DNA of 64,000 nt from Magallana gigas. Lineage: Eukaryota. The notes beneath the pieces are model-generated. The model saw only the letters and a program-made list of their open reading frames with translations. It was not told the origin of the DNA and made no database searches. This document shows positions 1-64,000 of the stretch, in pieces. The translations under genes and the position numbers were made by a program. The DNA lies in contig NC_088853.1 of the NCBI RefSeq assembly GCF_963853765.1, positions 51,894,001 through 51,958,000 on the forward strand, read 5' to 3'. Position 1 is the stretch's first letter; each line of letters opens with the position of its first letter.

Positions 1-2270
1 AGCTCTGTCCACATAATAACAGCTGGGAAAATCACGGACACTGCTATTCCCAGAAATATTGAAAATATCCAAACACCAATCATGACGTCATACATTGACG
101 TCATCATGAAACCAAGCATAGAGAGAAGCACTGTCAGACTCGAGGCAAAAATCAGATTTGCTGGTTTGACACATCGCACTAGAAATATTCCGAAAAATCT
201 TCCCGTAGCAAATGCTGCCCAGTGACCGGAAGTGATGTAGCTACCTTGATAACTACTCCAGTTTAGCTCCTTCACCAGGAACGTTGTGAGGAATCCAGCA
301 AAGGTGTTTTCTACCGCTACATACATGGCTATATAGAAAACCATGTTTATGAATCCGAAAAGTCTGAGACGTGTCTTTGATTGTCTTTCTATTTTTATCT
401 CAGAATTTGTTATTTTACTATCCAGTGTCTTTTGAAAAGAAATGCAACTAAAGACAAGGAACGGAAGTGACGTAAGAATACAAAGGCACGTGGTGATGGT
501 GTAAGGAATATAAATTTGGGATTTCTGTTCGATTTGTGAACCATTGGTTAGATTTGTCATATTAACACTGACTTCGTTCGTAATGTTAGTGAAAGTCACA
601 TTGCTGTTTTTACTGATGAAAGTGTTGCTTTCGTCATTGTCAGATGACATCACAAACGGTGCGGCCACCAAAGGAGAGAGAATTCCACCAAAAGAGTATA
701 AAAAGTGCAGAGTGCTAAATAACCCAGGGCCCTCTGATCCCCAGATGACAACAAGACCAGCATTTCCACCTGTTGATAAATCAATTAGTAGTAAGATATT
801 TGCAGGAAGTAATAAATGTTGTTTCGAAAACTGTCAAGATAAAGTACTCTAGACTGACCATGAAAAATTGAATCGAGAATAAAAAAAAATGTAAGCTTTT
901 TTGTAAAAGTTTCCAAATTAAGGAATTATACTCTAATGAGCATCTCTTATACACCATTGGATTAAATTACAGTTATGAGCAAAACAATACATGCTAGATT
1001 CATTTCTACTTTTATTGACCTTGGCTGTTGACGTGTTACACACGTGTCTGATTACTTACACGTGTCCAGTCCACCGCTAAAGACCCCCTTCATCACGTGT
1101 ATAAAAATCATGGCCTCAAACAAACTACACCACGGTACGACCGCGGCGGACACGCCCAGACCAGCCAGGAGCAAAAACATGAGTAAATTCCGACCCAAGA
1201 TCCGTTTATCCAAGACCACGCCCATAATGAGCGATCCGATCAGATAGCCGAGTGTTCCCATGGTGAAGAACAGAGAGCCTTTCTCTAGAGAAGTGTGGGA
1301 AACGAGTAAGATGTCTGGAAATGTGGGACCAATTATTCCATTTGCCCATCCCTGCAATAGAATGTATGATGAATGGAACGGGTATTTATAAGTACTAGTA
1401 TCTTTAAGGTATCCGATCCATATCAATACTTAATTTTCTAACCTTGAATATCCATCATGTATTACAGGGACTTGGACACGATTTGAGCTCAAATTTTTCA
1501 AATTTTATTTTTCCATTTTTAATGTCCAGAATGGCCAGTATAAATGTGTCAATGCTTTCTCAATTTTTTTTAGAATTGATTTTTATAAATTTAAAGCAAT
1601 GGGACAGCAATTCAAAAACAGGAAAATGTCATATTTTAGGACACATTCCGCTCTTACATACTGTTACTTACACATGAAAAAAATCTAAGTTTACTGATTA
1701 TTAAGCCCATATATATTTGTAATGCATTTTAGATCGGATATCTCAAGGAAACGTTTACAAAGGGTCTCAAAAGAATGAATGTTGACTATGATATTAAATC
1801 AAAGTCATTACGTCATCTAGATCTTTATAGAAGACTTGTTGAAATTTTTATATATCTGTAAGATAAAACAATCAAAAGTATTTCATGTACAAAATGTCAC
1901 AATTTCAACATACATATTATATGAAATCCACCTTATCTTTGTTTTGTTTTGTTTTGTTTAATTGTTTGTTTTGTTTGTTTGTTTGCAGGTCAAAAACCAT
2001 TTAAGTTTACAAACAATGTTTGTTAAAACATACCAGCATGAGGAAGGACAAAAAGTACGCCATTGTCAAAATGTATTTCTCTCTGTATAGCTTATCTCGC
2101 TTCAGTCGCAGCCATATACTCCCGTCATTTTCCGTCTGTCTCAAGCCTTTAGATTTCTCTACTTCAGGGTCATCTTCTTCCGAGATATCTTTACTTGAAC
2201 CCTTGTTTTTATCTCGCTTGTTCTCAGATGCACCATTTTCCGTTTCTTTGTCCAACCCTGTTCCGTCCAT
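1..2270 (-). CDS. MFS transporter, MFSD4/NAGLT1-like (sodium-dependent glucose transporter 1-like); 3' end runs off the window
   Basis: Exons 2034-2270 (ATG at 2270), 1060-1351 and 1-769, joined by GT-AG introns in consistent phases (0, 1). The protein has the MFSD4-type motifs 'FLSFLMLGWANGIIGPTFPDI', 'GGLDTCGN', 'LHFLYSFGGILSPLVAAPF' and 'YVAVENTFAGFLTTF', with many transmembrane segments. Confidence 0.88.
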
Positions 2271-2673
2271 TTCTGAAGCCCGGCCTGATCTCGCGTATTC
2301 TCACATAACCTGTTTTCTTGGTAGTTTCCTAAATTTCGAGAAAAAAAATAACCCACCAGCAGTGCTTGTATTTATGCAAATGAATGTGTATATGTGCACA
2401 CCATTAAATTGTTTTTCTTAATCGTTTTTATCAGCCCAACTTTGGAAAGTGTAAAACGAATCTACGATCGAGAGGTGCTTGTGATAATTTTGGGTCACAT
2501 TTTAACCTGTTTTACATCCAATCTGTGAGACCCAACGAGGAGAAAGGGTATAATAAATATTGCAGAAGTTTACATGTTGTTTTGTTATATATTATGTAAA
2601 ATTTACACAATTAAGAAGGGGGCTAAGAACATAACCCACTTCTTCAATCAACAGTTCTGCGCCAATCAGATAG

Positions 2674-2885
2674 TACTTATTCATTAATATTCAAGGATAT
2701 CAATTTTCGTGAATAAAGTGAAAATCAGTTTGAAGGATACGTATATAATTATTCGTGGCCAATGACCATATTAATACAAATTGTTAATAGAAATTGCACT
2801 TCAATGAAAAGTTATTTTGGTGGATCAACTTAACAACGAAATCCACGAAAATTGGTATTCAACGAATATTGATGAAACCACAGTA
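2674..2885. mobile_element. MITE, TACTGTGG...CCACAGTA family (left end degenerate)
   Basis: Colinear similarity to the copy at 48823-49034; the right end 'gaatattgatgaaaccacagta' is identical. Confidence 0.75.
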
Positions 2886-4066
2886 TGTCTCTTTTGTTTA
2901 CTGTTCTCTTAGCTGTCAATCAAAATGTGACGTCACTGTGAACTTACAGAAATATTCGTAACGATTTTAAAAAACATCACTTAATATAATATTTAGCGAC
3001 TGCTTATTGGACGAAACAGTGGGTAATGTTCTAATAAATGCATAAAGACAATTCGTCAATAAAGGTATAAATCTTGATATGAATTTGGGGAAAAACTGAT
3101 AAAGTAAAACGGTTTTATACATACATGCGTGATTCAGCGAATCTGTGTTCCTTCAGTCGTGCATGTAGGAGAGGACAATGTATTTGCATTCACTGATAGC
3201 CTCTCTGTTGAGATAAAATGTACTGAGGCCTTTTCAGGTATATAGATATTAGGACCAACGTTTGGACTCGAGACGGACAAAAATGAAATACACTCTGATA
3301 AGGGGAACAATAAAGGGCTAGAAATTCATGAATTCTGTTGAAATGTTTTCTTTTTACGTAATCTTAAAGTTATCCTGAATGGATTACAACATAAAAAGTT
3401 AGAAGTAACGATTAATAAACGACTCGCCATTAAAATGCAGGCTTGTCTTAAACTTCCCAGATCGTTTAAAGCCTTTCTTTATTTTTGGCTAATAATTTTA
3501 CCTTTTACATTCCTGATTTTGTCAACGATTGTATTTTATATTACTTATTAATACTGATTTATTTGTTAGAAAAAAACTTATTATGCAATTTAGGAAAAAG
3601 TTCAAAAAATGTATCAAGGTCAGGCGTAAGAACTTAAGTAATCCAAGAAAATATTCCCCCCCCCCCCACGAATTTTAATGATTCCACAGTATTGGTAAAG
3701 CTGCTATGGATTTGATTGGGCAAGGTCATATCTGACCTCAACCGTATCTGTATTACACGAATCGAACCGCCGCCAATGAATAATGCAATCGCAGCCAATC
3801 TACGCTCCATGTATGAGAATAATTGGGTTAAAAGAATAACAAGAAAGCACATAATAGTGTAATTTTTCTTTAGTTTTGTATGAATCAATCATAACACAGG
3901 ATAAACAAGGTAAGAAGATACAACCAGCATATCTTTCTAAATTCGTGCAAAGAATATTATTTCCAATGTTTTATGTATACAATCCTTGAATTACCTAATG
4001 CTTGTCTGTAATAATTCGTAATGTTATACGTAATGTATATATGCATTACGTTCCGGTAAAATGTTA

Positions 4067-4070
<4 letters not shown>

Positions 4071-4138
<68 letters not shown>

Positions 4139-4205
4139 CAGACTCATTATCAATTTCCTGTTTTGAATACCCCTCTCAATGCTTTCGACAACATTTTTAA
4201 CTAGC

Positions 4206-4297
<92 letters not shown>
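4071..4297. repeat. Two (CT)n/(GA)n microsatellites just 3' of the TLR stop codon
   Basis: Direct read: 4071-4136 and ~4208-4297. Confidence 0.95.
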
Positions 4298-4299
<2 letters not shown>

Positions 4300-4311
4300 A
4301 GTTACTCTATT

Positions 4312-7300
4312 CTACTCTACATCACATTCGTCTTCCTTGTTTTTCCTCGCTGCATTATATATAATTGTCTCGGTGTCACATATACCGATCTCACTGTCCT
4401 GTGAGAAGGGCTCCAGACGGCTACGTCTCTTTGGAAGTTCGTACTCCAATCTCTCCCAGGCGCACCGGGAACGCGCAGTGATGTAATTTCCGCTTACCAA
4501 CATCTTTTTTAACCCAGGCTCCAAACTGGTAAAATCTATATCCCCTACAACCACGACTATCACTTTAAATTGGCTATGCTCACGCGCATGCTTGGCCGCC
4601 ACCCGGAAACAGTTCATGTAGTACTGGTTGTTGCCTACATATTTAGTCACAACAAACAGCGCACATTTGCTTTCCTTGATCTTGGAATTTTCAGTTTCAA
4701 GCAGACTGTTGGCAAGGTCGGTAGAGTCAGAAGTCGTTAGTTTGTGGCCAAATTGATTAAGCCTTGGAATCAGTTCTTTATTCGCCCAGTCGGACCCCTT
4801 GACGTCATTGAAATCGTACATAAGAAAAACGTCATAAACGCTGTGTGCTTCGTACTGATGACGAAAGCATTTTATGTTGAGTTTCGTTCCAAAGACAGCT
4901 ATGATGTCACGCCGGAAGTATATACAGGATGCGAACACCAGCAAGGCTGCACACAACAAGATAACTGCAGCCACAATGACGCCCTTATGATCGGAGGATC
5001 TAGCAACAGTTTTTCCTAGACAGTTGAAATATCTCGGTGCAACACGAATCATTTCCTTTCCATTATTTTCACAAAGAATGGATTCGCGGTCGAAAATCCT
5101 GCTCCTGTGTTCGTCGATCCAATTTCGCAGTGCCTTGTTTTTGCATTTACAGACGAAGGCATTGTTTCCGATGAAGATTCTTCGGAGATGCGGTTTATCA
5201 ACAATCAATTCGAGGACCTCGGCATCGAGATATTTAATGTTATTATGACTAATGTCTAACAACATCAAGCTTTTAGAGTTTGGCAAAGAATGTGAGTCAA
5301 ATGCAACTATAGAATTGTTTCTGAGATACAGTTCCTCGAGATAAGTCAAGTTGGCGAAAACGTCACTTGGTAAATCTTCTATTCTATTTTCTGCTAAATC
5401 CAACTTTTTCAAACTTTGGAACGGTCGGAAAAAGTCTTGTGTCAAAAAGCTAACATTACTGCCGTTGATGTACAGTTCTTGAGTTTGGAAACTTCCGGTA
5501 TTAACTTCCTTCGAGAATGTTAAATTTCTTAAGGCGTTGCCGTCAAGGTATATCCGTAAGGCTGAGTGGGGAATCCCTTCCGGTACCTGCGTGACGTCAG
5601 AGCACCTAACCACGGTCGTGTGACTGGCCTCAGAATTTCCAAGACATTGACAATTTTCGGGACAGGAATCTTGCGTTTTACACAAAAAGTCGCCGATCGG
5701 AACGTCTCTGATTTTCATTTTGTAGTGTTTGGGAAGTACAACACAATCGTCCATTTTGTAATGGTTCGTCGGAAAATATTGGTCTCCCATTTCAATTTCC
5801 GGTTCCTTTATCCAACGCATTCCACAGGAACATTCAAAAACGTTGCTTGTGAGATTGAAAACTGGTTTGGAATTGAATAATTTAAATGGTTTGATCTCTT
5901 TTAATCTGTTATGAGAAAGGTCTACTAGACTTAGATTCGGAAAACCCTCGAATGCCTCGACGGAAACATACGAAATGTTACAAAAAGAAAGGAATATGTT
6001 CTGCAAGTTGGGTTCTCTGAATGCGCTCATATCGAGCAGTTCGGGAATCAAATTGTGAATGCGTGTGATAGGATTGTGAGACAAAATTAAATTCTGGAGA
6101 TGGTCAAGGGATTGAAAAGTGGCAAACATCCCGTTAATCTCTTCAATGTTGTTGTGTGATAAGTCAAGTGTAACCAACGAATCGGCACCGCCGAAATAAC
6201 CACGTGATAAATTCAATGAAAGTTGATTGGTTGAAAGGTTCAAATGCTTCAAGTTGGTAAATGTTTGAAAGGCTCTCTCGTTAAATGTCTGAATTCTATT
6301 AATTGACAAAGAAACGAAGGTGAGTTGTGAGAAATTCCCCGAGTCTGAAATGGATAACGTAGTGATATCGTTAGAATCAAGAATTACTTTGTTTACGTAT
6401 GAATTTGAAAGAGAGGCTGGGAAATGTTCCATTCGGTTTTCTTCAGCGTCTAACAGGATCAATGAGTTCGGAAATTTTACATTATCAAGAGACAAGATTT
6501 TGTTCTGAGACAGTAATAAAGACTTGAGATTCGACATGGTTGAAAACACATTATCTTGGAAAGTTGCCAAAAGGTTGTGTCTTAAGTCTAGCACGGTCAG
6601 TTTCCCGAGCCCTTCAAATGCACGATCTTCCAGAAGCTCAAAGTCATTTCGTGAGAGATTCAAAACCTTTAGACTTTCTAATCCTCTAAAGAATCCCGAT
6701 CGTATTTTGATAAAGTTGTTTACACTCAGGTCTAGCTCCTCTAGTGATCGGAGCTGGGAGAACAGTGCTATGGATGAGTTCTTCAGCATGTTGTCAGAGA
6801 TGTCTAGCTTTTTGAGAGAAGACAGTCCGTCGAAAGCTGTGGGGCCAATCTCGTGAATAACGTTCATGGAGAAATCTAGTGTTGTCAAATTCTGCGCTCC
6901 TCTTAGGAAACCTGGTGTTTGCAGTTCCTTTATTAAGTTTTGGGATACTTTCAGAGTCTGTAAAGGAGACGGTTGATCAATGTCGCCAACCAAACTCTTG
7001 ATGTCATTATGGGACAGATCCAACAGCAAGAGATGGGCGCAAACCTCTACTGCTTGGAATTCAAACGATTTAAGCCTGTTCTCGCCCATGTGTAAATATT
7101 GGACGTCCGGTGCATGCTCACAGAGCGTATCCGGTATAGAAGTAAGGTCGTTTTCTGTGAAATCGATGGTGAGTAGTTTTTGCAGGCCGACAAACGCGTC
7201 ACGTTGAATCAAAGTGTTATTGATATTGTTTGATGTCAGGTTTAATGTAACAACGTTAGGTATGCTTCTGAAAGCATTGTGAGGAATAGAGTCAATGAGA

Positions 7301-8869
7301 TTATCACTAAAATCAATGTAAGTCAGGTTCTCCAGTTTCTTTCCACAGTCAAACATGTGGACCGGGAAATTGTGAAAGTTGGTTCCTTGCATTAACAAGA
7401 CCTCAAGTCCGTTCACGTCACAAAGAAACCCCGCATCCAACGTCTTCAAGGGGTTACTACTCAGATCCAGATACTTCAGTGACGTCAGGGATCTGAGGGC
7501 TTCCCCTTCGATGATGGCGATGAGATTGTCCGAGAGGTCCAAGACTTCCAAGTTCCGGAGTGAAGAGAACATCTTGTTCGGGAGTTTCCGGAGCTGGCAG
7601 TAGAAATGGTCGTCAAACTGCCGGAAATGTTGAGGGCTGGCGGCGTTGCTTCCTTTTTTACACATGCAAACGTGTTTTGGAGATGCATAGTATTCCTGTA
7701 AAAAAAAAGAAAGAAATAAAATCCATCAATGCTGTTTGTTTGTTCAATTTTTGTGTTCCATACTTTTTAAAAACAATATGCATCGAACTGAATGCAACCC
7801 TATTTTAAATACAAAATGAATTTGAATACATTTCAGGTCATTTCATACAGTTACTGAAAGCAAGATGGGCATTGGCAATGTGAAGTTTGACAAAATCATT
7901 TGATTAAATGTATAGAGATTGATGTATTAGCACTGGTAGAGTTCAGACAATATTATTTACTCTTATTAAAAGAAATAAAAACTATCAATTGCAAGATCGT
8001 TACTGACCCTCACCCCTTACTGCCATCATTTAGCTGTTTAAAAATACGCGACATTCAATATGAAAATTTTCCTACAAGTAATTCACACTTTCCAATGTCT
8101 TTCTCTGTCGAAATGGAATTTAATAATAATTTGATTATAATATCATTGCGCATGCACGTTAAATTTTCAGTTGTATTATGTTCATATTTGATATTTTAAA
8201 CAATATACAAATACAAATGTACAGTGTACATGTATTAATTATTTGAAATTGATCAAAAAGGATGAAAGCGTAACTTATTTTCTTATAAACCAAGTTTTAA
8301 AAAAAAAATTGTTTAGGAAACAAGAAATTAAAAATATTAGAACCATTTTAACAAGGCCTTGGACTTTCAGTAGTACGTTACTATCAATTTCTTGTGTCAA
8401 AACAAGTTAAAAATGACGCTGGTTTCAAGCGTAATATACACCGATTGCGTAGTCTTAGCTCAAACGCCAGACAAATCTTGTTGATTTCAAAGAGCAATGA
8501 CTAAGTGGCCTACAGTGAAATAGATAGGCCTACGTCATATTGCTGTTTGACACCAACTACCCAACGTCCAAGCTCTTGTAAAAATGGTTCTATGATTCTG
8601 ACCTGTTTTAAACAGTTGACGGCCAGATATGTAACATTTTCTGGATTATACCGCCATTGATCTTCGATTTCCTGGAAACGGTGATTGCGCATGCACCGGA
8701 CCATATCCTCTTGCAGAGAAAGGATGCACTCTCCAAAGATGTTCCGATTGAAGCTGTACGTTCGAAACTTCTCTGGATACCACTCCACCGATACCGTAAA
8801 GTTCCCAGCAAATATGGCGAGGAATTTCCAGAGAAAGACCAGTAGAAATAATTGTCGAACTCCAAACAT
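4312..8869 (-). CDS. Toll-like receptor, multiple-cysteine-cluster (protostome Toll) type, ~1216 aa
   Basis: Exon 1 is 8603-8869 (ATG at 8869, signal peptide MFGVRQLFLLVFLWKFLAIFAG; donor CAG|gtcaga). Exon 2 is 4312-7695 (acceptor tttttacag|GAA, phase 0). It encodes a long LRR array, an internal LRRCT (NVFECSC) plus LRRNT (CPENCQC), more LRRs, a second LRRCT (NAFVCKC), a TM helix (GVIVAAVILLCAALLVFASCIYF) and a TIR domain starting at YDVFLMY. Confidence 0.93.
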
Positions 8870-9398
8870 AATTGTAGCTGCTGAATATGTTCCTCTCAAA
8901 AACCGAAGCTAGCTGTTAATAAAAAAAAACAACGAAAAATTGTGAAGAATTGGTCGCTACACGACAATTTTATAATAATCGTTTGAAAAAAAACAGATAA
9001 TTTGACACTGGGGTAATATGAAAATCATTGATGCATGAAGGACTCCTGATTGTTTGCGGTCATAAGGTCATTTAAGGGCATAGTTTCAAGGACGTATTTA
9101 AAAGACTATTATAAAGCTAAATCAAGCTCCCAGGTTATGAAACATGATGCGTTTTATTAGGTCAAGAAAGAAATACGAATTTTGCTGACGATAGATTAAA
9201 GTGTATTAATGTAGAGAATAATATCCATTGTCAAAGCTGTATTTATAGATGAATATTGTATTTCTGGAATTTATGTGCACGTTTTGTAAAAACAAGCCCC
9301 TCACCCCCCCCCCCCCCCTCCCCCCCCAAACACACACACCACATTTTTTAAATATTTTTGTTTCCAGACAATGAACCTTTCAATTGTTATCGGGGGTC

Positions 9399-9402
<4 letters not shown>

Positions 9403-9457
<55 letters not shown>
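9403..9457. repeat. (GA)n microsatellite
   Basis: Direct read. Confidence 0.95.
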
Positions 9458-9462
<5 letters not shown>

Positions 9463-10607
9463 GTGTCACCCAGTTTAACGTTTTCTAGGTTAACCGAAGC
9501 AACATAATCCACCTTTAGGACAACTTACACAAGTTCTTTTTGTTGTTAAACCCTAGCTGTTTTCATTACAAAATAACGAAGACAAATCTGTATGTGTGTT
9601 TTATCTTCCTTGTAAGAAACGATTTTATAAATAATTACTTGCACATGTATATGTATAAACAGGAGTGCAGACCACGATAATTCTTACAGTTAAAACAATG
9701 GAGAGACCTTGATGAACGAGACATCAAAATAGCGACAATGAATAAAATTACAGAGGGGAGAGAAAAGCAAAATAATTTTTTAAATAATGAAAGTATACAG
9801 GATATACAAAATATTCACCCTACCTTCCATATGTTCGAACATCTACCTCTAAAGTAACATACCTGGGTAACGAACACATCACTCTACCTGCATAACATAT
9901 ACCTGGCAGGCCCGATTTCCCTTATGTCAACTTACAAGACGGAAGACATTACCCCCCGGGGGTCCCGGGCACGCGCCGTCATAGGTGTATATTTATAGCC
10001 TGGCTTCGTTAGTACTTGCTTCCTTACACCTGGTTGACCGCGCACGCAGATCAGTTTTGTACTGTTGTGTAGTTGAAGTATTGTCTAGTAGAAGTATGGG
10101 CAACAAGAGTACTGAAGTCTTTTATTTAGAATTTCTTATTTTTTGAATTTTTATCATATATGAATGATAATGTGATATTAAGGTTATTGTATAAATATGT
10201 AAATTGTAAGGACGTTTTGTGCAAACTCAAAATGAGCATTTTATTTACGGACCGTAGTGACAAGCTTGTGTAGTTTTCAGTTGATAAAGATATTTCAAAT
10301 ATAAAGGACCGGCTTTAACAGATAAAATTTCACCTGTACTATTCATCGGTCAGTGAAAATATAGGTCAAATACATTGTTGTGTAGAACTGTGTAAAGGTA
10401 TATAACTCTTCCTACAATTTCTCTCTGTCTTTGTTTCTCTCTATCTCTCTCCCTCCCCCTCTTTCTCTCTCTCTCTCTCTCTCTCTCAACTTTTTTTAGA
10501 CGTACATAATGTAAAGCTATATATGATCATATGAGCTATAACTGATCATGACGGTACAAAATAATTTAAGAACAACTTTGCCTATATATGGAAGACAACT
10601 CCTCCTA

Positions 10608-10648
<41 letters not shown>

Positions 10649-13312
10649 ATTTTGTAATTAAAGTTGATATTTTATTTTCATGTTATTGTATACGTTGAAA
10701 AAAATATAAACTAATTTTTTTTCAATGATAAATTCTCTCAAAATATGCATCAAAATGATCGAGTCACATATTTTCTACCAAAAAAAAAAAAGTTGTTTTC
10801 TGACGAATTTTACATGTAAATGTTTAAAAATAGAAGGATAAGGGATTTTTTAATCCATGGCTTGATAAAGTGAAACACTTCATGTAAAGTGGCACATCCA
10901 AGTAAGTCTTCCTTTTCTAAAAACTTGGAAACTGGTGGGTTTTTTTTAAAACTCACTTCCCCATCACTACTAGTACTCTTCCTCTTGCTTATGAAACATA
11001 AATTTTTACAAGTTTATCTCCCTGGATCATTGGATGCTCAATCATCGCCAACCTCATTACAGAATTGAACTAAATACCTGACGTTATAAATTTTTTCCTT
11101 TGATAAAAATAAATACCCTATATATATATATAAGGTATTTATGTATATATCTAAACTTCGAATCAATTTTTTTTTTAATATTATATTTTTTTGTGATACG
11201 CAGTTTCCCGTTGTTATGTTATATAACTTCGAATTCTGTCGAAAAAGCAAACATGACATACAGATTTTATCAAATTTTATATCATACATCATTTTTGCTG
11301 GTCCTGTCTGTGTAAATATATCACTTTCACTTGTTTTAAACGAGTACAAGGAAATATTATAAGATAAGTTGCCATGCAATGATTTTTTTTTTATCGAGTA
11401 GTTTATTTCCGTTTTTCCGTCGGGATCGATAACACATTGTGCAATCTCCATGTATTTACTTGGTAATTATATAATGCAGTACATTAATTGTATCATTCAT
11501 TTCAGTTTTTATTAAATCCTTCTCGTCGATAGTCAAATGAAAATAGACGCATTTCCAAGCGAGGAAAAAATGATTTCTTAGGCTAAATATTTCAATATTG
11601 GGTAAAGGTTGAGAAAAAATTAACAAAACACCCTCAAATTGTTCAACGACTCGCGCGTTTGGTGCAGATATTCTGCGGTATTTAGCAGGAGAAAATCGGA
11701 GCAATCTATGCAAAACATGTTTTCAATTGAATTCATTTTTTCTGAACAAGTTTAATACCGGTATTTTTCTTATTTCATAGTCTGGGTCTATAATTATTCT
11801 GATGTAAAACAATGGATTATAAGGTATATTCCAATATTTTCAGAGACAGTATATTTAATTTATTAGTTTTTGTTGTTGTAATTTTTATGAAACAATGGAA
11901 ATCAATTTCAAATCGAAGACTTTTATGCCAAAAAAGAAAAAAATAGTCATGCATGACCGATAAAAATGAAAGACAAGGAAAATCCTGAAAGACAGGAAAC
12001 ATCTTTAGCACTCGCTCTTCCATGATAAATTGATTTCTCATTTTATCAAGCGTCCAAATCGTGCTACAGCGCTCTGATCCTTAATCATGTAATTCTCTCT
12101 AGTATATTTTAATAACCAAGAAGTCACGCATCGTTGTTTTACCTACATTCGTGATTGATAGACAGAAGCAACTGAACAAAATCTATTCTTAATTTAATGG
12201 TATAGATATTTCATCTGTATCAACATGGTGAACATTCTATTGTAATGTACATGTAGTCTTGCCCAGTCGCAGAGCAGGGGGGGGGGGGGGGGGGGGGGGT
12301 CATGGAAAAAGATTGTATTGTTCATCAAATAGTATTCATATCAACAACGGAAAATAGCTAATTAGAACCATTTTTACAAGAGCTTGGACTTCGGATAGTT
12401 GTGTCAAATATAACAATATAACGTAGGCATGTCTATTCCATTGCTGCCTGGTCGTATGGCAGGGGGGTCATGGAAAAAGACTAATTGTAATGTTTAAATC
12501 ATTAGTGGTATTACGGAGTTGAACTGTCGGAAAAATCGAGAAGGGATAAAAGCTTTGAACTTTTTTAACCTATCCAATTTAGCTAAAAAAAAAGTTCAAA
12601 TTTTTAATCTGCTTGAAGATGTATTCATAATGAGATGGTAAAAGTAAAACACTTTCATAACACGGATACACTTAGCCTTTCCGGTAAACATGTGATGTTC
12701 ACATGTAACATATGATTTGTAATTGCATACTATCAAAACAAATAATCCCATGTATACTTGTAATATTTTGTTTTATTTATCAAAAAATAAAATATAGTGG
12801 CATATAATAACACTACAAACTTGGCAGAGTGTTTGTTTAGCCGAGTCTACACACATCTCTGATTAAACATACCAACAATCGCTTGTCTAGGCAAAATCTA
12901 ATAAACAAAAATAAATAAAATACAGATGTACAATGTATATCTATATATATACCCAAAGATGTATTGTATGTTCACAGCCTTTAAAGTTGAACTAACTTAA
13001 AAAAACAACTGTCTGAAAACAACGGACGTGCGTATACAACTCGGAAGATCTGTAACAGTTTAATACATTTTCAAGTAATTTTCAAGTACAACTTCAATAA
13101 CATGATTCTATTTGGCTGAAGTTGAAAAAAAATAACTGGCCGTGTGGTACAAAAATATGCATGTTTTATGAATACCAACAGACCTGATTTCGATAAATAA
13201 AATGTTGGTTTTTTTTTTTGGTTTCTTAGCTGAACAATTTCAAGTACTAGTAAACGCCACTTATATAACGCGCACCGACATTAACTGCAAACGTTGCAAA
13301 GGGGAACATGCG

Positions 13313-15103
13313 TTATCTACGCGTCGATTTCGGGGAATCCTCCTTAAGCGTCTGTAAATACTTCTTCTGAATGGCGACTTTCACGCAGCCGTCGATCAGC
13401 CTCGGTTTGGGCAGGGTGTCCCTCAGTTTCGTACATCCGGTCGTGGAAGGATCGAACATGATCAGATCGCTACATAGTGTTGCATTGTCGATCTCCCCGC
13501 CCAAGACTATGACGTTTCCCCGGTGCTGTATCACGCCGAAGTGAATCCGTTGGAACGCCGTCAGTCGGCCCACAGTTCGACAGAACGGCTTCTTAGCCGT
13601 ATCTTTCCTGTCTTTTACATACTCCACGACCCGACCGTCGAAGAAAATCAGGAAAATGCGCTTATCACACGTGATGGATTTAGTCAGTTTACACGCCATC
13701 GGTATTTTGGCATCCACTTTCGTCGCTTGTCTTGTGCGCGTCTCGTAACACTGAATAAATGCTGTGTCTTTTCTGTCGTTCTTTTCGCCCCCGAAGATGT
13801 AAATGGACTCGCCCACTACAGCAGCCGAGAAGGAACTAACGGCAATGGGCAGGTCGCCCGCCATCTCCCATTGGTCTTCTTCGATGATGTAGCGTTCGAT
13901 GCTTGATAACATACGATGTCCGTCGTCAAGCTTGTTGTCATAGCCACCAATAGCATAAAGCGCCCCGGTGACAGCGACTATCGCATGGCGGCGTCGTCCA
14001 TACCCCATGCACTCGTTCTGGAGCCACTTATTCTTGCTGCTATCGTACCACAAGAGACACTTTTGCATGGATCCGCCCCCGTTTATATATATGTCGTTTT
14101 GATAGGTGCAGGAGGCGAACTCGATGCCGGGATCATACGGCAGAGCGGCGATGGAGAACCACTCTTTTCTGTAAAAACTGTAACATATCACTCCTAATGA
14201 ACGAACATAAGGGGGCGTGGTCGATTCACACCCACCAAGTAGCACTAGCACTTCCTCCTGACTGGCCGTCAAGCGTAGACACGTTTGCTTCCCTTGTGCC
14301 TCCTGCTGCCGCGCGGGTAAGAGTTTGAAAGACTTTGCCTCGTTGATGAATTTCATACACGCGAGGTCTTCTTTTAGAAACTCGTGTTTTTCTTCTAGAT
14401 TCACCAAGTATTCCGGCGTCAGAAAGGCAAGCCGAATTTGTTCGAACAAGATCCCGCAGCTCTCCTTCCGTTTCTCGACATCTCGTTCGATCCACTTGAT
14501 GACGAGATCACAGAGCTGATCCTCGCTGTCGATGTCTAGCGTATCCTCCTTAATAATGGACGCCACCTCACGGCCGTCCAACTCCCAGAATTCCTCATTT
14601 GTGATGATTTCCTTAAAGTTCCGGGCAATCAGTTGAACGGATTTCTCCGTCAGTGTGTGACAATCGTGCAAGACGGACAATCGCCAGACCTTCAGACAAT
14701 TTTCGTTGGTAAGATGCGGGTGGAGGAACTCTTCAATGATTCCCTGCAAAGCTTTGATTTGCAACACCGCCGCGATGTGTAGCAACTCCACGGCGTTGTC
14801 AGTCGTCATCACTTCCTCCGCTTTACCGGTGTACATAAAACTCAAAACGATTTCGAACAGATCCGGGTCCATTTCCGGAAACGTCACTTGACCACTAATG
14901 CTTTCGCGCATGCCTGAGCTAAACATGGCGTCAAAGTATGGCGACATTGCTGCTAGGATGCTTTTATGACAATTGAAGGTTTTCTCGCCCACCTCGATTG
15001 TGACGTCAGAATGGTCACCCGTGGTCCACAGCCTCTTCATGGAATCGCACAAGAGGTCCAGGTAGATTTTGTTTAACACCATCTCAGGTGACTTTGCTGC
15101 CAT
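13313..15103 (-). CDS. Kelch-like protein (BTB-BACK-Kelch), 596 aa, intronless CDS
   Basis: BTB 'HSDVTIEVGEKTFNCHKSILAAMSPYFDAMFSSGMRES', BACK 'ENCLKVWRLSVLHDC...EEFWEL' and kelch repeats 'RRRHAIVAVTGALYAIGGYD' and 'SFSAAVVGESIYIFGG'. An acceptor (tttttctatag) 17 nt upstream of the ATG implies a non-coding first exon. Confidence 0.92.
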   Translation of the reverse strand: MAAKSPEMVLNKIYLDLLCDSMKRLWTTGDHSDVTIEVGEKTFNCHKSILAAMSPYFDAMFSSGMRESISGQVTFPEMDPDLFEIVLSFMYTGKAEEVMTTDNAVELLHIAAVLQIKALQGIIEEFLHPHLTNENCLKVWRLSVLHDCHTLTEKSVQLIARNFKEIITNEEFWELDGREVASIIKEDTLDIDSEDQLCDLVIKWIERDVEKRKESCGILFEQIRLAFLTPEYLVNLEEKHEFLKEDLACMKFINEAKSFKLLPARQQEAQGKQTCLRLTASQEEVLVLLGGCESTTPPYVRSLGVICYSFYRKEWFSIAALPYDPGIEFASCTYQNDIYINGGGSMQKCLLWYDSSKNKWLQNECMGYGRRRHAIVAVTGALYAIGGYDNKLDDGHRMLSSIERYIIEEDQWEMAGDLPIAVSSFSAAVVGESIYIFGGEKNDRKDTAFIQCYETRTRQATKVDAKIPMACKLTKSITCDKRIFLIFFDGRVVEYVKDRKDTAKKPFCRTVGRLTAFQRIHFGVIQHRGNVIVLGGEIDNATLCSDLIMFDPSTTGCTKLRDTLPKPRLIDGCVKVAIQKKYLQTLKEDSPKSTRR

Positions 15104-15858
15104 GATGGTTTTGTTCAGTGCTATAGAAAAACGGGCGGTGTCTGTCTACATCGTGTGTTCCAAAGTCGAAGCCGGTTGTGTTTTCTTCTCAGATACTTCC
15201 TGAAAGCAAAGGACAAAAATGAACTCAAGAAAAATCAAATTCAAATATAAAGATCGCACGATCCATGCATTGTACGTACAAGTGCAAAAAAAAGTTAAAA
15301 ACCTCGCAGTGTTCGAGGAACACAGCAATCTAAAAACTAATATTGTTTTGAAAACGTACATTTATACATGTATATCTTTTACTCATATCCTACATGTAGA
15401 CGGACACGCAGGTCCATAACCACAACAACAACAAACAACAATAGACCTCTCCTAAAAGCCGGTATGTCCCTTTGTTTACAATAAACATGTAATCAACAAA
15501 ATTGCATAACAAAACACAAGGCTAGTTTGATCCTTGATTCAGAATCGAGGGGAGCCAATCACACATCTACATGCAGCGTTCGTCTCCAAAAGGAAGTACT
15601 CGTATAGAAATGAGTGCACGTGCGTTGTCCCCGTCGACATGCACACGCCTTAAGTACCATAAGTACCGGGACCCGGATGAGAAAATAAGTACACTGCACG
15701 AGTACGTCGGGAAATAATTGCTTCCTTGTAAAAAACGTATTTTATCGGTTTGTTTACATTAATTGTATAAGTTTAATTGTGAAATTTTAATAGGCCTAAA
15801 TAAAGCGTTACTTGTATGCCTTTTCATTATCTAGCATGTCATGAAACTGGCGACGTTT

Positions 15859-15863
<5 letters not shown>

Positions 15864-15946
<83 letters not shown>
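15864..15946. repeat. (GA)n microsatellite
   Basis: Direct read. Confidence 0.95.
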
Positions 15947-15952
<6 letters not shown>

Positions 15953-16494
15953 AAATGGGATTCTATTAAAAGGGTCAGACAAAAAACGCATGTGAATTTA
16001 TTTTTCCATTGGTAATTAGGTTTTATAATAATTCTAGAGTACTTCTTACGATCCCTCCCCATTTTATTTTCAAATCTTAATACCTTATCTGTTCTAAAAT
16101 GTCATAACTCATAAAGTAATAATTCTTGATAATAACAAATAAATCCAACTTACATATTCATAGTATATTACTAGTGATTTATTTAGATAAAAATCTATAA
16201 AATATTCAAAAGTGCTGGCGCTACTTAAGTGAAATGAATAATTCCTTTAATACATTAAAAACGTGAACACAAAGAAATACTTGTACAAGCAGACAAAAAT
16301 GCAAAAAGAGAAAGTGAAGACATAAATAATAATACATATTAATGTCAAGCAGGTGAATTAATCGTGTATTCTAATTAGAATAGGTTAAGCACGTTGAAAA
16401 TAAAAAAGTATATATGAATATCATAGATCTTTCTGTAGAAAATTGTACCTTGAAAATCGACCTCTTCGCATTCATTTTCGAAAGTATAAAGTAA

Positions 16495-16620
16495 CTGTAG
16501 GTTCCATTATTTTTCGTGGGTATCAATTTTCGTGGGTTTCGTGAAAACCACACTTTAACGGCTAATGATTCAATCAATACAATATGTTATTAAATATTGC
16601 ACTTAAATGAACTTTAATTT
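16495..16620. mobile_element. Truncated relative of the CTGT-ended MITE families
   Basis: Starts 'actgtaggttccattatttttcgtgggtatcaattttcgtg', resembling the left end and interior of the 2674 and 48823 elements; no right TIR. Confidence 0.45.
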
Positions 16621-17211
16621 AATCTCACCCCCCCCCCCTTCCGCCCTTTTCTTTTTACAATTTTCAGAATAGCAAAGTTCATTAGTTTTTTTAAAAAAAG
16701 TGCAATCTATATAAACAGGCAAAATTTGCGTTAAATGTTATAAGTGTTATTTTTTGGACAGGAAATTTTACCTCGAATCTCACCTAAATCAAAATCACGG
16801 CTACATTTATCTCCGATTCCGAGCAATGAGATTAACTTGTGTGTGTTTTCCTCTTTTTTTCCTTTTAAAAGTACTCCAAAACAAAGGACATGCACCAGTC
16901 ACATTTTATCTCAGAGATTTCTCCTTTGCTATCGGCATCGTGAAAAATCTAAATCGAGGCCAGTAACTAGAAGACCCAAACACGGTATTAATAAGACTAG
17001 ACGTTGTTAGTTGGACAGGAAACGTCTCTAATTAACATGTAATTAAAATTGCCCGTGCCGAATACTCTTGACTGGGATAAATGGCAATTGAAACAAAACC
17101 TGGCCATCTACACCCCCCCCCCTCATCCTCCGTCTATCCAAAACTTTAATCTTTTTTTTATGTCTTATGATTAAAGTACAATTTAAGAGTTGTTGAGTAA
17201 AATTTATCTTG

Positions 17212-17260
<49 letters not shown>

Positions 17261-17535
17261 GGAGTTGAAAGTTTTGGAAAGTCATGTTGAATTGTTTTCA
17301 TCCTCTCTTTGGTAGAAATGAGCTTGTATATATAATGATATACATGTATGCGGTATGTTTTGCCCACGGCCTGAACTTTGGAATAAAGGGTTTACCGCAA
17401 AGACCGAAATCTCCCTAAATGTCTGTACTTGACAAACTTATTCTGTGGATGATTCATCCTTGTTTGGCTAAACCAAACCTAAACTCCTAAAGCTTTGATA
17501 AACAAGCGACCCCCTTCTCTCTCTCCCTCTCTCTC

Positions 17536-17566
<31 letters not shown>

Positions 17567-19415
17567 CACATTAATATTCATGGTCAGTTTAATAGTTATT
17601 CATTCAAATTATATATTCTTTTTTATACATTACAGTTCAGAGGTACTCTGTACTATTAACAAGCATCTGGCGTCATATTTCGAATTTTTGAATATACATG
17701 TACATTTCATAGGAATGTACATATAAATGCATATTTCAAGACTTTATTCCGTTGCAGTTGCGACTTGGTAGTGCAAGAGTCTAAACTGTCGAGATCGTAT
17801 GCTCTTGGATGTCGTTCAGTGAGGTGGTCGTTGGCTGTCTTTACTGAAGTCGTAATTAAGTCCTAAGTCGTAAGTAATAAAGTTTTCTCTACCGAAGTTG
17901 TAAGCCGTAGGTCTTTAACAGAAAGTAGCAAGTCGTAGATCGGAGTGCTTTGAGACTCAATGTCCTTCACTTAATATCATTTAGATGAACGAAATTATGG
18001 GAAAAAACAGCAAAAAACTCGAAACAAAATAAACGAAAAACACAGTTTTTGTCTCATGGGCTAGCCACTAGGGGTTAAATTTTGCGGATTTGTATTTGTA
18101 ATAAATCAGATAAAAGCGATTGAAGATTGAAAGTCAACCATTACAGCAGAGGGGCCCTTCAAATTCAAAGTTTATATACTGGATTTTAAAAATCCTCTTT
18201 GCATCTATATTCTTTTTCGAACCGGGTAAAAAAATCCTAAACGACCGATGCGATTAAAAAAAATAAGATAAAGGATTTAAACCTGGTAATCTGTTAGGAG
18301 ATAATCATTTGTATTGTTGTTTTTATTGTTGTCACACCGGGTTTCTATGCCTAGGAGAGATGAGGCAAGCAAAAGAGCAGGGAGTAAGAATACCCCTTGC
18401 TGAGCGCCAGGGCAAGCAATATATAGTTACACGTTCAATGATTTTCATTATAGTCGAGTATTTGATTTAATTTATTTAAAATTATAAAATTCAAATTCAG
18501 TAAACAATACAGGCATACAAAAGTACATCTTATTCAACAATCTAAGACTAATTTTTTAAACATTTCATTGGGCAGGAGGTGGGGGGGGGGGGGCAAAATA
18601 GTTGGATAGATGGAGGCAGACAAAACCAAATAAGAACCTTTGAATGGAAGTACTCGGGTAGGAGTTGAACCGAGATGGTTGTGAATATTCCTGTCCTCTC
18701 ATTCGCTATGACCCCTACGTCACATTTCATGCTAATTTTCATTTCGTCTTTGATAACAGGTCATCAGTACGAAATGATGTTATTTTTCTTATCTTAATGA
18801 GGTTGAACCGGTGAAGGTTGTCCACAAAATGGGTTTATGAAGTATATTATTATCATAATTGATAGGACTTATATTTTGGTGGAGATCAAAGAGAAAAATC
18901 TTTCCATTGAAAAGTGGTAGTGTTTGATCTTAACAACGAGATTACAAGGCGACAACCACAAAAGGAAACTCAACAACTAAAAAACATTTTAAAATTCTTG
19001 TGAAAACGTAATTATTGTACTTGTCAGTTAAGAGTGGTTATAAGTAAACAACCTCTTTGTAAAATGTAAAACTAACGATGAGAGCACTCAAATAAATCTG
19101 AATAATTGTAAAGTGGTACTATAGTTACGTCGTACTTAACAATTTTACGCATAGTACTGAAACAGTCAACATACTATATGCAAGGCCATTGCTTCTTCTT
19201 TGAAAGATGGAGAATGGATACATATACATTTACTTAATATGCACTACTCCTTTAGGAAAAGAGCTGGTGATTTTTATACTTATTTTCAAAGGCTTTCAAT
19301 GAAAAATGGATCGACAGACCGAACTTTCAAAAACTGTCTATGTGTGTGTGTCTGTGGTGGTGGTGGTGGTGGGGGGGTTGTCATCTGAATCTGTAGCAAC
19401 TGTGTGTGTGTGTAG

Positions 19416-19419
<4 letters not shown>

Positions 19420-19477
<58 letters not shown>
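19420..19477. repeat. (GA)n microsatellite
   Basis: Direct read. Confidence 0.95.
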
Positions 19478-19481
<4 letters not shown>

Positions 19482-22050
19482 ATTAGTCTGTATTACAAGA
19501 TATTATATTTATTCACTTAAAACTACCTGCAGAAACATGTTTTACTTATTGCCCGTCTAAACTTTAGGCTGTACTTCATCTTGGTAATAAAAAAAATATA
19601 TGACAATATAAAACCGAACAAAAAATTATTAAAAACTTGAAAACTTGACCATCACAATTCATACCTCCTTTAACCTGTTCGATTGTTTATCAGTCGCGAT
19701 CAGACTATAAAACCGGCTGTGTCAAGCAGGCACACGGTACATAAATCAATACACGACACACTCTCAATGATATTCTCGTACACACCTGAGAATGTATGGC
19801 GAATTTATGGAGGGGTCCTTAAAGTGTTGAGGCGGAGCAAGGGATTGATTAGAGAGCAGGCCATTTTACTGACTATGCACATAAACTGAACATTGTTTAA
19901 GAGAGAAACGGTCAACATTTTTTTTTTGTATTCTCAACTGTTCAATGTCGAATTAAAAAGCATGAATGTCAACAAAGTCACAGCTGAAAACTTAATCAGC
20001 GTTATGAGCGTACGACATTCCCTATACCGGTATGACATGCAGTCATTATGGTATGAAATAAACACAGGTGATTCATACATTTTGCACTTCCGATATGTAC
20101 AGTACATTAGTCCCGATTGTCAGAAAGATGTCAACAAAAAAGATACGAGCAAATGACAATTACTGATACATACACGAAACTCAACATTGACAAGTCAAAA
20201 ATACTTACCATCACCAGCTAGAAATTCACATCATGGTATTAACATGTTTCATCCCACTTCCTGCTCAAACAGAAACACACATGAAATCGACACTGTCACA
20301 ACGTGTGCAAGTTGTGTGTGTATATATCGCCTCTCTTCTCTCTCTCGTTGACACGGGCTATTTTTAGACCGCCTGTTCGAGGACCGCCGAAGGGGAGGAA
20401 ATAATACACGCGATTTAATGTACGTAAAGTTTTGTTGAAGTTTTTATTTAAATTGTCCGCTAGACCGTGAAAACAGCTTGTATAAGGCATTTAAACGGCG
20501 GACAAAAGACATATAAGTCGTGCATTTCCTTGTAACAATTACACAGATATTATAATGTATACCAACACCCAAATTAATTATAAAAGTACAAGACTTGAGT
20601 GTAGAAATAAAACACTTTTTAAACAACTGTTTTATGGCGAATCGGAACCAATTTGTTAACATTCAAAAGCACTTAGTTCTACTTAATTACAACATTCGTA
20701 CAAATTAATGTAACTGCATATTAATTCTAAACGAATTTGAAATTTCAAAAAGTATATTGAAGAATTTTATTTGCTTCATTTTTTATATCTTAAAAAAAAT
20801 GCACAAAGGCAACTTTTAAAATTTGAAAAACAGAGCCCAAGGCGTTTAATTATACACCTCTAAATGTTATTTTATACACTAGTGTACCGAGAAAACACGG
20901 TCAACTTCTCTTAACATAACACTGTAGTTGCGCTTGCAGAATTAAAAGAAAAAAAAACAACTTTAGAGACGTTGTGGTTTGCCTTATCATAAGTACATGC
21001 AGTGTATCACCTTCAGCTACCAAATATAGTAATTAGAATGTTCTTGATAAGATGAATATAACGACAAATAAAGTGAAATAACACTTCAAATTCTTTTGAT
21101 TTACCCCGATACCAGACCCTAATAATGTATAGGGCATTTTATAAATATTTTCTGATGATATTGTTCAAATAATTTCTCTTCCTAATGCAAAATATACAAA
21201 ACAAGAAATTAATCAACATAATTTATTCAAGTTTTAGAGAAATAAAAGACAAAAGATTCAGTGTAGCCTATATATAAATATTTATACCAATGGGTACATA
21301 TGAACTAAATATTATATTACATTACAATTTAGACAAAAAAACAAAAAAGAAAAAAACCCCAGAGAAAACCAACAAACAAACAAACAAACAAACAAATTGT
21401 GAAGTCACAATAAAACAAACATCTAGTATATAGACTGACCATTCACTTGTAAAGTCAATCATAAATAATATAAAAAATTATGAAACATGTGAATATGTAA
21501 CAGTTCTCTCCTTCTAAAGGGATTTTTGAGATATAATTGTATTCACTTTGAAAATAAAAATGGGCGGGCGTAAGACAGCTCCATCGGCTGCCAATCCAGG
21601 ATCCGCTCCTATTGAGTTCGATCAGATGCAAAAGGTAACATAAGTGGAAAGCTAGCCTTTGCTGGCGAAGGTAAGATAACCTCTCCCAATTGTAATTAGT
21701 TTCAAACATAACCCAATTTAGTTTAAGGAATAATGTACATTAATGAGTCGGACACTTCAAAAAAAGATCGACCATCATCAAAAAATTAGAATAAGGTGCA
21801 TGGACTTTTTTATTGACTCTAATGAAACTAACATGCATGTTTTCATGCACATTGTTCATTAACAGGGTCAATTTCTAGCGAAAAGAAAATGGAACCGATG
21901 CAAGAGAATAGGGAGAGGAGACTGACTCCTGCCCTAAAATTGAACATGCATTGTGGAAAATACAGTTGTGGAAACAGGCGTTTTTTCTATGATATACATG
22001 AAAAAAAAAACATCAAGGAAAGTATTTGAGCAGAAAAATGTGTCATCTTG

Positions 22051-22739
22051 TCACGTTTTATTCCGTACATTCACTTTAAAAGGTGAACCACGAACTTCAA
22101 TATCACCCCAAGTAACACTTATGACGTAATCACCAGGTTCATTGGCTTCATAAGAGCAGACGATCATAGTTTTGTCTTCAGCGTGTTTCTCCATCTTGAC
22201 GTTAAATGACCCTAAAAGGAAAAAAATCTAAAAACGTCTGTTACACTTTAATAATATTGATTGTAAATTAATGAAAAAAGAATAGACGGCAAAATGGCAT
22301 CGTAATGATTTCTATGAGCCCGGATGACTTTTATCTATGATTCATCGTTTCCAAACCTTTTGGGCCTCGGATATTTACTCCCAGCCTTCCTGGTCCGGCA
22401 CCCTGTGTTTTAACGTTAAATGTCGGATCGAATTCTCCCAGTATCCCCTCTGGTTCGATGCCCGGCCCATGGACCTCGATCTTGTCAGGGTCGGATTCTT
22501 TACTCGTACCAGCAGGGGCCTGAAATACTTATTATAAATAAGAAACTCATTATTATATTAGCTTGGTCGTTTCGAATAAAATGTTAACTATATAGATTTT
22601 AGACTACAACTAGTCAGCGAGTGAAGTCTCCAGTTTATAAAATTCATTAAAATAATGCATTGGCGACATACATTCACTTTTAATTTATTAGCCAATGGTT
22701 AATCTCTGTCTGTTTGTCTGTCTGTTCGTCCATCCATCC

Positions 22740-22790
<51 letters not shown>

Positions 22791-22985
22791 GCTTATTAAA
22801 TCATCTATAAAATTATCTAAAACACTAAGTGCCATACAAGCGTCAATCTTTGGGATGATGGAATGAGTTGTCTCCGCTTTGTTCGCCCTGTGACGTTCTA
22901 TACACTTGTCATGCAGACAGACTCCGCACTTCAGACACGTCCAATCAACAGCCAGTTCACCGGAAGTACACTCTGCACATGACAT
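22051..22985 (-). CDS. Small B-box zinc finger plus single filamin-type Ig repeat protein (~159 aa)
   Basis: Exon 22838-22985 encodes the B-box (CAEC-x10-CLKC-x4-H-x2-C-x3-H-x8-H; donor T|gtatgg). Exon 22357-22527 encodes DPDKIEVHGPGIEPEG...GAGPGRLGVNIRGPK. Exon 22051-22211 encodes GSFNVKMEK...EPGDYVISVTWGDIEVRGSPFKVNV then a stop. The filamin exons are clear. Joining them to the B-box in frame needs the AAG acceptor ending at 22528. Confidence 0.68.
22741..22787. repeat. (CT)n microsatellite in intron 1 of the B-box/filamin gene
   Basis: Direct read. Confidence 0.95.
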
Positions 22986-24863
22986 AATTTCTGTTCACTT
23001 CCGATTATGTCTCATCTAAATTGTTTTTTAGTGTAGCTGAACCTATAAACAAATACATGTATGTATTAACTATGTATTGACTGCATATTGAGCTAATTAA
23101 ATTGTCCGAATTTAGTAAACTCTCATATTTCAAAAGGACTCAAACCAAGTGGCCCTGATGCACCTAGCCATCGCTATGCGTGAAATAAGGAGTAGTGGTT
23201 TTTTGACTGATAGTTATCACACGCGCCTGTATACCTGGTGACTTTATATTGTACTTAGCTGGTAGTTGTTTGTGTCGAATTACTAAATAAAGTCTTACTT
23301 TAAAATGGTCAAACGCCAATCCTTACCTCTTCCCCAATTATCGTAATGAAAAATACGTCGATGTGACATTGGTCAAAGAAACTCACGATGCTAGCATATT
23401 GTTAATTAATCTATTCGACTCTAGTCGTGTAGTCTTTAAACACAGAATGTTCTGACTACTATACACTTACCTTTTGAGTCTGTTTTTACAATGTTACAGT
23501 CATACGATTCTCATCAAAATGATTCCAAGTATTGGTCTGTGTATCTAGTGCAGACTTGTATCTACTGATGACATTCCCAACACATCTCGTTAATGAATTA
23601 TGTCACTGTAATGCCTCCTTTCATTTTCATTCTTCAGTTAAAATGTTTATTTTACGTACGTGGGACCCTAAACTCTTCGTGAAACATCAATTCATGTTCA
23701 GCCAAGCAGAGCGAAGACTGCAAAAATTTAGAACAAGTGTGCAGAGGCAAGCCAATTTACTATCAACACATGTACCCAAATATTCAGGAAGTTTGACAAC
23801 AGCATGTTTTGAAGACATTGCTGATTGAGGAGTTTTTTTAATGATCATGCACTAACGCAGAAAATGATTGAAGCAGATATTTTATGAACTATACACTTCT
23901 CAACATACCACATGAAGGAACAAACGTTGTGATGAGATCAGTTTGCTTTTCGACGCGATTGTTTGAACAAGTTTGATTTAAAGTTTCCAAACATTGCGTC
24001 TGTTGACAAATAGCGATCAATAAACTAAAATCCTAGACACAATATGTATCCAGGATGGTATATTATTAAATGTCCCTCTTTCTTTTTCTTTTTTTTTTTA
24101 AATGTTTGTATAGATATAGAGATTCATAGATTTCTTCGGTAAGAGCGACAACTGTAACTTGAAAATTTAACCATTTTTGTTTATTGGGCAATTTTCTTTT
24201 TAATTTACTAAAATTCAAATTTTGTTGCGTGAGATCTGTTAAAAACTTGTGAAATATATCAATGTATTTGAGACAGTCGACGGAATTTTCTATAGTGCAT
24301 GTATCAAATAATCGACATTCAGTGTACCGTTAGCTGATAATGCTGATACATAAAATATCGTATCTTTTTAACAAAGCTAAATTGGTAATGCTTTACTTCA
24401 TTTCTAATTTAAATTTTAAAAAAGTTAAAGATTTAAATACAAAAAGCATTAAACGAAATATCGTTTAGTGAATTGTGTATAAAATACATTCATTTGGTTA
24501 AAAGGAAATAAAAGTAGAAAAAGAGAATAAAACATCGATACAATAAAATTCCGAAGGCTTTTATATAGAAAAGCAAATCTCTATCTACTGTTGCTTGTAG
24601 TAAATGTGTTACACGTCGAGCTACATGTTCAAATTCATACACTCTTTAACACATTCTCGTACACTGTATAAATACACTCACAAAGTCACAAAATTCACAT
24701 AAAGAGACAATAGAATTCATCAAAATAACCAAGAAAAATAATTGGCATCCCGACACAACCCCCAATGCCCCCATAGAATACCCCCTCCCGAAATGAAATA
24801 TATCAAAAATATAATCATGCCTATTCATTTTAATATTTTAAGAATTCTAGAATCTATCAAAAA

Positions 24864-25087
24864 TACTGTAAACCAACTTTTATTTGCGACGACTTTATTT
24901 CGCGATACACTTCCGATAAACTGGTTCGTGACGACTAAAGTTTGCGACCAAGCCTAATCCAGACCCGTCTTGTTGTAACAACCATCCTACTACGACTGGT
25001 TCGCGGTGAGAAATATTCGCGACGACGAGTCCCTCGCGAACCTCGCAAAAAAAATTTTCACACGCGAATAAAAATTGGTTTACAGTA
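24864..25087. mobile_element. MITE, TACTGTAAACC...GGTTTACAGTA family
   Basis: TIRs tactgtaaaccaacttttatt / aataaaaattggtttacagta; CGCGA-rich interior; related copies at 57553-57773 and 61973-62192. Confidence 0.82.
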
Positions 25088-25237
25088 TACAATCATTCAC
25101 CACTGATGACACAACTTCAATAAATTAATGAATAAATTAAATACAACTATAAGAATTCACGTATTACACTATAATCTGGCATACAACATGTGTGACACTT
25201 TTCGATGGCGGTTCTGTATAAATGATATTTTGAGTGC

Positions 25238-27701
25238 TCAGTTTATTAAGTAGAACATGGTCAGCTGTTGCCCGGATCTCCTAATGTTGGCTGTGACCCA
25301 TAGCCTTCTTCCGGTTTGATCGAATCCGATCCCGACCGGACTACCGACATTAACCCGAGCGGAGCGGACAACTCGACCACGTGATCCGTCTGACGTCACC
25401 TGGAAGATCGTGTTCGATTTGCAGTCGCACACGTAAATGTTATCCTCGAAATCCAAAGCTAACCCAGCCGGCTCTCTCAGAGCTCGGTCCTGATATCTGA
25501 TAAAACATATAAATGAAAAAAGACATGCATTTGTTTAGGAGTAAAGTGTCATAAAATGCAAGGAAAATAACATAGTATTTCTCATTTGTATGTAACATTT
25601 CACATTCAGTTCTAATGTGGCATCAAAATTAGTAATTTGTTAAGAAACGTTTTACTTTAAAAGTACAACTATTTCAAACTCTTATTGATAGTATTCTGAT
25701 AATATCTTTGGACAAGAATAATATTCAGTAACTGTTATTTGGTGAATGACTGAAATTTTGATGTATGTCTCAGTTTCGCTCCTTCCAAATCTAATTCATC
25801 AATTTAATACACTTACATTTATAAGTTTGTTCTGTGAATACCTACCTAAATATTTCTTCTCCTTCAGATGACCTACACACGATAGCGTCTCCATCACGAT
25901 GATAGATCTGTTGGTTATCACGTGACACCACCACAGGGGCAGTGTACGTAAAGCTTTCGAGCGTCGGAATCGTCTGGATCTCAACCCCGTCCTCCCCGAT
26001 AATTTTGATACAGTCCCCAAACGACACGACAATCTTGTCTCCCATGGACGCCACGCCTTCCGGAGCCGAGTGTGTGTTGATAGCGCCCAGCAACTTAAGT
26101 CCCTCATTGTTGATACGATAATGCGCTATCTTGCAGACGTGTGGTAAGGTAACGATGATTTCGTCATCATTGTTTGCTGCCGTGACGTCACAGGGCGCCG
26201 ATTCGAGCGGGAATTCCATGACAGGGTAATAGACATCCCTCTTGAACTTCTTCAGCTTGTGGTTGTTGTAGTCCGCCATAAGGAAGTGGACTCCGTCCGC
26301 CATGAACATTCCTCCAGTGAACCAGACGATCCTCCGCTCGTTAGGAGTCGATCCGTTGTAGTCTTTTTCTTTGATCAGCTTCAGGCTGAATGGATCCGGA
26401 TGTCCCATGATCGTGTGCGGGATTTTCCCGGACATGACTGTGTACGTTTCCAGACTCCGTGAGGCGATATCTATGACTGGAGCGGTACGTTCCAAGCGCT
26501 GTTCTCCATTGACGTGATTATTTTCCTCCACGTTGGATCGTTGAACTCGGAGCTTCCCAAGTGACGTGATTTTCTCAGCCGTTGCCAAAAAGTGTTCATT
26601 GAATTCAAATCTGTAGTCCAAGTCTTCGGCCTTTTCTTTATCCACTGTCAGAATCTCGCGATGAAACCCAATTTGATGACGCAGTCTTTCTGACGTTATA
26701 AACAACATCGAGCTACTTCCGTGTTTTGCCACTGCCTCCAAGTACTTCAGATCGAGATCCATTGCAAGTTTCGAGCTTTGAAGAACAGACATTCGATGTT
26801 CGAGTGCCTTCGTTTCTTTGATGTGGAATTTTTCGAAACGACGCAGCGATTCCTCTCTGAGAAGTTCGAGGCGCTCGATGGCCTTCTGAGTCAAAAGCTC
26901 GATTTTCTCGGTCAGCTCGGCGTACTTGAGATTCAGTAACGTCGTGGCCTGCGATTTGTCGGCGATTTGTTCGTCTGCTCTGTGTACGATTTCAGTCATG
27001 GCGTCTACGACTTCCGCAAGCTCCCCCGTGCTCTTGATGTCTGTAACTAACTCGTCAATCATTTTGATTCCGTGACATTCTCGGTGATTCGTAGCAAAAC
27101 ACACTACGCAACAAAGCTTCCGGTGCCCCGGACAAAACAACTCGACAGTTTTGCCCTTGTGTTCTGTGCATGTTTCGTCAGTTTTCGGTTCTAGTCGGCG
27201 ATTTCCGGGTTTATTTCGGGCCTCTTCAAGAGGAATGATGCGATGGCCCGTTATCTGCTTGATCTTACGATGTATTCCTTTGCAAAACTCGCAGAGAGGT
27301 TCGAAACAATCCCTACACCAATGTTTCGCAGCCGATGTCTTTCCCTCCCTTTTACACGGCGTACATACCTGCGTCTCGCTGTTCAACGGAACTCCCTCCG
27401 CAAGGGATGTTATTAGACTATTATCCGGAAGTTGTCCTGTCCAAGTCTCTGGATTAGACTCGGGAACGGAAATGGAAGTCGGGATGTGGCAAATTGGACA
27501 TGTGAATTTCCCATCGAGCAGGTCTTTCTTTTCCTTGGACGTGATGTACGTATTGAGACATCCCTCACAGAAATTGTGAAGACAGTCCAGTTGTTTGGGA
27601 TCGCTGTAGTGACGTAAGCAGAGAGGGCACGTGAAAACGTCAATATCTGGATCCGGGTCTTTTTTATTCTTTTTTAATGACGTCACAGATCCGTTGTTCA
27701 T
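25238..27701 (-). CDS. TRIM-like E3 ligase (RING, two B-boxes, coiled coil, NHL-like beta-propeller); TRIM2/3/71-like expanded family
   Basis: Exon 25846-27701 (ATG at 27701) and exon 25238-25496, joined by a phase-2 GT-AG intron (TTT AG|A TAT). RING CPLC...CLHNFCEGC...CPIC; B-box1 CTPC...CRDC...LCEFCKGIH; B-box2 CTEH...FCPGHRKLCCVVC; NHL-like 'EPAGLALDFEDNIYVCDCKSNTIFQV'. Confidence 0.92.
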
Positions 27702-28922
27702 GTCCAACGCTGCAGCCTCTTTCTAAAAGGCTCCGATTGTAAAAAAGGAAATGGCTTTCGAACCTGTTTAGAACAGAACTTCCATAGCTTCAATTAACCT
27801 TGAGATATTTTGCAATTTCTCCTTTAAGACAATTCAGTAATGAAAACTGCAAGCATGTGTATTTCGTTGTCCAAACTGGAACCGTGAATACACAAAAAAA
27901 AAAGTTGGGGCACGTACTTATTATGTCGGGGGCAATCTTACTTAAATGAATACCTTTAAATACAATTAATATTAAAAAAAGCACTGTCCGCTATTTTTGT
28001 GAATAATTTATGGTTTTTAATCCAAATAAACCTTATATTTATCGATCCTGCGCAGTATTGCTTTAATACCCTTTCTATTTACTAATTCCGAATTCGTTTC
28101 GCCATTAGTAACCATTTGTAACAATATTTTTCCCCCATCGTGGGCCTTTTTTTAAATTATTTGTCCGCGGCTTTAAACAAAATCTTTGAGAAAAGACAAT
28201 AAGCACGACCGACATTGAATATCTATCTTTTTTGAACACCGGGCCATTAAAGACTTAGTGTCTTATCGAGAACTATAAAAGTACACCCTGGGAAATAAAA
28301 TCTAACTACCCCCTCATGATTTTAAAGAATGCAATATGCATGTTCATGTACTTAGAAAATGTGTTATCATTTTACCAAAACATATTATCAGTTGTTTACC
28401 ATGTATTTTTTTTTAGATAAGGACAATGTATATTGAATCACATATATAGAGCCAAGTAGTTCATTATAATGATGATATTTTCATTTCTTTATTATTTATG
28501 TATATCGAAAATGAATTGTCATGCACGGATCAAAAGGAGGGTGGAGGGCTGGGGAGTCCCCCCCCCCCCCGGAATTTTTTTTTGGATCCGCTCAGGATTG
28601 TGTATTTTTTTTTTTTACTATGATGCAATGGCAAATGTGCCACGGATACTTTACATGCTTCCTAATAGTAAAGGTTCTTTACACTGAAGGGCCGTTGAAT
28701 GGCTTATTTAATTCATTTTTCTGCAAATTACGCTGCAGTGTTACTAACAGAGTCTTTTGGTGTGATAAGCAATGTAAGAACGGTAACTCTAACAACTGTG
28801 TGTGCAAGTCAGAAGTTCAAACATTACATTCATTGATTTTTAAAAAGAAGAAAACTTGCAATTTGTTTCCTGGTAAAATATTTACGAAATTTTGATTTAA
28901 CTGTTATCCAAATTACATGTAA

Positions 28923-29141
28923 TACTGTAAATTCCTTATATTACGCGAGTACTTAATTCCACGATCCCGCTGGTTTGTAGCAAATCGCGAGAATATAAAA
29001 TCGCGAACGTTGAACTTTCTCCTTATTTCTTATAGTTTTCAACTCTCTGAAAATAATGGCGAGATTTTAAAATCGCGAAGGATGCTTCTCGCAATTTTAC
29101 GCGGATATTAATTCCTCGCGTTTAACAAGGAATTTACAGTA
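28923..29141. mobile_element. MITE, TACTGTAAATTCC...GGAATTTACAGTA family
   Basis: TIRs tactgtaaattcctt / aaggaatttacagta with TA ends; CGCGA-rich interior. Confidence 0.82.
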
Positions 29142-30045
29142 TCTAAAGGTGTCCCAAACAACCGAATCGAATGTGCCTGATGCATGAAGAATAGCAGGTC
29201 GATCTTAATATCTGGCGTCCAAATATCTGAAGCCCCAGTGTACATGTATATATGTATTTATGTCCAAAATCAGATGCTTCCATACATGGAAGATTTTTTC
29301 TAATGAGTTCTAAATAACATCGATGTTTTTGCAAGACTACTAAATAATTCCGCGACAAATACTTTCCATATGCAATGAGTTCATCTTACACCAGCCATTC
29401 AGGTATTTTTAAATACCAGGTAAAAATCACACATCGAAATGACAAAAGGTTTTTGTTTTCATGGTGAAGTGCATATGTTCGTATTTTTAATGACGATGAG
29501 AATGATGATGAGAGTGATGATGCATTGTTGACATCATGTTAATATTACATGTAATGGAGATAAGGTAATTATAATGATCATGAAATGATACGTGTTGCTT
29601 GCATGGGCTGACCAGTACATGAAATACTTGTACGTTTTAATACACTTATTAAGTTCTAGGTCTGCATTAATAATCCAACAAAAATGTGCATAGATCGTTT
29701 ATTTCATATTTCATATCGGCTACATTTGTTCAATTTCAGGGGAAAAATTCATAGAAAAATATAATTATATAACGTATACAGGTTATGTATAAGACTCATG
29801 GCATTTGAACACGTGAAACACACAAATTTGATGCACCAAAAATAAAAATGAAAAAAAAAATAAATCACCGCATGAGTATGTTTAAAATAAGGATGGCAAC
29901 AAATGGGAATAACTGAACTGAACACAATTTAAAATAAAGGGTGGTAAATGGAGTAAAAAGAATACACAAATATCATATACATGTAACATCAATACTCTAT
30001 ATATACAATTTTGGAATAAACTAAAACCTAAAACGCGCATGCGCT

Positions 30046-33000
30046 TTATATCATAGTTTCTAACACCCTCGGATCTCCAAGTCCCGGATGGATCTCGTCA
30101 ATGGCGCTATTAAACTCTCGCGTGATCTCGTCACTGCTCGAGATTAGGGAAGTCTGACTTGACACACCTAATGATGATTCTTCAACGTCCTCATACGTAC
30201 ATCCGGAACTCTCCGAAGGACGTTCGGAATAACCTCGGATTTTTGTACCATGAACAGGACGAGTTTTGTCTGGAATAATTGCCCCGTTTTCGAGAAAACC
30301 ATTACCATCAATAAGTTTTTCATTCACGACGTCAATTCTTGTGGTATTTATTGGGTTGGCTGAGGTTTTTGGGGGAACGTTTACTTTAGGTTTCTCGAGC
30401 TTTCTGTTAATATCTTCAGATTCGGTTTCTGACTTTGGTTTTGCTTTCGCGCTAACGGCATACACATTGTCACAGTCTTCCGAATCCGGCTGCTGATCAG
30501 TCGAATCACGAGACTGAATCGAATTATGACCAGGCTTCACGTGACTCATTGCTGAAACATCATTGGACGGTTGCTTTTGCCTCCCGCTGCGTTTCTTTGG
30601 CTTTCTCCGGCGACTAGCATCGCTAATTCCTGGAATAAACGGATGCGCTGGCGAGCCAAGAGCGCCACCTGGTGACAGTCTGACTGGTAGAAATACGTCA
30701 TCCTCACTCTCCGTGGTTTGTATCCGTTCCCGCGTTTTCCTCGGACTCCTCTTCGGTGACGAGAACGGTTTCAAGGACGCCTTGGTTTCCGGAATATTTT
30801 CGTACGTCTCGTATATATGCTCCGATCCGGAATCTGGTGCGGAATCCGTTCTTGAAAGAAAGTCGGTGTACGAAGGCGGGCCCGAATACGGGGGAGGGAT
30901 CTGGGAACAGCTGGCACCCGCCTCCGTCCGCCGCTGTTTTGTGTTTTGTAAAATGAATGGACTTGAGTACAGCTTGAAGTTCTCGCGTATTGCGTTTTCG
31001 CAAAACACCTCTCCCGGTGTCCGGAAGATGACGTCATGCGACATGGACCCGTGGTTGTACATAGGTCCAAACGGATGTCCGACCAACTGGAAGGCCGAGC
31101 CACCACGCTGTATTGGCGCCGGTGGCAGCTGTTTAAATGAATCCAGCGGGCGCGAGATGGGCTGTGAAGGAAGTTCTCGAGGGGAATTCTTCCTCTGGCG
31201 AGGACCAGAAAATGGAGAGGTAGATCTGCATCTCTGGATGGGCTGAGGTGGAAGGAAGAATTTCTGGGCGGATGGTCTACTTTTGGGTTTTGGCGCCATA
31301 TAGACGTAACCTTCATTCGCCACCGTTGGCTTCTTATCCGTACCCTTATTTGGTGGCATGGATTTATTTGGTGAGGAAGGTTTCTTTTCTTTCAGGCTTT
31401 CCTGTAAATTGCGCGCCAGTTCAACCATTGTTAAGTTACCTCCATACACGTTGCGCGGTTGAGGCGTGTGTGATCGCGGAATCGTGTTCGGATTGGCTTT
31501 CCGGTACGGCTGCGGAGTTATCGCTCTCCTTTGGATCGCGGAAGCAGCGACTGATGTCGCACCGTCCGCTGCAATTGTGTCTAGATTTCCCTGAGATTTT
31601 AACAATCGAGTTTCTTCCTGGTATCTCTTTTGCAGATCCAAAATCAGTAATAGCTGTTTAGTGTCCAGATTATTCAAGGTCACTGCACGTCTATCTCTTC
31701 TCCTGTGTTCTTTTAAGCGCCCTTTCTTAACTTTGTCACTCTCAGATGAATTATAAATCAAGTCTATGGAATCACAAGATTTTGACCGAGATAAGGTTTT
31801 GTCAACGAGAATTTCGTGTTTGTCCTGATTTTTTAAGATCCCGGGCGGACAGGTGTTTCTTCCGTCAAACTGACTGTAAACATCCGGTTTAGTGTGACTT
31901 ACACTTCCGGTACGCGTAGTCTCTACTTCCGGTTCGGCGTCACTGTCGCTGCAGGACGAGCCTCCACTGACGGTGAAGATCTCTTCATATGTTTCATTCT
32001 GAAATTTAAAAAAAAACAATAAACAAATGAGTACACTTGTGAACTAAGGAAAATTTATAGTAGCGTTAGTTCAAAGATGTCGAATAACACTGTGCCGGAT
32101 AATTATGCCTGTGCTAAGATGGCATTTTTGCACCCGTCTAAGCTGCATATATCGAAAAATGCAAAATGATATGCCACGCGATAGACCATTGCTTAAGGAG
32201 TTTATTACCACCCTTGTTATTAATGTATCTCATCTGTCAGGTGAGATATTTACCTTTAAGAATAAAGTTTAACAGAAAAATAATTTCCTATATTATATTT
32301 TGAATTTCCTACCGGAATAAAAGAAGAAAGGAATTTAAACTTCGATATGATTTAAACAAAACTCCCACAGGATTTTAAAATCCAATAGGAAGTCTTAAGT
32401 TAGCATTATAGTAAAACTACCTGTCTGAATCAAATTGCATCTTAAGCGGGTGCACAAATGACACCTTGGCACTGGCATAATTATCCGGCACAGTGTTAAA
32501 TTATATGTTAATTGTAAGCGTATCTGCTTAGTTTAAAATATATTGAAACTTATTCGATTAAACTTACTGCAAGTCATTCTCATATTCAAATTTAGGTTGT
32601 AAACAGGTATTGAAGGTTAAGTGTGTTAAACACTTTATACTCTATATACAATATTCGATTTATTTAAAACTTTAAACACAAACTGCAAACAATAACGGTG
32701 TTGGAACTATTTTCTAGTATTAAAAAAACCAAAACAATAAACGTCGGATATTTCACAACTTCTTATATGTTCGTCTCCCGAAATACATTATCACATGGTA
32801 AGAAATCCAGCTCTAAGTTGAATACGTACAAGAGAACAAAATCCGAACTTAATGATGAAATAATAAAATTAACGACGATACTTAAGAACTATTCCAGAGG
32901 AAGGAGGGGTCAAAAACAAAACAATGTCCAATAGGTAGGAGTCAATGATGAAGTAACTATTAGAATTAAAAAAGTCAATGTAACCCCCCCCCCCCTTTCA

Positions 33001-35254
33001 ACCAGGATCCTTGAGTACAGTTCATCGGTTGTGCGTGTTGATATCAAGTGCATCATATGAACCTGACGTCACAAAACATCTTTCGTTCAGCAGACGACAA
33101 CTACTTCTTACCTATTTTTGTGGGAATACTAAGTACTATAGCGGGCATACTAGTGTAGACTCTTATCTTTGACACTGAACTTGATGACGTTTTATTCTAT
33201 ATAATCTGTACAAGAGTGGGACGTTATGCAGACAGAGTCCCCGGTAGGTCATTTTTAAAACTCCGATAAGGCCAATTCCACTGCAGTCAGCCATTTTACA
33301 ACATGGAGTCGCATGTCATTCTAGCTTCCCTTGTATGTTTCTGTTTAGTAAGTTACGTAAACTGTGATGAAGCCGCGCATCAACAAAGCGGAGATTTGAT
33401 TGGTCGATTGGTGGATACGATTCAGAGGCTGGAAAGTCGGGTGAAAGAACTGGAAACCAGCGCCATCTATGGGCAGAAGGAGAGGGAGGAAATGCGGGCA
33501 AGAATCGAAGATTTGTCGGAAAAGTGCGATACAGAACACTCAGGAATAGCCAAACGTAAATTCAAACATTTTTATTAATAGTAATTTTTCCTTTCCCAGC
33601 AAAAATAGTTTTTGTTACTTAATTAATATACACGAACTTTAATTCCTCAACATAGAGGATCATTCATAGTACAGTGTACATCTTTCTATTTTTGTCGCAT
33701 GATATGTAGAAGTCATATACATATTAATATGCAGGATTTTAGACCCTTTGGTTATCAACGGTCAACTTTGCAATTGTTTAAGCCACATTTAGGACATGAT
33801 GTATAACAACCCAATTTTGTTTTTGCGCAGTCCACAATAGAAATTTTTCTAAATGTCAGATTTAAACTTTTTGTCTAGGTCAAGGAAATTCCAATCATAA
33901 CGCATTCTACGCCTACATGAGCACAAATCTACAGTATCCCCATCCGGATCGCACTTTCATTTTCGATACCGTCCGTACAAACGTAGGTTCCGGGTACAGT
34001 AACTCCTCGGGACTTTTCACTGCTCCCCATGCTGGGACGTTCGTGTTTGCTTGGACTGTGGTCGTTGATGCCACCTCGTTCGTCTTCTCGGAACTCTCCG
34101 TCAACAACGTGGCGATGGGTGAGTTAATATTCTCACGCAATTTCTTATTCACATGTTTGAGGTTATACAAAGAACAAAAGCAAATTGAGGAGAGCAGACG
34201 ATATTTTGGTATAACACTTCTTTGTTATCAGCAATTAGGAGTATTTATATCCATATTCAAATTGTTCAATACAGCATCAAAATTTTACCAAGGTCAACCA
34301 TAGGAATTAACTAATTAGACCATAAGCTCTTATTTTATCGATTGACATTTACATAAAAAGGAAGAATATTTAATTATGACCACGCCCCCTCTCTTACAGG
34401 CAATGTAATCTCAGACAGTCAGGAAAACAATGAGTACCACACGACCACAGGGATGGTGGTGGCCCAACTCAGCCAGGGGGACGTGGTCAAGGTGCGCTCT
34501 AACCCCAAGGTCACCATACACGGGAGTGTTCTCAGCTCCAACACGCATCGAACTTCCTTTTCCGGATTCCAGCTCTACTAAATGAACTTCATTTTTTTTT
34601 ACTGCCAGTTCGAATTTTCTCTGCATTTTGGCAAGAATGGCAGGTTTTAGTTTTTAAGTTTATTCGTCGTGGAAATGTTGTATGGTGTGATATCTGAATG
34701 CAAGCAATAAGTCTCTAACCGGTTCTTTTATCAAATTAGTTGACAGGAATAAAAATACATGTACTATTACAGAAAATTATCGCTGTTGGTCTTTGTTTTG
34801 TTTTGTATTGTTTTTGTACTTTTTTTGGGGGGGGGGGGGGTTAAATAATCAAAATACTGGAGCGAGAAATAGATGTTTATGGGTTGGACGCAATCTGGTT
34901 TAGAATTAACCGACTTAAAAACAACAGTAGTTACAGTCAACATGAACAGGTGTAGCATCTGTTTACTTGCCATATGATCTATCCCATTAGCAAGTGTAGG
35001 GTGGCATTCATCATTAAAATGTGATCTTTTGTCATATTTACGCTATTACAGTTTTGTTTTTAAAACAGTTCATCTTTTATGCTAATATGGTTTTGTGATA
35101 CTCATAAGTAAAACGAGAAAATTAATACGATTTAAATAATTGTTACACGATACTATTATCCCGATAAAACGTTTAAGTTAACGTGTCCATAAAAAAAAGA
35201 TGCATAAAAAGAATACCTTAATAACCCTCCGTTGTAATCTGTGTTTAATGTGTA

Positions 35255-35316
<62 letters not shown>

Positions 35317-38300
35317 CTTAAAATTTTTCTTTTCTCCAACTTTATGATGAGGAATGTAAGGACAGCAACAATTGTACACACGATGAATATTGACAGATAG
35401 AGGGCGCACTCCGCATAAAGCAGTACCGGAAGTATAGATTCGATAACGTCACAGCTGTTTGTTCTCTCAAATTCAATTTTCACTTTTTCTGAAAAGATGA
35501 AAAAATAATTACATTCAAAATGTAACAATATTTAGCTTAGGCTAATATTATATTAATGGCTTTTTATGCTTACTACATGTATCAACTATTTAAAGTTAAA
35601 AGTCTACTGAGATCTCTAAGAGTAAATTAAGTATTTCATCCGTATAAAACGAATGAACTCGCATTTGTCTGTTTGTTGTAAAAATTCATATATTCCTATA
35701 CATACAAAATTTTTTTTCTGTCAACTCGATTTCAGTCAAATAAATTAAAAATAATGAAAGGAATCTGAAGACCATAGATTATCGGCAGATGAGTACTTTC
35801 AGTACTTTGATTAAAGACTTATCTGAAAAACTTACCCGAGGGGAGAAACTCGATACTGAGACCGTCCCGCCTGTAGGAAGTCTGACATTCACACACCGAC
35901 TCCTGCTTTCGGTACGTGCACGAGTCGATGTTCTTGATGGGGGAGAGCACGTGAGTGGCGCACAGGATGACCGAGACCACACACAACAGTCCGCACCCCA
36001 CGGCCACCGACAGACACACGAAGATCTACAATAGATAAATCAATTATTGATTGATTATTAGATGGATGGATTTGTCATGGAGAAAAACTTACAGGTTTTC
36101 AATATACTTATTCATCTCTAAAATATGTATTTAAATTTAATAATTCAAACAGTTAAAATATATTTCAAAGAAATGAAAATTTAACTGTTTGAATTATTAA
36201 ATTTAAATACATATTTCAGAGATAAATAAGTACATTCAAAAACTGTAAGTTTTTCTCCATGACAAATTTGTCATGTAATCATTTTCAACTTTAGATTGGA
36301 AATCAATAAAAGACGGATTGATTGATTATTGATTGTTTTGATTTATATTATTGATTCGACAATGGAGTAATCATTTGACTGGCATATTATGTGATTATAT
36401 TTTAGAGCGATAGTTTGATTAATTTATTGATAGATTGATGGATGCTTGAAAAAATATGAAAGCTGGATAGTAGATCGCTAGGTTCTTCCATTCATTCGTA
36501 CCTGTAGTGTTACAAACTAAAATGAGAAATCGTTCCACTTTTAAAAGAATGTCGTCTTATTTCAATTTGTATTATTTTCTGTATAGACAATCTCTATGAA
36601 TACAACAACAGCAAAAAATCCAGATATTTTAAAAATATATCACAGATGAAAAATTATAAAAATCACAAAATGCCCTTACCAGACAAGATGGCCGCCACCA
36701 AAATAGAACGAGGACAATAGCACCTTTTACAAGCACCTGCAATTAAAAACAAATGATTCAATATACACGTGTATGTGACACTTTTAACATTTTCTAATTT
36801 AACGAATTTAGTAAGTTTTATTAACATTCCACGGTTACCTCTATTGATTTATTTAACATTTCGTTTTATATTTTTAATTTCATGACACTCCTTTACATGA
36901 AAAAAAAAATTCCTCCTCATATTATCTCTCTTCTTTAAAATGTGTTATGTGATATACTTTTCTATGTGTAAAAATTTTAATTACTTAATCCGATAAACTT
37001 GTTAAAGGGCGGGGGTATGAAATGGTATGTGACGAAAATAAAAAGCAGAATAGATACATGTAAGTGATTCCTTTAATTGATACATTTGAGTCTTTAACAT
37101 TTTTACTATATAGTCACCCTACAACATGTTTAGGCACTCTATAAATGTATTCGAGTTTCCTTTGGTACCCCCAAAATAATGGTGTAGAGTATTAAACCAC
37201 TACAATTATCGTTATCTATTCACTCTTCATGTTTGATGGTTGACGAAAAAAAATTCTTTAAGATCAAGTATTTTAATTGGCTCAGATGCGCTTGAATTGC
37301 GACGAAAATGAATGCTCTCCACGCGATAAACCCCGTGTCTGATCATCCAACCGTGACGAAAAGTGTGTGTAAAAGGCGACAATGGCCACGCCTGATTAAA
37401 CACACGAGTGTCGGGGGGAAGAGGTCGTGCATGCTGAGATTATTTGCATAAATTCCTTCACAGGTTGATATCGAATTCTTGCTGTAGAATATCTTTAGAG
37501 TAAATACGTCTTAGAATTGTGATCCAGAACAGAAGGTTAAAATTTCTTTTTACAGATTGAGATTAAGAATGAAAGATCAAATAATTCTCGTTCTAAAAAT
37601 AAAGATATGTCTTCCTGGCGTTATCTTGATTAACCAATCTTTATATATAAAAAAACCCCGAAAACCACACGTGATTATTTTGCACGTGCTGTACTGTTAT
37701 CAACTTTGTTCAACTTTCACTTTTCCCCTCCCTTCGGTGGGCCCCCGATAGCGGTTCCCACGTGTTGTTTTTATCTGCCGGACCATCGAAGGTTGTTTAT
37801 TAAATTAAACTTAAAACAGATGTCGAATTTATCATGTCACTCTTTTTTCTTCCCACTTCATCAGCAGGCACCGGGAGTAACGAGGAAGTTGTACGACTGG
37901 AGCCACAGTCTTAATCAGCGCGGTATCAGCCAAATGACTCTTAGAGTTTTAATACAAAGATAATAAATGAACTTGGTTGTTAGCGCAAAATGTGCAAACA
38001 TCTTCATGAAAGAATTTTGTATTCTGTTGAATAAACAAATTGTTCTTTTTCTTATGAGGGAAAAATATTATACGATTCATATGTTTCAGAGTTTTGTTTT
38101 ATACATCCAATCTAGTAAACAGACCTAGAGAATTTGCCCTTAAAATATTACTAATAATGCTTTCAAGTATATAGAGTATATTTGTTGTTTTGTTGTTTTT
38201 TGATGTGGTGGTTGGGGGGGGGGGTAAATTTTTAGCTTTGTCATGCATAGTAAAGGGTTTTAATTAACTTGAAATGCATTGTACATTTCCATTGATATAG

Positions 38301-40388
38301 TTTGGTCGTTTCGTTACTTCAATAGATGGCCTTGTAAAGTACATGCAATAAACTGTCAACGGAATATGCATAATGTTATACATAGCACATCATCTTTTTT
38401 ACTGTTGTAGAGCTACTAATATGAAATTTTATAAATGTTTTCTAAATTCCAACGTACACCGTTAACCCCGGTGAAAAATTGAGAGCGCCGCGCGTGCATG
38501 CGATTTTCCCACGGTCTCTGTAGAAAAAGGTCGGTGGAACGTTTACGCGTAATATCGGTGGCTGTAGAAATTATGAGTCTGGCACTTATAAAATCTTCAC
38601 AAGCGACAAAGCGATGGAACCGCTCTTATTCTCATGGTGGTTACTGATAGAGATCAGCACAAAAAAAGTCGGCATTGTGTGTCAGCCAGGAAGCGGCCAC
38701 GTGAAGGGGGGGGGGGGGGGGGCAGGAGGTCGTTACATGTACGTGTATACCAGTCTGATGATTTCCACATATATATAGTGTAAGGCACAGCTTTTTGGTC
38801 ATACAATTATTTATAGCAGTCGTATTAAAACACTGGATTAGAATCAAGCCTAGAAACGGCCGGATGGTGATGGAAAGGGGGGGGGGGGTCATTTACATGC
38901 AATATACCAGTCTTATGATTTTGTCTACAGACTGCATGTGTACTCGTTTTTGCATAGTAAAAGACACAACTTTTTAATCATGAAATTATTTATAATAGTC
39001 GTATTAACACATTGGATTATAATCATGGAGAGAGGGTTAAAAGATAGGGTGCGGAGGAAAAATTGACAACGCATCGGTATTGGCATCTATGTAACAAGAC
39101 TAAATTACGTACATCCAGAAATTTGAGATATTTTTCAATCAGGATAACTGCTGTAATATATTTTTCTCCGGACTTAACTTTGAGAAACTAGTCAAATTGA
39201 GTGTCCTTTGTGAGACAGACAAGATCAAATGCTGAATGTAATTCACGTGCAGAAATGTACTTCTTTGAACCATCATTATATTTCATTCATAGTAATGCCA
39301 TTAATTTTTTTCTTCATAAATGATAAAAAATATGATTAAATTTTAACAAAAAGGGCATCGATTGGGGATTAAAAATACAATGTCCTTTTTATTTTTTGAA
39401 AATCGCAATCCTTTCAAGGAGGGTAAAAAGCAGGGGGTCTTATAATTGGGAGGGTACGATTTGGGGGTTCCAATAATCAAACACACACTCAGCACAAATC
39501 TTTTTACTTTGGTGGCATTTGGTATACATTTCCCTTGCGTTATTTGAGATAGGGATCTTTCATTTTAGAAAAAAGAATTTTCTTTCTTCATCTTAACACT
39601 TTCACACACATGTATACAAACATCTAAAGCCACGTTATGAATAGAAGCAGTGGGATTTTGTGGTATAATTGTCGTAATATACGTCTCCGGAGCTCGGCGA
39701 ACCGTGGAAAATTCGACAGGTGGTTTGCGACAAAGCGTCAATGGGAGACCGGCGCGGGACACAAAGGGGAAGGGGGTGAATTCTCAGAGAAATGGGGGAC
39801 GGTAAACAATGAAGATGGGGAGGGAGAGACATTCCAGAGCTCGGTGAGCGACAAAGGTTATTGTGTCCGAAATCTGTCGACACGGATCACCATTAGTGAC
39901 CAAGTTCCGGGGTGAATTGTAAGGGGGGCATTTGTCAGGATGATAAATGAAGTCCTCCGGACGCAGCAAATGGTCACAATGGCGTGGTTGACCTTTTTTT
40001 TTCTTTGACTGTAACGGAATGTGGTCTTCGTTAATGAGAGAGAGAGAGAGAGAGAGAGACGGAGAGAGAGAGAGAGAGTAGTCTAAATTGTACATGGCGC
40101 TATACCTATTAAACTAAGAGACTCTTGCTACGCTTTTATATACAGTATCTATCCATTTCACTTTCAGCACAGTCACAAAGACGGAACAGTTTTCATGACT
40201 GCCCCAAAGTAATGTGTATTAGACAGCTTGTGCGTGTATCTGGTCCGATCAGGTGGGGAGATTATTCCGGGGTTAGTGACAAACTAACATTATAGCTACA
40301 TCTGTTTTCACCTAGATCTAGACGAGAACATCTGATGGAATTTTGATAACAGCTATCTGCTAATGTTTTCATTGTTTGGATTTTGTTG

Positions 40389-40431
<43 letters not shown>

Positions 40432-40494
40432 ATTGTGGTATTAAAACTGTAAATTAATGGCATTTCGAACTATTGTCCCCGTTATGTCCCAGAA

Positions 40495-40553
<59 letters not shown>

Positions 40554-41307
40554 TCGTGGGAAAAAAGACAGGACCAGCAGGCATCGGAAAAAGCATACGA
40601 TGAGATGGTTTCCGTCATAATCGGATCTTAATCTTTGCACACTTAAATTGTTCCTCGTAATTGAATGATAAGGAAATCGGCATTTATTTTAGACGAATAC
40701 CATAGAAGATCTTTCACTTGGACCACATTGCAAATGACGTGTGCCATTAAGTGAGAACCTTGCAGCTTTTGGTACATACGGACAGAATGTAACAGAGACA
40801 CTTAGAGTGTTTTGCATCTGCTGTGGGGTTCGGACGCGTGTCCTCTGGCACATATACAAATTTAGCACACACGTTAACTCACATTAATAGACAGAGTCAT
40901 TAGGAATGCCACTAATGATATATATACATGTTATGTACACAACTCTACCACAATATGACAACTTGCGAAGTGAGTGTTAAAAAATGGCGGGGTGGGGGTG
41001 GGGGTTGGTTATTAATGGGCTATTTTCACCTACTCACCACCAGACATATTATATATCCGGGAAACACTTCCGTTAGTCCGTTGGACGTGGTGACAGCCTG
41101 AATGTTGAAGTATAGACCTACAGTCACTAGTCCAAATACTATATCCAGGGCCCCGAGTACTAAGAAAACCCATAGCCTCCGGGCACATGGCCCTCCGCCC
41201 GGGGCCTTATCGGAGGGGCCGAGGTCCGAGCATTTTGATGACATCATAAAAGGCGAATATGCTGTGATGACGTCATTTTTCAGGTGGTTGGGTTGCGTCA
41301 CATCCAT
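30046..41307 (-). CDS. Four-transmembrane CD20-like protein of FAM189/ENTREP (sarcospan-related) type with a long disordered C-terminal tail
   Basis: Exons 41038-41307 (alternative ATG at 41247), 36680-36736, 35836-36025, 35316-35488 and 30046-31998, with phases 0/0/1/0 all consistent. It has four hydrophobic helices, 'WWRP' between TM2 and TM3, a Cys-containing loop (C-x7-CEC...SC) before TM4, and PPxY motifs in the tail. The resemblance to FAM189B/sarcospan is from recalled sequences, not a database search. Confidence 0.8.
32087..32496. mobile_element. Non-autonomous DNA transposon with ~60-bp imperfect TIRs and TA target duplication (Tc1/mariner-like)
   Basis: acactgtgccggataattatgcc... 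/ ...ggcataattatccggcacagtgt, with the outer 23 bp perfectly inverted; flanked by TA at 32085-32086 and 32497-32498. Confidence 0.82.
33303..34581 (+). CDS. Secreted C1q-domain-containing protein (signal peptide, coiled coil, gC1q; no collagen), nested antisense in an intron
   Basis: Exons 33303-33555, 33879-34118 and 34400-34581, with phase-1 GT-AG introns. Signal peptide MESHVILASLVCFCLVSYVNC. The gC1q hallmarks are 'AFYAY', 'FIFDTVRTNVGSGYSNSSGLFTAPHAGTFVFAW', 'QLSQGDVVKVR' and 'TSFSGFQLY*'. Confidence 0.93.
35255..35310. repeat. (GA)n microsatellite abutting a splice donor of the tetraspan gene
   Basis: Direct read; the minus-strand donor AGA|gtaagt runs straight into (CT)n. Confidence 0.93.
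36070..36267. mobile_element. Fold-back MITE (near whole-length palindrome)
   Basis: atttgtcatggagaaaaacttacag / ctgtaagtttttctccatgacaaat, plus inner arms atatgtatttaaatttaataattcaaacagttaaa / tttaactgtttgaattattaaatttaaatacatat. Confidence 0.75.
38705..39025. repeat. Short tandem duplication with a G-run at the start of each unit
   Basis: Two colinear copies of ttacatg..ataccagtct.atgattt ... aattatttata..agtcgtattaa.aca.tggatta.aatca, starting near 38733 and 38893. Confidence 0.65.
40393..40552. repeat. Two (GA)n microsatellites
   Basis: Direct read: ~40393-40429 and ~40499-40552. Confidence 0.93.
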
Positions 41308-43983
41308 AGATAGCCATCATTTATGTACATTGGCATCACCGGGAAAACGTCGATATTAAACTTGATATAAGAGAAACAATTCACTTATGACCAGCTTCGC
41401 CAAAAATCACTTAAAAATAACCACTAAGACCCATTGGTCTAAAGTTTCAGCACACTTTTAAAAACTTTTCTTTTCTCGGTCTTTTGTGTGGAATAAAACT
41501 GAACTACAGTGGTCGACTTCACAAATAAATTCAAAAACTGAAGGATTATTCAGCCATGTATTAAAACGTTCACTTCACCAAATCCATCATTTTCCAACTC
41601 AACGACATATCAAACAAATATTTCATGAATTGCAATAATTGACTTCCAGAAATATATTTTTCTTCACTACATAGCGTTCCGAAACACTAACTCCATGTGT
41701 CAAAAAAATGTACGATCGAGAGAAAATAAAAATATATCGGTCCAGGCAAACAACAGTGTGGAGAGGTTATTATTTCACACAACAGTAACGTACATGTTGC
41801 CTTCACGAATGGGCTGATATTTTATATCACAAAACATTTCTGTATAAAAACTTGGCTTTTAAAATTGAAACTGTATCCTCGGAGCGCAAACTTCGTGGTC
41901 TTTTGTGTGTGTGGAGATTACACGTGGAGTGCAGAGCTCTGCCATCCTATCGTGTTTACAAAATTAAAATTCACCGGTTTCCGATTCGGGGGCCCCCGGC
42001 GGGGTTTCCTTTGTAAGAATTTATCTGCATCGGAATTGGGCTTTGCCTTGATACTTTCATATTTTATATATACCGATAAATGTTGTTAAACATTTTTAAT
42101 GGTGAATTTGAGTCAAACACATAAGCTACCATCACAAACATATATAATATTACCGGTAAAGAACATGTTCGTCAAAAAGTATTATTTGCCCCCCCCCCCT
42201 TTTTTTTTTTAAAATAATAATGATAGAAACCTACCGACCATTTTTTTCGATGCCCCCTCCTCGGTCACCCCTAAACAATTCTTCAACAAAGTAATTTTAA
42301 AAAATCCAATGTAATTACTGTCATATTTCAAAATGCACAATGACTTAAACTAAATTACCGAAAAAAAAATGTATGCATAACTGTTATCCTGTTTCTATAC
42401 ATATATATCTTTACTTCGGGCTTTATTCGGCCTGACCGAAATTATCACCTCATAATACTCAAAGAATGATTCCTTTTTCCTTAAATGAATCTTAAATTCA
42501 CGCTATATAATTTCAAGATTTTTACATTATTTAAACGATGACTAAACCTGAACCCCCAACATTCCAATGAGTCCCCATCACATGTATTCAGGGATTTAGG
42601 TAGCCAAATATTGATAGAGATCAGACATATCGTATCGTTTTTCAAGAAAACGAGGGAGGGGTACCACACTACATGTTGACATTTAAACCTGAAAGCCCCC
42701 CCCCCCCTCCCCACCCCCAAACAAACAAACAAACAAACAAAACAAATCACAGAAAAAAAACTAACCAATAATTACAAAAGACCCCCTTCCAAGAATTAAA
42801 CCCACTACAATCAAATATGTAATAAGGATGAGGTATAAATATGCATCAGTTAACTTAATACCGACGACAACGACAATGCAAGTTTAAAATATTCTTTCGC
42901 GGCTATGTTAAGGCTGTCCGAAGCTAAATATATATCGAAAAATGATACTATTCTAATTATCAAAAAATACTTTAACCGAGCGAGTTTTTTTATACGTTTA
43001 TTACATATATGAACAGTGACATCCAACACTATATTTGATATATTTTTGTGACGTCATATATTTTTCTTAAGCACGTGACGGGTGTATTCTAACACGGTAA
43101 ATAATCTATAAAAATCGCATCGGCACAAGTGAATAATGACATTAAATCAAAAATATTTTTATGAAAAATCCTTCGATAAGTAATGTGTTTTGCAGTTCTT
43201 GCTGGGGGTTCATATAAATATTTTGTTTATTTGAAATATTGTCAAAACATTTCGCACTGCCATCGAAATTAGGCACATGTTTACCTTCTAGGCTCGATTT
43301 ACACAAAATCAGGTCAATCAGTAGGTTTCCCCCAGCAAGATTCATATTGGTACTTATTTTCTCTCCCGATTTCACGTAAAATATACTAAGAGTATTTTTA
43401 TCTTTCACTTGTGGCAAGCCGTTTTTTATATGCATATACATATCACCATTCATTAGATTACACGTAGCAGGGGGAGTCTCAAAACCATTAGTTTATGAAT
43501 AATTATTTACCTATTACGAAGTTTTAAAACTGTTGATTTTTTTATACTCCATATCGGTGATATTGAATTTAGTATCACTAGCATTTACAACAGTGTCTAT
43601 GTAAAGGAATGAAGCGGTTTCATTATGCACAATGAATATCACTTATTACGTTACGATACATTCCCTAAGAACGATCGAAAGGAATGCAGATCGTGACGTC
43701 AAAGTTAACTATGACGTCATATCTTATGAAGTACAGACAAGTGACTTGCTGAAATCGCTGTGAAATTAATCGGGCAGCCTTAACATAGCCGCGTTGTCCT
43801 AGGGAATGGGGTTAGGACCGTAGGTACACTTCTATTTATTTTTTATTTCAATGGCAAAGCGATCTTCTTAAATTTTGCCCTTTTTGCTGTGTCAAAATAT
43901 TTGTTTCAAGAGTTTGGAATGGGGGGGGGGGGGGGGGGGGGAGAGGCTTTACTTTGTTAAGCATTCTTGATTTCCTCAATGTT

Positions 43984-44027
<44 letters not shown>

Positions 44028-45009
44028 AACATAAACATGTTCAATCCCTCTATATCCATCTCCCGTCATCTCCTTCCCTCTTTCTAAGTGAATGATAAAA
44101 ACTTTTTAAAATACTTACTGGTTAAAAAGGTGCCTGCCACGTTTGAGACTTTAACACATCCTCACTGAAATCGTCGTGATAATTCAAAGTGTCATATCGT
44201 CATAATAAAAAAAATCTAAATATACAATGCATCAGCACAAAACTGCCTTGAGAACATCTTGACTATAGCTGTATAACATATATACATAATAAGAGACTAA
44301 AAAGATCGAACATTTATGCATTATTGATAAGCTAGACCATCTGTGGTACTACACACACATATTATAACATCTCCTTCTTCACAGCCTTTATCCATGGATG
44401 TCGTGAATCAATAATCTTGAATGCCTCATCAAATGATCATACAGATAGGTAACTAGACGTTTATTTCAGTGAATGCAGAGACCTTTCATCTTCGGAGAAT
44501 CGTGTCCATGTCCTATAGGTGTATTATTTAATGATCACACAACATGGCGTGTGTTCATTTTAATTTATACTTTAATTTATTTTATATTTATAAGAGATCA
44601 AGCAATCTCAACACGAATATCAAATATACATACATGACTATCATATACGATAACATTAACTTTTATAAACAATTATCACATAATGCGCGCGGATCTATAG
44701 TGAGATCATGCGGGAGAGTGCCCCCCCCCCCCCCCCCCCCCACCCCCGGTTATTAAAATCAAGATCAAGTAGTAACATTGCCTAAAACAAGTCTCGTAAG
44801 AGCATTTATAATTTTCAAGCCAGTAAAATTACCAAGGTATGATATGTTTACATGCAAAATGTTTTCCGGAAAAAATTGGTTTGAACGAAATTTTCTCGGA
44901 AATATGAAATTTACTCAAATCATTTTAGCATTTTCCTTTCAAAATCAATTTCCAGTTTGAGTGAACGCTCCCGGCACGTTTTTGATTCGGAAAAATACCA
45001 CAAAAAAGC

Positions 45010-46615
45010 ATGTCACAGGCTCCAAAGCAAACTCAGGTTTGTTTAATGCTTAACACTTTGTACTTTATCCAATCTTTTGCAGCTTGACTAATGCTATCAT
45101 GTTTTAAAACAACTTTGTAGTCAAAATTCATCATAGTTAACGTGACACCGTCTTTCATCTCTTATGTACTTTCCTTTTGTAGCAAGGAGGAGACAAAGAT
45201 AAAGAAAAGAAGAAGAAGGAAACGATTTTAGACCTCGCTAAATACCTCGACAAGACGATCAGAGTGAAGTTTAGTGGTGGAAGAGAAGGTTGGTACTCAT
45301 CTGATAATGTAAACAGTGGATGTTTTCTTTTGATCAGAAGACAGAAGTATTTTCCTTCTAAGTTTTTTTTCTTGGCAGCCATCTTGAAGACCAAGCCTGT
45401 ACATTTTCCTCTTTGAACAATCATTTTCAAATAAAATTGGACAGAAATATAAGGGGAGTGGGGGCTTAAGATCGTTATGGATTTAGATCGACTTGATATT
45501 TGGATTCACTCCTTGACCAAATATCGTGGAAAAATTGCTTGCCACAGTCAGAATAGTTGTAAAAGAAACACCCCCATACTTGCAGCTCAAACATTTTTTT
45601 TTAAGTGAATAAAACTTGCATTTCTTACACTTTAATTTTGATTCCTCTACAATTATATGGCTGTTATATTTTCCCTCATCAGCCTTGGGAAGTTGTCAAG
45701 CTTTCAAAGGATTTTTAGTGAACTCATTTGTTTTTAAAGTATAAAAAATGTGGCTTTATTTTATTTCACAGTCAAAATGTAAACTGGAAACAATTTAATC
45801 TGATTCTTCTTTGGATAATGGTAGCGATGAGAGCATTGAACAAAATTTTGTTCAAGCTCTTACAGAGACGAACAGATATTTTAAAACAAAATATTTGAGT
45901 TTACATTTGCCTGTTTATTCTTTGAAAAATAAAAATTGATGTCACTCGGTAAAATTCCTTTAAAAAACAAATCTTTGGAGTCAATGGTACATATTGCGTT
46001 AGTAGTATTTTTAACTTAGGTGCAAGTTTTCAACTGAAATTAACTTGTGTGATTTTTTTCCATGGACGTTTTCTTGTAAATAAAAGTACTTTAAGAAGGT
46101 AACAGAAAAGAATGTTTTTTGTTATAATCATGCTAATCAAAAACACATATTTATTTTCAAAGGAAGCAAAACCCAAACATCAATCTTGAATTTATTTAAT
46201 TTAGAGCATTTTCAATTTTATTTATAGTATTCTGAGCTTGTTCATTTATTATTGACAGCTGCTGGTGTGTTGAAGGGTTATGACCCTTTGTTGAATCTGG
46301 TACTGGATGACACAACAGAATACCTCAGGGGTGAGTACATAACTATTGATTCTTTTTGTCACGTGCAATTTGTTTGGCCTAAATTGTCTTTATATCGATT
46401 AACAGCTCACTTTTCGACTTGTGTGAAAAAAACCCAACTTAATATTTCTTTTTGCTCATAGACGATTTATTGTCTTGTTATGATAAAAACAAATCCAAAT
46501 AATATGAAAAATGGTCTTACCTGCTACATTAAATGGTTGTAAATGGTCTTATCAAGCATTTCTTACTCGTGAATAACAAAGTTAAACTTTAATGACTTGC
46601 CTTAATTTAAACATA

Positions 46616-46671
<56 letters not shown>

Positions 46672-47646
46672 GTCTCTCTTTCTCTCTCACATATATTTGA
46701 ATTGTTTATACAATAATTATGCTCAATCTTTGGTTTTTCTTTAAGAATTGCCTACAAACATTAAAAAAACCATAAATCCATAAATGGAAACTTTGATACC
46801 TTGTACAAACTCTCAAATCCAGCAGAATATTAAATACACTAATCGATCAAAATTTGTTCTCCATTTAAATTCATTTCACTTCTTGCCTAATCTTAAGATT
46901 TAGATGATCTAGATGATCTATACCAAAGTTTGGTGATTTAAAAAACATAATTTTGGTACTTCCCCTGTTTTTCTGAATTTGGATCAAATTATTGAGCATG
47001 TATCGTATTACATTTTCATGTGTATTCTTTGTTATTATCGATATTGTTTTCCTCAGATCAGAATAGTCCTTGTAAAAATGTACGAACTGAGACTGAAAAC
47101 TTAGATTGTGATTTTAAGAATTTTACATGAGATTTGACTGTTTTCAGGCCCCCGGGCCATTCATCTTAGACAAGCTCATGTTTGATCTCGCTCTCACTTT
47201 TACCAATGGAACATATAGTTGAAAAGTGAGACTGAGATCAAGTGGGAGCTCATCTAAGTTTTATGGCCCCAGAGCCAGATACAGACAACAAGTGTAAATG
47301 GAGCAATGGTTTCTGGGATTTGTTGAATAAAATTTCTTTCCTCTATTTTGATCCATATAAACTAACAGAGAATCAATGAATTCTGGGATTTTTTTGATCA
47401 CAAGTTTTCAATTTTATCAGATCCACTGGACCCACATAATCTAATTAAGAACCAGGACTTCTGGAATTCGTTGCTTCAAATTCTATCTTCTAAATCTTTT
47501 TTTTTCCAGATCCAGACGATCCCTACAAACTGACTGAGGACACAAGAACTCTGGGATTGGTTGTGTGTAGAGGAACCTCTGTAGTCCTCATTTGTCCAGC
47601 TGACGGAATGGAAGCCATTGCCAACCCTTTCGTTCAACAAGAGTGA
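45010..47646 (+). CDS. LSM7: U6 snRNA-associated Sm-like protein LSm7
   Basis: Exons 45010-45036, 45183-45288, 46259-46330 and 47510-47646. The spliced protein contains KEKKKKETILDLAKYLDKTIRVKFSGGREAAGVLKGYDPLLNLVLDDTTEYLRDPDDPYKLTEDTRTLGLVVCRGTSVVLICPADGMEAIANPFVQQE, the canonical LSm7 sequence. Confidence 0.96.
46619..46689. repeat. (CT)n microsatellite in LSM7 intron 3
   Basis: Direct read. Confidence 0.93.
47147..47276. mobile_element. Short hairpin MITE in LSM7 intron 3
   Basis: Imperfect inverted arms gggccat..cttaga..agctc..ttgatctc..tctcactttt / aaaagtgaga..gagatcaa..gagct..tctaag..atggccc. Confidence 0.6.
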
Positions 47647-48232
47647 TGGGAAAGTGAAAGTAAAAGGAGTTCAAGGACAAGTTGTTTTCAGTTTTGTACA
47701 ATCTTGGCAGCAAACGTTGAGATGATGACATTGTGAAAAATTAATATGAAGTGTAAATATTGTCATCAAACTCTTGTCATAAAGTTAACCTTTCTTTTAT
47801 TCTATGCTGTTGGGAGACATACATGTACAGTAAGAAAAGGGTTATTTTGTCAGGTTATTTTTTTTCAATTTTTCAAGACACAGCATAAAAGAATAAAAAG
47901 TTTTCAGATCACACAGTGACAAAATCGGTTTCTATATGAAGGCCAAATACACGCGCCCAAATTATTCACAATTTTTTTTTTGTCCATCAATGTAACACTT
48001 TACATTATGACTGTGTAATTTGTGTGAATTTAGTTGGTGCGCATTGTCTCTTCTTATCTATACTCATTGTTTTCACAGTGCTTTACGTATGTTGAAAAAA
48101 GTACAGGCAAAAGATAATTCTCACAAAATCAACAAACAAATAGTACTGATGTTACATTGATCATTTGATGTTACATATATGTCATCTTTCCTTGGTTTCT
48201 ACACCCGTCAAGTTGAGACTGTTTGATTTTGA

Positions 48233-48555
48233 GGTGGTATGGGACATTTGTCAATATTAATGTTGATTAAAGTACACTATTTTTTAAGTACTTTCTCCGG
48301 TTTAGAATTTTCATTTTTTACAATATTGCACCAAACAAAATGTTTTAAAATTTTTTTGAAAAGGTTAAAATTTTTAAAATGCCCGAGGGGGAATCGAACT
48401 CATGACTTTCAGATTCGTAGTGAAACCTCTAACCCACTGTGCTAATCTGTTAGGTGACAATTATAGGAAAAGAAACTATTTGTAAAATTACACATGGTTT
48501 TGTTGTTTATTTCCGATAAATAGTACGTCACAACGTGGAAGTGTCCCATACCACC
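48233..48555. mobile_element. Non-autonomous TTAA-target transposon (Kolobok/piggyBac-like) carrying a tRNA-like segment
   Basis: TIRs ggtggtatgggaca / tgtcccataccacc; right flank TTAA, left flank TTGA. Internal 48380-48444 on the minus strand has a Pol III A box (TAGCACAGTGG) and B box (GTTCGATTCC). Confidence 0.7.
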
Positions 48556-48822
48556 TTAATAACTTGGTACATGTACTATGAAGGTTTCTAATTTGAAGGG
48601 AAATATGTATTAATTTTATTAATTTATTAAAATTTTAGCAATGGGTCATTTTAGTCATTAAATGGCACAAAAAATTTGATGGCACACGAGACAACATTTA
48701 GCAGCTGATCAATTAACAAAAAAGTTAAAATGTCTGCTTGTTAACAGGAAAGACCTTGTTTTCTTGCAACCAACTATTGTTTTGAGCAAATGTTTGTTTG
48801 TTGGACGGTATAACACACGTAA

Positions 48823-49034
48823 TACTGTGGTTTCATTAATATTTAAGAGTGTCAATTTTCATGGATGAAGGGAAAATCACAGTTTCAAGGATACGTAAAT
48901 TCGTGTGCAAAGGCCCTATCAATACAAAATATTAGTAGAAATTGCAGTTCTATGAATATTTTAATTTTAAGGATAAACTTAACAACGAAATCAACAAAAA
49001 TTGGTATTCAACGAATATTGATGAAACCACAGTA
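48823..49034. mobile_element. MITE, TACTGTGG...CCACAGTA family
   Basis: Terminal inverted repeats tactgtggtttcat / atgaaaccacagta with TA ends; ~210 bp. Confidence 0.82.
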
Positions 49035-49813
49035 TACCATTTTCTCCTCTCTTAGCTCAATAGGTTCCTAGAACACGTGAAGTATATTTCATAAACTGGA
49101 CACTTATAACTGTACTTTAAGAAAACAAAGGTAAATGTAAAGCAAATTGAATTAAATGTGGAAACCAAATTTAGTTGTCTTTGATTCTCCGTGGTGATGT
49201 TACATGATTGTGTAACCAACTAACCATCACTTTTCATCAAAATATATTCAAGAAATTTGTTGTACATGTATTAACGCTCTATCAAACTTTTCAGTGTTTT
49301 TTCGGATAAACAAAAAAGATCCCTAATAAAGATCGAAAAATGGGAGAGGTAATCCATTGAGGCAGGAATGAGAAAGAATAAGCCATAAATGTACTTGAAT
49401 ACTATTCATCCTAATTGATATTGCTTTATGTCTCCCATAAAAAAAAACTCGTTTTAAAATTGAACTTATAATATTTCTCTTTGTTTTTAAGGTGTTAGAG
49501 AAAATTTTAATCATGTATAAATATAAAAATAGTGAACTACATATGTTAAGTACGCGAGACCAAATATGTCCATTTTTTTCATGTACCAATATTTGTTGTA
49601 CTGTATTTCATTTCGACGTAATAAATAAAACAAGATCCATTTTATTTCCCTTTTTACTTTTGTCAGTAAATAAGACAGTGTTCATAAAAAGAAAATTCCA
49701 TTGAACAAAACTAAAAAATGAAAATTAAAAATATACTAGTATATATAAAAAAAAAACATATGCAGCACATTACTGGATTTTTCTGCGGGGTACTAGTATT
49801 TTCAAAATGTTCA

Positions 49814-50800
49814 GATATCATCGAGTAATCACCCTACCCCTAAAAATAATTCCTATAAAACTATCTCGTTAACATTATCCAAGTTATCTGATCATAAATC
49901 CTATATTGAAATTAACATAATTATCTGTACCTGCAATAAAATCCAGTTCCGATAATTGAAAGTAATAAAGTTTTAATATTCAAAATTGAAATTAAAAAAA
50001 GAAACCAAACATGCACAGCTATGTATTGAACAAAAATATTATAGACAATTTATTTATTTTAACAATTATTTCGACAAACTACAGATATTTAATGCTAGAA
50101 CATGAAAAAAAAATAAAGTGAACATAGTATGAGCATTATGAATTTTATATATCAACTCAAGATAAAATACCCAGTGCAAGAAATAGAGTTGAATTTATAA
50201 TAATCTGTACATGAAACGAAAACAGTGAAATAAAAAATATTGCTATAACGATTAGCAAGTAGAACAAAAATGTAAAAATAGTGTATCTGTAGAAAAAAAC
50301 ACATCAAATGAGAACATTGTTATAATAAAAACGTTTATAGTTTGTTAAAAATTATTTGGATATCATTGAGTAATACCACCACTCCCACCCCCTAAAAATA
50401 ATTCCTATAAAACTCTTTCGTCAACATCATCCAAGTTATCTGATCATAAATCATGTATTGAAATTAACATAAATATTTGTACCTGCATTAAAATCCAGTT
50501 GAATTTCTGATTATTAAAAGAAACAAAATTTAGTCTACATAACATGATCATTATAAATTTAATGTTAAATGTACATACATGTATATCAACGTAAGAAAAA
50601 TACCCAGTGCAAGAAATAGAGTTGATTTTAAAATAATCTGTACATGAAACAAAAACAAAGTTTTATTGAAATAAAAAAAAATGACTATAACAATTGGCAA
50701 GTAGAAAAAAAAAATGTAAAAATAGTGAATCTGTAGAAAAACACTCTTCAAATGAGAATATCATTATAATAAAAACGTTTATAGCTTGACAAAAATTGAT
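49814..50800. repeat. Diverged direct tandem duplication (units 49814-50358 and 50359-~50800)
   Basis: Shared colinear blocks 'cccctaaaaataattcctataaaact', 'ccaagttatctgatcataaatc', 'aatacccagtgcaagaaatagagttga' and 'ataataaaaacgtttatag'. Confidence 0.85.
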
Positions 50801-51474
50801 CTATAATTTGAATACAAAGTCGGAAGTGTGTATAAATTTCCATTGCATATTCATTGCATTGATGACTTGACATGAGCTCAGATTTAATACAGAACGAACA
50901 ACTGATTTATCATTATTATACATAATACTGCGGTATGAGATCCGTGTCCCCACCCACCCCACCTCCATTACTTTGTTAAAATGGAAGTAAGATACTACAG
51001 CACCTAAATACTGACATCATAATGGTGTGTTTCCAATTTTTTATGTCTTTCTACACAATTTAGCATTTAAAAAAATGCTTTATCATCGCTTCTTTTAAAC
51101 AATTATCATTATAACTCCATTCTTTACAAATCTGCACCTTTCAAATTAAATGAGAAACATGATATATCCTTTTCTACCGTAAATAACGGTGAAATTGTAA
51201 ATTTTAACATAAAAAAAAATGCGTTTGAATTTGAAAATTAATTTGAACTATTCTGACACTTTCATTTTTTAAATATTTTTTTTCAACATCTTTTTTATTA
51301 TTTATATTTTGAAAAAAAAAATAAAGTTATATGGAAGTATAGAGATACATGTACATTTGGTAGCGGCTGCTTCCATCTTAAAATCTTTTTCGTGGTTTAA
51401 GGGGGGACATACTGTTATATTGATATGTACCTCCCCGGGTACAATATATGCTGCATGCTATAGTGACATGTCTC

Positions 51475-54400
51475 TTATTGGTTACAATATATGCTTTCCG
51501 ATTCATTTTGGTTGTAGTCCAAAACAGTACGGTATATCATCTCGTATTCCTCCTGTGAGAGGGAAACAAATATAATAAAAAGTGAAAAGGGAAACGAATT
51601 TGGGAAATTCTAGAAGTCACATATTATAGTATATTGAAATGTTAGAATCAAATTCTTAGTAAGCTACGATTGTGGATAATTTTGAAAAACTATCAAGGTA
51701 TAGATGTTTGAAAAGAATGTATATTGATTTGAAAATAATATATACGTTAAAATGCAAAATATGATGTTTCCAAATCATTGATTTGTACCATTTATAAGAA
51801 AGCCAAATGATTACATTACTGTAATACTTTGTAATTTTTTTTCATTTAATTCTTGTAATAACACACCCGATCCCTTTTCTAATATACAGAGAGTATTATA
51901 TTATCGGACGTTCTAGTATCCTCGTTGTCACCCACACGTAAATCAAACGTCCACCTTCTCTGACTATCAATTCTGTAGCATTTTTCTCCCCTTTCTCAGA
52001 AAAACGTTCATTGACTTAAAAAGTTTGGAGCCCCCATCTGCCACATACCAATCCTTGGCTTGGAAATTTGGATTATACATTCCCCCTTCCCAAGCACAAT
52101 TTATTTATTCCCTTACAAAACAAGACTAGTCCTTCTTACTTTCTTTCTGATCACACCAATCACTGACGTTCAAATCTGGAGTAATCTCCCCCAAACGACA
52201 ACCTTCCCCCAGGAGAAGTTATTATTCACTTTACAAAACACACACTTACCCGACTTACGAGGTGGAGAAACATAATCATTTTTCCTTTCCCAAACCCACC
52301 CATTTGACTTTTAAACTGATAAAAAAATGTTGCAACATACCCTCTCTTACCCATTCCAAATACATGTTGGACACCTTTTGAAAGAAAACTTACAAATTTG
52401 GCACAAAACTCCGGTCGTCTGATCTGCAGCTGTCTGACGGCGGTGAATACGTCCACTCTGTCATCCATGTTCATCTGTTGGATGACGTTATGGACGGCGA
52501 CAAACAATCCGCAAAGGGAGGCACCGTCACTGGTAATGAAAAGAAAACTTATGAGAGAGATAGAGAGAGAGAGAAAGAGTGTGTCATCATCTTATGATAT
52601 GTGAAATGTTTTAGAATTAACACAATCCTAATTTGCCTGGGCTAAAAGAAAACATCTTTCAAAAATGCCTATTTCGAAAATAAAGGACAATAGATTTCAT
52701 TAAAAAACTATTTCAGTGAATGCTCCACAGGGATATGGGAATGAAGCAAAAAGAAGTTAGATCTTATCACAATGGCTTTGCATCATGTTTTACCTGCTTA
52801 AAATGGTAATTGGGTTTTTGGTTTCTAAATTAAGAACTGCCGAAACAAGACTCCGAAGCTGGGACGTGTCAACAGAGGACTTTCCTGAACAATGTATTTC
52901 AGCATCTGGTTCAATAACCGTCACAGTATGATCTTCATCCTTAAAAATTGTAAGAATCATGACTGTCTTTTCATATTGAATATTTTGTTCATTACTGTTA
53001 ATAAATAGATATTTATCACTGTCATTGATGAAACAAAAGAATTTGAAAAAAAAATCTTATTACAATTTTGCTTTTACACTCAAATTGCTAAAATAAATGG
53101 ACATTAAATACGCTCTTCATACATACTCCCTCTTTATGTATTTGGATCACGTGAGAGGTGATATCAGTATGTGATTTTGATTGATGAGTAACAGAGTATG
53201 GTGGAATCTTCAGGGAAGAAGATACTGCAGGGAACCATGCATGACTCTAAAACAAAAAAAAATTAAAGAAATAAGCCACGTGTCACATTTTATGCACTTA
53301 TGATCTTTTGTTTTTTTTATGGGAGCAATACATAAAAAAAAATACGAAATTTCAAAAAAAAAAAAAACAAAAACAAAAAAACCCAGTGGCTTTAATACCA
53401 TGAAAATTACATTTATTAGTACATGTTTATCTATTTCAATTTTCATCTAAACATTTACACATCTGTGAATGCAACAAAAAAAGTGAAAACCAACAAATAA
53501 AATAATATAAACCATGTTATGTAGTTTTGTAGAATTTAACCTCATTGAAAAGAGTTTAAATCGCAGGAGTATGCTTTTTAAAACATAACTTTACATAGCT
53601 ATAAAATATACCGATTCTATGTATCGCAGTGGTTGCAGAGAAACGACTGTATCTGATTCATGGTCATTTAGCAAGCGCAAAAGGTCTACAGCGTCCTCTG
53701 GTGCTGGATATTTCGTCACAATAAAACCCTGTGAGTTGGTAAATGACTACAAGCAGAGTTCATGGTAATGTCAGTGAAGCAATCAAGGTACATGAACAAC
53801 AATATGTAAACTCTAGTTTTATAAATTTGACTTTTGACATTAACACTCAACCACAGATAAAAAGAACAAATATGTTATTTTCTACTGGTAAAATGACAAA
53901 ATTACTAAACCCGGATGAGAATGTTTAAAAAAAATAAAAGTAACAGATGTTATTCTGATAAGAATGTTTTGAACACTTTACCGACACGGTAATAGCATTG
54001 ATGTAACTGCCTCGTTTTGGAATACCAGTGGACAGATGCAGACTGTATTTGTCAACTGTAAATGAACAAATTACACGAAACAATTGGTTCATCAATCTAC
54101 ATGAAAACACGAACATTAACAATTAGAAGGGAATCTTAAACCATTTTTCATCTGAACAATGACAACGTTGCAGTTTCATGATTATTAATAAAACTTAGTA
54201 CCTTATCTGAGAAACTCGTACTTACGAGGCAGAATTTCACCAGCCTGCTTGTCTGCTATAGAATTTATGGCAAATTTGTAGTCATCCTTTGTATAATTTG
54301 GCCGAATTTTTGACAGAAGCTGAAAAGTAATTGAAGATGAATATAACTACAATATCATCACATAAGGTACAATCGTTACAACATTTTCTTTACATGGTAT

Positions 54401-57400
54401 TTAAGTACTAAAACCTCCGTTTGATGTTTACAAAATCCATTTACAAAGAATTTTTTAAACCTACCCTTTAAATACCACACTTAATGTTGCGATAGATCTA
54501 AAACTGTATGATACAATTTTACGCATTATTTGTTATTACTGGTTTTTTTTTAAATTTATGAACACTTTTAGCGTAAGCGAAGTCTTGAAATTTCTATTAG
54601 TAATACTTATTTTCAGAAGTTTAAACTGTCAAAGATGCATGTAACTGAACTTAGATAGGATAAGTTTATTTTATTTTGGTCATCAATATATTTACAGAAT
54701 AGAAAAGAGTTAATCAAGCATGAACAGGTGTCAACTGTGTTCGATTCTGTATTGTTCTCATGCAACTGGGATTATTTGTTTAACATTATTTCAATCATAT
54801 TATTTGTTTATGAATCCTATTAATTTAAAACTAGACTTCATTTAACATGACGGGTAAACAAAGTATAGTTTTGAACATAGTTTGCATCATACAAGTGTCT
54901 AACAAACCTGGAATTCTTTGCGAGCTGGATTTTGATTGGCTGGAATATTCGTTCCCGCTTTATTTGCTTTACTAGAAAATTCCGCCATACTGTCCGCCTT
55001 AATGGGTGCTTTAAAAATTTCGTTTAAAGCAAGAAAAATAGTGATGTATTGTTCCTGAATAAAAAGAAATGTATATACATCAGTGTAGTCAGTGTAACAA
55101 CCCTTCATTAGTTATATGAGTATATTAATCAGTATCTTTCACTAGGCGGGGACTAACACTAACCTGTGTTCAGTTGTTTTGAAACATTTCAAGAAATCTG
55201 TGTATTTTGTTTAGTAAATCAATAACATTTGATCATAAAGGACTATATTGGAATTAGCTGCAGGACTGTAGCTCCCGGTCTGAAAAAATTCGGATGGACG
55301 ACCTGGAAGCTACAGTGCATCCCATAGTAAAAAAACTGCAATTTACGGCGCACAAAAAAGTGCGCTAGGTTTGGACTGATTAATCTCATTTACGATCACA
55401 TTCTGTACAAAGATTTAATCCCAAAAAATTCCTCGGACAATTTACTAAAGATATTGTCACTTCACTTGCCTCTGATATTCTTTGAAACAACATCCCCAGC
55501 CCTGTAAATTAAAGTGGTGCAAGTTTGTTTACATTTAAAAATGGCGACTCTCGATCTCGACGTAAATTAACATACTTCATTTTCAGAGGTCGGTTATCAT
55601 GTTTAAGAGAAAGTCTGAGGCAAGTAAAGTGACGATAGGAGTAGTAAATTTGCTGAAGAATTTAATGGTTCTAATTATTTTTACAGAATTTGTGTGAAAA
55701 TAAGGTTAATAAGTCCAAAACTAGCGCATTTTTTTGTGCGCCGTAAATTGCAGTTTTTTACTATGGGAGGCACTGTAGCTCCCAGGTCGTCCATCCGAAT
55801 TTTTTCAGACCGGGAGCTACAGTCCTGCAGCTATATTGGAATATGTTATAAATTATCATTTGCGTACAACACTGAAAATAAGTACTTGAATTTATCACGT
55901 GCTCAAGCAGATAGAAACAATTTTTTTTTTACATTTAGCACATTTTTGTATCTGCTTCTCCGTCTTCTACATGTATATTTAATAACCTCCGTCTCCCCTA
56001 CTTCTACATGTACATGCATACTTAATTACCTTAACAGACAATTTCATTAACAAATCAAATCTGATACGAAACAATGAGTTTGAGATGAAACTTAAAAAAT
56101 ACAACAAAATGCAGTACCCCTCAAAAATATCTAAGATAATTTAACTTGATTAAATTCCAGACTTACGTATGTTTGCACCATAGAAACTCTGTTCTGTCTC
56201 ATTTTCGCTACAAATTCAGCCACGTTTACTATTCCCTTTCCCTTGCCCATCTGAAACAGGGCGTCTAAAGCAATGTAGGTCCCCGTTCGTCCTACACCAG
56301 CGCTAAGTAAAAAAAGTATATTAAAAAGGGCAAAAGCAAGTAGCAGTCCGCTTATGGATTATTCATAATCATATATATCGTTGATACTTATGATTTATAA
56401 CGTCAAGCATTACAAACCAAAGCACTGCCATTCAGTCAACTGAATGTTAATTAGAAGGTCTAAAAAGTTGACTAAATTCCTATGTCATTCAGTCACTGTT
56501 TAGCTACATTTCAGTCAAACCTATATTTGACTAAAAGGCAGAGCTTCACCCTGTGTATATAGTTTACATACCTTACATAGTGATCCAAAGGCTATGGATA
56601 TTTTTTATTTAAATTTTACCATAGGAATTACATGTTACATGAATTTTCCAGTGGCCAGTGGCAGATACCCCCCCCCCCCCACCGGCCTCAACTAAGTTTG
56701 CGCATGTTTATTTGAAAGAAAGCCTTGTTGGTTTTTAGTAATAGTTTTGTTTACCTGCAATGTACGGTTGTGGGACCTTGACTATTGTTGGCTGATGTAT
56801 TCATGACGTGGCTATGGAATGATAGCAAACCCAGCGGCTCTGGAACTCCGTGATCCGGCCAGGCAGTGTAGTGATATTGTGTTACTACACGTGTGTTCTT
56901 AAGCTTAAGAGTATACTCACATTTAAGTCAATATATTGTCTTTAATTAAATAGATTCATACTGCAATCATCTCATTGGTTAAAAAAACCCTAAAACAATG
57001 AACTATTGAAACAAAACGAGGAACGTATTGGAAAAATTTAATGTAACTTCATTATTGTTGTTTATCATTATTTTCTTAAACAGTAAAAGATGCAATGAAG
57101 CCATTATGATTCTCAATACTGTTTATGAGAAAATGCAAATAACATAGGAGAAGTCTGGTGTTATCTTTATGTTTGAAACTGAGTGCTTTTGGAAAATGTT
57201 ACCGAGATGAAACCCCCAGCCTCCTTATAAAAAGAAATACATGTAAAAACGAGCAAACATTTAAAGTAAAAAAAAAAAAATAAAAATGAGGAAAAATTAT
57301 GAATATATACTTCTTTGTTGTACACGGAGAGTTGGCGGGTAGTGTAAAATGCATATTCCTTCTCCTCCAAAAGCGTAACCAGCACTGGTCCATACGTCGC

Positions 57401-60400
57401 TGGCTTGTCTTTGTCGGGCCAATACTTACTGCATTTGAGCTGAAAAGTAAAATAAGATATGTAATGTTTATGAAATTTGGAGTTGTTTAGCAATATATCC
57501 CTAAATGGGGAATACAATGAAAGGGTAATAAATACACACACGCAAAACAAAAACTGTTAATCAAGTTTTATTCGCGTGCGAGAAATTTTTGCGAGATTTG
57601 CGAGAGCCTCTTCGTCGCGAATATTTCTCGCCGCGAACTAGTCTTTGACTTATGGGTGCTTTATCAAAACGAGTGTGGATAAAGAAAGGTCACGAAAAGT
57701 AATCGTCGCGAACCAGTTTATCGACGGCAAATCGCGAAATATAGTCGTCACGAATAAAAGCTGGTTTACAGTAATAATGGTTGATCGTAAACACACATTC
57801 TTTTAAAACATAAACAATATACAAATACAACAATATAACACATACCCATGATCACCGATAAATAAATTAAAGAAAAGAATATCATAATTCTACAGTTATT
57901 TTGATTAAACAAAGGACCCTGACATATCAAAACTTTTAATTAACTTATCCTTTCCGTTAACGCCTAGTCCCTTTTTTTTAGCTGTATATCTGACTTTAAG
58001 ATGTGTTCCCAAACATGAAATGTGTCACACTCTCCGCATTTTTTTTTGTATGAAGGCGCCACAAATAAACAAACCTTTTCACCCTCTTTGAGGTTTGTCA
58101 CCATGACGATGGTAGTCACACGTTCTTGCCAGATCATACGCCAAAAGTCCCCAAGTGTGTTTGGTTTCGGTCCTTCAAAACAAGAACAATACTAATACTG
58201 ATTAAAACCATTCTTAATGTTACAGGAACTTTAAAATTGTATCATATCGTTTTTAAGATGTTTCCATCTAGTTACATGTAAAAAGTTTTAATTGTCATTC
58301 ATGGATTGATATCTTGGATTGTATAAGGATATACAACAAAAAAGCAATATATTCTGTATGTTAAATACATTGTAACAGTATACCTTTTGAAAACGTATAT
58401 CATAATATGCGTTTCATAGATTGTGTAAGGAAATTATGTACTAGCACGTAGAACCCTAATGTTTTAAAACATTTATAGCTTTTTCGTATAAAAGATCGTA
58501 AGCTTTTTTTTCACCTTCATGTTCATATATAAGTACTCTATTTATTTCTGTTCTACATGATTAATCCGACATAAACTTTAAAATTGCTGAACATGCGAAA
58601 TAAATGCTCTTTGACGAAATCAATACCATTTATATAAAACCATGGCCAAAATTTACTACACATTGCTCTTACTTTTGCCTACTTTCAAAGAACTCCTCCA
58701 AAGTTTTTTTAGTATACATTACCTTGAGCAGCGATGTATTCCTTTTTCCGATTTGGACCCTTAAAAGAAATCAAAAGTACAAAGTAAAAACAAAACCGAA
58801 AAAAACGCAGTACACTTTTGGGGACTGTGATTGTTTTCAGAGTGGAGATAATTTTTTTCACAGTCATTACACGTAGTTTTAATTTTTTGAAAATAAATAG
58901 GATTGGAAAAGGCTTGCAATGTAGAATACACAACGATATCTATTTTTTGTGTAGAAGATACAGCACAATTCCTGTGAAATATTTATAACAGTTCATAGGT
59001 TCTGTAACCGATGGTACAAAACTAAGAAATTGGTGAAATACTTTTATAAACATATACATGTATGTTTGTTTAAATCTGTTAAAACACAATTGTTAATGAT
59101 TAAAAAAGTCCATGTTATGGCTATTTTTATAAGTCACAGATGATCTACATTTATTAAAAAACTGCATTTCAAGGTCGTTTAATAAACACATGCTTAAAAT
59201 ACAAGTACCCAGCGTAAAATCATAATAAAATAAAATAAAGTTAAAAAAAACCAACAACACCAGCAACAACTAAAAAAAATGTGTAAAAGACCAAGTTCAG
59301 GCGAGGTTTGATTTGAATAATCTCTATGTAATTAGTAGGATATACAATTCATGTAATCAGCGCACGGTAACGTTCAAAATATGACGTCAAGATGACGCAC
59401 GTCCAGCTGATAGAAATACCCAAATTTAAAATCACGCTGGGTTTCTTGTGCTTTTCACCTTAAAAACTAAAACAGCACTATATTACTTGTATTAATTGTA
59501 TCCCATATGTTCAAATATGTTCGAGAATCATAAACTAGTTCTCAGGAGGTTTCATTTTTTAAAGCTTTTTATTCTATGTACCAAATATTTACAGATATTA
59601 TATATAATTTCTTTCGGGCTGGCTGATGTCCAATATACAGTTACCACCACAATCACAAAATGTTTTTCGCACCATGTAATTTTTGCCCCATGTAACATTC
59701 GCCCTTTTACACTTGCAAACAATTTTGAATTAGCTGGACACAGTTGTGTTTAAATAAAAAGAATCGAGACAGTCGACAATAAATCGAGTTTTTTATTAGC
59801 CCGCTGACAACGTGGTCGAAATGGGCGAAAATAAAATGGGGGTAGTGTACCGTATTACTAACCTCTATGTAATTCGCATGGATATAATCTGATTTTTCAC
59901 CGCCTTGGGTGTCTAGTACAACTCGGGAATGGTCATCTAAAACAATATGTATTTTTTATCTCTTGTAATGCATAACCTTTTTAATGAAAAATGAAAAAAA
60001 CCCATGTAAACTATGTTCACTGGTGTGAATTGATGCTTAAAATAACATTTAACAATCAATCTAAAATTTGAAATTTTATGAAATGGCGATAAATGGTCAA
60101 TTACATACAATTCAAAAGATCATGCAATATAAACTTACAAGGAAAAGTTGTTTTATATCTATTCTTAGGAACATTTTCAGGTTTCTTTCCAAATTCACAT
60201 GTGTGTAGTTCACCACTTGGAAGAGCCTAAAATACAATTTTTATCTAGAATTCTTTTTATCACAAATAACAAGAATTTTTGGGTCAATCATTTATTAAGC
60301 TTTAAGCCAAACCTCATGTCAAGTTAAAAACAATTGTCCCTCCCCAATGCTGTTTTATGTTAGTGTACTTAAAAAAATAAATACAGAAGTCATCGAAAAT

Positions 60401-63181
60401 GTTTTTGGGGTGACAGATTTATGTCACTCCCTCTTAATTTTGAATCATCTCTTATCTTAATATTGACACCATTTATTAATGGCTCGTAAACATTAAAGGA
60501 ATCATTCAATTCATTAAATGAATGAAAAAGGATACAAAACAGTCTCAGTTTACTTTTGCATTCTTAAGCTGCAAGATGAGACCAGAATAAAGTACAGTGT
60601 TTCAATTTTTAAAGTATCTCCGCATTAACGTTACAAATGTAGTAAAAGCGGTGAGTAGTTTTCAAAAAAAAATTCTTTGATAAAAGAGTTCTGCTTCAAA
60701 AGACACATCTTAGCAATCTTTCAACATTAAAAAGATATTTGCCTTGATGCCGTCTTACTATTTCTCAAAGACTTAGCAACGTTTTTTCCATTCAATGGGT
60801 TCTTTTATAACACATTCTGTGATAGACGGTTTTCTTTGACCCTTACCGCATATTCCTTTCGGAAACCTTCGTTGTCGTTCTTTCCCTTCTCAGCAATAGC
60901 AGCTTCAAGCTTATCAATAGCTATATCGGGCGTCGTCTTGGTTACGTTAAAATATTCGGGATCCTCGACTATCATCCCATTCATACCTTCGTTCAAAGGT
61001 GTTGTTTCAATGGCTGGGCGACCATTGCTTGAACCTTGAGTACTTATTTTCGAGTTACCCTGTCCTGTAAGTTTCATCTCATCATCCCTTCGATTGTTGT
61101 TCAGCGCTTTGAAATATTATGTTGAATATTTACAAAATGATATGTTACACCACCCCCCCCCCCCCCCAAATTTCGTTAAACTCATATAATAATTCACGTC
61201 TGCATTTTAATATACACTTTCCTTTCCTAGAAATTAAAAATTACTATTTAATAGAGAAACGAACCTCCAAGAAATGCATTATTATACTTACGTTGGCCGT
61301 GTGGACTAGACTTTCGATACCTGAACAGAAAAAAAATTGTATAACGCAATCTTAACATAACCACCACACCTTTTGAGCCATCATTTTTTATATACATGTA
61401 TAAACATACTGGTAGTTTATCTGAATATACAATATTTCCAAATAGCATTTTAAAAAATAATAATTTAGATAAAACATTTTTAAAAATTTTTATTTGTTAA
61501 ACTATTTAAAGCCAAGAATAACCAATGTTTGGAATGAATATACAAGAACATTGGTTATTATTTCAATATGCACAAGAAACATTAATTTTACAAACCCATT
61601 TTAAATAATTGTGTAAGTTTGGGTTAAATTTCAAATTTTTAAGTAACATTTAATTAATTTTATACTTGTTTAAATATCATGTACAAACAGTATCTACTTC
61701 GTTCAAAATAACGTTTTAATTCATAATGCTGTATACCTTCTTACGATGACAAACACGAGAACAGAAGCAATGAGTAAGATTAGCAATCCGACCCCTACAC
61801 CAACAAATGAGGCGTTGTTCTCAGAATCACTTGTCTGTGTTGCAATCTATCACAAAATAAAACGGTATATAGGTTTTTGTTTTATTCACCTAATTATAGG
61901 CTAAAACTCTGCCATACAGTAAACTCGAACTAAGTAAAAGGTCTGGTGGAGAGGTGACTGAACTGCTAAGTTGCTGTAAACCTACTATATTTCGCGTGCA
62001 AGACATTTTCTGGAGGTTTGCGAGAGCTTCATCGTCGCGAATATTTCTCACGGCGAATCAGACCGTGTCGTCTGATTGTTATAAAAACACAAATCTGGAT
62101 AAAGAATTGTCGAAATCTTTAGTTGTCGCAAACCAGTTTTTCTCCGGTAAATTGCGAAATAATGTAATCGTGAATAAAATTTGGTTTACAGTTTGCCATT
62201 CAGTCATCTTTGAGGTATATTTCAGTCACTTTAAAGGAGGCTAGATGGTCGTGGCCATTTTAAGGCTATATATACCTCTTTTAGACAAAGAGCTATGTAC
62301 AAAGGTATAAAAATTGTTCAAATTTTAATGATAAAATTATTCTTTATTCAACAATACATTATGGCCAAAAACACCATATTTAAACGTTTAAGGCTGATCT
62401 GATCGTTAATTCGTTCCTCATCCAGCCTCCTTAAAGTGTCTGAATGGTAAAGCTTTACCTCGTGATTCTCCTTAACTTCGCACACCTGGTATATAAATCC
62501 CAATGAATTTAAAATTGTACAGTGTATCAAATTTTCCATATCAATGGATAATTATAAATTAAGTTCCATTGCCATTTCAGTGACACACTTAATGATACAT
62601 AGATATACTTTAAACACGAATATCTCGTTTGATAACCTGTTTGCAACTGCCGGTTTTCTTTTCACAAGTTCTGTTCACGCAAAGCGAACTGCAATTTTTA
62701 AGACAGTCGTAGCCAAAACGACCGTTCATACACTCTGCAAAAGAAAATACATGTACAGGAATATATAGAAATCTGGGGGTTTTTTTAGAGCAAAAAAAAA
62801 AAAAATCCAAAAAACATTAACATACTTATTTTAGTTTGAAAAATGTAATCAGTACATACAAATTTTCTGTGTAATTATGTAACGATGATAAAAATTGTGG
62901 CGTGAAAACAAAAGTAGGTTATAATATGTGTCAAAAGTGTTCTAAAGTTATTCGTTTTCATTTAAAATACTCTTGTTCCACGAATTTCTAAAATTATACC
63001 TGTAAACAATGATGAACTTAATAATAAAAGAAAGTATCTCTACCTTCCGTGCAGTTGTCTCCCATATACCCTGGGTCACATCCCTTTGCACATGTTCCGT
63101 TTAGATGATGACATTGTTGGTTATTACGACAGTGTCCACATGGCATGCTACAGTTCACTCCAAAAAGTCCACCATCACATT
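51475..63181 (-). CDS. Receptor-type protein tyrosine phosphatase with MEGF10-like EGF repeats, TM and tandem PTP domains; 5' part lies outside the window
   Basis: Exons: 63044-63181 and 62637-62734 (EGF), 61737-61846 (TM), 61292-61320, 60847-61106, 60139-60226 (KNRY), 59863-59936, 58723-58759, 58075-58172, 57311-57439, 56755-56903 (WPDHG, VHC), 56167-56302 (SAGVGRTG), 54908-55054, 54226-54319, 53982-54055, 53612-53746, 53127-53246, 52794-52939, 52394-52529 and 51475-51552. All phases join in frame. Confidence 0.92.
55255..55833. mobile_element. Non-autonomous DNA transposon, ~135-bp TIRs, TAG...CTA ends, 9-bp TSD
   Basis: TSD TATTGGAAT at 55246-55254 and 55834-55842. The TIR begins tagctgcaggactgtagctcccggtctgaaaaaattcggatggacgacctgg, and the first ~52 bp are identical in both arms. 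No ORF. Confidence 0.9.
57553..57773. mobile_element. MITE, TACTGTAAACC family, in an RPTP intron
   Basis: Reverse-oriented homolog of 24864-25087 ('gcgagagcctcttcgtcgcgaatatttctc'; end 'gaataaaagctggtttacagta'). Confidence 0.75.
59675..59855. mobile_element. Probable degenerate MITE in an RPTP intron
   Basis: Weak inverted ends (atttttgccccat / gggcgaaaataaaatggggg) around an interior 'cttgcaaac...gacacagttgtgtt'. Confidence 0.4.
61973..62192. mobile_element. MITE, TACTGTAAACC family, in an RPTP intron
   Basis: 'ctgtaaacc' ... 'gaataaaatttggtttacagt'; the interior matches the 57553 copy. Confidence 0.72.
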
Positions 63182-64000
63182 CTATCAATAAAAGGGTACA
63201 TGTAAATGCAATTAAAAGGGTATACACTTTTTTGAAGCGATATAAAGCTGCAGATAGTGAGGTTTTAAATCATCTTTACTGAATGTTACACAACTTAAAC
63301 AATGTTTGACGGCGGACTTAAGTACGGACGAAAATACCAGATTCAAGATATTCATCAGACACCCCCCCCCCCCAAAAAAAAAAAACATGAAATGTTTGTG
63401 AATATTTTCAAGTGAAATATGATGATACATCTCTAAAATAGATGGTTTCCTTTAGTACATAAACAACAAGTTTGTAGAGGAAATACAATTTTGTTCATAC
63501 GTGATCTTAACGGAAAACTTTATTTTTAATACAGAAGGCCGCCATGTACATGTATATAGCCGATCGAAACATGCCGTGAATATCATCGGACAACTAACAA
63601 GACAACTTTGATGATGTATTCTTCCGAGTTGTATTAGTGATTCGTTATGGTTTTAAATCTAGAACTAAAAACATCCAGACAAAAGACCTGAATGCGTTAT
63701 TGTGAAAACAATCATCTAACAGCATCATCGATCATCATTTCCTATCAATTTGATTATCTTAATCGCAATACGAACAACAATTTAACTATCAACTCAAATA
63801 TTTTTCCCTCTGATAAATTGTCTTGCTATCTGTGGTTTAATTTAAAACCTATTTCGTGTTTTACCTTTCAATTCATATCTATATGAATGAAAAAGAACAA
63901 TAAAGAAAGACAGGGTGTGTATGTGTGTAGGCATTTGCGTTTGCACCAAATAAAAAGAATGATCATATTTGCTGTTCACGGCACAATTTAATTACGAAAG

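What the first reader, a model, noticed from the sequence alone, without database searches (positions are those of the whole stretch)
22051..22985. Hidden mini-gene fusing one B-box to one filamin repeat, with no RING, coiled coil or NHL
Seen: two short exons missed by the ORF track encode a complete filamin Ig repeat (…HGPGIEPEG…GAGPGRLGVNIRGPKGSF…EPGDYVISVTW…GSPFKV). They lie 310 bp downstream of an exon encoding a B-box1 with His at the fifth ligand position. From memory, the repeat resembles the last repeat of jitterbug-type invertebrate filamins (GAGAGQLTVRVRGPKGAF…EPGDY) more than TRIM-type filamin domains. Known: B-box and filamin normally co-occur only within full TRIMs (TRIM2/3/45/71). 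Inference: a ~159-aa exon-shuffled adaptor, possibly a dominant-negative TRIM regulator or an actin-cytoskeleton linker. I know of no described protein with this architecture.
Basis: partly seen in the sequence, partly recalled or inferred. Interest (0 to 1): 0.7.

Follow-up and report, generated by a model that had tools for sequence, protein, structure and literature searches.

The report
Small oyster B-box plus filamin gene
This is a real, spliced and conserved oyster gene for a 159-residue protein that joins one B-box1-type zinc finger to one filamin repeat; databases already hold it under the misleading name "filamin-B", and no searched paper describes it.

Summary
RNA contigs from three runs show the predicted minus-strand junctions 22838/22527 and 22357/22211, plus a 5'UTR exon. 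An in-frame TGA lies four codons before the ATG at 22985, and the stop is at 22053-22051, so the product is 159 aa and not part of a longer gene.

It is not hidden. The three exon translations equal RefSeq XP_011436526.3, "filamin-B [Magallana gigas]".

Proteins of 159-162 aa with the same three coding exons occur in C. virginica, Saccostrea, Ostrea and Pinctada. All eight zinc ligands are kept, and His is the fifth. In Saccostrea the gene has the same neighbours as here, a TRIM-like gene and a BTB-Kelch gene. dN/dS is 0.16.

The N-terminal finger fails Pfam's cut-offs, but it matches B-box1 by profile (96%) and by fold (TRIM28 and PML B-box1).

The filamin repeat is filamin-type, not TRIM-type. 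It shares its intron position and phase with the last repeat of three filamin genes of this genome that also carry a calponin-homology (CH) domain.

Function is inferred only: a non-catalytic two-module adaptor. The scan had no other note on it. This is a new variant of known kinds, of moderate interest.

The parts
23471..23767 (-). Exon A, non-coding 5' exon (5'UTR). It holds only short upstream ORFs that end inside the exon. Its donor is gtaagt at 23470.
   Evidence: RNA contigs cover 23469-23666 and join 23469/23471 to 23040/23042 in X1, X4 and X5, plus one raw read of X21. Transcript contig L036 aligns back to 23767. Sequence read.
22838..23042 (-). Exon B: the end of the 5'UTR, an in-frame TGA at 22997-22995, the ATG at 22985, codons 1-49 and the first base of codon 50 (phase 1).
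   Evidence: joints 23040/23469 and 22527/22838.
22863..22979 (-). B-box1-type zinc finger, from ligand C3 to H41. The ligands are C3, C6, C17, C20, H25, C28, H32 and H41.
   Evidence: All eight ligands are invariant in six homologues. hhalign gives 96.4% against Pfam-certified B-boxes. The AF2 model has pLDDT 83.6. The top fold hits are PML B1-box and TRIM28 B-box1.
22528..22837 (-). Intron 1, 310 nt, GT..AG. It contains a (GA)n microsatellite at about 22699-22797.
   Evidence: skips 310; repeat 22699-22797 skipped by the tool.
22357..22527 (-). Exon C, 171 nt, symmetric phase 1-1. It codes for the linker and the first half of the filamin repeat, up to RGPK.
22212..22356 (-). Intron 2, 145 nt, phase 1, in the Gly codon after GPK. 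The last repeat of three CH-filamin genes on contig C8 has an intron at the same position and phase.
21296..22211 (-). Exon D: the second half of the filamin repeat, the stop TGA at 22053-22051, and a 3'UTR of at least 755 nt.
   Evidence: Contig L036 aligns to 22213-21296.
25842..27707 (-). Upstream neighbour and a separate transcription unit: a single-exon TRIM-like gene (RING, two B-box matches), 621 aa. Its 3'UTR has an intron at 25497-25845. A TRIM-like gene sits next to the small gene in the other oysters too.
   Evidence: (joint 25496/25846; no depth at 23901-24700).
13313..15103 (-). Downstream neighbour by open reading frame: a 596-aa ORF. By eye it looks like a BTB-Kelch protein, but Pfam was not run on it here. 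Saccostrea has a 596-aa BTB-BACK-Kelch gene at the same relative place.

Best explanation
This is a real protein-coding gene of the Pacific oyster, already modelled in RefSeq as 'filamin-B'. It has four exons, three of them coding.

The 159-aa product has two independently folding modules joined by a short flexible linker of about 10-15 residues:
- an N-terminal cross-brace zinc finger of B-box1 type, with His in place of the fifth Cys;
- one filamin Ig repeat.

The gene is a chimera of two families. The repeat came with its internal phase-1 intron from the terminal repeat of a filamin gene that also has a calponin-homology (CH) domain, possibly of jitterbug type. The finger belongs to the greatly expanded B-box/TRIM-like family. 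The gene arose before oysters (Ostreida) and pearl oysters (Pterioida) split, and has been kept under purifying selection since.

Inferred, not shown: it has no catalytic part and works as a small adaptor. The filamin Ig would dock a partner on its C-D strand face, by beta-strand addition or by pairing with another filamin repeat. The B-box1 would give a second surface for self-association or for binding B-box/TRIM-like proteins, as PML and TRIM28 B-box1 domains do.
For: Transcription and splicing:
- All joints are GT..AG on the minus strand. A 701-nt contig spans all four exons.
- The raw stranded reads of X21 all have the first mate on the + strand, which fits a minus-strand RNA if the library is of the usual stranded kind.
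- RNA runs hold 0.40-0.48 of the words, against 0.73-0.88 in the runs that look like DNA.

Complete ORF:
- An in-frame TGA lies four codons before the ATG, and exon A has only short closed ORFs.

Database identity:
- P0030, XP_011436526.3, equals the window's exon translations.

Conservation:
- Homologues of 159-162 aa occur in C. virginica, Saccostrea echinata, Ostrea edulis and Pinctada imbricata, plus an unnamed sample.
- Saccostrea, Ostrea and Pinctada have the same three coding exons.
- Saccostrea has the same neighbours in the same order, TRIM-like then the small gene then a 596-aa BTB-Kelch gene. Ostrea and Pinctada also have a TRIM-like gene beside it.
- dN/dS is 0.16 at dS 0.5. It is 0.22 for the B-box exon and 0.12-0.15 for the filamin exons.

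B-box:
- All eight ligands are invariant.
- hhalign gives probability 96.4%.
- Foldseek's top five hits are B-box1 domains.
- VIA-align's top hit is TRIM28 B-box1, Z 5.9, rmsd 1.6 A over 42 residues.
- A profile search of PDB sequences ranks the PML, MID1 and TRIM28 B-box1 domains in five of the top six places.
- The nearest non-orthologous proteins in 1.84 billion are tandem arrays of B-box1-like fingers.

Filamin:
- PF00630 scores 59.7 bits against a cut-off of 26.9.
- Fold hits have probability 1.0.
- The intron position and phase are shared with three terminal repeats on contig C8.

Two modules:
- The linker, residues 49-58, has pLDDT under 50.
Against: - No functional datum of any kind exists. 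No partners, localisation, zinc content or oligomeric state were measured.
- Pfam does not call the finger a B-box. All hits are below cut-off, and C1_1, ArfGap and a PHD variant score about as well.
- Fold-search scores are modest for a 50-residue model (Foldseek E 0.02, Z 5.9).
- The alignment A5 used for hhalign was picked by its similarity to the query, which inflates that probability.
- Homology modelling in C. elegans suggests that the last repeat of the jitterbug-like FLN-2 lacks the dimerisation signature (PMC3143143). Pairing with a filamin repeat is therefore uncertain.
- The high conservation of the C-D region is also typical of filamin repeats in general.
- Between the window and the allele P0002 there are 7 non-synonymous but only 2 synonymous differences. 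The counts are small.
Confidence: 0.72

Rival explanations
1. Dominant-negative or decoy regulator of TRIM-like proteins. The lone B-box1 would insert into B-box-mediated assemblies of the many RING-less and RING-bearing B-box proteins, for example the conserved neighbour. It would block or redirect them, and the filamin repeat would bring a different cargo.
For: - A TRIM-like gene lies next to the small gene in four genera.
- The B-box1 fold is closest to PML and TRIM28 B-box1. Both of those mediate higher-order assembly; the entry title of 6imq says as much, and the rest is established knowledge.
- The genome holds very many B-box proteins, with at least 35 matches.
Against: - The finger is only 36% identical to the neighbour's B-box1, at E 0.058. 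That is no closer than to B-boxes on another contig, at 35-39%.
- There is no evidence of co-expression or binding.
- Adjacency may be plain conserved gene order.
Confidence: 0.12
2. Modulator of the parent filamin. The repeat was copied from the terminal repeat of a CH-filamin. It would pair with that repeat, capping or bridging filamin ends and linking the actin network to B-box partners.
For: - The closest repeats in this genome are the last repeats of three CH-filamin genes, with the same intron position and phase.
- In vertebrate and Dictyostelium filamins the last repeat is the dimerisation module (PMC3143143 and the bioRxiv Jbug paper).
- Filamin C domain 24 is among the best sequence and fold hits.
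Against: - Identity to those repeats is only 37-48%, so the copy is old and has diverged.
- The last repeat of the jitterbug-like FLN-2 is predicted not to dimerise.
- Other, non-terminal filamin A/B/C repeats score as well or better.
Confidence: 0.12
3. The N-terminal finger is not a B-box but another small two-zinc or treble-clef domain, such as C1-like, PHD-like or ZnF-UBP-like.
For: - Pfam C1_1 matches all six homologues, best E 3.5e-5. The PHD variant reaches 7e-5.
- zf-B_box matches only one of six.
- The HDAC6 ZnF-UBP tops the profile search of PDB sequences, E 0.006.
- The C-x2-C..C-x2-C-x4-H-x2-C core also fits the C1 pattern (established pattern, from memory).
Against: - All of these hits are below the curated cut-offs.
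- The finger starts at residue 3, so it has no room for the C1 domain's N-terminal His, and its spacing does not fit the C1 domain's final Cys.
- Profile-profile comparison, both fold searches and the nearest non-orthologous proteins all point to B-box1.
Confidence: 0.08
4. A transcribed but functionless chimera or pseudogene, or a fragment of a longer gene.
For: - One contig skips the B-box exon (X5, joint 22527/23471), and intron-retaining gene calls exist (P0001, P0005, P0032).
- An old model, K1PT47, fused it to the Kelch gene.
Against: - The ORF, exon structure and ligands are kept across two bivalve orders, with dN/dS 0.16.
- There is an upstream in-frame stop and a conserved stop codon.
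- No RNA links it to the TRIM gene: depth is zero at 23901-24700.
Confidence: 0.04

Closest known systems
TRIM45, and TRIM2/3/71 (class VII/X TRIMs with a filamin domain)
   Same: They combine B-box and filamin-type Ig domains in one chain.
   Different: - The oyster protein has no RING, no B-box2, no coiled coil and no NHL.
- Its Ig repeat is far closer to filamin A/B/C repeats (E 1e-12 to 1e-8) than to the filamin domains of TRIM45 (0.014), TRIM3 (0.28) or TRIM71 (0.47).
- It is therefore not a trimmed TRIM45-like gene but an independent fusion.
Filamins with CH domains (cheerio/FLN-1 type and jitterbug/FLN-2 type), terminal repeat
   Same: - The repeat passes PF00630.
- Its closest relatives in this genome are the last repeats of three CH-filamin genes on contig C8, with the same phase-1 intron after GP[KR].
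- It is 46-50% identical to the C-terminal repeats of arthropod and nematode filamins.
   Different: - It has one repeat only, no CH actin-binding domain, and no C-terminal tail after the repeat.
- The RefSeq and UniProt names 'filamin-A/B/C' are therefore misnomers.
- Whether the parent gene is the jitterbug orthologue could not be settled.
B-box1 domains of PML (TRIM19), TRIM28 and MID1
   Same: The ligand spacing and the beta-beta-alpha-beta fold agree. These are the best fold and PDB-sequence matches.
   Different: - The fifth ligand is His rather than Cys, conserved in all homologues.
- It stands alone at the very N-terminus, with no RING before it and no B-box2 after it.
- It falls below Pfam's zf-B_box cut-off.
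RING-less B-box / coiled-coil / NHL-like proteins of the same genome (cluster at C6:20.8-24.8 Mb)
   Same: The protein starts directly with a B-box1-type finger of the same C-terminal spacing, C-x2-C-x4-[CH]-x2-C-x3-H-x8-H. These are the closest fingers in this genome, at 35-39% identity.
   Different: Those proteins are 530-590 aa, single-exon, and have a second B-box, a coiled coil and a beta-propeller. None has a filamin repeat.

Membership tests
Filamin/ABP280 repeat (Pfam PF00630) | Profile match above Pfam's gathering score over the whole repeat | tested here: met
   59.7 bits against a cut-off of 26.9, profile positions 2-93 of 93, on P0002. The two window exons match the two halves.
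Filamin/ABP280 repeat (Pfam PF00630) | Seven-stranded Ig-like beta-sandwich | tested here: met
   The AF2 model has seven strands between residues 67 and 155. Foldseek gives probability 1.0 to filamin A/B/C repeats, 66 hits at E<=0.001.
Filamin proteins proper (actin cross-linkers; the RefSeq name of this gene) | N-terminal actin-binding domain of CH domains | tested here: not met
   No CH match in the 159-aa protein. The ORF is closed upstream by an in-frame TGA.
Filamin proteins proper (actin cross-linkers; the RefSeq name of this gene) | Rod of many tandem Ig repeats | tested here: not met
   One repeat only.
B-box type 1 zinc finger | Eight Cys/His ligands with the spacing C-x2-C-x6-17-C-x2-C-x4-8-C-x2-3-[CH]-x3-4-H-x5-10-H (pattern from established knowledge) | tested here: met
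   The finger reads C3-x2-C6-x10-C17-x2-C20-x4-H25-x2-C28-x3-H32-x8-H41, invariant in six homologues. The only departure is His for Cys at ligand 5.
B-box type 1 zinc finger | Match to the curated B-box profile (PF00643 or related) above cut-off | tested here: not met
   zf-B_box matches 1 of 6 homologues at E 0.001, and ANCHR-like_BBOX 4 of 6 with best E 9.7e-5. All are under the gathering scores, and C1_1 scores similarly.
B-box type 1 zinc finger | Homology to certified B-boxes by profile-profile comparison | tested here: met
   hhalign gives probability 96.4%, E 1.4e-9, against first B-boxes of proteins of this genome that pass PF00643 at E 1e-11 to 1e-12. Caveat: that set was chosen by its similarity to the query.
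B-box type 1 zinc finger | RING-like cross-brace fold (two strands, a helix, a third strand) | tested here: met
   The AF2 model has pLDDT 83.6, with strands at 15-17, 22-24 and 43-45 and a helix at 26-35. The top hits are PML B1-box, TRIM28 B-box1 and CONSTANS-type B-boxes.
B-box type 1 zinc finger | Binds two zinc ions | not testable with these tools
   Needs metal analysis or a solved structure.
TRIM / RBCC family | RING, then B-box(es), then a coiled coil, in that order | tested here: not met
   No RING and no coiled coil. Only about 15 residues lie between the finger and the Ig repeat.
TRIM-type filamin domain (as in TRIM45, TRIM2/3/71) | Closer in sequence to TRIM filamin domains than to filamin repeats | tested here: not met
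   TRIM45 E 0.014, TRIM3 0.28 and TRIM71 0.47, against 1e-12 to 1e-8 for single filamin A/B/C repeats.
Jitterbug/FLN-2-type filamin as source of the repeat | The parent gene has three CH domains and is orthologous to Drosophila jbug | tested here: inconclusive
   Each C8 gene showed one CH match upstream, but counts are lower bounds. The arthropod cluster is named only 'filamin-A', 3888 aa. No Drosophila sequence was on hand.

The most novel reading that the evidence does not exclude
This is a lineage-restricted, naturally minimal 'half-TRIM'. A stand-alone B-box1 is fused to a filamin end-repeat and acts as a stoichiometric regulator. It would cap or bridge the ends of a CH-filamin, or poison B-box-driven assemblies of the expanded TRIM-like immune repertoire. 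That would link cytoskeletal mechanics to B-box protein condensates in oysters.
Probability: 0.15. Interest if true: 0.55.

Novelty: new variant of a known kind. Interest (0 to 1): 0.35.

Why it matters
- It corrects an annotation. A conserved 159-aa protein is called 'filamin-A/B/C(-like)' in at least four of the five named species. It has no actin-binding domain, and its N-terminal B-box1 finger goes unseen by Pfam.
- It is a clean, datable example of domain shuffling with the intron still in place. A symmetric phase 1-1 exon and its partner, taken from the end of a filamin gene, were joined to a B-box exon.
- It is a compact natural construct for asking what a lone B-box1 and a lone filamin repeat can do. 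This bears on how the very large bivalve B-box/TRIM-like repertoire is wired.
- It opens no long-standing question, and its function is unknown.

Tried and rejected
- **Pfam on the finger.** Nothing passed a cut-off, whether run on the window exon, on the full proteins or on six homologues.
- **ESM Atlas feature search.** No usable hit.
- **Look-up of the C. virginica protein's contig.** Not on record.
- **A further 5' exon.** The loose end at 23653 suggested one. Rejected: it is an allelic mismatch of collinear sequence, and L036 runs collinear to 23767.
- **B-box copied from the neighbouring TRIM.** Rejected: 36% identity at E 0.058, no closer than copies on another contig.
- **Read-through from the TRIM gene.** Rejected: that gene's RNA ends near 24880 after a 3'UTR intron, and depth is zero at 23901-24700.
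- **B-box or TRIM exons upstream of the C8 filamin repeats.** None found within 10 kb; only more filamin repeats.
- **Counting CH domains to call the C8 genes jitterbug-type.** Inconclusive.
- **Paper searches.** No paper holds B-box, filamin and Crassostrea together, and none holds the accession numbers. A wider search gave only general TRIM reviews.
- **Findings search.** It returned only this same stretch.
- **Joined spliced model left out.** The exons were searched one by one by reference. Full-length work used database proteins that the tools returned (P0002, P0030).

Full report
**1. What is in the sequence**

On the minus strand, 22985-22838 codes for 49 residues starting at an ATG. The piece 22527-22357 codes for a linker plus the first half of a filamin repeat. 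The piece 22211-22051 codes for the second half and a stop.

The two halves match Pfam PF00630 at profile positions 2-48 (E 6e-4) and 52-93 (E 6e-8). The splice sites are canonical. Exon C is 171 nt long and symmetric in phase 1-1. An in-frame TGA at 22997-22995 lies four codons before the ATG.

**2. Is it transcribed and spliced as claimed?**

Yes.

- RNA runs hold 0.40-0.48 of the sampled words of 21900-23100. Six runs of unrecorded type, probably DNA, hold 0.73-0.88. That is what exons without introns would give.
- Laid on 21701-27700, contigs of three runs show the joints 22527/22838 (310 nt skipped) and 22210/22356. They also show a joint 23040/23469 to a further 5' exon. All are CT..AC on the plus strand, so GT..AG on the minus strand.
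- One 701-nt contig spans all four exons.
- The raw polyA reads of X21 are few, and all have the first mate on the + strand. That fits a minus-strand RNA if the library is of the usual stranded kind.
- The 5' exon (23767-23471) holds only short closed ORFs, so the CDS starts at 22985.
- One contig of X5 joins 23471 directly to 22527 and skips the B-box exon. This is a minor or non-coding form.
- The upstream TRIM-like gene (27707-25842) has its own 3'UTR intron (25497-25845). Its RNA ends near 24880, and depth is zero from 23901 to 24700. The two are separate transcription units.

**3. Is it hidden or new to databases?**

No.

I searched the natural open frame 22985-22683 by reference, scoring its residues 1-49. 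That returned 159-aa proteins from transcript assemblies.

Their cluster contains XP_011436526.3, 'filamin-B [Magallana gigas]', and UniProt A0A8W8P5X7, 'Filamin-C'. The sequence of P0030 equals the three exon translations plus L50 and G107 from the split codons.

An older model, K1PT47 (271 aa), wrongly fuses the gene to the downstream Kelch gene.

Full-length analyses used these database proteins.

**4. Conservation**

- A profile search limited to proteins of 87-278 aa found full-length homologues in C. virginica (159 aa, 65% identity), Saccostrea echinata (161 aa), Ostrea edulis (161 aa) and Pinctada imbricata (162 aa, 40%).
- A genomic contig of an unnamed sample carries the same B-box exon followed by a filamin half-exon.
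- Saccostrea, Ostrea and Pinctada have three coding exons cut at the same places.
- Saccostrea shows a TRIM-like gene, then the small gene, then a 596-aa BTB-Kelch gene. That is the order of the open frames in this window. Ostrea and Pinctada also have a TRIM-like neighbour.
- Ostrea belongs to Ostreida and Pinctada to Pterioida, so the gene predates that split.
- Against the transcript of another Crassostrea-like species, dN/dS is 0.16 at dS 0.5. It is 0.22 for the B-box exon and 0.12-0.15 for the filamin exons. This was computed exon by exon on whole codons.

**5. The N-terminal finger**

- C3, C6, C17, C20, H25, C28, H32 and H41 are invariant in six homologues. C23 is not conserved.
- Pfam gives only sub-threshold hits: C1_1, ArfGap, a PHD variant, ANCHR-like B-box and zf-B_box.
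- The closest fingers in this genome, at 35-39% identity, open RING-less proteins of 530-590 aa. These pass PF00643 at E 1e-11 to 1e-12.
- Profile-profile comparison with them gives probability 96.4%. H25 falls on their fifth Cys.
- The AF2 model of the finger alone has pLDDT 83.6 and a beta-beta-alpha-beta layout.
- Foldseek's top five hits are the PML B1-box and TRIM28 B-box1.
- The search independent of Foldseek puts TRIM28 B-box1 first, at Z 5.9 and rmsd 1.6 A over 42 residues.
- A profile search of PDB sequences gives the PML, MID1 and TRIM28 B-box1 domains in five of the top six places.
- In 1.84 billion representative proteins, the only significant non-orthologous hits that look real are short proteins made of tandem B-box1-like fingers.

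I accept 'B-box1-type, His at ligand 5'. The profile cut-off is not met, and zinc binding is untested.

**6. The filamin repeat**

- It passes PF00630 (59.7 bits) and folds as a seven-strand sandwich.
- It is filamin-type, not TRIM-type.
- In this genome its best matches are the last repeats of three genes on contig C8. These repeats are each split into two exons, and more filamin repeats and a CH domain lie upstream.
- In all three, the intron sits in the codon after GP[KR], in phase 1, exactly as in the small gene.
So do tick filamin C-termini.
- Whether that gene is the jitterbug orthologue could not be shown.

**7. How it most likely works**

The following points are shown by the data:
- There are two folded modules joined by a low-confidence linker.
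- Pfam finds no catalytic domain.
- Both modules are under constraint.

The rest is inferred. The protein would be a non-enzymatic adaptor.

The filamin C-D strand region is among the best conserved parts. That is the face filamin repeats use for peptide docking and for dimerisation (PMC3143143).

B-box1 domains of PML and TRIM28 drive higher-order assembly. This rests on the titles of the matched PDB entries and on established knowledge.

Two special cases remain open and untested: regulation of TRIM-like assemblies, and capping or bridging of the parent filamin.

**8. Verdict**

- The claim that the gene is hidden and absent from databases is wrong.
- The proposed function is untested.
- No searched paper describes the protein.
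- This is a new variant of known kinds, of moderate interest.

Noticed in passing
window 24860-25090: A short stretch with very high RNA depth (up to 82 in X5) and many different loose ends on both sides in all runs. It behaves like a dispersed repeat or transposon fragment lying in the 3'UTR region of the TRIM-like gene.
   Followed up: no
window 25497-25845 (minus strand): The single-exon TRIM-like gene (27707-25842) has a spliced intron in its 3'UTR starting right after its stop codon (joint 25496/25846 in X1 and X5). An intron there can mark a transcript for nonsense-mediated decay.
   Followed up: partly
window 4312-7665 (minus strand): A 1117-aa single open frame. By eye it has many leucine-rich repeats, a transmembrane stretch and a TIR-like tail, so it looks Toll-like-receptor-like. 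Pinctada has an LRR gene near its homologue of the small gene.
   Followed up: no
P0031 (UniProt K1PT47), covering window 22985-22051 and 13313-15103: An old 271-aa gene model fuses the B-box-filamin gene to the C-terminus of the downstream Kelch gene. This is an annotation artefact.
   Followed up: partly
P0022, P0024, P0025: Short proteins (154-284 aa) made only of three or four tandem B-box1-like fingers, each ending in an H-x-[ILV]-[ILV]-P-[LF]-type motif. Their organisms are unknown. They are another RING-less B-box architecture.
   Followed up: no
P0021: A 55-aa copy of the B-box exon whose changes would fit C-to-T conversion, for example His to Tyr and Ala to Val. It is probably an assembly of bisulfite-treated reads and not a real variant.
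   Followed up: no
window CDS against L036: Between the window and the allele P0002 there are 7 non-synonymous but only 2 synonymous differences. This contrasts with dN/dS of 0.16 between species. The counts are too small to interpret.
   Followed up: partly
G000:C6:20.8-24.8 Mb (loci L002-L012): A large cluster of near-identical single-exon genes for RING-less proteins with B-box, coiled coil and an NHL-like propeller, 530-590 aa each. More than 20 matches lie within 4 Mb.
   Followed up: partly
window 22699-22797: A (GA)n microsatellite inside intron 1. In the unspliced frame it reads as a run of alternating Arg and Glu, which is why the ORF list shows a 101-aa frame from the same ATG.
   Followed up: yes
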